Assembly (NCBI GenBank): GCA_907165135.1
Contig: OU015568.1
Coordinates: 6,138,001-6,202,000 of the forward strand
From: Oikopleura dioica
Lineage: Eukaryota > Animalia > Chordata
Length of the DNA stretch: 64,000 nucleotides
Reading direction: 5' to 3'
Part shown: in pieces, positions 1 to 64,000 of the stretch
Layout of the letters: every line of letters starts with the position of its first letter
How positions within the stretch are numbered: the first letter of the stretch is position 1
Notes under the pieces: generated by a model
Database searches by the model: none
What the model was told of the DNA's origin: nothing
The model's input: the letters and a program-made list of their open reading frames with translations, nothing else
Program-made: the position numbers and the translations under genes

Positions 1-70
1 CGAGGATTTTTTGAAAATGACGAGACTTTTCGGCCCAATTTTAATAGACGGGATTCTTCGAGACTGAAAT

Positions 71-3000
71 GATTGTGACCCAAATTTTTAGTGGAATGGA
101 GCGCAGAAGAGCTTTCAATACTTTGAAGCCTCAACGCTCAAAGTTCTATCAGCACTCGGATAATAATCATGGCACTTATTATCGGTTCTTACGGGGCGTA
201 GGAACGGGATTTAACTATTGTGACTCTTTTCAAAGCGGAATGAGGCCAAAAGGGCAATATAAAGCTGATAAAAGTAACATGGAAGTTCACAAGCGTAATT
301 TCAATTCGCACTCGGACCATAACCACGGAACGAATATTGTTCAGTCCGAAATGTTTGCTAGATTAGAGCGGGATATGAAGAATTAATCTTTCCTTCTTAT
401 TGTGGCCCTTTTTCAAAGTGGAATGAGACCCAATGGCACTACAATTCATACATCCGCTATGAGACAGCATCATAAGTGGAATCATTTTTCGAAATTGGAA
501 AAAGGCTTTTGGGCTTTTATAATGAGATATTTTTGTGTACCCTTTCGAAAGCGGAATGAGACCGAGCGGAAAAGATATTCACAAGCACAACTTCAATTCG
601 CACCATTTTCATAACCATGGAACGAATATGATGAAGTCCAAAGTATCCGGCAAATTAGAGCGGGATAGAATCTCAGTCTTGAAAAACACCATTTTCTTAC
701 TCATATCATCTCATATTCATATCATCACTGTCTCCTGATTTCGATAAATCTCGATTGTGACCCCAACTAGTGGCTACGCGGGTGGTTATGAAAACCTTCA
801 TAACAAGAAACTGAATTTCCACAAAAGAACTATGGTCACCCATCACAGGAATAATCATAAATCAGCCGGGGATTGTATTTGTGAAATTTTTGCGAGATGT
901 TTTGTGACTCTGAAAGTCAATCTGCTTGCCGATTTATCCATAAGGGGAGCTTGAATCGACACCACAAAACTCATCATTTGTCGAAAGAATGGGAATTTAG
1001 ACTTGATTGTGACCCATTTGATAGTGGCATTTCTAAAAAAGAGATTTGCCTCAAGAAACAAATCTCGATTGAAAGTGAGAAAAAATATGGCTATTACATC
1101 CACAATAAATCTTTTGTTGGACATCATACCATCCATCATTTGCCAAAAAAAGAATAAAGTCGGGGTTGATTTTTCATTTTTTTTTATTTCGAGGTTGATT
1201 GTGATCCATTGTTAGCGGACTGCATTTCAGAAACAGAGCAATTTACAACAACAAAAAACAATTTTTGCAGCATCACAAAAAACACGGCCATTTTGAAAAA
1301 GGGATTGAAAGTAATTGTGACCTTGTAAAGTGGCGTGGACGTAAGAACAAAATCTAAAATAACCAAAAAACTTCACATGTCTTCGCATCACATCGCTCAT
1401 CATTCGCAAAATACAAGGAAAAAAGCAAAGGGATGAATTTTCAATTCATTGTGATCCTCTAAAGTTCCCCGTCGACTCAAAAACTAGACTTGCATCACTA
1501 CCGCCAGCATATGAAAAAAGTAATGACCAGAGCTCAGATGGGCGAGCTTCTCGGCCCGCGTCTGAAAGCTTTGATTCGCGAAGGGAAGGGGGATGAAATT
1601 GTATTTTGTTAAACGATTGTGGCCCTTTCTAGCGCTATTGATGTTCGATGTAAGAATCCAGCGATAAATGCGAAGCATACGCTCTCCCATCATGTCGCTA
1701 GTCACCTGAATATTCAAAAAATTGGAAAAGCCAACACGGCAATTTTGCTAGAAATTGTTCGAGCCTCTGAAGCGTATCAAGAGTTGGGATGGCTTTTTTC
1801 GCTATCTCTTGTTTTTTTAATTGCGGATTTGATTTTTAAAATTGTGATCCTTTGTCTAGTGGAGTTGATGTAAGAAAGAAAAACCCAATAATCCATCACC
1901 ATAGTTTCCTCTGCCATCACCTGATAAATCACCGTCGAGTTTATATCGCAAGAGGTACTAATGTCGAAACTTTGCGTTTTATGTTGCAAGGGAGGGATTA
2001 TTTTTGGATTGGTTGTGACCTTGAATAAGTGGCTATCGCACTGGGTGCTCAACCTTATCTTTGCACAGAGGACTAATGTTGCAGCATCATCGAAACAACC
2101 ATAAAGGAACGCGGATGAAAGATTTTTATTGTGACCCTCAATCAGTGGTCATCGCACGAGTACAAATAAGATAGTTTTAGATTCAAGAGCTTTGTTTCGC
2201 CACCATCATGCTAACCACGTCGATAAAAATCAGCGTCCCAACTATCGAAAAGAATGGATATCAGTCATTAAAATTGCTAGTTAATTTTTGTAAAAGGTCC
2301 CTTTCAGCGGGTACAGATTGTGATTCTCATTCAGTGGTTATCGGGCGAATGCTCAGAACCAGTTGGTTCTGTATTCATGGATTCTAGGTCGACACCATAG
2401 TACTCACCACATTGAAAAAGAAAAACAGTGCTCTAGCTGCAAAAAAGAATGGATATCAGTCAATCTTATTCCAAGTCCCGGTGATTGTGACTCTTTGTAA
2501 GCGGGTATCAACATCGAAAGCATTCGACCGAAAACTTTCGATTGCATAAAAGCCATTTTATGTCGCATCATGACAGTAACCATTCTTCTGAAAGGGATCG
2601 AAATATTTATTTGAAATTTCGAAGCGTTGAAGGTTTATTTTGATTGTGGCCCTTTCAAAGCACGAATAATTACGACAATGCTTCGATGCTCCGCCATCAC
2701 TTTTCTCGTCACGTGCACTCAAGTTTCCTAAAGTTTCCTTCGAAGAATTATAGCGTTAACGAGCTAAAGAGCTTCGTCTTAGCTTGGGATTAGATTATAG
2801 CAATTGCGGGTGATTGGGACCCTTTTCGAGCGGTTACAATTCGAAAGCGTCGAAGCCTGTTTTCTTCTTCCATAAAAATTACTTTATGAAACATCACAAA
2901 AACAACCATTTTATGGAATGGGACTATTTTTGGTCTGTTTATTACATTTGCGTTGATTGTGACTCTCCGAAGCGGGATGAAGTTGACTGCGAAGCCTAAT

Positions 3001-4492
3001 GGCCGAGGCAACTTCGTGTATCTCCATCATGGCCAAATGATTTACCATCACCTTTCGCATCACGGGGTTCCAGAGAATCTCGAGAAGCCGCTTTACAAAT
3101 GTAACATGAATGACTTCAAGTCAATTTTAGAAGGGATTGAATTTAATTGAACTAATGAGATTGTAATTACGGATGACTTGACATTAAGTGAAATTGTGAC
3201 TCTTAAAAAGTGGCATAAGGGCGAACGGGATGCTAAATAACTTCAATATGCCCCGACACCACTCAAATAACCACACTAATGCTTCTGAAAGAAAAGGCGG
3301 GATTTAAATCAGCCACTCTGCCTTACTTACGATTTACTTACGATTGTGGCCCTGTTTTAAGAGCGTACGATTCTAGGAGCACAAATCGAATGGTCGAGGG
3401 CATTATCTTTAGATTCCACAAAGGCCATATGATGAGGCATCATAACTGTAACCATCTTTCTGATCCCTCAGGTGGGGATCGAATTCATAATGGGAGTTGA
3501 TTGTGACCAAGCTAAAGTGGACTTTCGGAAAAGGGAGCTCCTTTCAGTAATGATATGCTTAGGCACCATTTCTGCAAGCACGAGTTCCTTCCTTTTGCCA
3601 AAAAGTTCAAAGTCGAAGAATTGAAAAGGCGTTTACCAGGTTCGGACTTTCAAAAATTTGAGCAATAAGGATTAGATACTTTTTGGGATGTATATCACAC
3701 GCAGAGTTTAGTTCGGTAAATTGTGACCCTTTGAGCGCTGGGAGGCCAGGAAGAAAGCCAGATGTGGCGATTCAGAGGCGGCATCACCAGCGAAATCATT
3801 TGCAGCATGCCTGCATACTTTGCAAATGATCGGATTCCTGAAAATAGTCATCGGTTTAAGTAGATCATTTTCCAAGAGGAGCATCGATCAAAAAATAACT
3901 CGAAGACAATATCACAGAGGCCATTTTATAAAAATACTTGGGTATATTGTGACCCTTTTAGCGCGGTAAGGCAAGCGAGAAAGCCAGATGTGTCGCTTCT
4001 GAAGCGGCATCACCAGGCACATCATTTGCAGAATAACTGCGTTCAATGGAAATGATCGGATTCTTGACATAATTTTTCGTTATTTTTTGCGGATGATTGG
4101 GATCATTTTCCAAGAGGAGCGACGATCAACATTAATAACTCGAGAATGATAAGACATCATCACAGAAATCACTTCATCAAGACTTACTTAGAATGGGATA
4201 GCCAAAGGCCCCACTTTCGGGACTGATTGTGACCATTTTTAGGGGAGCTACTATTCGAAATTTAACGTACACTAGGATGACAAGGCATCATCATCGAAAC
4301 CACTGTCCACATGGTACTCCTAACTGTTGTCCCGTCAATACGTTAGTTTGGGTTCTTGATCGTCTTCGATTTCTTGTCTCTGATTTCCCTCCTTCGTTTG
4401 GTTCAGTTCGATTGATTATTTTTGCTCTTACCAAAAATTTATCTTTTTTTAAAGTCTCAAATACCGAAATCGAATACCAACCAATATTTTAA
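71..4492 (+). other. Array of 26 intact plus 1 decayed exon-like cassettes, each encoding the His half (recognition helix, H-x4-H) of a BED-type zinc finger
   Basis: Each unit has (G/A/T)ATTGTG(A/G)(C/T)C followed 6-10 nt later by AG. First exon bases: 92, 236, 419, 552, 771, 917, 1025, 1216, 1331, 1465, 1633, 1860, 2030, 2146, 2335, 2502, 2661, 2831, 2973, 3211, 3362, 3518, 3736, 3962, 4115, 4243 (decayed copy at 3877). Skipping one base after the AG (phase 2) gives an open frame through H-[H/S]-x3-H in all 26, e.g. GMRPNGTTIHTSAMRQHHKWNH, GYRTGCSTLSLHRGLMLQHHRNNH, GYNSKASKPVFFFHKNYFMKHHKNNH. His codons vary CAT/CAC. The array continues beyond the window start. Confidence 0.85.
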
Positions 4493-4521
4493 AGGGTTCA
4501 ATTAGATAAAATATTAAAAAG

Positions 4522-6499
4522 TCCACTGTCAAATCCCATACCAAAGCCAGTCAAGCCAAGAATGCTCAGCAGCAACAACAGCAATTGGCCTCACTACAGG
4601 CCGCCCAAGCGGCTCAAAATCTTCCAATGCCTGGCGTCACTGGAATGCCTGGCACTTCTGGACTGAACATTCTCCCTCAGCAAGTGCTGCCAAAACCACC
4701 AAAGCAGCCGAAACAGAAGAAGTCGCCAGCTGGCGGAGTAAAGGCAGCACAGATGCAAGAGTTTGTCGCGATCTGCTCGGATATCATGACGAAAGTGTCC
4801 AAACACGAGCTTCCCGGCGACTTTTGGACTTCCGAGGAAATGTTCGAGTTCGTCTACGGCCTTGTCGAGCGACAACAGCGCGGAGAACCAGTCACTCAAA
4901 TCACCATCGAAGAAGCGCTCGAGTAAGTCTTTTCCTCATCGAACTCTTTTATCAATTTTATTAGTAAACTGAAGACACGCCACGAGTTCAAAGAGCAGAA
5001 CATTCTCGCCATCGAAGACGGAATGGCGCCTCCGACCAAGAAAATGAAAGTGGCAAACGACGAAGACGTCCGCACCATCGTCCAAATCTGGGAAAGCCAG
5101 CCAATGCGGATTTCGCTCGAAGACCATATCTTCCCAAGTAAGACTCTTCAATTTTTGAGCAACACTTTCTATCCTTCAATTTAGTTGACGACTACAGCCA
5201 GTTCTCTATCTCCCGAGTTCGATTGGACGGCGAATGTCTTGGCTTGATGCGATGCAATCATCCTCTCTGCGCCGAAAAGCCACTAGCCGACCGACTTCAC
5301 AAGTAAGCTTGGATGATCTTGTCATCTGTTCATAATGAAATTTAGGATTTGGTTCTCCTCGCGCACCGGGCAGCCACACAAGTACTCGGTCCGTCGCCAC
5401 CACGAGCAGTGCCACTTCGGAAAGATGCTCTCTCGATCTCAAATCATCGACGCTGCTGCCCTTGTGATTTCCGACTCGCAGCTTCCACTCGATAGCTGGT
5501 CCAAGCCATCATTCAAGCACTTCATCTCCAGCTGCGGCCAGTCGACCACTTTCAACAAGAACACGATCTCCGTCGAGGAAATCGTCGCTGCGATGCGAAA
5601 AGCGAATCGACCTCTTTCCGAATCTCATCGAATTGAGCTGATCAACGCTGGAAAAGCGATTCTCATCTACGAAACGGATCCAAACCGGGCTGAAGTGAAA
5701 CCAGAGCCAATCGAGAAGCCGGAAGAAAATGACGGCATTCAAATTGAAGAAATTGAAGGCGGAATCGATGATTCCATGGGAGAAGGTAAATTCTAGCTCC
5801 ATTTATGCTCGCTAACGTTGCTTTTTAGACATGCCCTTGTCCGATTTGCTTAACCAGCCACCGAAACCGCCTGCTCAGCTTTCGCTAGCCGCAGTAACTT
5901 CTGCATCTGGCGATGGCGGAGGAACTGCCACACCATCTGCGGCGTCAGGCGGGATGCCAACTGGTGCCACGGGCACCTCCAACGCTGCAAAGGCTCCACT
6001 TCCTCCCGGGAGCGCCGCGGCGGATGTTGTAGCTGCTGCGAAAGCTGGTAACGCTTCTGCTTCTGGTGGTGCAACTGGGGATCCTCCCGGCGCCGAAAGT
6101 GACGACGACGACCTCGAAGACGAGGATGAAGAGATGGAGGACGAGTCCGACATCCCGATAGACCAGGAGATCGTCAAATATCCTGGGAAGTGCACGGACC
6201 TCTATGCGGTGTACGAACGCTGGGCGCCGATTCTGTCCACAGAAGCGAAAGAAAAGCTCGTGGCGGACTTTTCTCTGAACGATCCTCTGTACCAGAAGCC
6301 AGAGGACATCGAAGACCCGGAACTGCGACTGACGATTCGAGACGAATGGGTGACTGTCTTCCCTGCCTGGCTGGCCAACTTCAAGCCCATGAATGCGAAG
6401 GACGACGGCTTCCAGCGGATACCACTTTCGGACATTCTGGCGATGCGGCGAATGTACAGAACTGAACTTCAAGCCCGCCGCGCTGTCCCTGCGAAATAG
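4522..6499 (+). CDS. BED zinc-finger protein with a hAT-transposase-like helical domain (domesticated hAT derivative); Q-rich N-terminus, low-complexity and acidic C-terminal region
   Basis: Exons approx 4522-4922, 4965-5137, 5185-5302, 5346-5785, 5829-6499, with GT-AG introns of 42-47 bp. Finger: YSQFSISRVRLDGECLGLMRCNHPLC...(phase-2 intron 5303-5345)...IWFSSRTGQPHKYSVRRHHEQCH, followed by LVISDSQLPLDSWSKPSFKHFISSCG, which resembles the post-BED helical domain of hAT transposases. No DDE catalytic region is seen. The 5' start is uncertain and the gene may be joined to upstream exons. Confidence 0.7.
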
Positions 6500-6651
6500 A
6501 AGCAGCTTTTTCAATTTAAATTATTCTACATGTAAACACATCCATTCGGATTTCACACTGCCTTTATCCTGCTTGCAGTTATCTTCTGCCGCCGCTGTAT
6601 CACAAATTAAAAAACTCGAAACTCAGAAAAAATACAAAATTGAAAAAGAAA

Positions 6652-7850
6652 TCAACCGATGACTCGTTCTCTTTTAATCGCCACTTGAAGCAGTTCATTG
6701 AAATCAATTTATTCGGTAAGAAGGTAAATGTAAATCTCAGCATTGTCTCGTTTAACTCGGAATTCACTCTGCATCGGTTCGAATATTTCATCAGGCCAGT
6801 CTGGATTTTCTGATGATTCTATGAGCTCGTCGATTTGCGCGATCTGAGTAAAAATAGTGAACAAAGCGTACTTCAAATAATCACCGTTTTGAGCGAGGTC
6901 TTGTCAAGAAACGCCATCAGAAACCATTTTCCACTGTCCTTGCAATAAATCGGGCTTCCGAATTCTTCAAAGGTTGGAATAAAGCCAACGCCTTCTCTCG
7001 GTGGGTTCCGCGGATTCACTCGCAAAATCGGTCGTCGTTCCGCCTCGTCTCGATCTTGGAAACGGACGTTGATCTTCGCGAAGAAACTGTTTTTCGGATG
7101 ATCTTAATTTTTCGCAATTGATTGAATGGTCAGTCGACTCACTGAGAAAGTAGTGCTCGTATCTATACGATCCAAACAGCACACAGTCTTCGTTTGCTTC
7201 CTGCATTACCTTCTTGTTGTACATTGTCAAGTCCGCGATGGGAGTTATTCTAAAACAGTGTTCCTCTACGATTTCAATTGAACTTACGATGCAGGACGTT
7301 CGAATTCTTCGACGGTTTCGAGAAACATGTGTGTTTCCATTTTCTTGGTCGACTTCACTTTTACGAATTTTCCATGAATTGGCCCAGTTCCTCCGTAAAA
7401 AATGTAGATTTCCCCGTCGGCGACCATCTACAGAGTATAGTTTTATTTTCGCAACAATCCTTCACCTGCTTGAATTTGTCTTCGATATCTTTTGGACTTG
7501 AATTGTGGTTGAGGTTGTCGTCTTTTGGAAAGAAACCGGGCATATAGTGGAACATGTGGTAATCGCATTCAAGCACTAGAAAAAACAGCCTAAATGGACT
7601 TAAATGTTGACAGTATCTTACAAGTGGCGAAATCAGTCTTATCAATGAGAGCTCCCGCGCAACCAAATCTGATGCCCTCGTCGATCCTCGCAATTCTAGC
7701 GTAGTTGTTCAGCATTTTCTTCTCTTCGTCTCCACGCCACGGGAAAGAGTTCTTTTCCATTTCATCGCGATCGGTTAATCTTTCGTTCGTGTACTCTCTC
7801 TTTTGTACCTCGGCCACCAAGAAGTCAGAGCAAAGCAGCTGGAGAAAAGA
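6652..7850 (-). pseudogene. Degenerate trypsin-like serine protease homologue (non-catalytic; frame-disrupted or unusually spliced)
   Basis: Minus-strand pieces ERLTDRDEMEKNSFPW (cf. RIVGG..FPW), RFGCAGALID (cf. CGGSLI) and EEFGSPIYCKDSGKWFLMAF (cf. GDSGGPLVC..W.L.G; catalytic Ser motif absent). The frames do not join cleanly. Confidence 0.45.
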
Positions 7851-8086
7851 AATAAAATTAAGTTTTTCATGAAAATGGCAAATTATGACTAGTTTAGAAA
7901 GAAAATGAAGATGTTTAGCTTTTTCGTACAAAAAGCGCAAAAGATATCAGATGCTCTAGAAATCATCGCGTTTGAAAACGGAGATTTGAGAAAATCAGCC
8001 GATGACTCGTATATTTTTCAAACTCGCCACTTGAAGCAGGTCAATGACAAAAGCAATATCCGCAACATTCAAAAAGCCGAACTATC

Positions 8087-10714
8087 ATGTTGAAAATTCT
8101 TGTTGCACTTTTATTATTAAAAGAATCAGAGCAGCGAAAATGCAAAAGCATTTCAAGAAGATATTTTTACAGAAAAAAAGCTTTGAAATCAACGAGGAGT
8201 CAGAATCAGCAGATAGATTTAACGGAAAACGACCAGTTCTTGTTCTTGACAGAGTCCAGATGGGGACGAGAAGTTCTTTTCGACAGTCAGGATAAATGCG
8301 CGACAAGTTCTTATGGAATCGGAACGCGTTTATTTTTGAGAAAGCGGTGCAATGCTCATTTTTGCTCGATTTACCACGGACTCAAAGGCGACAACTTTCT
8401 TTCTCCGACGATTTTTCTCACTTCACAGAATCGAGTCCACATTCAAATTACTGCCAAATCGGCAGTTAATTACGCAGTCGAGGTTTTTTAATTTTCTCAA
8501 ATGCACTTTTCAGACCTTTTTAGAGCCAAAGAAGCGTTCCTCTCAGAACTTGGTGCGTTTTATCAGTCAACTTTTACAAAAAATCAATAGAAGTCAATAT
8601 CGCGGGTTCAATCGAAAGATTCGAGCTCAAGGATGAAGTGAAATTTGACGACTCGAAAGGACGGTTCTTCTTTGGAGGAAGCTCAGCGAATATTGGAGCG
8701 TCGGTCATTTTTTCGAAGGCAGTAATTCGCAGAGATAGGTCTGTAAACAAAGAAGAACTCAGCGAAAACCCCGGAGAACTTATCTTCAGCAATGGAGTAA
8801 TGAGAGCTGAGGAGAAACGAAGAGTGTTGAATCGCTTGGTCGCGCATTCAAAGTCGAAATATCCTTCCAAAGACACGTGTCCCACAATATTCAAAAAAGC
8901 GAACAAAGGAGTTTCTCCGAAAGAGTTTCAAAGTCCAGTCGTTCGAAGAGTCGTTATGAAATGCTGGAACTTTGGAAAAATCATGGACAGAATTAACTGC
9001 CTCAATCGCGAATTGGAGAACAATTTTATGAAGCGACTTGAACAGACGCGCTTTGAATCGTTAAATCAAAATCGGAGAAGAATGAAGAGTCTTTTCCAGT
9101 CGTTCGATGGTCTTCAATGCGATGGAACGCTTCTCACCATCTTTCTCAAAAGCATCGATTCTAAGAATTACCTCTTTCCTTATCTCATGCTCGCTGCGGA
9201 TAAAAACTGCGCCCTGGCACTTCTAGTTCTCGCGAAAATCCACGAAAGTTCCGGCGATCTACTTACGGCGGCGATGTACTACAGCTACGCAGCGCAGAAA
9301 GCTTTCGAAAGAAGACGAGACCATCCCGAGCAAATGGTCTTCGTCGACGAAATTCGACTAAACGATGAAAAGGCGCTGGATCTTTTCGAAGGCGAGTCCG
9401 GCGGCGTCTACAACTGGTTGCTGGATCAAGCCACGAAAGGCGTCCAGAGCGCGCAAAATCACCTGGCGAGCGTCATCTACCACGGAAAAACTGGCGTCAA
9501 AAAGAATCTTTCCAAGGCTTTCAAGTTCTTCCAACAGGCGGCAAAATCGGAAACGACGGATCCAGACGCGACTTACAACCTTGGATTAATGAAGATGAAA
9601 GGTCAAGGTTCTGGAAGAGACATCGAAGGAGCGGTCGAGGACTTTCAAAAAGTGGTGGAGAGCAGTGCTCATGCTCCATCTCTGAATGCTCTGGGACACT
9701 ACCATTTGCAGGAAGAAAAGAACGCGGAAAAAGCAAAAGAGTATTTCGAAAAAGCGGCGGAACTGGGCGACCCTGACGCGATGCACAACCTTGCGATCAT
9801 AAACAAGCAGAATCTCATTCCCAATCAGCCGAGAGACGATGTCTACTGCTTCGGCCAATTTTATCGCGCCGCTCAACGAGGCCACATTGAATCCGCTTAT
9901 CAGCTGGTGCTCTTTTATTCCGACGGAATTCCAGGAAGTTTACCGGTTGTTCATAAAGACGCGGTTGTTTGGGCCAAGTTTGTTTTATCTGGAACCTCGG
10001 TGGAATTGCGCCAGACACTTCAGAATGGTTTGAAATTCGCGAAAAAGCAGCCAGGAGCGAGATAAAGATAGAATTGACATATTAATTAACCTTTATGAAT
10101 ACGGCTTAAGATCTTGCTCAAGCACTTTCTTTCTGCTTTTACGGTTTGAGCGCGATCGCTTCTTCTGATTTGGGAGCTTTCAATGCTGCCTTCTTGATTA
10201 GCGAAAAATTCAACAAAGAAGCAGATTTGGACTTGAGATTTTTAAAACTAGCGGTCGAAAACACAACGTATTTGCCCTACCGTCAAGCTCAAACACTTCT
10301 CGGAGAACGACTGGGTCCGGAAGAAGGAGAACGGCATCTCGTAGCGGCGGCAAAAGGAATGTGCCCTCGAGCAATGTTCAGTCTCGCTTCGGGCACGCGG
10401 GAATTATCGTAAGTTTTTTGAGACGCATTTATCTTGAAGCAATTTGAAATTGAAAGGAATTCGAGTCTGAGCGAGCTTGGACTGCTCAAGTTCAAAGACG
10501 ACTACCGACGAGTTCTTTTGAAGCGCTGCGCCAGGGTATGAAAAGGGGTTGAAATGATGGCTAATGGATTTAGTGGGGAAATGAAGAATCGATACCTTGT
10601 CAAATCTATCTACTGAAGTTTTACCTGCGAGACTACGGTCCACTTGCGATGAAAGTTTCCGGAGCAGCGATGACTGTTTTGTTTGTTCTTTCTTTAGTTG
10701 TTCGGTATTTCTGA
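8087..10714 (+). CDS. SEL1L3: SEL1L3-like protein (signal peptide, ConA/LamG-like domain, Sel1 repeats, C-terminal TM)
   Basis: MLKILVALLLL leader; RCNAHFCSIYHG...SPTIFLTSQNRVHIQI and FDDSKGRFFFGGS resemble the SEL1L3 N-terminal domain; Sel1 repeats (GVQSAQNHLASVIYHGKTGVKKNLSKAFKFF; GDPDAMHNLA); hydrophobic tail ending at TGA 10712-10714. Confidence 0.8.
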
Positions 10715-13237
10715 GACAGAAAAAATCGATCGAATAATAAACTCTCAGAAGCACAAGAGTTTTCTCTCTATTCAGCGAATAATTTTGTCGGACAGACCTG
10801 AAACATCCGCACTTGACAATTGAAAGAACAGTTTATCGGCGAACAACTTAAATTTGTTCTGAGAAATGATGAACCATGGAATTGTAAATATTTGCGGATG
10901 GAGCGCGAATTCGGCTTTGACTTTTTTTCGCAATTGAAAAATAGAAAATGGAAATAATTTGCGCCGGTTTTCCGAAAACTTCGTCGAAGAGCAGTTCTTC
11001 TTGTCTCCGGTAATTTGAAAAAAAGGATGAAGAATGGTCAATATTTAAGGATATACCCGATAAAATTGAACTTTCTTAGCGCCTTAATACAAAGTCGGAT
11101 CATTATTATTTCAAAAGCAGTCCTACCTAAAATTGTGCGTTAAATTCAATTCTGGTACTTTTTTGAAAATTTTCATTAGAATTTTTCTCTCTATAGCGAT
11201 TTGAAAACGAACTCTCTCGATTTCTCGAAATTTGTCCATTGAATCGCTAAAACTGAACCATGTTCTGTATTAAAATAATGCTGAGCTACAAAATTGATGG
11301 AAAAAAATTCTTAAACTCGATCGAATTTTCATTCTGATGTTTTCCTCTTTCATACGCCTGTTTTTCTTCTCTGCGCGTTTTCTCGCGTGCTACCAATCAG
11401 AGCGGTGCGCTCAACCACGCATTTTCTCTCAGAAAAGAGGAGTCGAGTGAGTGAGCGCCCAGCGCGCCGCCCTGTAGAACTTTTACGCGCTGAGTAGCCC
11501 TCAATGAAATGGCTCTAGAATCGGTTGTAAGAGGGATAAAGGAAAGGTAAGCCATCAATATTGTAGATAAGGGTCCAAAGAACTTATCTATCGAAAAATC
11601 TCGACCGATTTAGTCTAAAAATTTCGAGTAATCGAGAGAGTAAGATTTGAAATCGCTCTAAAGAGAAAATTTCAACTGAGAAAATATGAAAAAGTACCAG
11701 ATTTGAGTTCTACTTGCTTTTTTAGGTAGAATTGCTTTTGAAATAAAAATGATCCTACGTCGCATTTCGGCGCTATAAATGTTCAATTCTATCGGGTATA
11801 TCCTTAATTTCAGGACGCTTGGTTTCAAAGTAGCGGATTATGTCGAAACTACCGAGTTCTTATCTGACGTCTGGGTCGATTACTTGGAAGGAAGATGCCC
11901 GATCCGGAGGGTGATAGAAGAATACAAAAAGCACGGCTTTCAAGGTAGATTTTTCAAGAAAAAAGAGGTGCTATCAGAAATTTAGCAAATCAAGATATCT
12001 ACTGCGAACGTTCGTAAATTGCGAACGCCGTTCGCAAAATAGCCTTTGCGAACGAGGCCGCCCGCCACCCGGTCTGTCGGTATCGAGTATTGAATCCTAA
12101 TAAAACAATCTCGGAGATACACGAAAGAATTTCCCAATCCATTTATTTATTGTTACGTCAATCATATCCTGCATTGAAGCAAATGTTTGTCCAGCAGATC
12201 TCATGATACGCACGCGCTTGTTTGTTCGAAAAATGACCAGTCGGCTGGGATCTCACATGCATCTCGTTCAGTCACGATAGAACTATCGAACATCTCATGC
12301 TTCTCATCGGTAATAAACGGAGACTCAGGTTATCAATGAACTCATGCAATTTTCATGCAATTGATGCAATTTCCAATTCTAAGTGGGCCTTAGGCGATGT
12401 CATTCTTGAATACTTAGAATTCTATTTTATTTTATACAAGAATTTATATGTCTTTCGCCAAAAGACGCTCAATAAAGTATTCTATTGACGATTTAAAGCT
12501 GTAATTCGAAATATTTATTAATAAAAATCAATACCTATTTCTATGATGGTAATTCTATGAAATTCCGCTTATTCTTGAGGTTTTTGTAGAGTAATGTCAA
12601 CTTTATTAGAGTTGAAATTGGCAAAAAGCAGTTTTTATTCTTTATTCAAAAAGCGCCATCTGGCGAGCGCTTGTAACATTTTCTGGACTAGTCGACGAAG
12701 AATGAAAAGAGTGAAATCAATGGAGGGCGCAGCGCGATTGGCCGGGACGGTGGGTGCGCGGGCGTGGCGCAGACTTGCGAAACAACAAGCTCATCGCTTT
12801 TCGACGCGAATTTCCACTTTTCTCTTCATTTTCGTCCCGAAATGGACTAGAATCGAGCCGCGCGAAAAATCTAGGAGACAAATTTTTCGCGAAAAAAAGA
12901 AAAAAGAAGAACTTTTCTTCCGTTTTTTTATAAAAAAAGGTTCCATGATTACTACGTGATTTATGGCTCAACAGGAGAGGCTCATACTATTCTGAATAAA
13001 ATACAGAGATTTTGAAAGAAGATTTATTGGCTGAAGAAATTTTTGGGAAAGAAGACATAGAGAAAAATAGATTTGTGGTCCAATTTTGGTTTTCCTTTTG
13101 ACGTGAAAATGGGTGTTTTTGATAGATTGACTGTTAGAATAGGGATTTTCTGTTTAGTTTATAAAGAATCTACTTAGTCTACTAATTAAGTTTATTTGAA
13201 AGAAGAAAATAGCGATTTCGGAAATTTTAAGTAATAG

Positions 13238-14197
13238 CTAGGGAAACTCGATGAAAAATGAGCTTTTTTCTGGGATCAGTAGAGAGGGAGTATAATACAG
13301 TTTTAGAAAGCCCAGAAGCTGAGGATCATTTTGACTATTTACAGTGTGGGGTTTGGGTCATGTCCTGGGGCGTTTTTGGGCGTCTAAAGTCCGGAAAATG
13401 GGGGTAGTTCCAGAAAAGGGATTAAAAAAGTACCGGTAGTCCATCCTAAGAACGAGCGGCTTGGCTAAGTTGTAGAGGAGGCTCCGGCGATTCAGAATCT
13501 GTATAGAAACCTATTGGGACCCCCACATTCTAGAGGCGCTAGAGGCTCTAGAAGTTGAGGAAGTTACCTCAAAATCGGTACTTTTTTACGATAAATTGCG
13601 CTAAGGGTTATATTTTTATCCGAAATAGTCCTCAAAACGTTCCAATCAATTTTCGGATGTCAAAAATATCGTTTGGGGTCATTTGAGGTCACTTAGGGTC
13701 ATTTTTTGAGGAAAAATAGAATTTGGCCGAAACTCTACCCGAATAACCTCAAATGACCCCAAACGATATTTTTGACATCCGACAATTGATTGGAACGTTT
13801 TGAGGACTATTTCGGATAAAAATATAACCCTTAGCGCAATTTATCGTAAAAAAGTACCGATTTTGAGGTAACTTCCTCAACTTCTAGAGCCTCTAGCGCC
13901 TCTAGAATGTGGGGGTCCCAATAGGTTTCTATACAGATTCTGAATCGCCAGAGCCTCCTCTACAACTTAGCCAAGCCGCTCGTTCTTAGGATGGACTACC
14001 GGTACTTTTTTAATCCCTTTTCTGGAACTACCCCCATTTTCCGGACTTTAGACGCCCAAAAACGCCCCAGGACATGACCCAAACCCCACACTGTAAATAG
14101 TCAAAATGATCCTCAGCTTCTGGGCTTTCTAAAACTGTATTATACTCCCTCTCTACTAATCCCAGAAAAAAGCTCAATTTTCATCGAGTTTCCCTAG
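13238..14197. mobile_element. 960-bp foldback/MITE-like palindromic element with ~452-bp arms and 6-bp flanking direct repeat TAATAG
   Basis: 13238-13689 is the reverse complement of 13746-14197 with about 4 mismatches seen; 56-bp spacer; TAATAG at 13232-13237 and 14198-14203. Confidence 0.9.
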
Positions 14198-15352
14198 TAA
14201 TAGCCGGTTAACTTTGCCCTAGATTCTACCGTTACGGTAGTACCGTATCCTTCACTACAGTACTTAGTAGCTGTAAGCCGAAAGACAAGACAAGCCGGCT
14301 TAGCCAACAGGCCAAAATTTTTAATTCCCCCTCAAGTCTTGAACCTAACCATTTACCCGCCGACTTGTTGGACTTGGCCCAACTCGTCAAACTCTTCAAA
14401 CTTGCTTTATTTCGAAAGAATCCATCCCTCTTTTCTTCTCCGGAAACAGTTGTTTCAGAACAGAAACACCTTTCAGCACCTTTTTTCCAGAGTTTGAAAA
14501 AATACTCACGTGGTGTATTTTCATGTTGGAACAAAATTAGACGTCATTAGGGATATTTAAGGGATTAGCTTTAGATTCTCAGAACAGTACTTCGAAACTA
14601 GAATCTTTTCAGACCCAAGAAACAGTTATTCAAGAGCAATTTGTTTAGAGAGTTTTGATAGGCAGTGATAAATATTAAGAGTTTTCTTTTGGAAAATTAA
14701 ATAATTGAAAGCAACAAGAAATGAGCCGCAAACAGTCAATTGCTCTCACAAGACAGTTCCTTGTTACACGACTCTTTCCCAATCTCAACTCGCCCAAGGA
14801 GTACGACAGCAACCAGCAGAAAGGTACAGTAACAGCCAAACATGCTCCACGCATCGAGGCGATCAATATTCAATTCACTAGCTGAAATAAGCAGCGGAAA
14901 GCCAATTACGCGATTTTTAATCACTGTTTTCTTCTTTTGAAAGAAAAACAAAAACGCCATCGCAGTTGGCCGTATTTTCGACCCTTTTGTGAGTCCTCAA
15001 AGCTTCCAAATTGACAGCAAATGAGAATGGCGCCCTTCTGCTTTTATAGTCATCAAATATTAAACAGAAAAAATAGCTGTTAGTGCAAAGTGCACTCCTT
15101 GTTGTTTGCAGTCCGCCCCACAGATTTGTCGCCTATCAATATTTACAGTTTATGCTCCTGAGATCGAGCTGACATGTGACAGATCAAGGGTCAAAAACTT
15201 TTGCACCGCGAACTCAAGCTGCCAGGATTATCGCAGAGTTTGCAGTTGTATCTTTTTAATTTTGGGAAAATACAAAAAGGGAAAAATAGAATCAGCCCTC
15301 GTTTTATCCATTTATGAATCTATCTTTTCAGATCGTAAACATACACTGACCG

Positions 15353-16787
15353 ATGTCTTCAAGAAAACATACGCAGTATTTCCAAATGCGATCGATTTCG
15401 CGCTCGTCCAGGTACAGTCCACTACAGTAACTCAATAAATTCACCAATAAACCCACCACTGATCCATTTTGATTTTGATTCATTTTCACCAATTTTTATT
15501 TTTAGGATCCGTTGCCACCCATTATTGTGAAGATTTCGCAACTGAACTGGGCAGCTGCTGGCTTCTCGAAAGTGTCGCAAAACATCAGATGCACTTCTGG
15601 ACAAAGCGCTCTGGCTACCATTCAGAAGTTCGGCGAGGATGCCTGCTTCGCTCTAACCAACAGTCGTAGAAAAGGTAAGCCCCTCCGATTGACCCCTTAC
15701 TCATCGACGTTTCAGACTACATCGGCATCGCTGACGGCGTGGGAGGCTGGCGGGATCGCGGGTTCGATCCCTCCGTCTTCTCCTCCTCCCTGATGCGAAT
15801 CTGCAAAGATATGGCCAACAAGAAGCAAGAGGATCCCATGCGTCTCATCGACGACTCTTACAATAAGGTATGTGCGTGAAAAGCATCTTCAGATTCTGCT
15901 GATGCTCAGAAAGTATTCAATAACCATGAGAGACAAGATAATGAGCGCTTTTATCTTTCAGCTTTTGTTGCTGAACAAAAAGAAAAACTTCCAAATCGTG
16001 GGTTCGTCGACAGTTTGCATCCTCTCCTTCGAGCAGGAAACGGGAATCCTGACAACGGCGAATCTCGGCGACTCGGGCTACCTAATCGTCCGCAACGGCG
16101 AAATCATAGACAGGAGTGAAAAACAGACTCACAAGTTTAACATTCCAAAGGTACCAAAATCACTTAAAATTTTCCACAAACGATTTTTTTCAGCAACTGG
16201 CTTATGCGCCGCCAAGTCTGCGATTTATCGCTGATATGCCGTCTGATGCACACGAGAAGAAATTTGTAACGCACCCGGTAAGTTTGCAGACAGATAGAAA
16301 GTCCCGTGGTTTGTCTTTTGGACGCGTCGTTAAATGATACTTTTGTGTTTTTTGATTTATGTGTTTTCTTGGATTTGCGATTTTGAATCGATGAATCTGG
16401 GTTTACGACGTATTCTGATCAATTACAACTCGACTGACCTTATTCTTTCCAGGGAGATCTAATCGTCACAGCTACCGATGGTCTGTTCGACAACGTCCCC
16501 GACGAAGTACTACTCCAGGAGCTCTCGTACCTTCCCCATGCCGATCAAATCCACACGCAAGGTCTGCCTCCTCCTTTCTCTTTCAAGCCTTTAACTCCTC
16601 TTCTTCAGACCTGGAGCGCACGGCAAAGTGCCTGGCCTCGCGCGCGCACAAGAACGCGCTCAACAAATCGTACGTTTCTCCCTTCGCCCTCGCCGCCAAA
16701 AGCGCCGGCTTCCACTATACTGGCGGCAAAATGGACGACGTAACGGTCATTGTCTCCGTTGTGTCCGACCTGGGTACTGAAGTGTAG
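15353..16787 (+). CDS. PPTC7: Protein phosphatase PTC7 homologue (PP2C family)
   Basis: Motifs FGEDACF, GIADGVGGWRDRGFDPSVFS, ANLGDSGYLIVRNG, ATDGLFDNV, GGKMDDVTVIV across short introns. Confidence 0.92.
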
Positions 16788-17524
16788 CTTCTATTTTTAG
16801 CTTTTTCTTTTTCTAAAACTTCCGTTTAAAAATTCAAGATTCAACATGCTATCTTCGCCTTTCTCTTTTCGTATCTTCTCGTCTTTTTTTCTATCAACTT
16901 TCTCTTCTCTACTGAAATTTCCAAGGCCTACTTTTGACTTCATTCAAATTGAAGAACTAATGGTGAACAAATGGGTTTCTGACCCCTTTTTTGAGGTGTT
17001 CAACTTTGCCTTTTCTTGGTCCTTTAGGATCAAGCTATCAATTCTTCAGCATTTATTTATTTAGGATGTTTTTAAATGAAACAGTTTTGGCCTTCTTTTC
17101 TGGTGCCAAAATGACTTCACTCCTTTCTCCTTCGAGAAAGAAAAAAATACTCTCTTTTCAAAATTGAAACTCTCCCAAAACAACATATTCTCTTTTACCT
17201 CGTTGCTTGTGCTACTATCAAACCATATTTTTCCTAAGTCAAGTGCCGCGGAGAACCAACTCTTTCGACATCTGAACGAGAAAACGGTTCGGATCAGGAG
17301 TTTCCCGCGGCCGCTTGATTTCGGAATGAAGTGAAACTTGAGTGGTTACGAATTTAACTTATTTATTTGTATAAAGGAATACACTATTCAAAAATTGAAA
17401 GTCTTGTTTTTGATTGCTGCAGGAAATAGTTTATTCTTTGTCAAGAGCAAGAAGCAGGCGAAGTTAGTAAAGGAACACCATTTAGCCTGAAACAAAAGAT
17501 CGAAATCGGTTGGTTAAAGCGAGA

Positions 17525-20155
17525 ATGAGACTCCAACGGATGGATTCCAGCCACACGCTGGAGCGAACCTGGACAGAAGTCCACGATGGATTGAACAACG
17601 TCTTCTACGACCGCGGAATGGGCCACAAGCGATACATCGAGCTCTACACGCATGTTTACAACTACTGCACCGCTGTGAACAAGCCTGCCATGCGAAAGCC
17701 GCCGATGAACGGTTCGATGGAGTTCGTTGGCTACCCACTTTACCAGCTCGTGCGCGAATACCTCGAGGAGTACGTCAAAGGCGAGAATCAAAAAGCGCGA
17801 AAGCAAATCGACCTTCTCGAGTTCTACGCCGTCTCTTGGTCGAATTACTCCCTTTCTGCGAAGGTCTTGAACGGCATGTGCGCGTACATGAACCGCTTCT
17901 TCAAAAACAAGCGCACGAGGCGCAAAGCTCCTTTTACGAGATCAGAACAGACGATGTCTTTGTCGTCACAGATCTGGCAGTGAAGATCTGGAACGAGTAC
18001 TTCTTCCGCAACGTCTCCGGCCGACTGACGACGCTGCTGATAGAACAGATTCAGGAAGAAAGAAAAGGAAATCAGATCAATTCTTCGCTCGTCAAAAGCG
18101 TCATCGACTCGTACATCACTCTTGGATCGGCCGTGTCCGTCGGCGAAGCAAAGCCGCCGCCTGAAAAGACGCTTTTTATTTACGAAAATGAGTTCGTCAA
18201 TCAATACATCGAAGAAACAGTGAGGTTTTACAAGGTTGAATCGAGACTCTTCCTCGACAACAATCCGGGAATAAATGGATTGAAAGAATTCCTCAAGAAG
18301 GCAGAATTACGGCTTGATGAAGAGCAGCTCCGATCTGAACGATATCTTCATTTCTCGTCGACGAAGAAAGTTATGAAGGAATGCGAACAGGCGATAATTG
18401 GCGATCATCGAGATGTGCTCGTGTCTTCGTTTGCTCCCTTGTTGGATAACAGTCAGACTTCGGATCTCGCGAGAATGTACAGATTGGCGAAACGAGTCGA
18501 CCAGGGACTCACGCCCATCCGCTCGAAGTTCGAAGACTTCATCGTCGCCTGCGGAATGAGCATCATGGAGTCCGTTGGAACGAACCCTGAGCCGAAAACC
18601 TTCGTGAGCCGCATTCTTCACATCTACGAGCGTTTCTCTCGCATCAACCAAATCTGCTTCGACAACGAGTTCAAGGAAGCACTCGACCGCGCCTCGACAA
18701 AATTTATAAACAAGTAGGGCTGCAAAAAGTGCAAGCTTGCAATCTTACTCTTTTTCTTTCATTTAGGAACAAAGCTTGCGAAGAAAAACCGACATTGTGT
18801 CCTGAATTGGTTGCAAAATATTGCGACAGTCTTTTGAAAAGATCGAATAAGTCCATTGATGATCCTGCGACTGAGGAGAAATTCAACCAAATAATGATCG
18901 TCTTCAAGGTTTTCTTTCTATAACTCCTTTTTATAATTTTTTTTTGATTTAGTATATCGAAGATAAAGACGTCTTCGAAACTCATTACTCCCGTATGTTT
19001 GCGAATCGCTTGATCAAGGGCACTTCCGGATCCGATGATGCGGAAGAATCTATCCTTCAGAAACTCAACGGTAAATGATGCTCAATTTATCTTGTCCAAA
19101 CTTGCTTTTCAGATATCTGCGGATTCGAATACACAGCGAAGTTGAACAGAATGTGGCAAGACATCAACACATCTAAGGGAACGACGGAGAAGTTCAAAAT
19201 GGCGATGCAGGAGGAAAACATCGATCTTGGAATCGACTTTTCGGTGAAACTTTTGAGCACTGGTTCATGGCCTCTGACAAAGGTTCATCCTTCATGATCA
19301 TCTTGTTGATAATAGCAACTGTTTAGGCTTTCAGCATGGAGCTGCCAAGAGTCTTGTCGAACTCGCTGCAAACTTTCAAAGAACATTACGACAAAAAGAA
19401 TCCGAGAAGAGTGCTAACTTGGCTCTGCTCGCAAAGCAAGGTGATTTTCGAAAGAGAAAGCAGCAGTAACGGTCTCTTTCAGGGAGAAATAACAGCAAAC
19501 TACGCGTCCAAAAATTATGTTCTCGTCGCTTCTACCATTCAAATGGCAGTCTTGCTTCTCTTCAACCACGAAAATCAACTGACAGTTGCTGAAATCTCGA
19601 AAAGGCTCGCTGTCGATGCAACGCTGATGCAACAAGTCGTCTTGGTTTTGTTGAAACATCAACTTCTTTGTCTCGGGCCTTATCCTTCGCAGCCGGAAAC
19701 CGAGGGATGCGAGAAGCTCCCTGGTAAAGACGATTTACGTAAGCTTGAATCCTTTCTAAATTTTATAAAACTGTTTTTTAGTTTCTTACAACAAGGACTT
19801 CTTCAACAAGAGGACGAAAATCACGATCAACGTCACTTACAAAATCGAAAGTGGAAACCAAGAAGAGACCGTTACGAATAAAAATATCGAAGCCGACCGA
19901 AAACTGCTCATTCAAGCAGCAATCGTGAGAATAATGAAGACCCGTCGGCAAGTCAATCACCAGACTCTCATGGCCGAAACGACCGCTCACTTATCTGGGT
20001 AAGTTTTTTGCTTGGAAATCAAGGAAGAGTACTTGTAAATTTTCAGGCGTTTCAAGGCTTCAGTTCAAAAGATCAAGGCCTGCGTCGAAACTCTCATCGA
20101 AAAAGAATACATCGAACGAGTCGACGGCAAAGATATCTACACTTACGTCGCCTAA
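17525..20155 (+). CDS. CUL1: Cullin-1
   Basis: [79 protein letters not shown]. One apparent -1 frameshift near 17903-17910. Confidence 0.93.
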
Positions 20156-20385
20156 GATCGCACTTGTTCACTATTCTCTTCTCGTTTCTGTATGTTTTCC
20201 TACCCAGCTGCTTATTCGTCCTTTCATTCAACACTTAAACACTCTGCCACGTCCAATCTTAGTTCAATTTATTTTCTATTGATAAATAAACACGTAAAGT
20301 TCAATTCAAAACTCAGAAAACGCTTCTTGAAGTGATTTTTTTTTCAAATGAAATATGTTTTATTTGCTTCGAGTCACATGCAGCA

Positions 20386-22200
20386 TTATTTGGAAATGCC
20401 ATATTGTCGGTACATTTGATCGATAGGATCTGTTATTGAATGGAGATCAGTTTCAATATCAGGGACGTTCAGTGAGTCTTGCGAGGCCGTTTCCTCCACG
20501 GCGCGTTGAATCTCAGCTGAGCTTATCTTGCGTCTCTTTTTCGTCTCTGCGTTAGATGATCCGCTTGTGGCTGATTCCGAGACGAGTTTTTTGTTGTCGA
20601 TGCTTCGAACTCTTCCGTTGCCCTTTCTCGAAAACTGGCAACCGAAGAAGATCATCACAACCATCTTTCAAATAAGTTGACGAGAGTTTTACTGACACTA
20701 CCTGTTTGAGGAAGATAAAGCTCTCAAGAACAAATTGCTGGGCGGGCATGTCGTAGAAAATAAGCAAACCAGCTTTTTGTCCTGCTTTACTCGTTATTTT
20801 CTGAAGCCTAGAGATCGTGTAAGAACGGGCGAATAAGAAAGAAATTACCCTAAAGCCGTGTAGATATCGTCGCCATATGCTTTTGCGCCAACCCAACTTC
20901 CGTGAAGCTGACCGATTCGACAGATGAACATGATGAGAATAACTGGAACAAACTTCAACTTTGTTTTTTCGACAAAAATACCTGGAATGCAAGAAAGCGA
21001 GAGCCAAAAATATCGGAAAATCTCCAAATCCGTGAAGACTTTTCTTTTGATAAATCGCTTTACCAAAAAACCATTCATCACCAGAAGCACAAAGCAGAAG
21101 AGAAGCTCAAGAACGTCCAGCCAGAGGACATTATCGTACATAACTACCGATGAATTATATTTTCTGTTGGATTTGAGGATTAATTAGGTACCATGATGGG
21201 AGATTCTTTTATTCGCCAAGACGTTCAAATTGAGCAGAAAAAGCATAAAAGCCTCGACGCAAATCCCAAGAACGAGACCAGACGCTTTTTATTGCTTCAA
21301 ACAATGAAATCAATGGATAACTCTGAATCTTATAAAAGCTGTAAACAAGTCCCTATCGTCATCTTCTTTCGCTGATCTCTCTTTCTTCTGTTTCCTACTT
21401 TCGTAAATTCCCGTTTACCATTAGCCGTGTAAAACTAGCAGCCTCTTGATCTCTCTCTGACTGCTCAGGCAAAGCGTTGAAAGTGTTTTTATGTGCTGAG
21501 ATGAGATTTGCCATTACGTAGATCGTAAAGACTTGTCGAGCTCTTTAACATTGACACGGCAATTATAATTATGATTACAATGATGATGATGAGGTGTTCT
21601 CTTGAAATTTAATTTCATCAGTGAAAACTCCGGCAGTGAAGATAGAGTATCAAATTCGCAATTATCAAGAAAATGAAGAGCGCGTTGAAAACCGGCTTAT
21701 ACGCCTCCAACTTATTATTCAAATCGTACCCAAGCGTAATCGTGTTTGTAAAATAATCAGCAAACGTGAGCTTTTCTGATTGATCCGTCGACGCCGAAGC
21801 TTCTTGCATGTTCTTTTGAAAGTAGTTTTGCAAGTCCGTCCATCCTAAAATTGTAAATCGTTGTGAAACACAAGATAAGATACCTTTCTTCTTTATGAAA
21901 TCTTCAATGTCGGAATGTTGAAGCAAACTGGCAGTGAATCGCTGACCAAGAATCGGGTAGCTCACTGAAGCATTCAAGTTAACTCAGTTGAATCCGCAGG
22001 GATCCGCTTGGTACTCTGATGTTCCGGATTGGCGGCCAAGAAAAGCGTGAAGATCTCGAGACTTGCGGCTAGCTTGAACCAACTACAGCCTTCGGAGAAG
22101 AGAATCTTCCACGCCACGCAGAAAAGGCCATTTCGACAAGAGCAAGTGCTATTTTGCCGCTTTGTTCAAGATTCAAAGAGAATTTTCCGCGTTTGGAAAA
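20386..22200 (-). CDS. Unidentified multi-pass membrane protein (several exons)
   Basis: Minus-strand ORFs with hydrophobic segments (FNALFIFLIIANLILYL; LIIIIVIIIIIAVSML; LELLFCFVLLVMNGF; FVPVILIMFICRIG). Family not recognised; boundaries approximate. Confidence 0.4.
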
Positions 22201-23209
22201 TCTGCGTAATAAACTTAGTTAATTTATATCTTTTCCTGTGGGTAAATCCCCCTGACGAAGAGCGAGGGATAATTAAACTTCATCAAATCTACCATCGTAT
22301 TCAGCGAGCTCAGTTCAGCGTTAATCACTTCTTTCCTCAAGCGTGCACCAATTCCATGCTTATTAAATCGACTCGCTAAGTAGCATGTGCACAGCACCTA
22401 GTACAATTATAATTTTATTAGAGCCCGAAAAGAAATACACTCACTTCAAGGTGCCGTTTGATGTTCGAGTTGTCGAGCTCGAACATTGTCGTTATTTTGC
22501 TCTCTCTAAAAGAAAATGAGAAAAATTTTTGACCGAAATTTTTTAAAATAAAAAGGAAAAGATGCAAATAGTCTGAGATCCTTACCTAATGACTGTATTC
22601 TTGGCGACTGTCTTTTGCTGAACCCGTTCCAATCCATCCCTTGAGTTTTGACTCAGCCTTTCTGTTGTCAGCCCTTTTCTCCGAGCTCTATATTTTCAAC
22701 CCTTTTTATCGCGAAAATACTTTTTTTGTAATTTACCTCAATCGATGTGCCGACATTCTCTACTAAGAGGAAACAAGTTCTACTCTCTTTTATTTCTTGG
22801 ATAGAACCTCTCTTACTCTATCGCGCCAGTCTGAACCGCTGACAAAATAAAAAGTGACGGGTGGAATGATTCAATAAATTTATTTTAAGCTATTTAGCCA
22901 TTCAATAAAAATCACTCACTAGTATATGAGCTCGAGTCTTTTTTGTTGGCCAACATGGGTAAGTAACAAGACGCGCCGCGGGTATCTCTTTTCAGAAGAC
23001 GGGGATCTACTCCTAGATACAGTCTGCGAGATCAGACCAGAGGTGACAGGGCGAGGATTAAATGTGGCGAAATAAAGCGCGGCCTGCGGTTAATATTCTG
23101 AGCAGTGTTGGTACATTAAATCTGCATCTGCTCAGAAGCATGCAGAATGTGACTCATTGCCAATAAAGGTTTTTTATTAATTTGTTTATTGCGCTAGTCT
23201 ATAATCGGA

Positions 23210-23834
23210 TTACAGTGCGTACAGATGGGAAACAAGCTGATTTCCAGTATCCATAAGCAAGTCCATGAATCCGGTGTGTGGAATTTCCGCGTAGTTGTAA
23301 GACTCCAACGTCAAAGAAGCGCTAATGCTGTCTTCAGATGATGTTTGGTTGTTGAAATGAGACTCGATTTTCCACTGGAGATAGTTGGGCGCCATTTTTT
23401 CATCAGCAACTTAAATTGGATTACATTTTCTTGTTCTGAATATAGCGATTAATACAATATACATACTGTAGGCTTAGATAGATAGCGATTCTATCGTGAA
23501 TATCTTCTAACTTAAGCTTTTAAATTCTTATTTTCAAATAAAAATAACTAACTTTGTCTTCGCGCGAGTTATATATAGAAAATATACCTGAGAGATCTTT
23601 CTTCGTTTTCCTTTGATCTTTGGAAGAATAGATATTCTTCCGATTGTTCTTGTTCATCGGAAAAGCTCCTTTTCGCCTGTTTCTGAACCAGGTCTTGACC
23701 GCCTGGTCTTTCACATTGCCCAGCTCAGCAGCAAGGGCCTGGATTTCCGCCGGAGTGGGGTACTGTTCTTTCAAGTAAAACTCCTCCAGCTTCATCTTCT
23801 GGGGAATGCTCCATGTTATGCGTTTTCGCCTCAT
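23210..23834 (-). CDS. Divergent homeobox gene
   Basis: RRKRITWSIPQKMKLEEFYLKEQYPTPAEIQALAAELGNVKDQAVKTWFRNRR (23834-23670). The ORF at 23210-23395 is a probable second exon. Confidence 0.8.
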
Positions 23835-24191
23835 GGAGGATTTATTGTCTAAAGATATTCGAAAGCGTGTGGTTCTTTTATTGAGTTAGAGAACTTGATG
23901 GCGCATAACCGGTAGCGCCAACCAACCATGTAATTAAACGCTGCGATATGAGGACTGTATTTCGAACTATTTTCGACAGCTCGTCCATCATTCTTTTATG
24001 ATTTCAATCGGAATATTTTAGCATCAATATGTTAAGAATTCATGTAGCCACAGATGAATGTCCGACATCTCCGCTAGAAAAATTTACAGTGTTTTCGAAT
24101 CGCCCGCTGGGCATGTTGCTCGAATATTTTCCCATCCCCTTCTTTCCATTTAATTTTATATCGCTCTTATGGCTTTTGAAAGCTGTTACTG

Positions 24192-25610
24192 ATGTTGAGA
24201 ATATCAACTGTTCTGGTCAGAGGATCTGGCTTCTTGTCGTTGATTTTTCTTTTTCTCTCGGCAGAGCACGCGGCGAAGAGTATCAGTTATGCCGTGACGA
24301 AGAGGCCGAAAGAACTGCTGCTAGAATTGGGGCAGATTGAAAAAGACTTGGGACTGCAGATTGACAGAGACATCGCGTACACACTCGAGCATGGAGGACT
24401 GGTCGAAGGAGCAAATTCAGCGTACAAAGGAGTCTTGTTTCATTTGGAACGAGTGCTGCACATCATTCCCCAAGCTGACGAAATCGAGGAGCATCACGCT
24501 GAGCCAACAAAAGCTCCAAAATTAGAAAATGTAATTTTATAAATATCATCGGCGGGCTCATCTTTTTTTAGACTGGAAAAGCAAAGTCTGAAGAAGCAAT
24601 CGAGAAAGAGGAAGAAGAGGATTTATCTGACCCGTCGGTTTTTCCGGAAGAATCAACTTACGGCCCAGAAGTTTTGCACCCTCACAATTATAAATGGCTC
24701 CTGAATCCAGTCAACAAATGCAAGCGAGAAAAACCTCTTTTCGTTGTTTTAATTAGAAGCCAAGAAGCAAACTATCAGCTCCGAGAAGCAATCAGAAAGA
24801 CGTGGTGTTCAAGAGAAGAGAAGTCATCAACCTTCAGCTGCGTTTTTCTTGTCGGACGAGATCATACGCTGCCCAAAGAGAAGATCAAGCTCGAGTACAG
24901 CCATTATCACGACATCTTGATGGAAGACTTTGAAGGTAAGCCTCTTCTCTTCTGTTTGTCTCTTTAATTTGATTCAAGACGGCAAAGACATCGAAAAAGT
25001 TCTGATGGGACTCCGCTGGGTAGAAAAATATTGCAAGCAGCCCAAATACCTGCTGAAAACAAACGATGATGTCTGGGTCAACATCGATCGCTTCAACGAC
25101 TACTTCGAATCCAACACTATCGACGAGCACTTCTTTGGGGGGAAATGTGTGATGGAGTTTCCAGACAGAAATCGAAAATCGAAAAAATATATTTCAGAAG
25201 AAGAATATCCCGCGAATCATTATCCAGCTTCCTGCAGGTAAAGCAGTTCTCCTTTGCTTGATCTACTTTCAATCGTTTTTTATAGAGACAGTGGATATTT
25301 GATGACAACGGATCTCGCCGGTAAAATATTCGAAAAATCGCTGGAGGTGGTTCCTCCAGTCAAATTTGAGGACATTTACTTCGGCTTCGTTCTTCATGCT
25401 CTTGGGCTCTTCACAGTAAGCATTTTTAAATCATTTCATTTGTTACTCCTCCCGAAGCGTTCAACCTCCGGATTCGACTTTGGTAAATTTCTTCTTCAAC
25501 GATCCTGCGAGTACAAAACCAACGCGTTCACGATCACCATTGCCGGCCAAAATCTCCAGTCAAAGACAAACAATCTCCAACAACTTCACGAGCGAATACT
25601 CAAGTGTTAA
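24192..25610 (+). CDS. GT31 beta-1,3-galactosyltransferase/GlcNAc-transferase family protein
   Basis: N-terminal signal anchor; LREAIRKTW, CVFLVG, EYSHYHDILMEDF, YLLKTNDDVWVN, YP.SC.SGYLMT and EDIYFG motifs. Confidence 0.88.
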
Positions 25611-26196
25611 ATCCATCTATTCTGCAGGGCTGGTAAATTCGCGTCCTAAAATCTGTCGAAAATTTTTAGTGCGCTAAAATTAGTGCGCGAATTCATTTTG
25701 TCGAGACTTTAGCGACTTTCGCGTCTCTTTCGCGTGTGTCTCGAAAACTGTCGAAAATGATGGCAGCTGATTGGCCCGCCAATGAGTGCGGGCTCTTTAA
25801 TTCTGACGAATACGTAAGTTTGAGAATTTCAAACTTCGTTTAAACTAGAATTTCAAAAAGTTTGGTTTCAATAAAGTGGATAAGAAAATCGAGGGCGTAA
25901 ATTTCTAATATGTAGCCACAAAAGACTTTATCAATCTATTTGATAATTTTATTTATAAATATAAAATAACAAATATAGGGAAAATAATTAGCAGGGTTCT
26001 TCCTGCTTTTTCCCTTTCTTGCCATTCTTCTTCTTGTCGTCGTTCGACAACTAATCTTCGATGTCTTCAATAGTCTGCAGCTGGAGCAGCCTTTTGCGAG
26101 TTGTTAATATAATTCTTTATTAACAAAATCATATTTATTATTATATATTTCTTTTGCAATTCAGAAGGGAGATCTTCTCCCAAGTTCATGCTAACA

Positions 26197-27243
26197 CAGG
26201 GATGGAAATATGAGAAAATTTTCCAGCGGCACCGGCACGGCACGGCACAACCAAAATACCCGTGCCGCGGCACGGTACGGCACGGCACAAAATTCCGAAG
26301 TGCCGTCAAGCCCCTTAAATTAACAAATCAAGGAACGGGGCTGAAACGGCCCGAAGGGCCGTCAAGCCCCTTAAATTAACAAATCAAGGAACGGGGCTGA
26401 AACGGCCCGAAGGGCCGTCAAGCCCCTTAAATTAACAAATCAAGGAACGGGGCTGAAACGGCCCGAAGGGCCGTCAAGCCCCTTAAATTAACAAATCAAG
26501 GAACGGGGCTGAAACGGCCCGAAGGGCCGTCAAGCCCCTTAAATTAACAAATCAAGGAACGGGGCTAAACGGCCCGAAGGGCCATCAAGCCCCTTAAATA
26601 AACAAATCAAGGAAGGGGGCTGAAACGGCCCGAAGGGCCGTCAAGCCCCTTAAATTAACAAATCAAGGAACGGGGCTGAAACGGCCCGAAGGGCCGTCAA
26701 GCTCCTTAAATTAACAAATCAAGGAACGGGGCTGAAACGGCCCGAAGGGCCGTCAAGCCCCTAAAATTAACAAATCAAGGAATGGGGCTGAAACGGCCCG
26801 AAGGGCCGTCAAGCCCCTTAAATTAACAAATCAAGGAACGGGGCTAAAACGGCCCGAAGGGCCATCAAGCCCCTTAAATTAACAAATCAAGGAACGGGGC
26901 TGAAACGGCCCGAAGGGCCGTCAAGCCCCTTAAATTAACAAATCAAGGAACGGGGCTGAAACGGCCCGAAGGGCCGTCAAGCCCCTTAAATTAACAAATC
27001 AAGGAACGGGGCTGAAACGGCCCGAAGGGCCGTCAAGCCCCTTAAATTAACAAATCAAGGAACGGGGCTAAAACGGCCCGAAGGGCCGTCAAGCCCCTTA
27101 AATTAACAAATGAAGGAAGGGGGCTGAAACGGCCCGAAGGGCCGTCAAGCCCCTTAAATTAACAAATCAAGGAAGGGGGCTGAAACGTGCCGTGCCGTGC
27201 CATGCCGCTGTGCCGTGCCGTGCCGCTCAGATTTCCATCCCTG
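26197..27243. mobile_element. Nested non-autonomous hAT-type element
   Basis: TIR CAGGGATGGAAAT / ATTTCCATCCCTG; 8-bp TSD TGCTAACA at 26189-26196 and 27244-27251; subterminal GGCAC/GTGCC pentamer repeats at both ends. Confidence 0.9.
26305..27186. repeat. Tandem array of a 56-bp unit (~16 copies, last one partial)
   Basis: Unit GTCAAGCCCCTTAAATTAACAAATCAAGGAACGGGGCTGAAACGGCCCGAAGGGCC; starts at 26305, 26361, 26417 ... 27144; few substitutions. Confidence 0.97.
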
Positions 27244-28372
27244 TGCTAACACTGTTGGTAAAAACACCCCTTCCCTCGCTTTTAATTTTGATTGCAGATC
27301 TCCTCCTAATACATTTTACTCATAAAAATAACAATGCTATATTCTTTAGCCTATATACTTATAAATTATAATGGATATAAAAACCAAAAAAACTTTGGGA
27401 GGAGTTCTTCATTAGCAGTTATCAGGTAAGCGTGAATTTGGGAGGAGACCTCCCTTGTGAATTATCAAATAAATATGATTCTGTGAATAAAGAGTACTGA
27501 GAAGAGCTCTTCTTGAGGACAGCGATGAGAAGTTGTCGGACGACGACAAGAAGAAGAACGGCAAAAAAATGAAAAAAAACGTGAAGATCCAGCTGCGGAT
27601 GGCCCTGCTATAAAAAAATTAAGGGAGAAGACTTCCCTAGGAAAGCTTATCTTAGCTCGTCATTTAAGGACCCCCCGTCATGTTTGACGATTTTCGGGAA
27701 TCGATTCTCCGAGTTCTGAGAATCATTTTTCTCTATTGTGGTAAAATTCTATCTCGACTCTAACACCCTCGAAATGGAGGTTGAAAATCGAGATTTTCGG
27801 GCTTTTTTCGAAAAATTTGCCCATTTTTCGTCTGATAAGCGACCTTTAATCCCATTTTTGGACTGAACCCCTAAATTTTCTTAAATCAAGGTCATCCGTG
27901 AGATATTAATGTTTGAAAAATATTTTGACTTAAACCTTTCGAAGCGACACCCTTAAGAAGTGCACGAGCGTTCTTTACTATTTGGTGCCCTCACCCAAAT
28001 ATATACAACAATATTTTAAAGTTTATATTATATAGTTATAGTATAGTTTCCGTTTATTGAAAGTCTTCCCTTGTAAAAAATCGTCTTCCATGAAGTTGTC
28101 CTCCGAGAAGAGCGCGCCCATTTGTTGATGAAAAAGAGCCTCTTTTTTCGCGACTTTAGCGCTGAAAAGCTCTCGAAAAGTCACTAATTTCCCCGAGTGG
28201 AAAAATTAGTGTCATTTTAGCGCACTAAAGGCGCGAAAGACGCGAAAGTGTCTCTAAAATAATATTAGTGCGCTAATTTTTTTTTCTTCGAGAGATATTA
28301 GTGCGCTAATTTACCAGCCCTGCTATTCTGTATTATACTTTATGATATGTTTGAATGTTCAAGAAAGCTGTT

Positions 28373-30970
28373 TCAAATTTGAAGCATGTGATCGTCAAAA
28401 ATCAGCGGGATCTCGTCCGTCAGAGAGGTCATCGTTTCGTTGAAGTAGATTCTGAAACAGTTTCGCAAATAAGATCAGCAATCGGAGATTACCTAAACGC
28501 TTCTTCAAGCTGATCATACGTAGCTCGCTTGTCTGGTTCTTCGACAAAACACGCCATGATGATTGAGTGGATTGAGCTGAGTTGGTTAATACTTGATACG
28601 TTAACTAACAACTTTAAAAGTTACCGAGCCATGACTTCAGGCCGATGAAGTTTTTCTCCGTTGTCTATCGCTTTGAGCACATCGTTCCACTTTCGGCAGT
28701 GCGAGTATGGCGTTCCTCCTCTGAATTCAAATTGCGATAGTGAAGCAACAAAAGAACTTACCTGGTGAAAAACTCCCAGATAGTGCAGCCAACTGACCAG
28801 ACGTCCGACCAAACGCTTTTTGAGATTTCAAAGTTTTCTGTTGAAACTTGAAAACAAAAAATAGTCTCTTTTCAAAACCCTTTCGTGAATTCCATGGCTC
28901 TGAGAGTCTCCGGAGCAAACCAGTACATGAAATCCGAGAGAAGATTGTCGCCCATTTCGTCCGGCAAAAATTCTAAAATGTGAAGTCCTTTCACTCCGTA
29001 GGCGATTTTGAGCTTGTTGTCGCCGCTGAGAAGCAGCGTCATGCATCGAAGCTATAAATTCGACTTGAAAATGCTCAAGAATAACTATTAAAAACCTCTC
29101 TGACGACAATATCCGCGCTAGATAAATGCTTCATTCCAGCTATCAAGTCCTTGATCCAACCAAAGACGTCTTTGTAAGTGATGATTTGTAACGGGCTGAC
29201 GAGAAAACTGAGCATTGAAGTGTCAGTGGCTCCGTCGTAGACAAAAGAAGGGATGCTTTCGTGGTCGAAGATGATTCCGAAAATTGGAAAAACGACTTTT
29301 GAGAAGTTCATTTCGCAGGTTTTCTTGGCCAGCTGAATAAATTATTGAAATCAAGGAAGAGTCTTTCTTTAAAAATACCGAAAAGATGAGTTTGGAAAGC
29401 TTCTTTTTCATCAGAAAATTATTCCTAATCAGCATGTCCTTTTTGTTGTTGCTCATGTCGTCGGTCTTCTTTTCCGACCAATTGGACGACCAAAAAACCG
29501 GTTTGCCGTCGAACTTGCCGTAAATCATTCTGACTCCATAAGCAGTTCCTGATAGTCGCCATGGACGAGCATTTTCCACGTCGTTTCGAAACATCAAAAA
29601 CCGCGAGACGAGTTCTTTGTCGATGTAATCGTGGACAGACTTTTGAACTGTCTCGTTGTGCATGTGCGAAATTCGCTGCAAAAAGAAGGGAACGTATCCG
29701 GTCGGTTTTGCATCAGTTTTTTCAAGAAAATAAGTGAGTTTTCTTTTCACCCATATGTCCATGTTTCTTTTGGCATTGGTGCGCTCGAAGAAAAACAGCA
29801 TAATCAGCGGAATAAACAAAATTTCAAAGACCAAAACGGCCACTGTGACGTAGCGAGTACTAAGATGCAGCGAAATCGTTACGTTTATCAGCACGCAAGT
29901 CAGAGCTATCAAGAGTAGGGAGAACAAATGAGCGACGACTACGAGTCCGCGCTGGTGGTAGCCCTCTCGGATCATCCGCCTGTAGCTCAAGTAAATAGAA
30001 CTCGCGAGGATGCAGATATTGATCGTCTCGAAAAACGCCGACACCCATCCGAAGTACTTGAACGTCGCCTGGTCCAGTCCCATGATAAACGATCCGTTGG
30101 CGTAGCAATAGGTGCCAGAATAATCTTGCCTCGAAAGAATGACACAGCCGAGGTCGTATTGTGGGACATCGGGGACTGTGATACCGAGTTTGAGGAAACA
30201 TCCGATGCTGAGAAAAAGCTGCAAAACCGGGACGAAAACGGCGGGAACCATGGGAAGAAGCGCAAAGTAGATAAATATCGGCTTGATTCGAACCAGGTCA
30301 ACGGCGTCGACGTCGATTTCTTCCTCGTCCTCGTGCTTTGTCGCCTCCTGGAATCTGCTGTTCATCAGGCCGGTGAGAGTCCAGTTTCCATTCCCACGGA
30401 AAGCGGGGCCAGCGCCTTAGAAGATAGTTACCTTTATGAATTGAAAGAGTGAGTACCTGCAATGGCGATTTTCAAATCTCGTCTGTCTTTATTCGACGTT
30501 CGGATGTAAGTGGCGAGCCTGTACGAGTAGATGATCTGCCAGAAACTGAGAGGCATGACGACTGTGAAGATGAACCAAATTTTGGAGAAAGGGAAGCAGA
30601 AGTGGCTCGGCACAAGTTTCAAAATGTCGAAAATGAGGAGAACGACCGCGGCGATGACTGAAGCAGTGCAAGTGTAGACGCACCAGATGTAGCTAGTTCT
30701 GCTGAAACGGACATTTTGGCGGTTGCAGACGACGAGGGTGTATCTCTCGACGCGCACTCGCTTCAAGTAAAAGGGCAGTTTCCGGCGAATGAAGCTGACC
30801 AAGCAGCAGGCATTAAAAATCAGCACAAAAACAAGAAGCCCTCCAGGTAAACTGATTCTGCGCCACAAATGCACCAGGTCGTCAAAAGACAAGTGCGCGA
30901 TTTTCGTGCTTATCTCTGAAATGTCTGCGCCCATTGGACTTTTGGGGAAGTAGACGAATGCTACTGGCAT
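28373..30970 (-). CDS. Multi-pass membrane protein fused to a C-terminal tyrosine-kinase-like pseudokinase domain
   Basis: ORFs 30970-30434 and 30365-29223 carry about 7-8 hydrophobic segments. Spliced continuation gives DLIAGMKHLSSADIVVRE|LRCMTLLLSGDNKLKIAYG, YWFAPETLRAMEF, SDVWSVGCTIWEFFT, GTPY and MACFVEEPDKRATYDQL. HRD appears as VRE and DFG as AYG. Confidence 0.75.
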
Positions 30971-31099
30971 CGGGCAAAATTGATATAAGTTGAAAAAGTT
31001 GGCATCGATTTATACGCGCACGAAATTTGCTACTTATAACTTTATCGATTTTACGGAAGGGAAGATGGTGGCGTTTGGAATCTTTATTTGAAGAATATT

Positions 31100-32045
31100 T
31101 ACAGTGAAAATAACAGGAGAAATCTAGTCTTTTGGTGACTTAGAGTTCATTAGCCGAGGATCTTGGTTGTATTTTTGCGAAAGTCGGTCGATCAGGTCCT
31201 GGATATTCAGCATTTTCGCCGGCTGAATTTGATAAGTTTCAATCAATCAGAAAAAAGTACCTTTGCCGTAGCTAGAATCACATTCTTCTCGCCGTTATTC
31301 CACATTGCGTTCATTCCCGAAACGCCGCGGGAAAAGTCCCGTCGACGTTGGCTCCAACTTGAGGCCATTTCTTCATTGAACTTTGCTTGGCTCCTGATCA
31401 CGGTGGTTTTATTTCATCTCTGATTGAAAATTCTTACCTCTCCGCGTATTCTGGCAATGCAGGATTGAGGGAACTGTCGAAGCTGGAGTGCACCGCGAAA
31501 AGGGATGAAATTGGGATTCTCATTCTCGTTTTTCAGAAATGAAAGCGCTCCTTTTCATAAATCCAGATAATTTTATGTAAGGTTGATCCACCAGTGCCGC
31601 CCAAAAATTGATTTCATTCGAGAAATATTTATAAATATCTTGGTTCACCCAACGTGGTGAGTTTCTAAGTTCTATTTTTCTATTTGGAATAGTTCGGTGT
31701 TTGGTGGGTACTTGGATTGATGGAAGTTTGATTAGGGAGCCGCTTGCAAATTTACGAGTCAAATACAAATAGCTGTTTACTGGAAGCGCGGCGGATGCAA
31801 TATTTGCCGACGGCGCCAAGTTAAACTTTAACTTTCGCCGAGCAGCGACGCCCAAACCCCGCCAGCCACATCATCATTATTTCAAAAATACCCGAGAAAT
31901 CATTCCAGAAAACGGAAATTTTCAACTGGGCAGAATTCAATCGTTCTTTTTGCGATTTTAACTGAAGGTAAAGCTGGCTACATAACGTTTGAAAACTTGC
32001 TGAAACGAACGTTATGTTGTCCCTACCTACAGTTAGCTGCGCCAC
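31100..32045 (-). CDS. Unidentified small spliced gene
   Basis: Minus ORFs 32045-31821 and 31855-31520 plus GT-AG-bounded pieces near 31460-31160. No family recognised. Confidence 0.3.
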
Positions 32046-32431
32046 AATCGACAGTACATATTCGAGAGCAAAGAGCTAAGTCTCCTTAGAGAAAGCCAAA
32101 AGTGTAAATTTTAACCTGCTGCTGTCAAAATGAGGCCTTTAATAATATGGAGATTTTTCGAAAGAATTAAGGGTGTCACTGCGTAAACTTTAACGAAAAC
32201 GATTCTATAAAGATCATCTATCTTGAATCAACTGTTCGTTGAGGATCATTTTTTTCATTTTTCGATTTATTTACAAGGTGAGAATTAATATCTACGGAAG
32301 TGAAGACTTTGTGGCAGAGTTGAAATTTGTTTGAGACGAGAACGAGGAGTAGAAAAATTGTAAGTTGGTCAGTTAGCTTGCTCAATAAATATAAAGTTAA
32401 CGTAGTTGAAGTGTGCAGAATATTTTCAAAG

Positions 32432-35400
32432 CTAAAGCGCGTTGGTGTTGCCCTCGCAGCCGGTGACGATGGCGTCGACCCAGACGCGCGCCAGTTCGGA
32501 TGATTTCGCTGCCAGCACCAGACGCCTGCTCGAAGTGGTGATGACGATTCCAATGCGCCGATTCGGGGCTTTGAATTTGTTGCTGTGATCGATGAAAACG
32601 TCGGAGATCTCGGGGAAAAAGATCACCCCGTTTGGCTTCTTCTCTTTCTCGCTGCTAAAAATTGAAGTTAACAAAAAAGTCTCTAGAATTATTTTTCTTA
32701 AAAATTTGTTGCCCGCTTATAGAGTCAGTTAAAAAGTGACTTTTCGGATGAAAACGAAAAAATGAACTTTTTTAAAAAACGCGGCTCTTTGAACAGCGTT
32801 CTTTCCGATCGCTCAGAAAGAACCTTCTTCAAGCAGTTGATCAGATCAGAAGAGCTTCACGAGGAAATATTCCAAAGACTAACGGTAAGCTCTGTTTTTG
32901 GGGCCATCTATTAAACCAGCTTCAGACAAATAAGTTTTGGCCCTTTCACGACTACGGACCGTTTTTTGAGCTGGAATATATGAACCCAAACTACTACAAA
33001 GCTGTCGTCCAGCTTGTCCTATGGCCAGGGATTCGAAATCCAAATACTAAGCTTTTCTGTCGATTTTTCTTGAACCCCTAAAAGACCCTGATTGTTCTGA
33101 TTTATGTAATCTTTCACGCGCTTGGGATGTCCAGCCACGATTTACACTTTTTATTTTACCTCATTCTTCCGACTTGGTTAATTTACAAAATATTGGACAT
33201 CGTCAAATACTGGGACTGTGAGTACTCCTCCTTGATTTCAAAAAAGAAAAAGGGCAAATTTAGTCCGCCAACTGGTGATAAAGAAGCTCGAAAATACGTA
33301 CGAATTCAGAGTCGGCGACAATGTTACTCATGAAGGAGATTTAAGGTAATGGAACTACTCTCTTTTCTTGGGATTATAATTGGTTTCGTAGCGATATTTA
33401 TATTCGAATAGAAGCGCTGGATGGAGCAGATAGCAAACTATTCTACCGACTTATTTTAAATGGATACAACGTAAGCGAACTCAACTCTTCTATCAATAAT
33501 TCTTCAATTATTTCAAGATCGAAAAATATATCCTGACGACGATGACAAGCAAAAAGAACGACTTGGACAAAATCGGCCGCCTTATCGCTCGTAGAGTCAA
33601 TTTAAATTACTTCGGTAAGATCATTCTGTTACGAGAGAAGGAAAAACCAAATGTTTCAGATTCCGGAGATATCTCGAGCAAGAACGTAGTTCGCCACATC
33701 GAAAATGTCAAGAGAAAGAAAGCTTTCGTCTCGTCTCCCCGCCCAACAAGGCAAACTCGAAAGTCTGTTTTCCAAGGCTTCATGGTTTAATCTGTATTCA
33801 TTTTTTCTGTAATATACTATTCACGTGATTTTTAAAAGAAAGTTTCTTTGAAGAAATCTATACAATCCGACGAGGAAATTATTAAATTGAACCCCTTAGA
33901 ATCCGATCAGACAGATTATAGACGAATTTATTAGCCGAGCGTTAATTCAATTAAGAAAATTGTTTCTACACCCCGAATCAATTAATTACCTAAACCACTG
34001 AAGCGATCGTGTCCGGCGATCGAAGAGGACCCATCTGTTCTTCCATCGCTTCCACGGTCGTCGCTTCTTCCTTGATGCCAGCTTCGACAGTTTTCCCCGA
34101 ATCGCGTGGGGAGTAATGTCGAGAGAAGCTGTCACTCGTGGGTTGTGGCCTTGAGCTTCCAGATGAGTTCTCAAATCCAGATTTGGACTCGTATTTGCGA
34201 CGTATCTGGTCATCGGGCGATTTTCTTTTCTCCTTGAATCTCCTTCCGGAGAAACACTAGAGCGCATCGTCACCTGATCGTTTCCGTACTAAAAATAAAA
34301 GTAAAAAATCAAAATCGATCGCCGCGAAAATCACCTGTGAAGCAGACGCGCCGATGTCAGAAATTGACGGATTCGAGCTTGGGGGCATCGAGTCCTTTAC
34401 TGGCGAAATGACGGATTGATCGAAGACCGAGTCAGACGGATTCCGCCCGCTTTGAGAAATGCCCACTGAATTTGACCTCGTGTGGTTGGTAAACGTCGAG
34501 TTCGCTCGAGGATAGCCGGGAGAGGTCATTCCAGTCGGCTCTTCGGATGCGCTGGCCAGAGATCGCATCAGTCGTTCTTTTTCTTCCTGCACTTCCATTA
34601 GGAGCTTTTTCATTTCTTCCACGTGCTTTTCGCTTCAAACAGAAGAGTTTGAGGAGTAACTACTAATTGATTTGTATTTACCTGTCTTGCGCCTGGGCCA
34701 GTTGGCTCGCGCGCTCAACGATCCAATTCGAGTTGGCAGTACTTCCGTAGCTGTCGACACTGAGCACGGAGCCGCCGTCATATGAGATGCCGCTGTTGGA
34801 GCGCGCGCGGGGACGTCGCACCCGCGGACCGGTGCAGTACGACGGCGCCTTCCGCTGGAATCGGCTAATCATCTGTTTCTCCTCGCGCTGCAGTGCGATG
34901 ATCTGCTCATCCCGCTCAGCGTTCAGCCGGAGCGTCTCTTCCCGCATCTCCGCGTCGAGGACCACCAGTTGATTCTGAAAATGTCGAGTTAAATTGAATC
35001 TAATTTATAAGCGGCAATAAAATCTATTTTTCTGACGTGAGCGTGAAGAAGTAAAATCAACTGATCTCAATTAAGCTCAGAGCAGATGCAGCCTCGTAAA
35101 AATCCATCTTGTTTTTTCCGTAATTATCGTTTCCTCTTTTCGTTGTACTCACTTTCAAAGCGTCCATCCGTCTTTTACGGTCGCGCAGAGTCATTTCCAG
35201 CTCTTTGGAGATCTCGTTGTTTCTTGCTCCACAAACGTTGTTTTCCAACTGAGCGCGTTCAATTTCAAGCATGTTTTCTTCCTCGTGGAGTTCGCCGGAG
35301 ACAAGTGCTTTTTCCATTCGAAGCGACTGGAGCGTCTCGTCGAGCTGCCCTTCCAATTCTCTGATGCGGTCTTTGATCGCGCAGGGTCTGTCTTTCATCG

Positions 35401-37297
35401 AAGCTATTTGCGTCATCCTTTCTTTCTCGCGCTAAATAGTGGATTTTTATTTTTCCTATTTTCCCAATTATAAAAAATGAAGAGCGACTTATATATTTTC
35501 ATTTTGAAAGGAAGTCATTTTCGACTTCCAAAAACGGCGAAATGAAAAAATAAAGAGCCAAATCTGCAAAAGAATGGATCAAAGTCAGCTGAAGCCATTT
35601 GGGGCGCAGACAGAAGATTAGAGCAAATGTTGACTTACAGCAGCTTCGGCGCGTTCGTGATCAAGGTCGATTCGGTTCTGCGCCTCGAATTCTTCCAGCC
35701 CGTAGATCAGATCTTTCCCCGAGCGGTGCGACAAGAGAGATGAAACAGAACCCTGTCGCTGACGGTGGCTGAGGCCCATACCATAGCCAGATGGTGGAAG
35801 GGAGGCCATTTCAGACGCTGCGTCAGAATTTCGCCGATGCCGCGATCTGCCTCGCTCTCCGCCGCCGTAGCCAAAGCCAGAGCAGGTCGACATGCTGTCC
35901 AAATTTTGACGATCTAAATTTGAAATTCAAACTTTGATCTTGTTCTAGCGAGTGGATTAGATAAGCCTTGAATTGCGGCTCCGGACCCCACCCGTGTAAA
36001 ATTCCTTTGTTTGATATTTTCCCGAGTACTCCGAAATATTTTCCGCCTGAGTGGCAAATCCCGTCAAATTGACCGCATCGAGAAAGTATTTTGCTTGGAA
36101 AATCTCGCTCGATTTAATCCGCCAAAATCTGTATTTGGAAAAGAGCTCTGGAGCTGGCACAGGTTCTTAAAGATCCATCAAGTTTGCTATTTTTAGCTAA
36201 TGCTATCGCTAAAGGGGTCAAAAGGCTCTTTTAAAGGGATCGAGAGCTTATATTTTCCAAATTACAAAATAAATGGCCAGAATCGATTAATCAGCTTTTT
36301 CCTTCTGAAAGAAATATAAATCCCTCGGCGAAAAAAAGGTCACCAAGGAGGTCAATTTTTCAATTTTCAAATATTCACTCAATTAATATTTATCAAGGTC
36401 GCTTTCAATATTCAAAATTCTAATTGGGAAGAAAATGAATAATGTGACCGGGAAAAAACGGGAAAGCGAAACGAAGACGGTCCATTAAAAGTTAGACAAT
36501 GACAGATTATAGAATTAAGCCCGCGGGAAAGGGAAAGAAGGATCATCCGGGATGAGGATCGGATTTGATTCCTATTTTGGTCGCCCATTTATCGGAACAA
36601 GGCCAAGTTTTTAACAAAGCCTTTTGAAAGACTCACTGTTTATTTTAATTATGACAATTTGCAGTCGTTTATTACTAGTTGCCGTTTTCTCCTTTTTTCT
36701 CTCAGGACGGCGAAGTTAATTATCACACCTCTGGGAAATGGACTGACTCAGCTGTGAGCCCTCTGTGACTCTGGTAGGCTTACAACTAATTCTCAACTTT
36801 CTCATTGAAAGATTCATTTTCTGAATTCATCATCCCTCAAGAACGCACTTCCTTCTCAAAATACCCCAGTTCCCAGTCCACAGCCAGTGAATAAAATAAA
36901 CAGTTTTGGGCTTTTTTAAAACAGTGCAAATTTCAAAATTGGCGTTTCCGGTTTAGTAAATTTTCAAAAGCAACAACTGACCTTTTGACCTGGCCCGGAT
37001 GTTGGCAGCTCTGTTTCGAGCGTTTTGAAGGCGAGACATGGCATCTTTGCCAGATCCGATCGGTCGGTCGACAGAAAGAGAGCGGTGATGGGAGGGTCGA
37101 TGGTGGAGTCCATGCGAGGTCGGTTCGGGCATTCGCCGCGGGGCAGGGATCGGCGGAAGATGGCAGGACTCGGGAGTGACGATCACTTCCTCGTCCGAAA
37201 GTTTGAGTTTTTCTTGAAAGTCCATCGAGTTCACTCCAGAGTCGGTTTCATTTTCTTTCCCCGGCGAGTGTCCTAAAAACAACCCCTTTGTTAGCAT
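32432..37297 (-). CDS. PHLDB: PHLDB/LL5-family pleckstrin homology-like domain protein
   Basis: Coiled-coil exons (LEGQLDETLQSLRMEKALVSGE). C-terminal PH domain KRWKNRWVLFDRRTRSLQWF|...GVIFFPEISDVFIDH...LVLAAKSSELARVWVDAIVTGCEG. Further 5' exons may exist near 37670-37970. Confidence 0.85.
32762..33790 (+). CDS. Multi-exon gene of unknown function nested antisense in the last PHLDB intron
   Basis: ATG at 32762 (MNFFKKRGSLNSVLSDRSERTFFKQLIRSEELHEEIFQRLT), with several GTAAG...AG short introns and a final exon ending ...SVFQGFMV*. It lies inside the ~1.3-kb PHLDB intron (about 32657-33989). Confidence 0.55.
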
Positions 37298-38877
37298 TTT
37301 AGCTTCACAACCTAATAAAACACACCGTAAAAACTCACCGCGCCGCGCTCTTTGTAATCATCAAAAAACGGTTCAAATTAGTTTTCTGGCGAAAAGTAAA
37401 CACAGACTCTCTTCAATTCGAAATGGGAAGAGGGTGAAGGCGAGGTTAGTGTTTGCGTGCGGCCGAGCTTATTCATCCCACTACAGTGCGCGAATTTAGT
37501 CAGATGGAGACACAAGATTTTCCCAAAGCTCTCAATCTGCAATTATTTTGAAATTGTTTTTAATTGGACCAGGAGCTCATCTTTAGAATGCATCAAAATC
37601 AATAGAAAATTGAATTACTCTTCAAAAATCAATACACTTCCGTCTTGGATTCTTACCTAGCTTGTAGCTAACTCTGTCCCAGATTTCGCAGGTGTTTTCG
37701 CTCATCATCGTTTTCTTCGTTTATTATCACTTTGCCAGCCCTTGTACTGCTGAGGGGGCCGGCTGAGTTTGAGAAAATTAGAGAAAATTTTAATTTATCT
37801 TTCAATTTTCTGAGCGGCACGAGCGGAGGTGAGACGGACTCGACGGCGGCGTGGAGCGTGCTCGGAATACGGTCCAGGGCGCCCTCCCCTCTGGATCGCA
37901 GAGAGAGAGAGGCTGACCAGATATCCCGCCGAACTTGGGCAGAGATCTCGGCGGGGATCAAGGTCAACGAGCAAATTTACTCAAGCACTAATCTTCTTCT
38001 GCCAAATTTCTGGGTCAATAGGGGGCAAGGAAAAAGAAAGGAGGGATGATAGAAGAAGGAACAATCTGGCCTAAGGGGCAATATGGCCCATATTATATGG
38101 GGGACCATTCACTTTCTCGTATATTTTGATTGAACCGGATCCTTATCATCCGTTGAATACACAAACTTATCGATCAAGTGAGCGTGAACTGGTATATTTG
38201 TTCAATTTTAGGGGCCCCATAATATTGCTTATTCAAACTCTGTGGGAGAGCGTAAAAGTTTAATTTGAATTCCACTTTGGCAAAAGTAAGGATCGAGTAG
38301 AGCCGAAAACAAGCCATTATTTTTTGAATGAACAGGTGCTTCACGTGGAAGTAGTAACAAGCTAACAGGCTATTGTTTCTCGGCCGATGACAGCAACTGT
38401 CCAATTCACAGAGCTCCTTTACAACTAATTTCAACAGCTCTCTTTGAGAGCTCTTCTACGCGTGGTGCCAAACCGAACCGGGCGCTACAGCTGCTCCACT
38501 TGAAAGGCAACACATTTTCGAAATGATAGATGTTAAACATTTTACGCGGTCGCTGAATTATTGATGCTAATTTACGACGCGGGCTAGAATTGACCATTGT
38601 TTAGCTAAGTATCCTTTTCACTGGAGAAACACTGTAATTTCGAGAAGATAAAAGCCCAATTTGTCATTCGATTTTTTACTTGAGTGGACATTTCTGTAGA
38701 TTTTGCCCTAATTAGACCTCTGATTAGTTTCGACGGGTCACTGAGTTTAATTTTAAAAAGAGAAAAATAGAATCAATGAGATTTTCTTTGATTGAAATTT
38801 ATTTTAGCAAATTTTCTTTTAGATTCAGAACAGTAAAATATCAGTAAAGTAAGAGTGTTAGGAGGTAGACAGGTTCT

Positions 38878-41226
38878 TTAGTTGACAATAATTGTTCCCT
38901 TCTGAGCGCGGTTGGAAAAGTTGTTGTTTCGAGTTGAAAGGTACTGATGGACACCGGGATTCATTCGCACAATGTTTCCAGCGAAGTATGCTGGGGCGTT
39001 GTTGAGTTTATCGTTGAGAGCTTCTTTCTCTTCCAGGGACTCGCCAGCGCAGTCTTTTTGGTCGGAGCATTCGTAATAACCAGAAGTGGCGAGTTGAAGC
39101 TCGAGATCTTCGGTGTTGTTCAGTTTCTTGATAGAATCGGCGGCGCTCCAGATCCATTCGGCGAACATTTTTGGCTCTTCGGAAAAGTCAGTTTCGGAAA
39201 TTTCAGCGAAACAGAGGGCTCTCGAGAAGACTCGGTGTTCGTTCATGTCGTCGTACCATTTTCCTCTAGAGTCGATCATAGCGTAGTGGTCGATCTCGCC
39301 AATTGGAGGTCGTTGATGTCGGAACTGATGGAAAGAAGCAGTCTCGCCGGAAGAAAGAGAAGCCCAGTCAGCAGCCATTCCAATTGGAAGATCGCCTCTC
39401 CATTGACCGTTTCGAGTCCAGAACTGAACCAGAGCATCGTTGTATTCTTGAGTGGTTGGCTCCGGGAGATTCATCTTTGCAGCTTCGCATTGCTGGACGA
39501 TTTCAGGGAAGGAGCTGTCTCGGACAATCAAGGCTCGGAACGTGTGAACGGTTCCATCTGCATCAGTGTACTGGAAGTAATCTTCGTCGAGCTCATTGTT
39601 CGGGAAAGAAGGAGTGCCAGCTGGGATGCTCGCGCCGGGGACAGTGATGGGAACGATGTTGGATCTGTCAGTTCCTTGTCGCCCTTCGCCGTCGGAGTTG
39701 GGATTGGTGTTGCTTCCTTCCCACTGAATGTGTACCAGATCGTCTTGGTTCATTTCGAGGATGGTCGGAGAGAAGTCGTATTCAACAGAAGGAAAAGCTT
39801 GAACGATGTTGCCTCGGCGACCGCGAACGCCGAGATTTTTGATGATTTTGTCGGAAGGAACGGATTGTGGTCGAGGCTTGAGCTGGAAGATGTGGGATCG
39901 ATCTTGGAAGACGCGGCCGGTTTGGGCGGAATCGAGGGCGAGTTGAAGTCGAGCGCCTCGATAAGTGACTTCCGGATCGTCGTGAGACTCGAGTCCGGGA
40001 AAGTAGGCTTTGCGGTTTTCGGAGGCGAAGTCGTCGACGTAGTCGTTGGTGGTGATGTTGTATCGGATTCGGAGAACGCATTCTTGGGATTCGAGGAGGC
40101 TGTGGAAGTTTGGAAGCTCCCATTTGTAAGTCGGAAAGTAGTCGGTGTCGTCAATTTGGCCAAGGTGGTTGGCGCGGGACCAGGGCGCTTTCTTGCATTC
40201 GGGTGCTTCTTCCAAAAGAAGACATTTTTCTTGCGGAGCTGCTCTTCGGCCTTCACCAGTTCGGTAAGGAATTCCCCAGATGATATCGTTTTTGAAATCG
40301 GAGTCTTTGGCAAGAGCGTCGCAGTCATCTTTGTCTTCGATTTCTTCAAAGATGAATTTTGCGTTGTAGAATCCGACCCACTCGCCCCCGAAGTGCTCGC
40401 ACTCTTCTTGGTTGTTGTATTTGCTGTAGCCGAGAGTTGTGTTTTCGTCAATTTTGTGGACGCACTCGTATTTCATGTTTCTGTTTCCATTCTCTGCAGT
40501 GAGGTCCTGGCATTTTTCTGGCTCCGAAGTGAGGACCGCAATGTCTTTCCAGGGATTAGGATGCCAGTAAGGATAATAGTCTCTCTCTTCTGGGCACTCG
40601 TAACCGCGTCGAGTTCCTCCAGGATTCTGTCGAGTGTAGATCGCGCCGCCTCGGACTCGGCCTTCGTTGCCAGTGAAAAGGCCGTAGTTTCTGTCTCTCT
40701 TGTAGCAGGAGTCGTAGTACTCCCAAGACTCGTGCACTCCTCGTTCAGCGTGATCGTTGTCTGTCGTATCTTTGCGACGGCGTTCAGCATATTGCTGCTG
40801 CGATTCATCGTTATTTGGTCGGCGGTAAGCAGGAGTATTCGTGTTGAGTCCGTTTTGGATCTTGGTGGAGGAGGAGTCCTCGCACATGTACTGAAGAACG
40901 ATCTGGCAGTTGACCCAGTTGGCGTCGTTTTCGTCGCGTTTGCCGCAGCCGTGCTGGTTCCACCATTCAATGGCGATTTCAGAAGCAGCCTCGCTAGTGG
41001 ACTCGAAGAAGACAGCTTTGCTTTGTTCATCAGCAGTTTTGGCGGCTGTGTCGAATCTATCGCCGACGTTGTAGCCGCCCTCGTTGTTGTTCTGAGAATC
41101 GAAAAGGCGATTTGCGTTTCGTCGGCCCTCGGAGTTTTCGTTGAGCCGGTTGTTGGAGCCCCTCGGGAAGTGCATGTAGACATCGGCCAGAGCGGTCGAA
41201 GCAAGGAGCGAAGAAAAAAGTTTCAT
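38878..41226 (-). CDS. DD3-3-like secreted protein with an inserted C-type-lectin-like domain; intronless 782-aa ORF
   Basis: Signal peptide, then DVYMHFPRGSNNRLNE...NRLFDSQNNNEGGYNVG, EWWNQHGCG, RRGYECPEERDYYPYWHPNPWKDIA, WSRANHLG, RGRRGNIVQAFPSVEYDF and YLSTRNNNFSNRAQKG: the pattern I recognise as the DD3-3 family. Confidence 0.88.
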   Translation of the reverse strand: MKLFSSLLASTALADVYMHFPRGSNNRLNENSEGRRNANRLFDSQNNNEGGYNVGDRFDTAAKTADEQSKAVFFESTSEAASEIAIEWWNQHGCGKRDENDANWVNCQIVLQYMCEDSSSTKIQNGLNTNTPAYRRPNNDESQQQYAERRRKDTTDNDHAERGVHESWEYYDSCYKRDRNYGLFTGNEGRVRGGAIYTRQNPGGTRRGYECPEERDYYPYWHPNPWKDIAVLTSEPEKCQDLTAENGNRNMKYECVHKIDENTTLGYSKYNNQEECEHFGGEWVGFYNAKFIFEEIEDKDDCDALAKDSDFKNDIIWGIPYRTGEGRRAAPQEKCLLLEEAPECKKAPWSRANHLGQIDDTDYFPTYKWELPNFHSLLESQECVLRIRYNITTNDYVDDFASENRKAYFPGLESHDDPEVTYRGARLQLALDSAQTGRVFQDRSHIFQLKPRPQSVPSDKIIKNLGVRGRRGNIVQAFPSVEYDFSPTILEMNQDDLVHIQWEGSNTNPNSDGEGRQGTDRSNIVPITVPGASIPAGTPSFPNNELDEDYFQYTDADGTVHTFRALIVRDSSFPEIVQQCEAAKMNLPEPTTQEYNDALVQFWTRNGQWRGDLPIGMAADWASLSSGETASFHQFRHQRPPIGEIDHYAMIDSRGKWYDDMNEHRVFSRALCFAEISETDFSEEPKMFAEWIWSAADSIKKLNNTEDLELQLATSGYYECSDQKDCAGESLEEKEALNDKLNNAPAYFAGNIVRMNPGVHQYLSTRNNNFSNRAQKGTIIVN

Positions 41227-41764
41227 TTTTGGTTGTTGATTTTGGTTTTCAGTTTTTGTTATGAGATGGAGAGCCAGGCGCGCCGCTTTTATAAGAATTT
41301 AGGCTCGTAAAAAAGTTGATTTCGCGTAAATTGGATCTGCGTCAGACTAGACTAGCGCAAAACGAAAAATCGTCATTAGAAATGACCAATTTACGCTTTT
41401 CCTTGTTTTATAATATTTATTATTTCCGATTTTTACGCTTATTGCTGACGTATAAAGTGAGTCCTCTTCTGACTTTTGTCGATGAGCTTTCAGCGCGATG
41501 AGGACAAACCGTCGAAAATTCCGTCGATGAACTTTTTCTTCCAATAGAATTTACGATATCAAAAACTATGAATTCTAAAATCGTAAAACTCCCGGTCAAT
41601 AGATGCTTTGGCGACAAACTCTTTCGCAAGAGGTTACCGAATTCCAGATCAATTCAGCGTGGTGGCTCTATTTGCGGTGAGTCCTCTTCTGACTATTCTA
41701 TGGCAACTTTATAATCTGGGAATTCTTCATGCATTTGATCATTCATAGCTTTTGACAAGTAAAA

Positions 41765-42043
41765 ATGAGAAGAGCTCTGAAGCTCGCAATCGGCATCGCG
41801 AGTTTTGTCGGTATTTTTTCAGTCATTTTCTTCCCAGGTAAAATACCCCTTGAATTGTTCAGCAGAGAGGATTGAATTTTTGTAGCGTATTTTGTTGGGC
41901 GAGAGAAAACAACAACAACCGTTTCGCCTCCTCTTACGACAACAACGATTGAAACAACAACCGAGGAAAGCTCAGGCATGATGCCAGAAGAATTGAACAC
42001 TTTTGAGCGAAATCATGGAAGAGTACTGGGCGCAGATTTCTGA
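41765..42043 (+). CDS. Possible small Thr-rich membrane-anchored or secreted peptide
   Basis: MRRALKLAIGIASFVGIFSVIFFP, a GT-AG intron, then TTTTVSPPLTTTTIETTTEES. Confidence 0.3.
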
Positions 42044-43312
42044 AAATATCGATTCTCAATGTATCATGTTAAATTGACTTTCTGTTTATTAAATTTTAAA
42101 GAAAATTTATTTTGAATAGAATCAACGGAAGGCTGTTTATCATGAGAGAAGGAGAGGGTCACATGATGACAACTTTGTGAGAAAAAGTCAAAACTGAAAA
42201 GTGTTAATCTCTTTGTCCCATTTGAATTTTCAACTCTTTATTTATCTTTTCGCTCTCCTGACGAAAAATATAATTTTTAACAAATCACATTCAAATTTTC
42301 TAAATCTAAATCTATTCCTCGTTGATATCAAAATTTTTATATATCGATTACTAGTATAAACAGATATGCCTGTATCATTCGTCAGATTAGAGCACAGGTC
42401 CCGTCTGGCCACGTCAGACTGGAGACAGTCGAACACGAGTTCGAGCACTGATTCAATTTTAACCGTTCCATCGACAAAATAAGGCGAGACTTATCTCCCG
42501 AGCACGCCTTATTCGCGGTCTAACTGTATTCCAACAGTGCAACAGTGTCCGGGCAATTATCCGGCTCATCTTGCTAGTACACAGCTAGGTAGCGATATGC
42601 TGTCGTAAAGCTTCTTTCTTCTTTTATTTATCTTAAAAGCACACTAAGGGGATACTTTAACACGACTGAATTCATTCAAGCTCTTTTGATCCTTCAACAG
42701 TGTGGATTCTCTGCGGTCATAAATTACTGTCAGATGAGTAGTACTTGTGAATAGGTTTGAAGAATACTAAGATTACTGAACTACTGAAGCTAGTATCAAG
42801 CTTATAATTGATTATCGAGTACGCTATCGACAAATTAACTGTCAATTATCGAACTGAATGAGCTCCCTATTTTGATAAATATTGTAATTACTATCGATTT
42901 CTTCAATTGTGACTATTTTAACAATTAAGCGGAATATATACGGGGTCATTCTGGCGCTGAATTGTCCCTATTTCATCATCTTCAAACTTCGAATGGAATA
43001 ATGGAAGCGTCGTAGGTTGAAAGCCAAGGAATCGTGTGATAAAACATTGAACAAGAGAAAGGAGAGCGAGCGCACTTGAGCGCGTTGTGGCCCGCTGCTG
43101 GTAGCGTTAACGCTATTTTGCTCGGAGCCTTATTTAGGTGAGACGCACGCGCGCTGCCCCTTCTTTTCATCATTCACCTTTTTTCTTTTGCTTTGCGAAT
43201 TCTAGAACCCCGCCCGCGGCAATTCTAATATTCTTGCTCTGTTTTGAAGACGACCTTGACGAAGAAAAGAGACGAGAACTTTAGAGAAGAACAAAGAAGC
43301 AGAACAAAGAAA

Positions 43313-45514
43313 ATGGAAAGCGCCGAAATTGTAAAGTCCGTCAGCGGTTTTACATGCCTCTGGGCGGTGAGTTCACTTTATAAATTGTCACCGACCGGTG
43401 TTGACCATAAACAACAATTATCAAACTCTTAGTTCTTCAATCATCAATCAATATTCGGTCGACCTTCTACTGAAAACCCTTACCCTCACCTAACAGGCAA
43501 TTATCTTGTCAACAGCCGTCCCTAAAGTTCATAAAGTTCTGTTTTTCTCCTCGTAAACAGTCAGTTACTAAATTCCTAGGCCAGTTATCTACTGAAACAG
43601 AGTGATAAAAAGGCCAAAATCAATGACAATGAATCGAAACCGTGAACTCAAGTGACGCAGCTCGCTTTCTTTTCATTTTTCCTGTTTTGAAATTGGAAGT
43701 GGAAAGCAGCGCAGTTCATAAAAAAACCCTGATGATGTTGGAGCTTTATCACCTTGTAAATTTTGCATTGGCGCAATTTGACACTGGGACAGCGTCAAAT
43801 TAAGTCAGCTCGAAAACATCATCAGTCATGTGATGAGCAGTTGATGAGCTTGATCGTTAAAATCGAGCTAGAAGATCTATGAGGGTCAAGCGAGTCCTCA
43901 AAACAACACTCCTATAGAATTGAAGTTGTTTATATAACAAGTTGTTACATAACTTAGCCCTTGAATAGTATATTCACCCTACTATCCTTCTTTCACAGGG
44001 AAAAGTCAGGCACACTCAGTTTAACACTCAGCGTTTAGTTATTATTCTTCGCGGCTCCTTTTGTCTTCCGAAAATGCGCCTTCTCCTCGGAGATTTATCA
44101 AAAGCTCTCAAAGCACAAAAAAGTGGATCTTTGCCTCCGTGCGTCTTCAATTTGCGCCGCCTCCTGCGCCTGGAGCTTTGCTGGATATAACTTGCTGTAC
44201 AAATTAAGGGCGGATGACCCTCTAAATGAGTAAGTACTTTTTTGTGGAAAGCCGTTTTTTTATTGATCCGTTCTGTCATAGTGGTTTTTAAACTGCAGCC
44301 ACAGCTTGAGCGCCCCGTGGGGAGATTTGACCTAGTGATCACTTTTTGTGACCGCCGCGGGAGGCACGGTTGAATTTTAAAATCAGTTGTCTACTTTCCT
44401 ATCAACTTTCGCCAGGCCTCTCGCTGGGTTCACGGTCGACAGTTTTCAACTCGAAGATTTATAGCAACTGAATAATTCAAAGTCGTCAAAATAAGCTACT
44501 TGGCTTTAGTAGATTCTTTTTCAAACAACTACGGTCATTGAGTCACTCTTTGTCCATGTATACGGTCTTATATTTTGTTTTAGGCCGAACGATTTCGCTT
44601 CGATTCCTCTATTATTTATGACTGGTTTCTTTACGCTTGACACAATTGTGTGTATCTACCTCCGCGAAGAATACGGTGCTGCTACATACCAATATTTCGG
44701 CCATCATTTCGTCGCTATTGTTGGATTTTACAACGCTCTTCGATACCAAGGTACTTTCTACCAGAACAGAAGAAAAGATCGCTTTCTGACAAGTTAATGC
44801 CGAGCGAGAAAAGTCAGACGGGTCAGAACTAAGCCTCGGCTTAGGATAGTCCCGTTAACTCGGCGCTTGATTAGTTGTTTTGCCTTGAAATTACCGCCGC
44901 GGCAACTGGATGGCCCTAAACGCTCCTTTTTCATCGAACTAATGATGGGTCAGTTGGCAAGGCTAAATTTATTAATTCAGAATGTCTTTGGTTTGCCAAC
45001 TACCGCCTTCTGTCCGAACTCTCGACCCCGCTCATAAATATCAGGGCGATCATGAACGCCTTCGACCTCAAGGAGAAGTATTCAAGCCTCTATTCTGCCA
45101 ATCGAGTCTTCACCATGCTTGCCTTTTTCACCTCCCGAATTGCCACCATTCCCTATTTCTGGATCCACTCCTACAGAAGATACGACGATCTCTTGAACTG
45201 CGACTGGAAGATCATCGCCATGCTCTTCCTCTCAGGAGTTGTACTTGATTTCTTAAACATACAGGTGAGATTATCAATTTTCAAGATTCGTTTTTCAACT
45301 AAAAATTTTTCAGTGGTTCGTCCTTATCCTCAAAATCGCTTCCGTCGAGTTCAAAAAGATCCCCAAAATCGCCAAGGAGAAAACAGAGACGCTCAAAATC
45401 TCGCTCCGAGAAAAGAAAGACAATGTTTATCAGGTACCGTACACATCAATCACCCAACGGGCATCCTGTCATCTCACTCTAAGCCCAAATCACCGAGGAT
45501 ATGCCCTCCCTTAG
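43313..45514 (+). CDS. TLC-domain membrane protein (TLCD4/TMEM56-like)
   Basis: TGFFTLDTIVCI, YFGHHFVAI, SELSTPLINIR and LAFFTSRIATIPYFW motifs; long first intron; 3' end approximate. Confidence 0.8.
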
Positions 45515-45911
45515 GAAATAATCTTAATCAAGCCCTGACGGAATCAACCCATGCGCCCTCGAAGTTTAAGTTCGAGACCTTCAATGCTAATTACCTTCAT
45601 TTTTAGACGATTCAAACAGCGAAAACCGACTTCCGGGAAAATGTCTCTTACCGAATCAACCGAGTACGAAGACGACTATCAGCTCTACGCCCCGAATAAA
45701 CCTGAAGTCAAACTATTTTTCTATATTTTCTTCAACAGTTCCTCCTCACCTGTTACCACACGAGAAGTCAAGCTTTTTAACTTTCATAAAAATATAAAGA
45801 AGGTGCCAACAAATATTCACGACAAAGAGCGAAGTTATCAGTTTGCCTTGACGGACTTTTCAATAAATATAATAACAATACGGAGATTTAAGTGTGAAAA
45901 TATGTAGTGTA

Positions 45912-47043
45912 TTAAGTTGGAAAATCAGGCTCGCACCATTTTAAATGTTCTTGGAAATGTTCTTCTTTGAAAAATCGTAGGAAGCACTGATCGCAGCCGA
46001 ATTCGCGGGGAGCATCGTGGTCAAGCATGTGATACTTCAGTAGGCAGAGGTCAGAGTAGCACTGGCCGCAAGTTGAACAGACGTAGGGTTCTTTTTCGGT
46101 TCCATACAGGGGCTTTCCAGGCTTCTTGTAGGCTTTGTCGCTCGAACAGGGAAGAATTGTTTTGTGATTATTGAAGGCTTCTTTTGAATGAAAGCAGATG
46201 TTGCAGAGAGGGCAGAAATACAGTCCATCTAAAGACCTGCGGAAAAAGCGGAAGACAATGAAGAAAGAGTACCTTGTGTCTGTTGAAAATGACTCTTCGC
46301 ATTCGGATTGTTGAAGTCTATGCCCAGCTGCTGTTCGTAAACATCTCCGTATCTGACGAGCAGTTCTTCGCCGCGTTTAATTGGCCTGATCGTCCGGAAA
46401 TAGACTGATTGTTCGTATTGGAATGCGTCCATATTGTGTTCTTTCTACCAAAAGAAAAGGTCATTGAACTGAAATAAGACTGACGACTTGCCTGATTTCT
46501 AGCGCAGTTTACTTTCGAAAGAAAGCAGCAAAGCTCTTTTACGCTGCCATCGACGAGGCCGACCACGTCTCCCTCGTGTCCTTGCATGACTTTGTCAAAG
46601 ATCGAAATTTCGGAAAGCACTTACAATTTTAATTGCGTACCGTATTCATATCTTTGACCCAATTTCGATACCTTTTTTCAAACGACCTCTCTCCGTGTTC
46701 CGCTTTTTGGATTCTCTTCTCCGAAGTCGTCGCCATTTCCAGATACTCGCCTTGGTAAGGGCCAAACACACATCGCTCTGGAATATCTTCCTTCGCGAAA
46801 ACTCCATGGCCCGCGACAGCTGATTTAGACAGCTGCAGGCGTGAAGGAAGGGTCTCTCTGATTCTGTTTTTGCTCGCTTTACTCGGCGTCCCCGATTGTA
46901 TAAATGTAATCGGGTGCTGAAAAAATCTCTAGTTAAAAATTCACAACTTCGCCTCTCACCCATTTGCAGAACTCTCTAGGATGGTACCAGTCTTGACAGT
47001 CATAGCAAAAGTACCAGTATTCTTTAGTACTCGCCTTTTCCAT
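45912..47043 (-). CDS. PRDM7/9-like protein: Zn-knuckle-like motif, PR/SET domain, three zinc fingers; no KRAB/SSXRD
   Basis: FCYDCQDWYHPREFC; TLPSRLQLSKSAVAGHGVFAKEDIPERCVFGPYQGE; KVNCARN; FQYEQSVYFRTIRPIKRGEELLVRYGDVYEQQLGI; fingers FCPLCNICFHSKEAFNNH, VCSTCGQCYSDLCLLKYHMLDH and GCDQCFLRFFKEEHFQEHLKWC. Confidence 0.85.
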
Positions 47044-47754
47044 CCGTCATATCAACCGACAAGACTGTGAGTAAAATAGAAGGCTCTGATAAATGCCGCT
47101 AATCTCGAAATACAAATTCATGATTGAAAGTTATCTAGAGATCGGAGGCCAAATTATGCAAGAAAATTCTAGGATGATCACAAAATCATGATTTCAACAG
47201 GTCATCTTCCGACCCGCCAACTAGGTAGTTTCAGGGGTGACCATTTGGGCATTGGGCATTTGGGCGAATCGGGCAATTTTCGGGCAAAAACGCTTTTGGG
47301 CGGGCATTTGGTCGGCTCAACGCCTGAAAATAGGCTGGGCAACATTGGATAAGTCGGGCATTTGGGCATTTTCTGGGCAGTTGGGCACCATCGGGCAGTT
47401 GGGCAAATGCCCACCGGGGAAATCCATGAACGTGGGCGTTTTCCTGCCCGCTTATTGGTCGTTAAGCTCGCAAACAAAAAAAATATAAGGAGAAGGTTCT
47501 GCAAGGGTGTGTGAAGTGGACCTCTATGGTTAGCTGTCTACCTTTGACCTCCTGATCCTTTTTATGAAATTATCCCCGCCCTTAACTCAACCTTTTTTTT
47601 GCGGAGATGGTTCTGCAAGGGTGTGTGAAGTGGACCTTGAAGGTTAGCTGTCTACCCTTGACCTCCGGATCCTTTTTATCCCTCATTCTACCTACCCCAT
47701 TTTTGAGCCCCTTTTTCGAGACGGTTATGCAAGAGTGTGTGAAGTGGACCTTTA

Positions 47755-49089
47755 GGCTGCTCCCGCATTTCCCAAAATCCTGGATTTCCCAAATCCTGGA
47801 TTTCTCAAAATCCTGAATTTCTCAAATCGCCAAATCAGGATTCTGCCGATTCTGGATTTTGGGAAATGCAGGATTGGGAAAAGCAGGATTTTTAGAAATG
47901 CAGGATTCAGCTGAAATTTCGTCGAAAACAGTTGTTTTTCTCTATCTGTCAAAACTAAAATAGAATGTTTGGGCTTCTTTCGGCTCTGGTTCTTACTAGA
48001 GTCTTTGTTCACAACTTCTGTGAATTGATTCTGGTAGAATAGAAGCTGTTCTACAAACTGAGACTATGGGTTAAATGACTGGATGGAGTGTTCATCCCTT
48101 TCCGGGCGCTCGAAAATTTCTAGCGCATATTTTGGGACTTCAGATTCTCATTATTGATCGAAAATCTTGTCCGATTCAGACGACTTCGGTACCAAAATGA
48201 TCGCCGATCTGGCGATTCTAAATCTGTTTCATATTTGCAGTTTTAAAAGGGCAATCAAAGGGTTTATTTTTCTACCATTACATCTAGCAATATATGAAAT
48301 TGGCAAATAACTGATGTCTCCAGGGAATTAAAAGGCACGAACTAAAATAGGGAAGTAATAAGCTAGGAAGTGACAGCGTAGGAGCGAACAAGAAAGTATC
48401 ATACACGAAAGGATCAAATAAGAAAGTATCATACATGAAAGTATCAAATTAAATAGGATCATGCATTAAAGGATCGAATTTTTTTGGAACCAATAAGATT
48501 GCCGTATAAGGCCTACCGGCCTATAAGAAACCCATCCTCAATCATTTTCAAATGTATGCCCGATCCAATCTTGCACGATACTGGCTTGGATCTTCCATTA
48601 TAATTTGATCCTTTCGTGTATGATACTTTCTTGTTCGCTCCTACGCTGTCACTTCCTAGCTTATTACTTCCTTATTTTGGTTCGGCCCAATTAAAAAATC
48701 CTTTGATAAATTTTGTTTTCAAGTTCCACCAAAATGTACATTCTTTTGGGTCGTGCCTGTAACAACAACTAAATCTATTTTGGAACTTCCAAGTTCAAAA
48801 ACCGACTTTCAACCGATTGTTTTCGCAGGGATTAGGAGGCGCGACTTTTTGGAGGTGACAAATTATTCGGAAGGGATTTTTCAGCGCGGAAGATTCTGAC
48901 TAAGAAGAATCTGGGTTGGATTTTTAAACCAAGCAAGTTTCTTGCTTTGCTAATTCAAAAGAAATAAAAATCCTGCATTTCCCAAAATCCAGAATCGGCA
49001 GAATCCTGATTTGGCGATTTGAGAAATTCAGGATTTTGAGAAATCCAGGATTTGGGAAATCCAGGATTTTGGGAAATGCGGGAGCAGCC
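47755..49089. mobile_element. Non-autonomous Mutator/MULE-like element
   Basis: ~125-bp near-perfect TIRs starting GGCTGCTCCCGCATTTCCC; 9-bp TSD GGACCTTTA at 47746-47754 and 49090-49098. Confidence 0.9.
48334..48687. mobile_element. Small MITE nested in the MULE-like element
   Basis: ~85-bp inverted termini (…GGAAGTAATAAGCTAGGAAGTGACAGCGTAGGAGCGAACAAGAAAGTATCATACACGAAAGGATCAAAT and its reverse complement); flanks GAATTAAAA / CAATTAAAA (8 of 9 match). Confidence 0.8.
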
Positions 49090-49782
49090 GGACCTTTATG
49101 GTTAGCTGTCTATTCTTGACAACCTGACCGATCTTTTACCAAATTATTTTTTCGACCCCTTTTTAAATATATTTCAAACCATTCAAAAGGCTTTTTTGGC
49201 GAAAAAATCTGTTGTCACTTCAACTGAAAAGTAAAAAGTGAAGTTTTAACAAGCGCAAAATGTCGGAAAAATTTTTGCCCGAAAAATTGCCCAAATGCCC
49301 GATTGGGCATTCTGGGCACATTGGACCGGTCGGGCATTTGGTCGGCCCGGGTCTTGATTTTTGGTATTGGGCGGGCAATTGGTCGGCCCGACGATAATTT
49401 TTTGCCCAAATGGTCACCCCTGGGTAGTTTGTCCTTTAAATTGCCAGGGTGTAATTTGATGTCCTGCTACGAGTTAAGGATAGGAATAAGAAGCGTCAGA
49501 TGAGACCCATCTTTCTCTGAGAGTATATTTTGTAAGAGGTTTATTTTGAAAGGGAAACTTGAAAAACATTGATTGAACTTGTAAATACATCTTGATGGAC
49601 AGTACTTTTTGTTTTTCATGTAGAACAGACTCGAGAGGGGCAATTTGTGGTAGTGAAGTGTTGGGGAGAATGCGGAGTCCTTTACATGCGTCTGCTGCAA
49701 GAAAAGTAAAAATAGACATTTACATGTGTGAAAAAAGAACGAAAATTTCAGGAATAAACTCGGAGAGAAAAACAAGTAGGAT

Positions 49783-51948
49783 TTAGAAAGCTTTTACTTC
49801 AGTCTTCGGCACACTTTCCGTCAGATCCATCTTCTCCGTCTTAGGCTGGAGCGCTGCGTCTGCGTGGAATTTCACATCTGCGTCGCCATCTTCGAGCAGT
49901 TCTTCTAGCGTGGGTTTGATCTAAAGTTCAGCTTTGATTCTCACAATTCTGGGAAGAAAACTACCTTTGAGTCGAAGACTTCAGGGCCGACAACTTCCTC
50001 CATCTTTGCTAGAGTCTTTGCAACATTGAAGCGGACATTGGCTACAGGATCTTTTGAGAGATTTTTGATTGCTGGAATCAGATCTTCCTCAACTGTCTCC
50101 TAAATCATTCAGTCAGTAAGAATACTGTGGATCTTTCTTACTCTCGAAAGCACTTCCAAGAGCTGGTTGACGCAGAACAGCATCGTCATTCGCTTCAAGT
50201 AATTTTGCTCTTCTGATAACTCGAGAACTAAAAGAAGGAATAATTGATCTATTTTATGTGCTAATAGTCCAGTACCTTTTGGAATCACGACCGTCTTCGC
50301 CCAGTCAGAGCCAAAAGTCGCCACTAGTTTCTTGACACTGACAGTAGCCGCTTCTCTGATAGCATAAACGTGATCCAGGAGCCAGGAAAGGGACAGTTCT
50401 CCAAGTCGATCATCAAACATCTTTCTTCCAAGTTGCTGAGCGAGGAGAGGCATGTGCTCAAGAATCGCCAGTCGCACTCGCCATTTGTTATCAGCTGCGA
50501 GTTCTGTGATGGCCGGAAGGAGCGTCTGTGACAACTGGTCGATTCCGATAACGTCATTCAGCGCGGCCAAGTTGGAGATGATATTCAATCGAACATCCGG
50601 GCACTTATTCATGCAAAAAATTAGTAGAAAACAACTTTGGATTACCTCGTCTTTGAGCTGCGTGAGGAAAAGCGGCAAAAGATTCTCAATAGTATCGTTT
50701 TCTCCCAAAATCGGCGCCAAACTCATTATAACACCCGCCAGCGAAGTTTTTACATGAGGATTGACATCGTTGACGAGCTCTTTGACGAGGGGAAGGATGT
50801 TGTTCATGACGACTTCGGCTCTAGTTGAATCTGGAAGGGCATCACAGAAGAGCTTGATCTTTGAGGAAGCTTGTGCTCGTACTTCTGACTCGTTGTCTCT
50901 CAAAAGCGCCTGAAAAGAAAGAGGACTAGCGAATGAGCTAAGATGACAGAACTTACAGTAAATCCAGGGATAAGATCTCGGACAATGAGTTCAGCTCCAA
51001 AAGTCTCCTGGAGATCAACAATCGACTGCGCGACCATGTATCGGACTCGCCAAGATTTGTCTCCGATGAGGCTCTTCATCGTCTGAGACAGTTCATTATC
51101 TGTTGTTTCGTTGTCCAAGAGTCGCGCGATTTCTACACAAGCTGGGATTGACTGGAGGCGAACAGAGTCTTGATCGTCGTTTGCGAAATGTTTGAAAAGC
51201 GGAATGATCTCTTCCTAAACAAAACACGCCTGAAAAATAACGAGAAAAGAAAATATTACCTTGATAATGGTGATCGCTGCTGCTGGGTCAGTTTCGGCCA
51301 TTTTAGCGTGAGTAGCGGCGGCAAAGGGGCCAAGAACTGTGGCTGCTCCGCGGCGCGTCATCGGTGTCTCGTCTTTTGCGAGTTCTGTAAACATCTTTCG
51401 CAGTAGATTCTGGTTGTCAATGCTCGTCGCTGGCAGCGTTTTGTAAGCAACTGGGAAGAGGGAGCAACTTGAAGATCGGCCAGTAAACCATTCGGAGGCT
51501 AAGAATGAGGATAAATTCAGAAAAAGGTGTTTGACTTACTAGCAAGGCGCTGGATAAGTGGAAGGAAATGCTTTTCAAACTCTTCTACTGACTGTTTTTC
51601 GGCGATGACCTTGAGACTTTCAATGGCCTTGTCTCTGACGACTGTTTCTTCAGAAGCGGCAAGGGACTCAAGTGGGCTAATAAGGCAGTGGGCATGTTTA
51701 GGTCCGCCGACGAGGTCGACCAGCTCGCATAATTTCTCCGCAAGAGCGCTCAGAATCTCATCTTCATCATAAATCGTGTCTGTCAAAAAGGGAATGAGCT
51801 CGGATCGTGTTCGTTCTTCGCCCAGCGCCAACGCGATAATATTTAGACTTTTGATGGAGTTAAGCCGATTCTGGACATCGTCGTTTCTGAGCTCGTCGAT
51901 CAAGACTGCGATCGGGTAAAGCTGGTCTTCCTCTCGCGTTGGCGGCAT
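49783..51948 (-). CDS. PPP2R1A: PP2A scaffold (A) subunit
   Basis: [53 protein letters not shown] and HEAT repeats. The A-alpha and A-beta paralogues cannot be distinguished. Confidence 0.95.
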
Positions 51949-52157
51949 TTTATTTCTGCTCTGAAAAGTAAAAATCAATACATACCAGCAACGCGGGAAA
52001 AGGTGAGTCATTACAAATATATGATATGTTGCCATAGAAAGAAAGAACTTTTTTGTCAAGGTTGGGTGGCAGTTTTTTAAAGGAAATGTTATGAAAAGAC
52101 ATTCTTAAGTAGCGACATGTATAATTTGCCTAGAGTGAGCTTCTTCGGAATGGTTCA

Positions 52158-53736
<1,579 letters not shown>

Positions 53737-53957
53737 TTTGCCTCGTTTCTGAAAAAGCAATACTCAATTTCGTTGAAATGGATTTTTTATCGAAAGTTAA
53801 GGATTTGAACGGCATTTGTTTGAGTCCAGGAAAAGTTCAGGAGCAGAATAAAGGAAAGAGTGGTTAAGTTAAAGTTAACTGACGTTCTGGAGCGGACATC
53901 TTTAAAATTTGTCACAGGAAAGGTGCTGATTCGAGCAGCTACAAAGAGGGCTGGAGG

Positions 53958-56900
53958 TTAGTTGTTTTCGTCAAGTGCAGCGGGAGACGGACTTGTCTCG
54001 ATGAGGGCGCTCACGCCGTGGAAGATACTTGATAAGTGAGGATTCTTCTTCATCTGGTGGAAGACGGCCTAAAGATAATGAGCTCTTTTACGATTCACAA
54101 AGACCTCTTACCAAGTAAAATTTCAACAGTTGAAGTCCACTCCTTGAATTTGATCCCCGTCCCTTGTTCCAAACTCTGACAGTCCTTTGCTTTCACAGAA
54201 AGGCTGTAGTGACTCAGCCAGAACTCCAGAAGTTCCTGAAAATATGACGTTAAAACTGAAGAAAATTGATGAAATTTATACCTGATAGTTTTCTAAAAGA
54301 GGCGTTCCATTGGAATTCTTTCTCTTTGACAGATCTGATAGGTAGGAACCGAGTCCGTTTGGAATTTGTCTGGCGGTGATCATGAAAACAAGGGAAGTAT
54401 TCAAACAGGAAACATTTTCCTGAAAAGAGAGGGTTAAAAATACGCTCTCTATCTTGATTTCGATGTTGGCTGAAATTACCTGGTTGAGTGTTTCTGGAGT
54501 AATAAGCTCAATGAGCGAAGCAACAAGCCTAGCGCGGACTTGCTTTGAAGACATGTAGTGAAGTAATTTTGACTTGTTGAAATCGTAGCCACTGCGAAGA
54601 AATTTGTGATAAGTGAGCGTCGCACAGCGGATGAACATGTTACTGTCAACGAGACTTGTTTCTGCTAGGTTCATGAAGCGCTTGAAGCGAGCGTTTGAAC
54701 CAATCGCTTTTTCGAACATCTCAAAGGCCTGTTCGTTGAATTTCATTAGCTCAGCGAGCAGGTCAAAGTGGCCTTGTGACACCTAAAGAGTGAGCATTGA
54801 TTTCCTACTCTTTAGCTTACTTCTGAAGTTGTTTTGATTTCCAGTAGTAAGTGGAGCAAATGATCGAGAATTCCACGGTTCAGATAGAACGTCTAAAATG
54901 AACTAGAGCCTTCAAAAGCGTTAGAAAATTTACCTGGTCAACAAGGCATGTAGGCCCCCTTAAAAAGCTCTCGACAGCTCTGGCGATCCAAAAACGAAGG
55001 GTTGAAGTTTCTTTCGCCTCTTTCATTGCAACGAGTATGTTTGATAGGAGCCCGCGCTCACCCTCCCCGCAGTAGAGCTTTTTCTCGAGCACATGCAGAA
55101 CTGAGGGGTTCGGTTCTGTGCCCAAAGCGGTGCAAGAATTAATGATTTCAAGCAACTCCGGTTTCGATAGAAGCAGGTATTTGTTATCGTGGTGGTCGCA
55201 TACGGAGTGGACCAGTCGCAAGAATTGCACTAGGAAATGCGTGAAAGATGTTGATCAATTTCGAGGGTACCTTTTAAGGCAGTATCTGCGCTGCAATCAT
55301 CTGTAGGCGGGATAGCCAGCGGCGGCTCGTCAGTGTTATCAGACACCCAGATGAACGTATTGAATAACTAGAAAGAAAGTTACTTCAAAAGAAGTTACTC
55401 TTCGTTGATTTCACCTGATTCAGTCCGATAATCAAGCTTTTCTTCCAAACTTGCGCCTGGACAATTTCCTTGTGATTTCCACACAGCAACAAGGTGAGGA
55501 TGAAGAGAGCTTCGATTTTGTACATTTTTTCATTGTGCACTTTTAGCTTGTGAAGAGCAGAAGTGGAGGGATCTCTGGGCTCCGCCTGGGGCGCTCGGAA
55601 CTCAATAACTTCTTGCAAACTCGCTCTGAGCAGATGGATGGAAGTTTGAGTGACATAAGTTGTCGCCACCCATGACTGTAAGAAAAATAGTTTGCGTCTT
55701 GTTCCCTTGAAAAAAGGGGCCAAACCTGCAAGTTCTCTAATTTGTTCCAAACGTTTTCGGCCTCGTCCAACGGCCTTTTCGACAAATTAATGAGTCGGTC
55801 AACAAACTCCGAATCAGCCAGCGAGATCAGAATTTTTTGATTCGCATCGCTGATCGCATGGTTCGTCGAGTTGAGCAGCCATTCGTCGTGGGCTTTTGAA
55901 TTAAATTTAAAAAAGGACCTGATTCAAATAGGCTGTACCTTTGAGCGTGTCATTTTCAGGCTTGGCATTATCATTGTCGGACATAACAACGGCAATAACG
56001 CGGCATAGAAAAGGAAATTGAGCGGCTGTACATGACTAAAGGAACCATTTTCAAAACAGATTGGTTTTTATGAATAGCTGACCTGAACGACATCTTTCAG
56101 AATTTGAATTTTCTTGAGCTCAAGCATTGATTTTGTTTTTTGGGCGAGAACATCTTCTAACACTGTTGTACACTCGATAAAAACGTCATGATGACTTGCA
56201 ACGGGAATTAAAACGAACAAGAAATGAATAAACTGCTCATCGTTGACGACGATATTTGAAGAAACTTCCACCCAGTTAAATACATAATGAAGCACTAGAA
56301 TCTCACTTAAAATCGAAGCGTATTAAAAGTTGCTTACGTTCAAAAGCTTTTTTGACAAATTTGAAGTATGGGTCCCACATCGGCGCTGGTCCCTTTCTCA
56401 ACTTGCTCATCAATTGCATGTATTGAGTTTTGCAATCGTCATTCTCCAGGTGTTGCATACATTTGTTGATCGTCTAAAAAACCTTACTGATTCTGTATTA
56501 ACGACTTAGCCTACCAGCAGCTCCTGTAAGGTGAACGTTCTATTGGGCCTCCTGATCAGCTGGACCAGCGACCTGACGAGATCGTACCAGTAAAAGAAGT
56601 CGGCGCAAGAAACTGGCTTGGGATCCTCTGGCGCGCCTTTTTGCAACTGATGGACTTGCTCTTGCAAATCCGCCAAATCCCTCAAAAGACCTCTCTGTCC
56701 ATCTCGATCGGTAAAGTGAATTTCCGACATATCCAAGTTCGATTTAGCCACGGCATCCAGCCGCCTCAAAATTTCAAGGATAGTTTTCAGCGTTTCATGC
56801 CGCTGCTTCGACGTCTCGCTTGAGTCGATGTGGAGACGGTCGTTGAAATGAGTCCATCGCTTTGATCGTCCAACTTGTGCCTGGCAGCGGAAGAGCTCGA

Positions 56901-57069
56901 TTACACTTGAAAATATTTAATTGAAATCAAGGAAGAGTGCTTTTTCTTACTTTGGAGGTTCTTGATAGTCCGCAGGTTTTTCTTTCTCCGGCGTTCGTTT
57001 TACTTCTGGTTGTCTCCGCTCAGGCCTTCGTGGCCGAGAGAAGCCCAACTCATCTCTCGTCCTAGGCAT
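53958..57069 (-). CDS. TRPC4AP: TRPC4-associated protein (TRUSS/PPP1R158)
   Basis: RFWIARAVESFLRG, DLLAELMKFN, LVDSNMFIRC and QENVSCLNTSLV motifs. Confidence 0.85.
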
Positions 57070-57360
57070 TTAAAAGGAAAAGATGGCCGCCGCCAGATTT
57101 GAAGATCTGAAGGTTTTTCGTAAAAAGATTTGTTTCTTTGAACATTTCGGAAGGAGAATAAAGCAGAACAGAAAAATGGAATAAATTCCGAGAACATCGC
57201 AGTGAACATCGAGAAAGCGAAGAAGCAGTGAGAAGAAAAGCGAGAAAGTTAAGTTGAATAATACTATCTAAAGATCTGGGTCGCCAACTGAAAATTGAAT
57301 ATTCATACAGAACTTGAATAAACTTAAAATTGAAAAACTGGTAAGCTTTGAATCGGTCTC

Positions 57361-60300
57361 TTATTCGTTCGGGTTTCGCCCAGAACGATGCGTGTACATG
57401 AACTTTAATCGATCGCGAAGTTTTTCGGGGAAGTGGCGAATGAATTCGCGCACTTTTTCCTTCAATGTATTTGAATGGCCGAATTCACCAATGTATTTGT
57501 ATTTTATGTGGTAGAGCAGATCCGCAATGGCGTCCACATGAGTTAGCTCGACCTTTGAATTTCATTTATAAAATACTGAAGACGTCTTTTTGCTCACCTG
57601 TTGCCCGATTTGATGGATCAGCTGGTAAAGTTCAACAACGACTTCTGACAAAATGCGCGTTCTCTCTTTTTCCAGGCGCGATAAGAACGGGCTGATCAAG
57701 TGTAGAATGAAAAGAAGCTGCGTCTCAGTTCTTAGAATTGGCCGAACCTCGTTCTTGAAATTCCAACAGTAAAATCAAAGCAGCTGATAAAAAAACTACC
57801 TCTAAGAATTTGTGCAACGGCGTCAACTGTATAATCGCCATGTGGGACCAGCAGGCGTGCACACACGTGATCATTCTCGCTTTTTTGCGAGTTTGACGAT
57901 TCTTTGTTCTCTCAAAGGAAAAAAACCTGTTCTAGCTCGTCGTAAAACTCGCTGCCCCGCTGCCTAAATAATTGTCCGACTCGCGCTGCTCCTCCGGGGA
58001 GAAGGAGAAAAATTGAGAGGGGTAAACGCCGTCAGGAAGTTGGTGCGGAATTTGAAGAATTTCGGGCGAGTTGAGAGCTGTTATTATTGCTTGATTCACG
58101 ACTTTGGAGTATTCGTAGGGCAAATGCGCGATGATCATTCCAAACGCATTGAACCACTTTAATTATTTATTGAAGTCGATTCTTTTCTATAGATAAACTT
58201 ACCTTTGGAATATCTTCAACGGGAATAGGTGAGTCTGGCTTGACAATAAGATCAATCAAGCTCTGCGTGACCTTTTGAATCGAGCAGGGCAGCGTCATCA
58301 CTTCTATACAACTGGCGAATACCGTCAAATTCACAGAGTTAGTAAACTCCATGTATCGCCAGTCAAGATTCAGCGAGTCGAACTCCCTGTCAGGGCCGAT
58401 TGCATCAACTCGCATGACCAGACGACCAAGAAGATGCATCCAATAATCTTCGTCGGGAACCCAGTTAGCTTCTGGACGGAAGTTTTCCTCCGGAATGGCC
58501 AAGTATTTCTCACTCAGAGCCCAGTACGCCGGGCGGACTGAGTCGAATTCTCGTATGATTTTCACTGCGAGGAGGCGCTTTTTCGCTGCTGGCAGTTGCG
58601 TGAAGCAGTACAGTGTCTGGTAGACAAAGGTGAGTGGCTGGTGATGGAATCTGTAAAGAGACACGAATCGGTCGAGAATAGTCTCTAAGCATTCAGGATT
58701 GGTTTCGATCTCTGCTAGCTCCATTTCAAGATATCGATGGATGAAGAGGTCGATGACGGGGAGCATTCGGAAGCAAACATTTCCGAAATAGACTGGCAGA
58801 GGTTTTACGATTGGTTCTTGAGGCTGTTGAACTTTTGACGCGAGGATTTCGAAGTTGAACGATTCGGGAAACTGGTGGTGGTAGTTCAAGTGATATCTAG
58901 GCAAATAAATGCTGAAGAGAAAGCTACAAAATGGACAAACCTAAATTGATCTTCGTGATTGAAATGGTCGGTTGGAAAGGTGTTTTGCAAAAACTGCACT
59001 CGCTGGAGAAAAGGATTCTCTCCCCCGTCTGCCTTGTCATTGAGCATTAGCAGTTGCGCAACAATGAGAGTGTCTGGCGAGTCGCACGGTCGAAGAACCA
59101 GCACATGGATGAACTGATCGAACGGAATCACGTGCTGGTCCCAAATAAGATGCAGAAGATACTGAATGTATTTGTGCACTTCGTCCTGGTTTCTGCTGAT
59201 TTCTTCAACGATGAAATCGGTAAATGTTCTCAGTTGATTCCTAAATGTCTTGGGCTCCATCGCCTGTAGAATTCTGTAGAAAATTGCAGGAAGTTTCGTG
59301 GTCGATGCTTGAGTCCACATTGGCTCCAGCAGCTTCCAAATAATGCAAAGAAAGACGGGCGTTGCGTTGGGATCGACGAATCGTTGGATCATTTCTGATT
59401 CGTTTTGATTATTCGCCATCATATTTTGAAAGTGCATTCTTTCGTTTTGCACGACTTGAGCTAGGTTTGGGATCGCGTTGCTTTGCTGGTGCTGCTCTAG
59501 GTACATTCTCATTGTATCCGGCAGTCTCCTAAGAGTCTGATACGGGAGCGTCAGGGGTGTTCGTCGAAGAATGTCTTCCAGGAATTTGTCGTACGAAAGC
59601 TGCGTCGATTGCCCAGCTTGATCAGCCATTGCCACTTTCGACCCATTCGCGACGGCCATTATCAAGCACTTGTTGAGTTCTTCACAGTCGGAGACAATTT
59701 GCTCAGGCTGATTACACAATTGAATGGCCCACAGTTCTCTCCCATGCGGGTTCGTGGTGAAAATGCGCTGGATCAAGTGAAAGCACAAGTCGCGAATGGA
59801 GCTGACCATTTGGAAGTTGTTCATTGTGTTGAGACAGTTGAGCAAAATCGAGTGGGCTTGATGGACGCTACCGATGTCTACGTGATGTAATCTGTAGCGT
59901 AAAATTTCGACGGTAATGTGCAGCTGCGGCAGGTGCCCGCTTTGAATGCACTCGTTCAAGGACGGTAGTGGGTTCATAGTTGGTTTGGACTTGATTCTTT
60001 CAGCAGTTAGTGGCCGGAAAATCAGCCCTTCTGTCTCCGTGTAAACTAGAAAGCGCGTGTAGGTGTTCACAAGGGCCGGAGAAGGGTGGATTTCCTGCGA
60101 GCGCGACTCTTGAAACAGCTGAGAGAGGATTTTGCGCGAGAACTCAAGTTTTCCATGCATGGTGATTCGATCGAGCATGTCGACTGACATCGGCTTTATC
60201 GCTCCGTGCGCTTGAACAGGCGCAGCTGGGGTCGATCCGGGCATTTCTACGACTCCCTCACCCGTAAGACATGCCATGACGCGGTCAAAGGGGGAGGAGA

Positions 60301-62280
60301 GGACGGAGAAGACATTGATCAGAAGCAAAAGACGGTAATCGCTGGAGAAGTTCAACCCGGCCACATGTGATTCGATTTCTTTCAGTTTCTCTTTCTGAGC
60401 CATTAAGCAGCGGGGGATTTGGACGGCTCCTAACTCGCCTTTGTCCACTGCTGCGCGCTGGAAATGAAGGAAGATGCACAAGGCCGAGTATCGCTGAATG
60501 AAGTCAGGAGAGTTTGGCTCTGGACTGTCGAGGGACGAGAAGAGCACATCGCTGTATAACTCGTTGAATAACTCGATGAATTGGTTGTTTGCCTCGCTAA
60601 AAATTCTCTTCTGGTTTGGTTTATTTCGCCTTTTTACCTTATCATAGCTGCCATAACAGCGGACATGTACTGTAGCAAAAGCCACATGATTGAGTCCCTG
60701 TTTCGAACAATCTGTTCCTGCGTCACTTTTCCTGGTTTTCCCTTCTTCTTAATTTCGGCAGTCAATGCCCTTAGAATCTCTCCAAGATTGATGTGCTTGT
60801 GCACGAGCATTTGAATGATCGGAACTTGGAGGTGCTGCCAAATGACTCTTCTTCCCTCCTCGTTTTCGGAATTGGAAGTGATGATGTCCATCAAGTATTT
60901 GACGATAAAAGAGGCGAGATTATTCTTCACCGGCGTCGTTGTCGGACCAGTGCTCATCGACATGATTGTCAAGAGCATTTCGTACGAGTAACGATGCGAG
61001 AGAACGTAGTAAAGGAGGCGATATTGCTGCTCATACTGCGAAGGATGGAAGGGGATCTTGACGTTGTCGGTCGATTCCCAAGTGAATTTCTCCGGGTGGA
61101 CGTACCAGAAGTTCCAGAACTTTCCCGAATTCTTGCATGTAAACTGTCATTTGGTATTCTCTGTATCTTTCTTGATCTTTCAACTAATTTCGCTAAATTT
61201 TAAAGGAGGGACCGTTTCCTTGAGCTTGGAATGATTGTATCGCACCATTGGAAGAAGACTGTTTTTAGCTTGGATGGTGATCATCGCCGCTAGCGGACGA
61301 AACGACGCTTCTAGCTTGGAGATATTTTGACTCAAGGTCCAACAAGGAGGAGGAGCATCTTTTTGTGTATGAAGGCGACGTATATCATTGAGGGACATGT
61401 ACGCAGGCAGGAGATTAGCGTCTCGGTCTAGGAGGCGATTCATCACTCGGGCGTGTGCCTGAAACAAGAATTGACGTCAGTGTAAAAGTGAACAGGAAGT
61501 GATTTTCAAGCGCGTAGAAACTTATTTCTCTGAGCTTTCAAGCAGCTAAGTTAGCTCTTATTTCTATAATTACCTGTATTGCTTTTCTGTTGACTGTATG
61601 GTTGGCTGGAATTCGCGGAAGCTTGTTAACGATGATAATTAATATCCTCTGTATAGCCTTGTAATTGACGACTTCGACAATTTCTCCGATCAAATTAAAA
61701 ACTGCAGTCCAGTGATAAGGTCTTTTTATCGAAAGTTCGTCGCTTTCAAAAAGCTGCTCCGAGAGTTCCTTCAATCCCAAATCCGAGTACTGGTTCTGGC
61801 TCGATCGGAAAGAGCCGTTTTTCACCATCATCGTCAAAATGTAGAAAATGAGTGTGACATAGCGAGGGGAGGAAAGACTGTAGATGTAGTCGCACAGCCA
61901 CTTGATGACTTCAGCGCGTTCTGGAGAGAGCTTGTTTGGATCGGCAGGGTCGAACTCGGGAAGGCTTTCGTAGAGCTCGTGGAACTTGCGCACACACATT
62001 TGAGCCTGCGTTTCTCTGAAATTTTAAGATTCTAGCGCCCTTCATTTTCGTTTTTTTCTAACCTGGATTGGGTGGCAGCGGCGACATAGGGTCCGAAAAC
62101 TTGAATAACAGTTTCGGACCTCAGCACCGATCCAAAGATATTTTTCAGACGCAACGAAATGTTGTTCTCTCCATTGACATCTGGCGACATTTCCGTTTCC
62201 ATCATGTTATTCTGAACATCCTCCGCCGCTTGCTGCTCGACAGCTGATTGTCCTGTGTGTTGCTGACTGTTGTCGAACAT
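57361..62280 (-). CDS. MED23: Mediator subunit 23
   Basis: NIFGSVLRSETVIQVFG, VNYKAIQRIL, SIMWLLLQYMS, SVDMLDRITMHGK, PSPALVNTYTRFL, LPVYFGNVCFRMLPVID and LDWRYMEFTN motifs. Confidence 0.92.
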
Positions 62281-62694
62281 TCTTTCTTTTCAGCTTCAAT
62301 CCTCTCTCAAAAGTCTCATCTAAATGTAAAAAAAACCGTTATTTTTTCAGATCATCTGAGATTTTCAGAAATGAGAAAATCGATTTTCTGAACTGAGAAG
62401 AAGGTAAATTCGGATCGAAAATAGAAGTTGATAAAAGAATTTCAAAGGGTAAGTCAGTAGCCAATAATTTCATGGAAAAATCGGGCGCGGACTTTGAATT
62501 TCTCCCGTGAGCGCGAAAACTATCAGAAGATAAGAGTACTTTAAGGCTTCTATCAAGCAGATAATAGGTAATTCTTAAAAAATTTTTTGGCTTCAAAAAC
62601 ATATTTTTATCGAAAAATTATTAAAATAGAAATTTTTCAAAGCAAAATTTTCCAAAGAAAAATTTTCAATAGATCACTTCTCTTTTGAATAAAA

Positions 62695-63074
62695 CTAACA
62701 GCTTGTTAGTAGGAGTACTGTATCCTCGCCAAAAACGCTGGCTGGTGAGTCCATCCCCGTAAAATGCACTTTAGGGTAGCGCGCTACTATTGGGCCGTCG
62801 TACGCGCCAATCCAAATTATCGGAAAAAGTGAAAAAGCTTTATTTACCACTTTGCGCCACTCTCTTTCATTTTTCATCCCTTCCAAAAATAGAGAATCAG
62901 AAGAAATGCATCCGAAGAATCCCTACAAAGACGGAGTGCCTCAAGAATTTTTGGGTTCTTGGTTTTCAAAAAGAGAAAATAATTAGTTTTTCTTGTGTCA
63001 ATGACAGTATTGAAGACCAAAGCAAGTAGGTGGATCTTTACAAAAACGAACAAGAAGCAAGAGAGTTTTTGCAT
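62695..63074 (-). CDS. Possible small secreted C-type-lectin-like protein
   Basis: Hydrophobic leader MQKLSCFLFVFVKIHLLALVF and WIGAYDG...SPASVFGEDTVLL; weak similarity only. Confidence 0.25.
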
Positions 63075-63214
63075 TTGAATGAAAGTGGGAAGATTCTAGT
63101 GCTGGAAAGTCGCCAAGCAGATTGGTTCATTACGAAAAGGCTTCTCAAAAGGTAGAAATTGAGCTGTTTTCTTGACTGTAAGAATGTGTTCTCTTGTGAA
63201 ACTTGCGCTCGGCA

Positions 63215-63284
63215 ACCTGTGTAGAAAACCTGAGTCAGGGCTCGAGGGAATTTTCGAACCTTGACTCAGGTTTTCTACACAGGT
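63215..63284. other. 70-bp hairpin with perfect 23-bp arms
   Basis: ACCTGTGTAGAAAACCTGAGTCA ... TGACTCAGGTTTTCTACACAGGT. Confidence 0.85.
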
Positions 63285-63479
63285 CGTCAAGCCCAGCTTT
63301 CAAACTTTGGAGCTAAGGGTCTAAAACTCTCCCTATATAAAGTACTTGGCCATGTATTATAGACATTTGCTGTCTAATTAAATTCTTTGATAGGCATTCA
63401 TCGAAAGAGTTCAACAGTCACCCTGTCAATTTTCATCCGATTTTTTGATTTTTATCTTCGAAAGAAGCTTTTTTTCTGC

Positions 63480-64000
63480 TTTTAGCTTATTACTTTTTAA
63501 GGGATTTCAATATCGACATATTGGAGGATGCGCGTCACGGATCTATTGTCCCCGTTCTGCCACTTAGGATCGGTCAAAGTCGATTTTCTAATTTTAAGTT
63601 CGTTTCTAAATTAGAATTTCTAAGTTGCTGTAATTGATTAAATAGTAACAAGAGAAGATCTTTGGACGATTGATCGATTTTGATCCCTTTCGGCGAGGCT
63701 GAATTTTTTATTCAACGCTTTGGACTTTGTAACTAAAGTGTTGGCTCTTGATCCTCCTGGCCCGCAGTCCATTGTCGCGCTGGATGTTGGCTGCGGCCCT
63801 TATGGAATTATAGGACAACTAGCCGCCAAGTTATTCAATTGGCAAGTGCGATACACAGGCACGGGCGGCTTTTCATTTCAAAAGAAAGGTTCAAAGAGAG
63901 AGAGGGACACCTTCTTATGCCCCTTCCGCTTTTTTTATACTTGAGAAGTTCGAAATCAAGCCCGAAAAACAGAACCAGTAGAAGAATCAAGGCGACTTGC
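63480..64000 (+). CDS. METTL16: METTL16-like RNA methyltransferase (partial, runs off window)
   Basis: RDFNIDILED..GSIVPVLPLR, and ALDVGCGPYGIIGQLAAKLFNW (SAM-binding motif region). Confidence 0.6.

What the first reader, a model, noticed from the sequence alone, without database searches (positions are those of the whole stretch)
71..4492. Library of at least 26 alternative zinc-finger recognition-helix exons (candidate splice-diversified DNA-binding system)
Seen in sequence: 26 units, roughly 110-240 bp apart, each with a conserved upstream motif and an AG. In all 26, phase-2 reading from that AG stays open through H-[H/S]-x3-H, although the spacer between motif and AG varies. A hydrophobic residue sits three positions before the first His in 24 of 26. 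In 12 of 26 there is an additional His seven positions upstream (H-K-x2-hydrophobic-x2-H-H-x3-H), identical in spacing to PHKYSVRRHHEQCH in the neighbouring gene. Cassette 10 continues HMKKVMTRAQMGE, versus HFGKMLSRSQIID in that gene. The residues before the His pair are hypervariable. Established: in C2H2 and BED fingers the helix before the first His carries the base-contacting residues; Drosophila mod(mdg4) and lola attach a constant N-terminus to many alternative finger exons. Inference: each cassette supplies the HH half to a constant C-x4-C exon, producing many fingers with different DNA specificity from one locus. I do not know of such a system described in tunicates, but I cannot search.
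Basis: partly seen in the sequence, partly recalled or inferred. Interest (0 to 1): 0.96.

Follow-up and report, generated by a model that had tools for sequence, protein, structure and literature searches.

The report
Swappable half-zinc-finger exon array
An Oikopleura dioica gene appears to join one constant front end, holding the cysteine half of a zinc-finger-like motif, to any one of at least 26 alternative histidine-half exons, and the choice is probably steered by RNA base pairing between the start of the intron and a matching tag in front of every alternative exon, a mechanism so far known mainly from insects.

Summary
Window 71-4492 (+) carries 26 units, each with a GATTGTGACCC tag, an AG 7-11 nt later, and a +1-frame ORF through HH-x3-H (25 strict, 1 variant). 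The other two frames stay open in only 5 and 6 of 26.

The reading is supported, but by sister lineages; the window's own constant exon lies upstream of position 1. In the Bergen O. dioica genome the same array sits in a 6.4 kb intron. Two metatranscriptome contigs join a constant exon (…LDGECQNLVYCCDPKCAEKPTFKRFF, phase-2 GC donor) to two different cassettes.

New here: that intron begins AG|GCAAGGGTCACAATCATCCCGC, the exact reverse complement of the cassette tag, plus a second helix matching the GGGAT motif. This is a docking-site/selector arrangement. In the window's selector cores, 17 substitutions keep G-U pairing, none are pair-breaking transitions, and 4 are transversions. Orthologous cassettes give dN/dS of about 0.3.

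Cassettes downstream of the chosen acceptor stay in the spliced RNA together with the "neighbouring gene". That gene may also be a long 27th 3' end.

Zinc binding and DNA specificity are untested: no Pfam match and low-confidence models. The scan noted another lola-like locus elsewhere in this genome (s1-371365). I class this as a new variant of known kinds.

The parts
1..70 (+). Tail of a further cassette unit cut by the window start (contains ACGGGAT helix-2 motif at about 48-54); the array continues upstream of the window
71..386 (+). Cassette 1: selector 71-81, acceptor AG 90-91, exon from 92, ORF reads through cassette 2 to stop 384-386 (97 aa)
216..386 (+). Cassette 2: selector 216-226, exon from 236, stop 384-386
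398..614 (+). Cassette 3: selector 398-408 (A>G wobble variant), exon from 419
532..738 (+). Cassette 4: degenerate selector with 1-nt insertion, weakest predicted pairing (-17.2), exon from 552
753..954 (+). Cassette 5: selector 753-763, exon from 771
900..1157 (+). Cassette 6: exon from 917, ORF reads through cassette 7
1005..1157 (+). Cassette 7: exon from 1025
1197..1357 (+). Cassette 8: exon from 1216, variant His pattern HHKKHGH
1313..1436 (+). Cassette 9: exon from 1331
1447..1612 (+). Cassette 10: exon from 1465; tail most like the neighbour's finger exon
1615..1873 (+). Cassette 11: exon from 1633
1840..2028 (+). Cassette 12: exon from 1860; ortholog in L003 8402 and L008 1132
2011..2174 (+). 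Cassette 13: exon from 2030; ortholog L008 1475
2127..2284 (+). Cassette 14: exon from 2146
2316..2500 (+). Cassette 15: exon from 2335
2483..2643 (+). Cassette 16: exon from 2502
2642..2793 (+). Cassette 17: exon from 2661
2812..2999 (+). Cassette 18: exon from 2831; selector TTGCGGGTGATTGGGACCC forms one near-continuous helix with the docking site (-32.4)
2955..3150 (+). Cassette 19: exon from 2973
3192..3307 (+). Cassette 20: exon from 3211
3342..3500 (+). Cassette 21: exon from 3362
3499..3668 (+). Cassette 22: exon from 3518 (second AG after the selector); ortholog L008 2488
3719..3829 (+). Cassette 23: exon from 3736
3856..3944 (+). Decayed cassette, paralog of cassette 25: both the selector and the His codons are lost
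3945..4055 (+). Cassette 24: exon from 3962 (recent duplicate of 23)
4095..4226 (+). Cassette 25: exon from 4115; selector TTTTTTGCGGATGATTGGGATC pairs over about 20 nt
4225..4492 (+). Cassette 26, last in the array: exon from 4243, stop 4490-4492; ortholog L008 3140 (GATIKNLTYTRMTRHHHSNH)
4521..4563 (+). Block identical across lineages. It contains AG 4549-4550, the only AG whose phase fits the constant donor and opens the ORF2 frame at 4551. Candidate selector-less 27th acceptor.
4551..6499 (+). 'Neighbouring gene' (ORF2), co-transcribed with the array. Exon A runs to 4922 (donor GA|GT), B 4964-5137, C 5185-5302 (paralogous Cys half), D 5346-5785 (His half), E 5829-6499.

Best explanation
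The array is the variable 3' region of one gene. Its constant 5' exons lie just upstream of the window. They encode an N-terminal region of about 135 aa that ends in the Cys half of a zinc-finger-like motif and in a phase-2 GC donor. That donor is spliced to one of many acceptors. Each acceptor opens a short ORF that supplies the His half (HK-x2-M-x2-HH-x2-NH) plus a variable tail and its own stop, giving a family of proteins of roughly 170-200 aa with one common front and different C-terminal half-fingers. I infer that acceptor choice is steered by RNA pairing. The first 25 nt or so of the intron (docking site, GCAAGGGUCACAAUCAUCCCGCAAAAA) pairs with a bipartite selector in front of each cassette: (GC)GGGAU, then 0-45 nt, then GAUUGUGACCCUU. 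The pairing loops out everything in between and places the donor within a few nucleotides of an acceptor that lies 7-11 nt beyond the helix. Only one docking site exists, so only one selector can be engaged at a time. Shown: the array, its frames, selector conservation and wobble pattern in the window; the constant exon, docking site and two spliced junctions in sister lineages. Inferred: that the window's own lineage has the same constant exon and docking site, that most cassettes are used, that pairing drives the choice, and that the motif binds zinc and nucleic acid.
For: Array and frames.

Orthologous array: in Bergen it sits between the constant exon and the ORF2 ortholog. Further arrays are in L008 (20 cassettes) and L010 (15).

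Spliced junctions: both land exactly at AG|GC. L009 maps 99.7-100% to L003 as 2511-2807 / 2955-3074 / 9459-10137 and so on. P0011/L010 joins the same exon to another cassette through a Ser codon.

Docking site: GCAAGGGTCACAATCATCC follows the donor immediately in L003, L011 and L012, and occurs once on the + strand of L003. It is also seen as the read-through peptide RQGSQSS in P0012 and P0022.

Duplex energies: the 26 window selectors average -25.9 kcal/mol against -12.9 for control 75-mers, whose 1% quantile is -23.4. In the Bergen intron, the 13 windows at or below -22 fall within the cassette blocks (at or next to selectors) and none in the 5.7-8.3 kb insert.

Selector substitutions: 17 pair-keeping transitions, 0 pair-breaking transitions and 4 transversions in the window, binomial p about 1.5e-5. 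L008 gives 7 to 0.

Second helix: GGAT lies within 70 nt upstream of 19 of 25 selectors, against a background of 0.22.

Selection: dN/dS is 0.30 for orthologous cassettes. A decayed cassette has lost its selector and its His codons together.
Against: No transcript and no constant exon from the window's own lineage could be seen. The listed RNA runs belong to a divergent lineage and laid reads only on 4516-4587.

Only two cassette junctions are documented, both from assembled metatranscriptome contigs.

The helix would cover intron positions +3/+5 onward, overlapping the U1/U6 binding site. The selector also overlaps the likeliest branch site (GUGAC, with the A 10-14 nt before the exon), so pairing could inhibit as easily as activate.

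The second helix is absent from about half the selectors in L003 and L008.

Several Bergen cassettes have lost a His.

No protein family model, solved structure or confident fold supports 'zinc finger'.
Confidence: 0.75

Rival explanations
1. One or two cassettes are real exons. The rest are decaying tandem duplicates (pseudo-exons) that merely ride along in a long intron or 3' UTR.
For: Only two junctions are documented. Some Bergen cassettes lack a His or an ORF. There is one clearly decayed unit in the window. Turnover between lineages is rapid, and 9 of 25 window selector-bearing units have no clear ortholog.
Against: All 26 of 26 are open in one frame, against 5-6 in the others. The His positions are invariant or nearly so across 55 cassettes. 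dN/dS is 0.30. Selector substitutions are restricted to pair-keeping transitions. The decayed unit shows what neutral decay looks like, and it is the exception.
Confidence: 0.12
2. The cassettes are mutually exclusive internal exons in the Dscam style. Each would have its own donor at the GGGAT motif, as proposed in note s1-387128, and be spliced on to exon A of the downstream gene.
For: A conserved (G)GGAT follows most cassettes. The downstream ORF2 is conserved upstream of any ATG. ORF2 is on the same RNAs.
Against: GGGAT falls in all three frames relative to the cassette ORF and lies after the stop codon in units 22-24. The transcripts L004, L009 and L010 run colinearly through the region downstream of a cassette without a junction, and L004 and L010 carry the motif itself unspliced. 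Serial or onward splicing would break the frame. The motif is complementary to the ATCCCGC part of the docking site.
Confidence: 0.05
3. The GATTGTGACCC element acts on its own, as an unusually strong branch site or splicing-factor site, or as a DNA element. Its complementarity to the intron start would then be irrelevant.
For: GUGAC resembles a yUnAy branch site at a suitable distance of 10-14 nt from the exon. The helix would occlude part of the 5' splice-site region.
Against: There are 13-20 nt of complementarity placed directly at the donor and conserved in at least three lineages. A second, independent complementary motif pair exists. The 17 to 0 excess of G-U-compatible substitutions is expected for RNA-RNA pairing, not for a protein or DNA site.
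Confidence: 0.08

Closest known systems
Drosophila lola and mod(mdg4) (recalled from general knowledge; lola cited in PMC6191721 reference list)
   Same: One set of 5' constant exons is joined to one of about 20-30 alternative 3' exons. These carry zinc-finger sequence and their own stop codons, giving many putative nucleic-acid-binding isoforms from one locus.
   Different: There is no BTB domain in the constant part. The variable exon carries only the His half of one finger, not complete fingers. The cassettes are 110-240 bp apart with no poly(A) signals of their own. Trans-splicing is not required. The organism is a tunicate.
Docking-site/selector competing RNA pairings: Drosophila PGRP-LC 3' variable region (PMC6191721) and Dscam1 exon 6 cluster (Graveley 2005, as cited there)
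   Same: A single docking site sits in the intron after the constant exon, and one complementary selector sits upstream of every variable exon. Selector variation keeps pairing. Tandem duplication copies exon and selector together (PMC6071210).
   Different: The docking site starts 2-4 nt after a GC donor instead of lying deep in the intron. Selectors end only 7-11 nt before the acceptor and overlap the probable branch site. The selector is bipartite with a variable internal loop. There are 26 to more than 40 alternative acceptors rather than 3 (PGRP-LC), and no cassette donors (unlike Dscam). No experimental test exists.
Dscam1 exons 4 and 6, each encoding half of an Ig domain (recalled)
   Same: The variable exon supplies one half of a folded domain and the constant exon supplies the other.
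   Different: The domain here is a small Cys/His motif, and the gene product is a short, probably nuclear protein rather than a surface receptor.
Another lola/mod(mdg4)-like locus noted by this scan in the same genome (s1-371365)
   Same: It is in Oikopleura dioica, with one N-terminus and alternative terminal exons carrying DNA-binding modules.
   Different: It lies on another piece of the genome, with few tails of different domain types. No tag/docking system is reported there. I did not examine it.

Membership tests
lola/mod(mdg4)-type alternative 3' exon locus | Shared 5' exons spliced to one of many alternative 3' coding exons, each with its own stop | tested here: met
   26 cassettes with own stops. 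Two different junctions from one constant donor are seen in sister lineages. Not seen for the window's own lineage.
lola/mod(mdg4)-type alternative 3' exon locus | BTB/POZ domain in the constant part | tested here: not met
   Pfam scan of ORF1 and P0011 finds no BTB and no other family.
lola/mod(mdg4)-type alternative 3' exon locus | Variable exons encode complete zinc fingers (C2H2 pair or FLYWCH) | tested here: not met
   The Cys ligands are in the constant exon and only the His half is in the cassettes.
Docking-site/selector competing RNA pairing | Single docking site in the intron adjoining the constant exon | tested here: met
   GCAAGGGTCACAATCATCC(C/T)GC directly follows the donor in L003, L011 and L012, and occurs once on the + strand of L003. 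It lies outside the window itself.
Docking-site/selector competing RNA pairing | A selector complementary to the docking site upstream of each variable exon | tested here: met
   All 26 units have one. Mean duplex energy is -25.9 against a control of -12.9. Bergen intron minima fall within the cassette blocks, at or next to selectors.
Docking-site/selector competing RNA pairing | Evolutionary signature of pairing: substitutions keep base pairs | tested here: met
   17 pair-keeping against 0 pair-breaking transitions in the window; 7 to 0 in L008. No true double compensatory change could be scored because the docking site is nearly invariant.
Docking-site/selector competing RNA pairing | Disruption and compensatory mutation change exon choice | not testable with these tools
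   This needs a minigene or in vivo editing.
C2H2 / BED-type zinc finger | Match to a curated family model | tested here: not met
   No Pfam hit at E up to 5 for ORF1, P0011, P0009 or P0005. No PDB sequence hit. Atlas BED clusters appear only at scores of 0.77-0.78, which are leads only.
C2H2 / BED-type zinc finger | Cys and His ligands on a beta hairpin plus helix | tested here: inconclusive
   C-x5-C-x4-C is conserved between the paralogs and HH-x3-H is invariant. AF2 places the Cys after three strands and the His on a helix, but mean pLDDT is only 59.6 and 53.1. Foldseek finds nothing.
Mutually exclusive internal exon cluster (Dscam type) | Each variable exon has a donor joined to a common downstream exon in a fixed phase | tested here: not met
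   There is no consistent donor or phase, stops precede the candidate motif in units 22-24, and transcripts are colinear downstream of cassettes.

The most novel reading that the evidence does not exclude
A chordate gene uses RNA pairing placed directly at the splice sites: a docking site 2-4 nt after a GC donor and selectors 7-11 nt before each acceptor. This folds introns of 0.4-6 kb into a structural mini-intron. A spliceosome adapted to introns of about 47 nt could then pick, perhaps stochastically, one of 40 or more fast-evolving half-finger cassettes. The result would be a birth-and-death repertoire of nucleic-acid binders, with a selector-less 27th acceptor (4551) fusing the same front end to the long ORF2 protein.
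Probability: 0.3. Interest if true: 0.92.

Novelty: new variant of a known kind. Interest (0 to 1): 0.86.

Why it matters
Large alternative-exon arrays steered by docking/selector RNA pairing are textbook cases from arthropods. Outside arthropods I know of only small or predicted cases in vertebrates (recalled from memory). I found no report for tunicates in the searched literature.

This locus would show that the same solution arose in a chordate with an extremely compact genome. It has three unusual features:
- The pairing elements abut both splice sites.
- The donor is a non-canonical GC.
- The swapped unit is half of a metal-binding motif.

It offers a compact system (about 4-6 kb, 26 to more than 40 choices) for asking how RNA structure substitutes for intron definition. 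The rapid turnover of cassettes between O. dioica lineages hints at diversifying function. It also changes the annotation: the Bergen annotation has no gene over the array and starts the downstream gene at an internal ATG.

Tried and rejected
1. RNA reads: the single read-laying run (X4-X6, X1) put reads only on 4516-4587. The runs belong to another lineage, so they say nothing about splicing in the window.

2. Bergen scaffold FN653195 (L001) holds a fragment of the ORF2 ortholog, but with repeats and gaps upstream and no array. It is probably an allelic or misassembled scaffold. FN653025 (L003) was the useful one.

3. GGGAT as a non-canonical donor, and serial splicing of cassettes: rejected on frame, on stops, and on transcripts that run colinearly downstream of cassettes.

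4. Trans-splicing to the downstream Cys-half exon: unnecessary once the upstream paralogous exon was found.

5. SL trans-splicing supplying a start codon for ORF2: the O. dioica SL has no ATG (PMC6883708).

6. Family and structure searches gave nothing usable: Pfam, PDB sequence search, two AlphaFold runs, Foldseek and the ESM Atlas.

7. A docking/selector covariation test using the Bergen C>T change in helix 2 showed no clear signal.

8. The pyrimidine bias at the first exon base (23 of 26 in the window) is not shared by other lineages, so I draw no conclusion from it.

9. dN/dS of the window against other lineages is unusable because synonymous sites are saturated.
Full report
**1. The observation**

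Window 71-4492 (+ strand) holds 26 units spaced 105-237 bp apart. Each unit has three parts:
- the core ATTGTGACC(C);
- an AG 7-11 nt after the core, which is the first AG in 25 of 26 units;
- an ORF, read with one exon base completing a codon, that stays open through a His cluster and then ends at its own stop.

The pattern GATTGTGACCC with up to 2 mismatches gives 37 hits in 64 kb against 12.3 expected. Of these, 24 lie on the + strand of the array. Over the same spans the other two frames are open in only 5 and 6 of 26 units.

Counts for the protein motif:
- strict H-[HS]-x3-H: 25 of 26;
- hydrophobic residue at -3: 24 of 26;
- His at -7: 11 of 26.

The first 70 bases of the window are the tail of a further unit, so the array runs on upstream. 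One unit (3856-3944) is a decayed copy of cassette 25 that has lost both its tag and its His codons.

**2. Organism and the reads test**

Relatives of the downstream gene are annotated as Oikopleura dioica. The window is only 70-80% identical in coding DNA to the Bergen reference, so it comes from another O. dioica lineage.

The RNA runs offered under the same species label laid reads only on 4516-4587. Their overhangs match other lineages. This test therefore says nothing about splicing in the window.

**3. The constant exon exists, in sister lineages**

A search with the neighbour's finger exon led to the Bergen scaffold FN653025 (L003). There, 14 tagged units lie between positions 3473 and 9465, upstream of the ortholog.

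An exact-pattern scan of metagenome contigs with a conserved 35-mer returned L009, a 2.75 kb metatranscriptome contig. It maps at 99.7-100% identity to L003 in these pieces:
- 2511-2807;
- 2955-3074;
- 9459-10137;
- then the spliced exons of the downstream gene.

Its first ORF (181 aa) reads …RVFLDGECQNLVYCCDPKCAEKPTFKRFF|RAFRDYKIDKVHKSTMLRHHSRNH…stop. This is a Cys-half exon ending AG|GC (phase 2), joined to the last tagged cassette across a 6.4 kb intron that contains the whole array.

A second contig from another sample and lineage (L010, protein P0011) joins the same exon, at the same donor, to a different cassette: FKRFF|S|PFKPGAGTYKHRYYLKNYLLGAHHNSKH.

The shared k-mers at the junctions are too short (6 nt) for an assembly artefact. 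The constant region is paralogous to exons B-C of the downstream gene: RVRLDGECLGLMRCNHPLC.EKP.

**4. The tag has a partner**

In L003, L011 and L012 the intron after the constant exon begins GCAAGGGTCACAATCATCC(C/T)GCAAAAATCAGG. AAGGGTCACAATC is the exact reverse complement of the cassette consensus GATTGTGACCCTT. It occurs once on the + strand of L003.

The next bases, ATCCCGC, are complementary to the (GC)GGGAT motif that lies 0-45 nt upstream of most selectors. Another reader had taken that motif for a donor.

Supporting numbers:
- RNAduplex of this docking sequence against the 75 nt before each of the 26 window acceptors averages -25.9 kcal/mol. Random 75-mers from the same window average -12.9, with a 1% quantile of -23.4. 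The predicted structure is almost always the two expected helices.
- Scanning the Bergen intron with its own docking site finds 13 windows at or below -22. They fall within the cassette blocks, at or next to selectors, and none falls in the 5.7-8.3 kb insert.
- In the 10-nt selector core of the window, the substitutions are 12 C>T, 5 A>G, 0 G>A, 0 T>C and 4 transversions. That is 17 pair-keeping transitions against 0 pair-breaking ones (p about 1.5e-5). L008 gives 7 to 0.
- GGAT lies within 70 nt upstream of 19 of 25 selectors, against a background probability of 0.22.
- Most promoter-proximal selectors in L003 and L010 are the shorter TTTGTGACCC, while most distal ones are ATTGTGACCC.

The substitution pattern is what pairing in the sense RNA predicts. 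It is not what a protein or DNA site predicts.

**5. Selection on the cassettes**

Arrays in L008 (20 units) and L010 (15 units) show the same architecture and the consensus G-x-R…HK-x2-M-x2-HH-x2-NH.

Between the closer lineages, 11 orthologous pairs give pooled pN 0.10, pS 0.29 and dN/dS 0.30. Between the window and the others, synonymous sites are saturated (pN 0.34), and 9 of the 25 window units scored have no clear ortholog. Turnover is therefore fast.

**6. What the mature RNA looks like**

The array contains almost no poly(A) signals.
- L010 runs on for more than 2 kb through downstream cassettes.
- L009 runs from its cassette straight into exon A of the downstream gene.
- L006 and L007 have the downstream gene's introns removed but still carry the last two cassettes with their selectors.

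So the cassettes behave as alternative acceptors. Everything downstream of the chosen acceptor, including ORF2, appears to stay on the RNA. Contigs cannot prove single molecules.

**7. The downstream gene may be a 27th choice**

The ORF2 frame is open and conserved for 60-85 codons upstream of its first ATG. Length differences between lineages (234, 180 and 255 nt) are multiples of three, and Bergen has no ATG there at all.

The frame closes 11-14 codons further up. Within that short span, AG 4549-4550 is the only AG whose phase fits the phase-2 constant donor. It lies inside a 35+ nt block that is identical in all lineages.

This acceptor has no selector (-7 to -10 kcal/mol). The region around it is itself weakly docking-like. 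I put about 0.5-0.6 on a long fused isoform. The O. dioica spliced leader has no ATG (PMC6883708), so SL trans-splicing alone would not explain the ATG-less conserved ORF.

**8. What the protein is**

Nothing in Pfam, PDB sequences or the Atlas identifies it. AlphaFold predicts three strands, then the Cys region, then a helix carrying HH-x3-H. Confidence is low, at pLDDT 59.6 and 53.1, and Foldseek finds nothing. 'Zinc finger' rests on the conserved C-x5-C-x4-C … H-x7-HH-x3-H pattern. 'DNA recognition' is inference.

**9. Open mechanistic points**

The helix would begin at intron position +3 to +5. The selector contains the likeliest branch site (GUGAC, with its A 10-14 nt before the exon). 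Pairing must therefore either be transient or act in an unusual geometry.

I favour activation by looping-out in a genome whose introns are mostly about 45 nt. That is inference by analogy with PGRP-LC and Dscam (PMC6191721).

**10. Comparison and novelty**

In function the locus resembles lola and mod(mdg4), and in mechanism PGRP-LC and Dscam. It fails the defining features of the former (no BTB, no complete fingers). It differs from the latter in the placement of the elements, the number of choices, and the taxon.

Literature searches found no Oikopleura report. The scan itself noted a different lola-like locus in this genome (s1-371365), which I did not examine.

**Verdict:** a real feature, and a new variant of known kinds.

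Noticed in passing
window 4485-4563: A block of 35+ nt is identical across all O. dioica lineages seen, although neighbouring coding sequence differs by 20-30%. The region upstream of it (AAAGGGTTCAAT … GTCAAATCCC) resembles the docking site and pairs moderately with the selectors: mean -21.9 against a control of -14.7. It might be a decoy or balancer site.
   Followed up: partly
window 3719-4226: Cassettes 23 and 24, with what follows each of them, are a recent two-unit duplication. In the first copy the cassette-25-like unit (3856-3944) has decayed. This is a snapshot of birth and death within the array.
   Followed up: partly
window 4964-5302 versus L009 ORF1: Exons B-C of the downstream gene are paralogous to the constant exons of the cassette gene, with the same fold-level motif and a phase-2 intron at the same place within the finger. 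The locus looks like a tandem duplication in which only the upstream copy grew an array.
   Followed up: partly
L003 5713-8330: A stretch of about 2.6 kb without cassettes or selector-like pairing interrupts the Bergen array and is absent from L008. It is probably an insertion, perhaps a transposon.
   Followed up: no
L001 (FN653195.1) 6400-10000: A second Bergen scaffold carries a truncated copy of the ORF2 ortholog behind repeats, minisatellites and two assembly gaps, with no array. It is likely an allelic or misassembled scaffold of the 2010 assembly.
   Followed up: partly
selectors throughout 71-4235: The 3' end of the O. dioica spliced leader (…CGATTGTCTAACAG, PMC6883708) shares GATTGT with the selector consensus (C)GATTGTGACCC…AG. 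This is probably chance.
   Followed up: no
L003 1-10000: The Bergen annotation calls no gene across the constant exons and the array, and starts the downstream gene at an internal ATG (MTKVSK). The locus is effectively unannotated.
   Followed up: partly
window 1-6000: RNA runs filed under the same species label do not map at 95% identity even to the conserved downstream gene. This fits the deep divergence between O. dioica lineages.
   Followed up: partly

Follow-up and report, generated by a model that had tools for sequence, protein, structure and literature searches.

Genes and features at the locus

The window analysed here, a 64-kb stretch of Oikopleura dioica DNA, carries a row of short alternative exons, which we call cassettes, followed by the ordinary exons of an adjacent gene (4522-6499).

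92..4330, + strand: 26 alternative exons in a tandem array; each codes for the His half (H-x3-5-H) of a putative CCHH finger
4522..4926, + strand: next fixed coding exon, open from its acceptor (AG 4520-4521, phase 0)

A His-x3-5-His motif is present in all 26 short exons, and all 26 open in one phase (1 nt followed by codons) after an AG that is preceded by a short sequence tag. They share no consistent start codon, each opening at its AG, and many of their donors look non-canonical. The cassettes and the first part of exon 5346-5788 in the adjacent coding block are paralogous. Array units are 105-355 nt long, and TRF did not detect the array as a repeat. Scanning metagenomes with a three-selector pattern gave no Oikopleura array among the matches listed, which were CRISPR arrays and satellites.

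The zinc finger is putative, its label resting only on a C-x4-C ... H-x4-H pattern. No Pfam family was found at E <= 1, zf-BED included, for the window exons, P0015, P0007 or P0014, and a PDB sequence search with the host protein family gave no relative; these queries were single exons, not a joined exon-cassette-exon model. An exact-protein look-up of a window ORF found no match, and the AlphaFold model of the constant finger region has a pLDDT of 55.

Exon 4522 is the probable target of the cassette donors, an inference made without RNA data. In the Norwegian ortholog, about 70 conserved codons with no in-frame ATG follow its acceptor. In two transcript-like contigs, L135 and L136, the downstream introns are gone but the sequence just upstream of this acceptor is retained; in L135, the last cassette runs unspliced into exon 4522. 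Because both keep that upstream sequence, and neither reaches a spliced cassette joint, the joining of cassettes to exon 4522 is unproven.

Conservation of the tag

The tag, (G)ATTGTGACC(C), alternatively written GAUUGUGACCCUU or GATTGTGACCC, was found in 26/26 units (window 71-4242). Its end lies 7-11 nt upstream of the G of the first AG in 25 of them; the exception is unit 22, where the second AG after the tag is used, not the first. Columns TTG.G are constant (26/26), T at position 5 occurs in 24/26 units and A at position 1 in 23/26, and positions 7-10 are conserved in 20-21 of the 26. Across the units, information content is 1.0-2.2 bits per column in the tag versus 0-0.5 bit in the flanks. 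Scored with a PWM, the array sites have a median of 17.4 bits, and the best other site in the window, on either strand, reaches 13.3 bits. The remaining 60 kb of the window contain no site comparable to the array tags on either strand, and the PWM scan did not find the tag before any of the five acceptors of the adjacent gene. An Rfam search returned no family.

Read as protein, the tag would encode Cys-Asp-Pro. Its Cys codon is TGT in 24/26 units, TGG in 2/26 and TGC in none (0/26), and in 8/26 units, the one third expected by chance, the TGT shares an open frame with the cassette. Identity among units is 79% for the 10-mer; for the cassette bodies it is 51.5% pairwise, versus 47.6% for random 75-mers. 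The cassette bodies are almost saturated in divergence, and the 10-mer is an island of conservation. Chance use of frame, a codon that is never TGC and this island in saturated sequence lead us to conclude that the tag is conserved as nucleotides and not as protein, in agreement with an earlier reading of the window made from its letters alone (hereafter the sequence-only reading). The counts behind that proposal were reproduced: a GT-to-AG span of 13-17 nt, about 8 of 26 tags in frame, a Cys codon that is never TGC, and no tag before the ordinary acceptors of the adjacent gene (none at the five examined).

A complement of the tag beside a donor

The sequence-only reading had seen no complementary docking site in the window, and searches by complement and by RNAduplex gave the same result. 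The window's + strand holds no match to the tag complement with fewer than two mismatches, and RNAduplex over window positions 1-9000 returned nothing near the perfect complement. The best in-window partner reaches a mean of -12.9 kcal/mol versus -19.5 for a perfect complement; the top-ranking sites of the RNAduplex search lie in coding sequence at 8191 and where cassette 18 begins. A candidate docking element downstream (window ~4487; L012:454) was not accepted, its z being only about -2.6 to -3.1. Bidirectional pairing could be hinted at by a GGTCAAAT-like element, weak but conserved, that precedes the downstream fixed exon; alone, it is not significant.

The upstream constant intron had been named as the place to look for a docking sequence, and an exact and unique complement was found there in the Norwegian ortholog. 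Contigs L002-L012, which come from the same or sister lineages, all end less than 1 kb from the 3' end of the array. The Norwegian O. dioica reference scaffold FN653025.1 (L133), whose orthology to the window locus was confirmed by P0015 and by Ank/SAM/Sushi synteny, carries a single AAGGGTCACAATC in the intron behind a fixed Cys-half exon, at +3 to +15 from the GC donor (L133:3077-3089; donor context AG/GCAAGG) and about 390 nt before the first cassette. This docking sequence, AAGGGUCACAAUC, is the exact 13-nt Watson-Crick complement of the tag, and exactly one + strand copy of GGGTCACAAT occurs in the L133 locus. The 11 cassettes of L133 have the same tag core at the same 6-11 nt spacing. 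Duplexes of the docking site with the 10 local selectors average -21.3 kcal/mol in dG (z = -7.3; next best -15.3), and complementarity in the Norwegian selectors is extended to 14-15 contiguous bp. The L133 fixed exon (2957-3074, 118 nt) is a paralog of window exon 5185-5302, with which it shares length, phase 2 and the motif LDGEC..C..P.CAEKP; the cassette acceptor phase fits its phase-2 end in 26/26 cases. At a paralogous locus (L134), neither selectors nor a docking site were found.

A unique exact complement beside the donor of the Cys-half exon directly supports one option of the sequence-only reading, a Dscam-like selector sequence. We consider it likely that the tag is an RNA selector of this kind, acting in an intron-end zipper, with the reservations that there are no RNA data and that the docking site could be read only in L133.

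Predicted pairing and variation of the candidate selectors

All 26 window selectors pair with the L133 docking site, at dG values from -14.2 to -28.6 kcal/mol (mean -20.8), versus -7.8 +/- 3.0 kcal/mol for 1000 control segments taken at the same distance before other AGs. The tags are listed below as candidate selectors, with dG in kcal/mol for the duplex with the Norwegian docking site.

71..82, + strand: selector 1 (GATTGTGACCCA); AG 90-91; dG -22.8
216..227, + strand: selector 2 (TATTGTGACTCT); AG 234-235; dG -15.6; C9>T keeps a G.U pair
398..409, + strand: selector 3 (TATTGTGGCCCT); AG 417-418; dG -18.0; A7>G keeps a G.U pair; without candidate branch A
531..542, + strand: selector 4, degenerate (TTTTGTGTACCC); AG 550-551; dG -14.2, the weakest
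753..764, + strand: selector 5; AG 769-770; dG -20.4
900..911, + strand: selector 6 (TTTTGTGACTCT); AG 915-916; dG -18.5
1005..1016, + strand: selector 7; AG 1023-1024; dG -21.8
1197..1208, + strand: selector 8 (GATTGTGATCCA); AG 1214-1215; dG -26.4
1313..1324, + strand: selector 9; AG 1329-1330; dG -16.8
1447..1458, + strand: selector 10; AG 1463-1464; dG -15.4
1615..1626, + strand: selector 11 (GTGGCC variant); AG 1631-1632; dG -22.6
1840..1851, + strand: selector 12; AG 1858-1859; dG -16.8
2011..2022, + strand: selector 13 (GGTTGTGACCTT); AG 2028-2029; dG -23.6
2127..2138, + strand: selector 14; AG 2144-2145; dG -17.8; local hairpin with exon start, -8.4
2316..2327, + strand: selector 15 (GATTGTGATTCT); AG 2333-2334; dG -16.7
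2483..2494, + strand: selector 16; AG 2500-2501; dG -25.0
2642..2653, + strand: selector 17 (GTGGCC variant); AG 2659-2660; dG -23.2
2812..2823, + strand: selector 18 (GATTGGGACCCT); AG 2829-2830; dG -28.6; T5>G breaks one pair
2955..2966, + strand: selector 19; AG 2971-2972; dG -24.0
3192..3203, + strand: selector 20; AG 3209-3210; dG -17.0
3342..3353, + strand: selector 21 (GTGGCC variant); AG 3360-3361; dG -22.5
3499..3510, + strand: selector 22; in-phase AG 3516-3517 (second AG after the motif); dG -23.7
3719..3730, + strand: selector 23; AG 3734-3735; dG -21.2; conserved in L010
3945..3956, + strand: selector 24; AG 3960-3961; dG -22.3; conserved in L010
4095..4106, + strand: selector 25 (GATTGGGATCAT); AG 4113-4114; dG -21.2
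4225..4236, + strand: selector 26, before the last cassette; AG 4241-4242; dG -23.4

In register, 81% of 16 positions pair; when the sequences are slid by 1-4 nt, 29-51% do. Core positions 1-10 show 18 transitions of the kind that leaves a G.U pair in place (A>G or C>T) and none of the pair-breaking kind (G>A or T>C; Fisher p = 4e-6 for the direction of variation), together with nine transversions. The absence of TGC fits this wobble-preserving pattern. Two selectors have a T5>G mismatch to the docking site, and unit 4 is degenerate. Preservation of pairing was judged on the selector side, against the single docking sequence that could be read.

The selector is conserved in three lineages. In a diverged lineage, a 10-mer identical to that of selector 26 (L012:128-137) precedes the ortholog of the last cassette; protein identity there is 73%, and the flank upstream of the 10-mer is unrelated and unalignable.

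Counting against the selector reading, part of the wobble asymmetry could reflect the less constrained 3' half of a protein-binding site.

A model of cassette choice

We propose that the host gene would have two fixed 5' exons, the second encoding the Cys half of a CCHH finger and ending in phase 2, followed by one His-half exon picked from the long alternative row and then by the fixed exons from window position 4522 on. The intron after the fixed Cys-half exon would begin with the docking sequence. Since a single docking site faces many selectors, only one docking-selector helix, of 11-15 bp, could form per transcript. Such a helix would close the intron like a zipper, with the donor 2 nt from one of its ends and the acceptor 7-11 nt from the same end, and would loop out all cassettes in between. 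Cassette acceptors are inferred to be weak unless zipped, because a polypyrimidine tract or branch site would hardly fit between tag and AG. As a cassette donor has no docking site, it is inferred to be spliced to the ordinary acceptor at 4521, which would give one cassette per mRNA. The helix in vivo, the activation of acceptors, the mutually exclusive choice and the joining of cassettes to exon 4522 are all inferred. The predicted helix also covers positions +3 to +6 of the donor, the binding region of U1 and U6, and could inhibit rather than activate.

A broader claim is possible, and we hold it only tentatively. The locus would represent a chordate intron-end zipper, independent of arthropod Dscam, in which a docking sequence fused to the donor is contested by 45 or more acceptor-adjacent selectors, and otherwise dead acceptors are activated by the apposition of splice sites. 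One recognition-helix half of a split finger would be picked, perhaps stochastically per cell, giving a splice-generated repertoire of nucleic-acid-binding specificities.

Alternative readings

The tag could instead be a dedicated branch-point or 3' splice-site element, its UGAC giving the branch A and the complementarity to the donor being secondary. The branch consensus is the loose yUnAy, with which UGAC agrees, and the branch-binding sequence of U2 is GUAGUA. The candidate A lies 9-13 nt before the AG with little room for another branch site, and the ordinary intron ending at 5829 has a CTAAC at a similar distance upstream of its AG, about 13 nt. However, a branch A at every site, as a dedicated element of the kind raised by the sequence-only reading would have, is lacking: 4/26 tags, all of intact cassettes (398, 1615, 2642, 3342), carry G at the candidate position with no other A nearby, and a pure branch-point reading is disfavoured because of them. 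The invariant ATTGTG also pairs poorly with GUAGUA, no ordinary acceptor in the window is preceded by the motif, and the exact 13-nt complement beside the donor is left unexplained. We regard a branch-point element as unlikely.

If the tag were bound by a protein that recognises specific RNA or DNA sequences, perhaps the finger protein itself, and so marked the cassette acceptors, the donor complement would be a second, inverted site. Such a site might well be short, strand-specific and strongly conserved and keep a fixed distance to the AG, as the tag does, and an invariant 5' half with a variable 3' half could be a footprint. This reading appears improbable, however, as the substitutions almost only keep G.U pairs, the 14-15 contiguous bp of complementarity in the Norwegian selectors are not predicted by it, and there is no protein evidence.

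There is very little to recommend a third possibility, in which the tag mainly pairs with the opening bases of the exon behind it, the resulting local stem hides the AG, and choice consists in opening one stem. The hairpins that the sequence-only reading pointed out at cassettes 14 and 18 are real, with units 1, 14 and 18 at -7.8 to -8.4 kcal/mol, but they are not general: the 26-unit mean is -5.1 kcal/mol versus -4.1 for other windows of the same cassettes, the difference comes mostly from pairing of CC with the GG that follows the AG, and such stems are far weaker than the docking duplex at -20.8. Hiding of the AG is anecdotal.

Scarcely credible, finally, is a functionless relic (Cys-Asp-Pro coding or a repeat fragment copied by duplication) or a DNA-level promoter or recombination signal: the L133 fixed exon does resemble the tag (TAT TGC TGC GAC CCG, Y C C D P) and flanks are copied together with exons in tandem duplication (PMC6071210), but the tag is kept while cassette bodies are near random identity, is retained in lineages with saturated intron divergence and is in frame only at the chance rate. 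A promoter element, also raised by the sequence-only reading, is unsupported, since the opening of every cassette falls exactly at the AG and in one fixed splice phase, with no consistent start codon.

Relation to known systems

The preferred reading, selectors before each cassette paired with one docking site, has close parallels outside the chordates. In the exon 6 cluster of arthropod Dscam1, a selector precedes each tandem alternative exon and one docking site follows the upstream constitutive exon (PMC6071210, PMC8791459, PMC12962786), with only one docking-selector duplex at a time (PMC6071210). The Oikopleura locus resembles it in its large tandem array of homologous exons, each with a conserved selector, and, so far as the Norwegian ortholog L133 shows, in its one upstream docking site. 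Unlike in Dscam1, the docking site of L133 begins 3 nt past the donor, overlapping +3 to +6, and the selectors end 7-11 nt before the acceptor, so the duplex would directly appose both splice sites. The locus differs further in its GC donor, its many non-canonical-looking cassette donors and its tunicate host, and its exons, for which there are no experimental data, would vary half of a putative zinc finger instead of an Ig domain.

In small mutually exclusive clusters (14-3-3zeta, Mhc, MRP1, srp and Dscam exons 4, 9 and 17), intronic sequences compete for one partner, and such competing structures arise by duplicating one stem arm along with the exon (PMC6071210, PMC4691838). These clusters, all arthropod, differ from the Oikopleura locus in being small and in usually having their docking site downstream. 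In PMC6071210 and the Dscam papers, the worked-out docking and selector systems come from insect or other arthropod genes, with Dscam1 the extreme, and no report of a comparable Dscam-like device in chordates was found. If true, another large system that arose independently in a tunicate would show the mechanism to be a general outcome of tandem exon duplication, as predicted (PMC6071210). The compact layout, with docking at the donor and selectors at the acceptors, suits minigene tests of helix-activated splice sites.

Stems that close introns are familiar from yeast, where they join 5' and 3' parts and shorten the effective distance between reactive sites; those stems are single and constitutive, usually link the donor and branch regions, and do not select one exon from many. 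If our reading is true, the locus would be an uncommon example of a putative zinc finger whose recognition half is diversified by splicing, and it raises the question of the purpose of such a repertoire of binding specificities. In Drosophila lola and mod(mdg4), common exons are joined to one of many finger exons, giving many DNA-binding specificities. Their alternatives are groups of 3' terminal exons that encode whole fingers and are partly trans-spliced, whereas the Oikopleura cassettes are internal exons that appear to complete a finger split by an intron.

A tagged cassette array and its host gene

The cassettes (alternative exons) at window 71–4242 form 26 units of 105–355 nt, each carrying a tag of the form (G)ATTGTGACC(C)(T) before its acceptor AG. 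The TTG.G of the tag is invariant (26/26), other core positions are conserved in 20–24 of 26 units, and the flanking columns hold nearly zero information. A sequence-only reading had described this array, and its observation was confirmed in every particular: the GT-to-AG span of 13–17 nt was borne out, with 7–11 nt from the end of the tag to the G of AG; conservation as nucleotides rather than protein held, as TGT is in frame and open in only 8 of 26 units, the chance rate; the apparent Cys codon is indeed never TGC (TGT in 24 units, TGG in 2); and the tag, not seen by that reading before the four ordinary acceptors of the adjacent gene, gave no weight-matrix site before the acceptors of the coding block 4522–6499. 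The reading phase after the tagged AG is identical and open in all 26 units (1 nt, then codons; the second AG past the tag is the in-phase one in unit 22), yielding 15–38 residues with H-x3-5-H at the end, mostly preceded by [LMF]-x-[RQ]. Cassette bodies are near saturation (pairwise identity 51.5%, vs 47.6% for random 75-mers and 79% for the tag 10-mer); TRF detected no repeat array at the cassettes, and no Rfam family covers the array.

A weight matrix of the 26 tags scored a median of 17.4 bits in the array and at best 13.3 bits elsewhere in the 64 kb on both strands. The top two off-array matches, 13512–13523 (+) and 13912–13923 (-), are one 12-mer, TATTGGGACCCC, inverted about 400 nt apart, and are probably terminal repeats of a small transposable element unrelated to the array. 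In metagenome contigs (L057, L112), several matches to a three-selector pattern proved to be bacterial CRISPR arrays with repeats ending ATTGTGAC(C/T), a coincidence unrelated to the array.

The block 4522–6499 matches CBY35039.1 and P0015 (a 510-residue unnamed Oikopleura dioica protein), and in the last exon the window lineage and the Norwegian reference share 81% identity. The host family has no Pfam relative, zf-BED included, and no PDB relative; a "zinc finger" label would rest only on the pattern C-x4-C ... H-x4-H. This CCHH pattern is split by an intron in the downstream block: exon 5185–5302 (118 nt) has CNHPLC...RLH before its phase 2 end, and the exon from 5346 opens with ...HKYSVRRHHEQCH. 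The start of the latter exon is paralogous to the cassettes, which share its splice phase; the cassettes therefore need an upstream Cys-half partner exon ending in phase 2.

A probable docking site in the Norwegian ortholog

The sequence-only reading had seen no docking site (a complement of the tag) in the window, and our search agreed: no + strand complement with fewer than two mismatches is present, and an RNAduplex scan of window 1–9000 gave a best partner mean of -12.9 kcal/mol vs -19.5 for a perfect 12-mer. By way of the cDNA-like homolog P0007 and then P0015 we reached 21.8 kb of FN653025.1 (L133, the orthologous Norwegian locus), which is syntenic with other Norwegian-lineage contigs of the gene, with Ank, SAM and Sushi genes downstream. 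Upstream of the P0015 gene model (L133:10001), 10 kb of sequence contain 11 cassettes with the same tag, 6–11 nt from the AG, and the tag complement exactly once on the + strand.

Fixed exons and tag complement in the Norwegian ortholog
L133:2516 (ATG) to 2807, first fixed exon, ending in phase 1, intron next
L133:2957–3074, second fixed exon (Cys half), 118 nt, phase 2 end, reading VDDNPVFDAARVFLDGECQNLVYCCDPKCAEKPTFKRFF
L133:3077–3089 (+), tag complement AAGGGTCACAATC

This complement paired with the local selectors at a mean dG of -21.3 kcal/mol (z = -7.3; runner-up site -15.3). The second fixed exon has the length and phase 2 end of window exon 5185–5302 and shares with it the core LDGEC..C..P.CAEKP. 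The terminal AG of the Norwegian exon precedes GCAAGG, a good donor of the GC type, which puts the docking sequence at intron +3 to +15. With T/C as the first base of most cassettes, the split codon AG + Y encodes Ser, and next comes the Gly with which most cassettes open. The fixed exon also contains GCGACCC (C-D-P codons), which pairs with the docking site in a local fold (-16.1 kcal/mol, 101-nt segment). At the Norwegian paralog locus L134 (P0016), both tags and docking site are absent.

The 5' module (the two fixed exons at L133:2516–3074 plus a cassette) partly duplicates the downstream module (exons ~4976–5139, 5185–5302 and 5346 onward), and in the full protein the same CCHH motif would occur twice, once variable and once constant. 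At L133:3024–3038 the fixed exon has the codons TAT TGC TGC GAC CCG (Y C C D P), similar to the selector's TAT TGT GAC CC (Y C D P), and the CNHP codons in the paralogous exon (window ~5256–5265) match the docking region CAATCATCCT exactly; from these codon likenesses, both pairing arms may descend from Cys-half coding DNA.

Pairing statistics and competing readings of the tag

All 26 window tags pair with the L133 docking site, at dG -14.2 to -28.6 (mean -20.8), compared with -7.8 ± 3.0 for 1000 control segments lying equally far before other AGs. When aligned in register, 81% of 16 positions pair (median 13), falling to 29–51% when shifted by 1–4 nt, and positions 1–10 are paired in 88–100% of units with G.U counted. 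Variation in the 10-nt core consists of 18 changes (A>G or C>T) that turn a Watson-Crick pair into G.U and 9 transversions, with no pair-breaking G>A or T>C change (Fisher p = 4e-6). On sequence evidence, the direction of this variation is a signature of RNA pairing by the + strand tag; the absence of T>C changes also accounts for the missing TGC codon. Some Norwegian selectors reach 14–15 contiguous bp, e.g. GATGATTGTGACCC(T) with (A)GGGTCACAATCATC.

The best reading is that the tag is the selector of a Dscam exon 6-like docking-site/selector system, with no RNA evidence at hand and the docking site read in L133 only. A protein-binding site cannot be excluded, but it predicts neither the wobble-only variation nor the extended complementarity. 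The position of UGAC would suit a pure branch point; however, four intact cassettes have G at the branch-A site, and the invariant ATTGTG and its complement at the donor would be left unexplained. The stem between tag and own exon, suggested in the sequence-only reading as a means of hiding the AG, is genuine in three units, yet weak across the array as a whole (mean -5.1 kcal/mol vs -4.1 elsewhere in the same cassettes). Conservation of the tag amid saturated flanks, together with the fixed splice phase across cassettes, contradicts a relic or promoter.

The proposed docking-selector system is of the same type as Dscam exon 6 (features per PMC6071210) but has a distinctive geometry, with the docking site adjoining the donor and every selector adjoining its acceptor. 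The helix would close the intron and bring both splice sites to one end of the stem, and a single docking site would permit one helix per transcript. Since the short tag-to-AG interval leaves little room for a pyrimidine tract and branch site, we infer that cassette acceptors are poor unless zipped to the donor. The first splice would remove the docking site, leaving the cassette donor with the ordinary acceptor at 4521. The helix would overlap donor +3 to +6 and may affect U1 and U6 binding there in either direction. A full-text literature search returned no paper linking Oikopleura to selector or docking sequences or to such an array; new here are the sister-lineage test of the docking site and the pairing statistics for 26 selectors.

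Cassette donors and the joint to exon 4522

The exon from 4522 has about 70 conserved codons past its acceptor in the Norwegian ortholog, with codon-type substitutions and no in-frame ATG, which is evidence for a putative internal exon. Two transcript-like contigs (L135, L136) have four downstream introns removed and keep the sequence just before its acceptor. L135 begins inside the last cassette and reads through unspliced into exon 4522; it may be pre-mRNA, or the assembler's choice among many low-coverage joints, and the cassette-to-exon-4522 joint is unproven.

Past the His half, 23 cassettes (window 200–4220, e.g. 370–375, 662–667, 869–874) have a G|GA(T/A/C) motif, 20–60 nt ahead of the next acceptor. 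Thirteen of these motifs coincide with a codon boundary (2 of them after a stop codon), 4 lie in phase 1 and 6 in phase 2; in-phase GT donors are present in units 1 and 26. The motif could be a non-canonical GA/GG donor, or could instead pair with AUCCU after the docking core in L133 (5'-GGGAU-3' with 5'-AUCCU-3').

Five lineages retain an element, GGTCAAAT / GGGTTCAATTAGA, 25–45 nt upstream of the exon-4522 acceptor, and three of them have it in duplicate.

Positions of the GGTCAAAT / GGGTTCAATTAGA element
window 4483–4504
L012:436–480 (contig of a diverged lineage)
L133:9760–9780 (Norwegian ortholog)
L135:113–150 (transcript-like contig)
L136:20–55 (transcript-like contig)

It is a partial selector complement (about -10 to -13 kcal/mol, z ~-3) and could be a weak downstream docking site, as in a bidirectional model, or merely the acceptor's branch region. 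The window, L012 and L136 share the first 44 nt of exon 4522 (4522–4565) without a change, with 2 differences in the Norwegian locus and 1 each in L135 and the haplotype contig L011, while later codons vary freely; this suggests a possible RNA-level constraint (splicing enhancer or structure) atop coding.

Conservation and turnover of the array

L012, a metagenomic contig with 73% protein identity in exon 4522, spans the last cassettes. In the orthologous last cassette its 10-mer is identical to that of the window, the adjoining upstream sequence is unalignable and cassette differences are codon-type. Past the ortholog of cassette 26, L012:295–395 holds an additional cassette, which has an exact tag of its own and a G|GAT end; the counterpart at window 4330–4480 is unalignable and has no cassette, and the array therefore gains and loses units. 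Haplotype L011 carries a deletion of the additional cassette's acceptor and, in place of the cassette before it, a 58-nt tandem repeat. GATTGATTAT at window 4410–4419 may be a decayed tag. The last cassette (window 4243–4330) is longer than the others, with coding conserved through HCPHGTPNCC (L012 HCPVGVPNCC; Norway ..CSLHCPAHV); it ends at an in-phase GT donor, TTA|GTTTGG, at ~4328, and may add a further Cys/His cluster.

What the first reader, a model, noticed from the sequence alone, without database searches (positions are those of the whole stretch)
4243..5345. The matching Cys half-finger lies downstream of the cassette array, so trans-splicing or an unseen upstream paralogous exon is required
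The only C-x4-C half-finger in view is exon 5185-5302 (…RCNHPLCAEKPLADRLH-AA|GTAAGC). Its donor is phase 2, and AA plus the first cassette base (T/C/A/G) gives Asn or Lys with no stop, so every cassette is frame-compatible. However, the cassettes are 5' of this donor on the same strand, so cis-splicing from it cannot reach them. Options: (a) trans-splicing, as established for mod(mdg4) and lola; (b) a second constant Cys exon upstream of the window, making this a two-finger gene; (c) back-splicing or DNA-level rearrangement or gene conversion.
Basis: partly seen in the sequence, partly recalled or inferred. Interest (0 to 1): 0.85.

Follow-up and report, generated by a model that had tools for sequence, protein, structure and literature searches.

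The report
Second, constant zinc-finger half; no trans-splicing
The cysteine half-finger exon downstream of the cassette array belongs to a second, complete copy of the finger and splices normally to its own partner, while the cassettes are most likely served by a sister exon upstream of the window, so no trans-splicing is needed.

Summary
Exon 5185-5302 is real, has a phase-2 donor and is the only Cys half-finger in the window, and about 26 cassettes lie 5' of it on the same strand. Four mRNA contigs carry that junction.

The cassettes' partner was seen in orthologous Oikopleura dioica loci, not in this window. It is a paralogous constant Cys exon (53% identical, same phases) upstream of the array. 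Its GC donor is followed by a docking site complementary to the GATTGTGACC tag before every window cassette (duplex -24.5 against -12.0 kcal/mol for controls). Two metatranscriptome contigs join that exon to a cassette. One is a full-length mRNA that runs on, spacer unspliced, through the orthologues of exons 4547-6499.

Trans-splicing, back-splicing and rearrangement are not: the 5302 intron has no docking site.

Still open is whether a two-finger fusion protein is made. The array and docking site were already reported by this scan from the adjoining window (s1-403960, s1-403961).

The parts
1..4242 (+). Distal part of the cassette array, which runs off the left edge of the window. There are about 26 units. 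Each has a GGGAT-type motif, a GATTGTGACC selector, an AG acceptor and a phase-2 His-half coding piece (..HHxxxH..).
   Evidence: The Bergen docking site pairs with the 60 nt before each acceptor at a mean of -24.5 kcal/mol, against -12.0 (sd 3.7) for controls. Only 2 AATAAA and 2 ATTAAA occur in the 4.5 kb from the window start to the exon-4547 acceptor.
4243..4313 (+). Last cassette (..TRMTRHHHRNHCPH). CATG|GTACTC at 4313|4314 is a possible phase-1 donor, but it is unverified.
   Evidence: The phase fits the acceptor at 4547. If the spacer stays unspliced, the reading frame stops at 4492.
4314..4546 (+). Spacer between the last cassette and exon 4547. It is retained in the three orthologous mRNA contigs. 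Its last 30 nt (4517-4546) belong to a 45-nt block that is almost invariant between lineages.
   Evidence: RNA reads continue unspliced past 4516 (13-17 reads per run).
4547..4922 (+). Exon e1, with a phase-1 acceptor (AG|CCAGTC). It is coding from its first base and has no in-frame ATG before 4629. In the Bergen lineage there is none before MTKVSKH.
   Evidence: synonymous changes, and indels of 6, 9, 12 and 63 nt. Reads break at 4544/4545 with mixed upstream letters.
4965..5137 (+). Exon e2 (DKLKTRHEF..ISLEDHIFP).
   Evidence: The junctions are contiguous in L010, L007 and L008.
5185..5302 (+). Exon e3, the Cys half of the constant finger (LDGECLGLMRCNHPLCAEKP). It has a phase-1 acceptor and a phase-2 GT donor. 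This is the exon of the finding.
   Evidence: It is 53% identical over 38 aa (E 1e-7) to the upstream constant exon of the Bergen locus.
5303..5345 (+). Ordinary 43-nt GT-AG intron with no docking site. It holds a sense, selector-like stretch (GGATGATCTTGTCATC) that is absent from the Bergen orthologue.
5346..5785 (+). Exon e4. It opens with the His half (PHKYSVRRHHEQCHF), homologous to the cassettes, and continues into a conserved domain.
   Evidence: The junction ADRLHK|IWFSS is contiguous in mRNA contigs L002, L007, L008 and L010.
5829..6499 (+). Exon e5, the C-terminal domain and stop codon. ATTAAA lies at 6606.
   Evidence: The loose end behind 5785 in the RNA reads equals the orthologue of this exon's start.

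Best explanation
The locus carries two tandem paralogous copies of one split zinc finger, on one transcription unit.

Unit 1 starts left of the window. Exon 1 (with the ATG) is followed by a constant Cys-half exon whose GC donor (phase 2, ...TTTTTTAG|GCAAGG) sits directly before a docking site (GGGTCACAATCATCC). One of many downstream acceptors is chosen. Each is preceded by a complementary selector (GGAT..GATTGTGACCC) and opens a different His half. The window holds the last ~26 of these.

Unit 2 is constant. Exon 5185-5302 (Cys half) is spliced in cis across a 43-nt intron to exon 5346 (His half).

The cassettes therefore never need the 5302 donor.

Shown: the cis junction of unit 2; the upstream exon, its docking site and two of its junctions to cassettes, all in orthologous lineages; and complementarity of that docking site to the window's own selectors.

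Inferred: that the same exon lies about 5.9 kb left of this window (scan notes only), and that pairing drives the choice of acceptor.
For: Unit 2 is complete in cis.
- Exon 5346 begins with the His half.
- The junction is contiguous in L002, L007, L008 and L010 and in proteins P0002, P0003 and P0007-P0009.

Upstream paralogous exon.
- L006 (Bergen genome) has exon 1 at 2516-2808 and a constant Cys exon at 2957-3075. The docking site follows at once, and selectors then run down to the orthologue of exon 4547.
- The same exon and docking site occur in L009 and L012.
- The exon is 53% identical to 5185-5302 and has the same phases.

Transcripts.
- L010 joins exon 1, the Cys exon and the last cassette, then carries the spacer and e1-e5 down to AATAAA.
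- L011 joins the Cys exon to another cassette.
- P0012 is the form with that intron retained.

Pairing and signals.
- Docking site against the window's selectors: mean -24.5 kcal/mol; controls -12.0, sd 3.7, minimum -23.2.
- The 5302 intron against the selectors: median about -14. One outlier at -31 lies within the control range.
- The array has almost no poly(A) signals.
Against: - The upstream exon of this very lineage lies outside the window, and I could not fetch it. The claim rests on orthologous loci, on the fit of their docking site to this window's selectors, and on unchecked scan notes.
- The RNA runs available are from another lineage. They covered only 4516-4587 and 5725-5785, with almost no depth at 5302 or over the cassettes. 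Rare joints from 5302 in this lineage are therefore not excluded.
- Metatranscriptome contigs are assemblies and could mix mature and nascent RNA.
Confidence: 0.85

Rival explanations
1. Trans-splicing, back-splicing or DNA rearrangement joins the 5302 donor to the upstream cassettes.
For: Only the topology and the phase compatibility. One cassette region (before 4115) can pair with the 5302 intron at -31 kcal/mol.
Against: - A conventional upstream donor with a docking site exists in the orthologues and is seen spliced to cassettes.
- Every transcript found joins 5302 to 5346.
- The -31 duplex lies within the range for random 43-mers (mean -23.7, minimum -37), and the other 24 cassettes pair weakly.
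- The selector-like stretch in that intron is in the sense orientation and is absent from the Bergen orthologue.
Confidence: 0.03
2. Dscam-like internal cassettes. After the constant exon is joined to a cassette, a donor at the cassette's 3' end (the GGGAT region, or G|GT as at 4313|4314) is spliced to the acceptor at 4547. This gives two-finger fusion proteins: variable finger 1 followed by constant finger 2.
For: - e1 is coding from its first base and has no ATG of its own in the Bergen lineage.
- Reads break at the 4547 acceptor with heterogeneous upstream letters in 17-27 reads per run.
- The last window cassette has a phase-1 GT donor.
- The cassettes lack poly(A) signals.
Against: - No transcript or protein with a cassette-to-e1 junction was found.
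- L010, L007 and L008 keep the spacer, and L011 keeps more than 2.3 kb of downstream cassettes.
- GGGAT has no fixed phase: 12-13, 4 and 6 cassettes fall in phases 0, 1 and 2.
- Four cassettes have a stop before GGGAT.
- GGGAT pairs with ATCC of the docking site as a second selector arm.
Confidence: 0.3
3. One long intron with many alternative 3' splice sites. The cassettes have no donor, the short one-finger protein ends at a stop in or after the cassette, and the rest of the array stays in the RNA. The long constant-finger protein comes from another isoform, for example exon 1 (phase-1 donor) joined directly to 4547 (phase-1 acceptor), which is in frame.
For: - L010 and L011 have this structure.
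- ORF1 of L010 is 181 aa and ends before the spacer.
- The phases of exon 1 and e1 match.
- In another appendicularian species the constant-finger protein is made from a stand-alone mRNA (L002).
Against: - No exon1-to-e1 transcript was found.
- The loose ends at 4544/4545 are heterogeneous and do not match the exon 1 end.
- Very long 3' regions full of unused acceptors would be unusual.
Confidence: 0.4
4. Two independent neighbouring genes that arose by tandem duplication. Transcripts spanning both would be incidental read-through.
For: - The Bergen annotation models only the downstream gene (P0009).
- L002 is a stand-alone mRNA in another species.
- A partial duplicate of e2-e4 exists elsewhere in the Bergen assembly (L001).
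Against: - The full-length contig L010 spans both units under one poly(A) signal.
- Poly(A) signals are nearly absent from the 4.5 kb between the window start and the exon-4547 acceptor, which includes the spacer before e1.
- e1 lacks a start codon in the Bergen lineage although its 5' part is conserved as protein.
Confidence: 0.15

Closest known systems
Competing RNA pairings at 3' variable regions of Drosophila PGRP-LC, CG42235 and Pip (Pan et al. 2018, PMC6191721)
   Same: A docking site lies in the intron next to the last constant donor, and selectors lie before alternative downstream acceptors. Pairing activates one 3' splice site.
   Different: Here there are tens of alternatives rather than three. 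The organism is a chordate. The splice point cuts a zinc finger in two. No separate poly(A) sites are seen. A paralogous complete finger follows on the same transcript.
Dscam1 exon 6 docking site and selector sequences (arthropods; PMC8791459 and PMC12962786 for recent work)
   Same: There is one docking site after the constant exon. A complementary selector precedes each of many tandemly duplicated variable exons.
   Different: Inclusion as an internal exon between two constant exons is not shown here. The transcripts found keep the downstream sequence unspliced.
mod(mdg4) and lola trans-splicing in Drosophila
   Same: The protein logic is the same: a common N-terminus with many alternative zinc-finger C-termini.
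   Different: Those loci join separate pre-mRNAs and swap whole fingers or domains. Here the cassettes lie downstream of their real donor on the same strand, and a plain cis reaction explains the junctions seen.
BED-type zinc fingers of hAT transposases and ZBED proteins
   Same: The pattern is Cys pair ... His-x3-His with a long spacer, followed by a helical region. There is a weak language-model resemblance (scores 0.77-0.78).
   Different: No Pfam or PDB sequence match was found. The Cys spacing is x4 with a third invariant Cys, and the Cys-to-His spacer is about 28 residues.

Membership tests
mod(mdg4)/lola-type trans-spliced loci | The variable exons cannot be reached in cis from the common donor (other strand, upstream position or a separate transcription unit). 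| tested here: not met
   In the orthologous locus L006 the real constant donor lies upstream of the whole array on the same strand. Only the paralogous donor 5302 lies downstream.
mod(mdg4)/lola-type trans-spliced loci | Chimeric mRNAs are formed from two pre-mRNAs. | tested here: inconclusive
   No such junction appears in any contig or protein found. The RNA runs were of another lineage and barely covered 5302.
Docking-site/selector (competing RNA pairing) splicing | A single docking site lies in the intron next to the constant exon. | tested here: met
   GCAAGGGTCACAATCATCC follows the donor directly in L006, L009 and L012. This is in orthologues, not in this window.
Docking-site/selector (competing RNA pairing) splicing | A selector complementary to the docking site precedes each alternative acceptor. 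| tested here: met
   All 26 window acceptors: mean duplex -24.5 kcal/mol, weakest -15.3. For 500 controls the mean is -12.0 with sd 3.7.
Docking-site/selector (competing RNA pairing) splicing | Pairing is required for exon choice (mutation and compensatory mutation). | not testable with these tools
   Needs minigenes or genome editing.
Mutually exclusive internal cassette exons (Dscam type) | The chosen exon is spliced on to a downstream constant exon, with exactly one exon per mRNA. | tested here: inconclusive
   L010 and L011 show one acceptor used and no downstream splice. Heterogeneous read ends at 4544/4545 hint at spliced forms.
zf-BED (PF02892) | A match to the family profile above the gathering score. 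| tested here: not met
   No hit for the exon pieces, for P0003, P0008 or P0009, or for ORF1 at E up to 1.

The most novel reading that the evidence does not exclude
The locus uses RNA pairing at both ends of the array. The upstream docking site picks an acceptor. A second pairing then zips the chosen cassette to exon 4547 through a non-canonical donor. This pairing would be between GGGAT(TTG) at each cassette's 3' end and CAAATCCC, which lies in the near-invariant 45-nt block just before the 4547 acceptor. One pre-mRNA would then yield a library of two-finger proteins (variable finger 1 plus constant finger 2) beside the short one-finger forms.
Probability: 0.15. Interest if true: 0.85.

Novelty: new variant of a known kind. 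Interest (0 to 1): 0.5.

Why it matters
- It removes the need for an exotic mechanism (trans-splicing) at a locus that is still remarkable. A chordate gene appears to choose among dozens of alternative halves of a zinc finger by RNA base-pairing, something documented experimentally only in arthropods in the papers I found.
- The constant downstream finger is a paralogue of the variable one and rides on the same transcript. This gives a built-in reference for how the array arose, by duplication of a split finger.
- It also gives a concrete question to test: are one-finger and two-finger proteins both made?

Tried and rejected
- RNA reads. The only usable raw-read runs (X4-X6, X1) come from a divergent lineage. 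They map at 90-95% on two short stretches only, so no junction table was obtained. The heterogeneous loose-end consensus strings match nothing in L006-L011 or the window at up to 9 mismatches in 30. They also do not match the O. dioica spliced leader given in PMC6883708.
- Reaching the window's own upstream DNA. L001 is a partial duplicate holding e2-e4 only. L003, L004, L005 and L013-L016 are short metagenome contigs.
- GGGAT as a fixed-phase donor. Rejected as a general rule because the phases are mixed and some cassettes have a stop before it. It pairs with ATCC of the docking site in many cassettes.
- A second docking site in the spacer (GGGTTCAATT). Mean duplex -14.8 against -13.9 (sd 1.8) for controls, so not significant.
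- The block CAAATCCC against GGGAT segments. Mean -11.2 against -7.3 for random targets, but -9.5 (sd 1.6) for random blocks, so weak.
- A docking role for the 5302 intron. Rejected.
- Fold of the finger. The AlphaFold model had mean pLDDT 57.9, too low for a fold search. Pfam, PDB sequence and profile searches were blank.
- Literature. No paper was found describing this locus.
Full report
**What is in the window**

The window reads like Oikopleura dioica. Introns are about 43 nt long, and earlier scan notes and the NCBI names of the closest proteins agree.

On the + strand, positions 72-4233 hold 24 matches to ATTGTGAC with at most one mismatch. The rest of the window shows only background. 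Each match is followed within 6-12 nt by an AG. After that AG comes a phase-2 reading frame of the type G...HHxxxH, about 26 units in all, and the array runs off the left edge.

Downstream lie five exons:
- e1, 4547-4922
- e2, 4965-5137
- e3, 5185-5302
- e4, 5346-5785
- e5, 5829-6499

ATTAAA lies at 6606.

**Check of the observation**

The acceptor is tttag|TTGACG, the donor is CACAA|GTAAGC in phase 2, and the coding sequence is ..LDGECLGLMRCNHPLCAEKPLADRLH. It is the only such exon in the 64 kb window (tblastn).

e4 begins IWFSSRTGQPHKYSVRRHHEQCHF. This His half aligns with the cassettes, and K, HH and H are invariant across both kinds of unit. The finger that starts in e3 is therefore completed in cis, across an ordinary 43-nt GT-AG intron.

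That junction is contiguous in four transcript contigs:
- L002, a Logan RNA contig from another appendicularian species
- L007, L008 and L010, which are JGI metatranscriptome contigs

It is also contiguous in the annotated O. dioica proteins P0002 and P0009.

**Where the cassettes' real partner is**

I could not read the DNA left of the window, so I fetched the orthologous locus of the Bergen reference genome (L006, FN653025.1). It has the same layout: an array of (A/T)TTGTGACCC selectors ending directly upstream of the orthologue of e1.

Upstream of that array lie two exons:
- Exon 1, ATG at 2516 to 2808, with a phase-1 donor.
- A constant exon at 2957-3075 that reads VDDNPVFDAARVFLDGECQNLVYCCDPKCAEKPTFKRFF plus AG.

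The constant exon is a paralogue of e3. It is 53% identical over 38 residues (E 1e-7) and has the same phase-1 acceptor and phase-2 donor. Its donor is GC (AG|GCAAGG). The intron continues at once with GGGTCACAATCATCC, the reverse complement of the selector.

The same exon and docking site occur in two further genomic sources (L009 and L012). They also appear, translated, in P0012 and P0022.

**Transcript evidence**

L010 is a 2753-nt metatranscriptome contig with a 5' UTR and a terminal AATAAA. It reads exon 1 | constant Cys exon | last cassette, with the junction ...CGATTTTTTAG|AGCTTTTAGAG. A stop follows, then the unspliced spacer, then e1|e2|e3|e4|e5.

L011 joins the same constant exon to a different, proximal cassette (...TTTTTTAG|CCCCTTCAAACC). 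It then runs unspliced through more than 2.3 kb of further cassettes.

So the donor that serves the cassettes is the upstream paralogue, by plain cis-splicing. The residue created at the junction is Ser or Arg (AG+N), not Asn or Lys.

**Does this apply to the window's own lineage?**

The Bergen docking sequence pairs with the 60 nt before each of the 26 window acceptors at a mean of -24.5 kcal/mol, and the weakest is -15.3. For 500 control sites in the window the mean is -12.0, sd 3.7, best -23.2. The window's selectors are thus tuned to that docking sequence.

Scan notes s1-403961 and s1-404053 place a donor-adjacent docking site about 5.9 kb left of the window. I treat these as a lead that agrees with my test, not as proof.

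The intron after e3 has no such property. Its median duplex with the selector regions is about -14. One outlier at -31 lies within the range of random 43-mers. Its selector-like stretch is in the sense orientation and is missing from the Bergen orthologue.

**The GGGAT motif**

Another note read this motif as a non-canonical donor. Three observations speak against a fixed-phase donor:
- Cut as GG|GAT, its phase relative to the cassette frame is mixed: 12-13 cassettes in phase 0, 4 in phase 1 and 6 in phase 2.
- Four cassettes have a stop before it.
- The reverse complement of the full docking region contains GGATGATTGTGACCC. In many cassettes the predicted duplex includes GGAT paired with ATCC as a second arm across an internal loop.

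I therefore read GGGAT mainly as the 5' end of the next selector. A donor role is not excluded.

**What remains open**

The first open point is how e1 is translated.
- e1 is coding from its first base. Between lineages the changes are synonymous in one frame, and all indels are multiples of three: 6, 9, 12 and 63 nt.
- In the Bergen lineage there is no in-frame ATG before MTKVSKH.
- The retained spacer has an in-frame stop.

Some phase-1 donor must therefore feed the acceptor at 4547. The candidates are exon 1, whose phase fits, or donors in the cassettes. The last window cassette has CATG|GTACTC at 4313|4314, which is in phase.

The second open point is what the RNA reads show at that acceptor. 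Reads of another lineage break at 4544/4545 with heterogeneous upstream letters in 17-27 reads per run. Another 13-17 reads per run continue unspliced. I could not assign the heterogeneous letters to any sequence, and they do not match the spliced leader. No contig or protein with a cassette-e1 or exon1-e1 junction turned up.

The array has almost no poly(A) signals. The cassettes are therefore not independent terminal exons.

Taken together, a single transcription unit is well supported. A two-finger fusion protein is not yet shown.

**Family of the finger**

Pfam, PDB sequence and PDB profile searches give nothing. The AlphaFold model is of low confidence (pLDDT 57.9). zf-BED appears only as a weak language-model lead. 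I leave the family unassigned.

**Comparison and novelty**

The mechanism resembles the competing RNA pairings described for Drosophila 3' variable regions (PMC6191721) and for the Dscam1 exon 6 cluster. I found no paper on such a system in Oikopleura.

The array and docking site were already reported by this scan from the adjoining window. This report adds five points:
- The downstream Cys exon belongs to a constant paralogous finger.
- Trans-splicing is unnecessary.
- Both units share one mRNA.
- GGGAT is probably a selector arm.
- e1 needs an upstream coding partner.

Noticed in passing
window 4517-4562 (also L006 9786-9831, L007, L008, L010): A 45-nt block (AAAAGTCCACTGTCAAATCCCATACCAAAG|CCAGTCAAGCCAAGAA) spans the e1 acceptor. 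It is almost invariant between lineages whose coding DNA is only about 75% identical. Its CAAATCCC is complementary to GGGATTTG at cassette 3' ends.
   Followed up: partly
L009 2560-2970 (Bergen-type array, inside the cassette region): An intron-less reading frame encodes a complete, unsplit finger (..YLQCDHDNCLDNPKSHFYRAGRLNPKGKTIYDKAITLRHEVRNHIG) followed by a normal cassette (SGYRTHTLKKYAMISHHKKNH). It may be a processed copy or an ancestral unsplit unit.
   Followed up: partly
L001 9987-10813 (FN653195.1, Bergen assembly): A second, partial copy of the constant-finger gene (e2-e4 only, 75% DNA identity to the window). It has no array upstream and lacks e1 and e5. It is annotated as a 276-aa protein (P0002).
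   Followed up: partly
L011 505-516, L012 2533-2544 (constant Cys exon): The codons for CCDP in the constant exon read TGCTGTGACCCG. This is a sense copy of the selector core TGTGACCC, about 55 nt upstream of the docking site. It could fold back on the docking site, as scan note s1-404053 suggested.
   Followed up: no
L002 (Logan SRR26381724 contig, 1459 nt): In another appendicularian species the constant-finger protein (454 aa, 60% identical in e4) is made from a stand-alone mRNA. Its ATG lies in the e2 equivalent and an in-frame stop precedes it. There is no e1.
   Followed up: partly
L013 900-1425: In one Tara-type lineage, intron 1 of the gene holds an insertion with long inverted repeats (MITE-like).
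   Followed up: no
window 6650-7870, minus strand: Several short ORFs with intron-like breaks suggest a convergent gene on the minus strand, starting just after the poly(A) signal of the finger gene.
   Followed up: no
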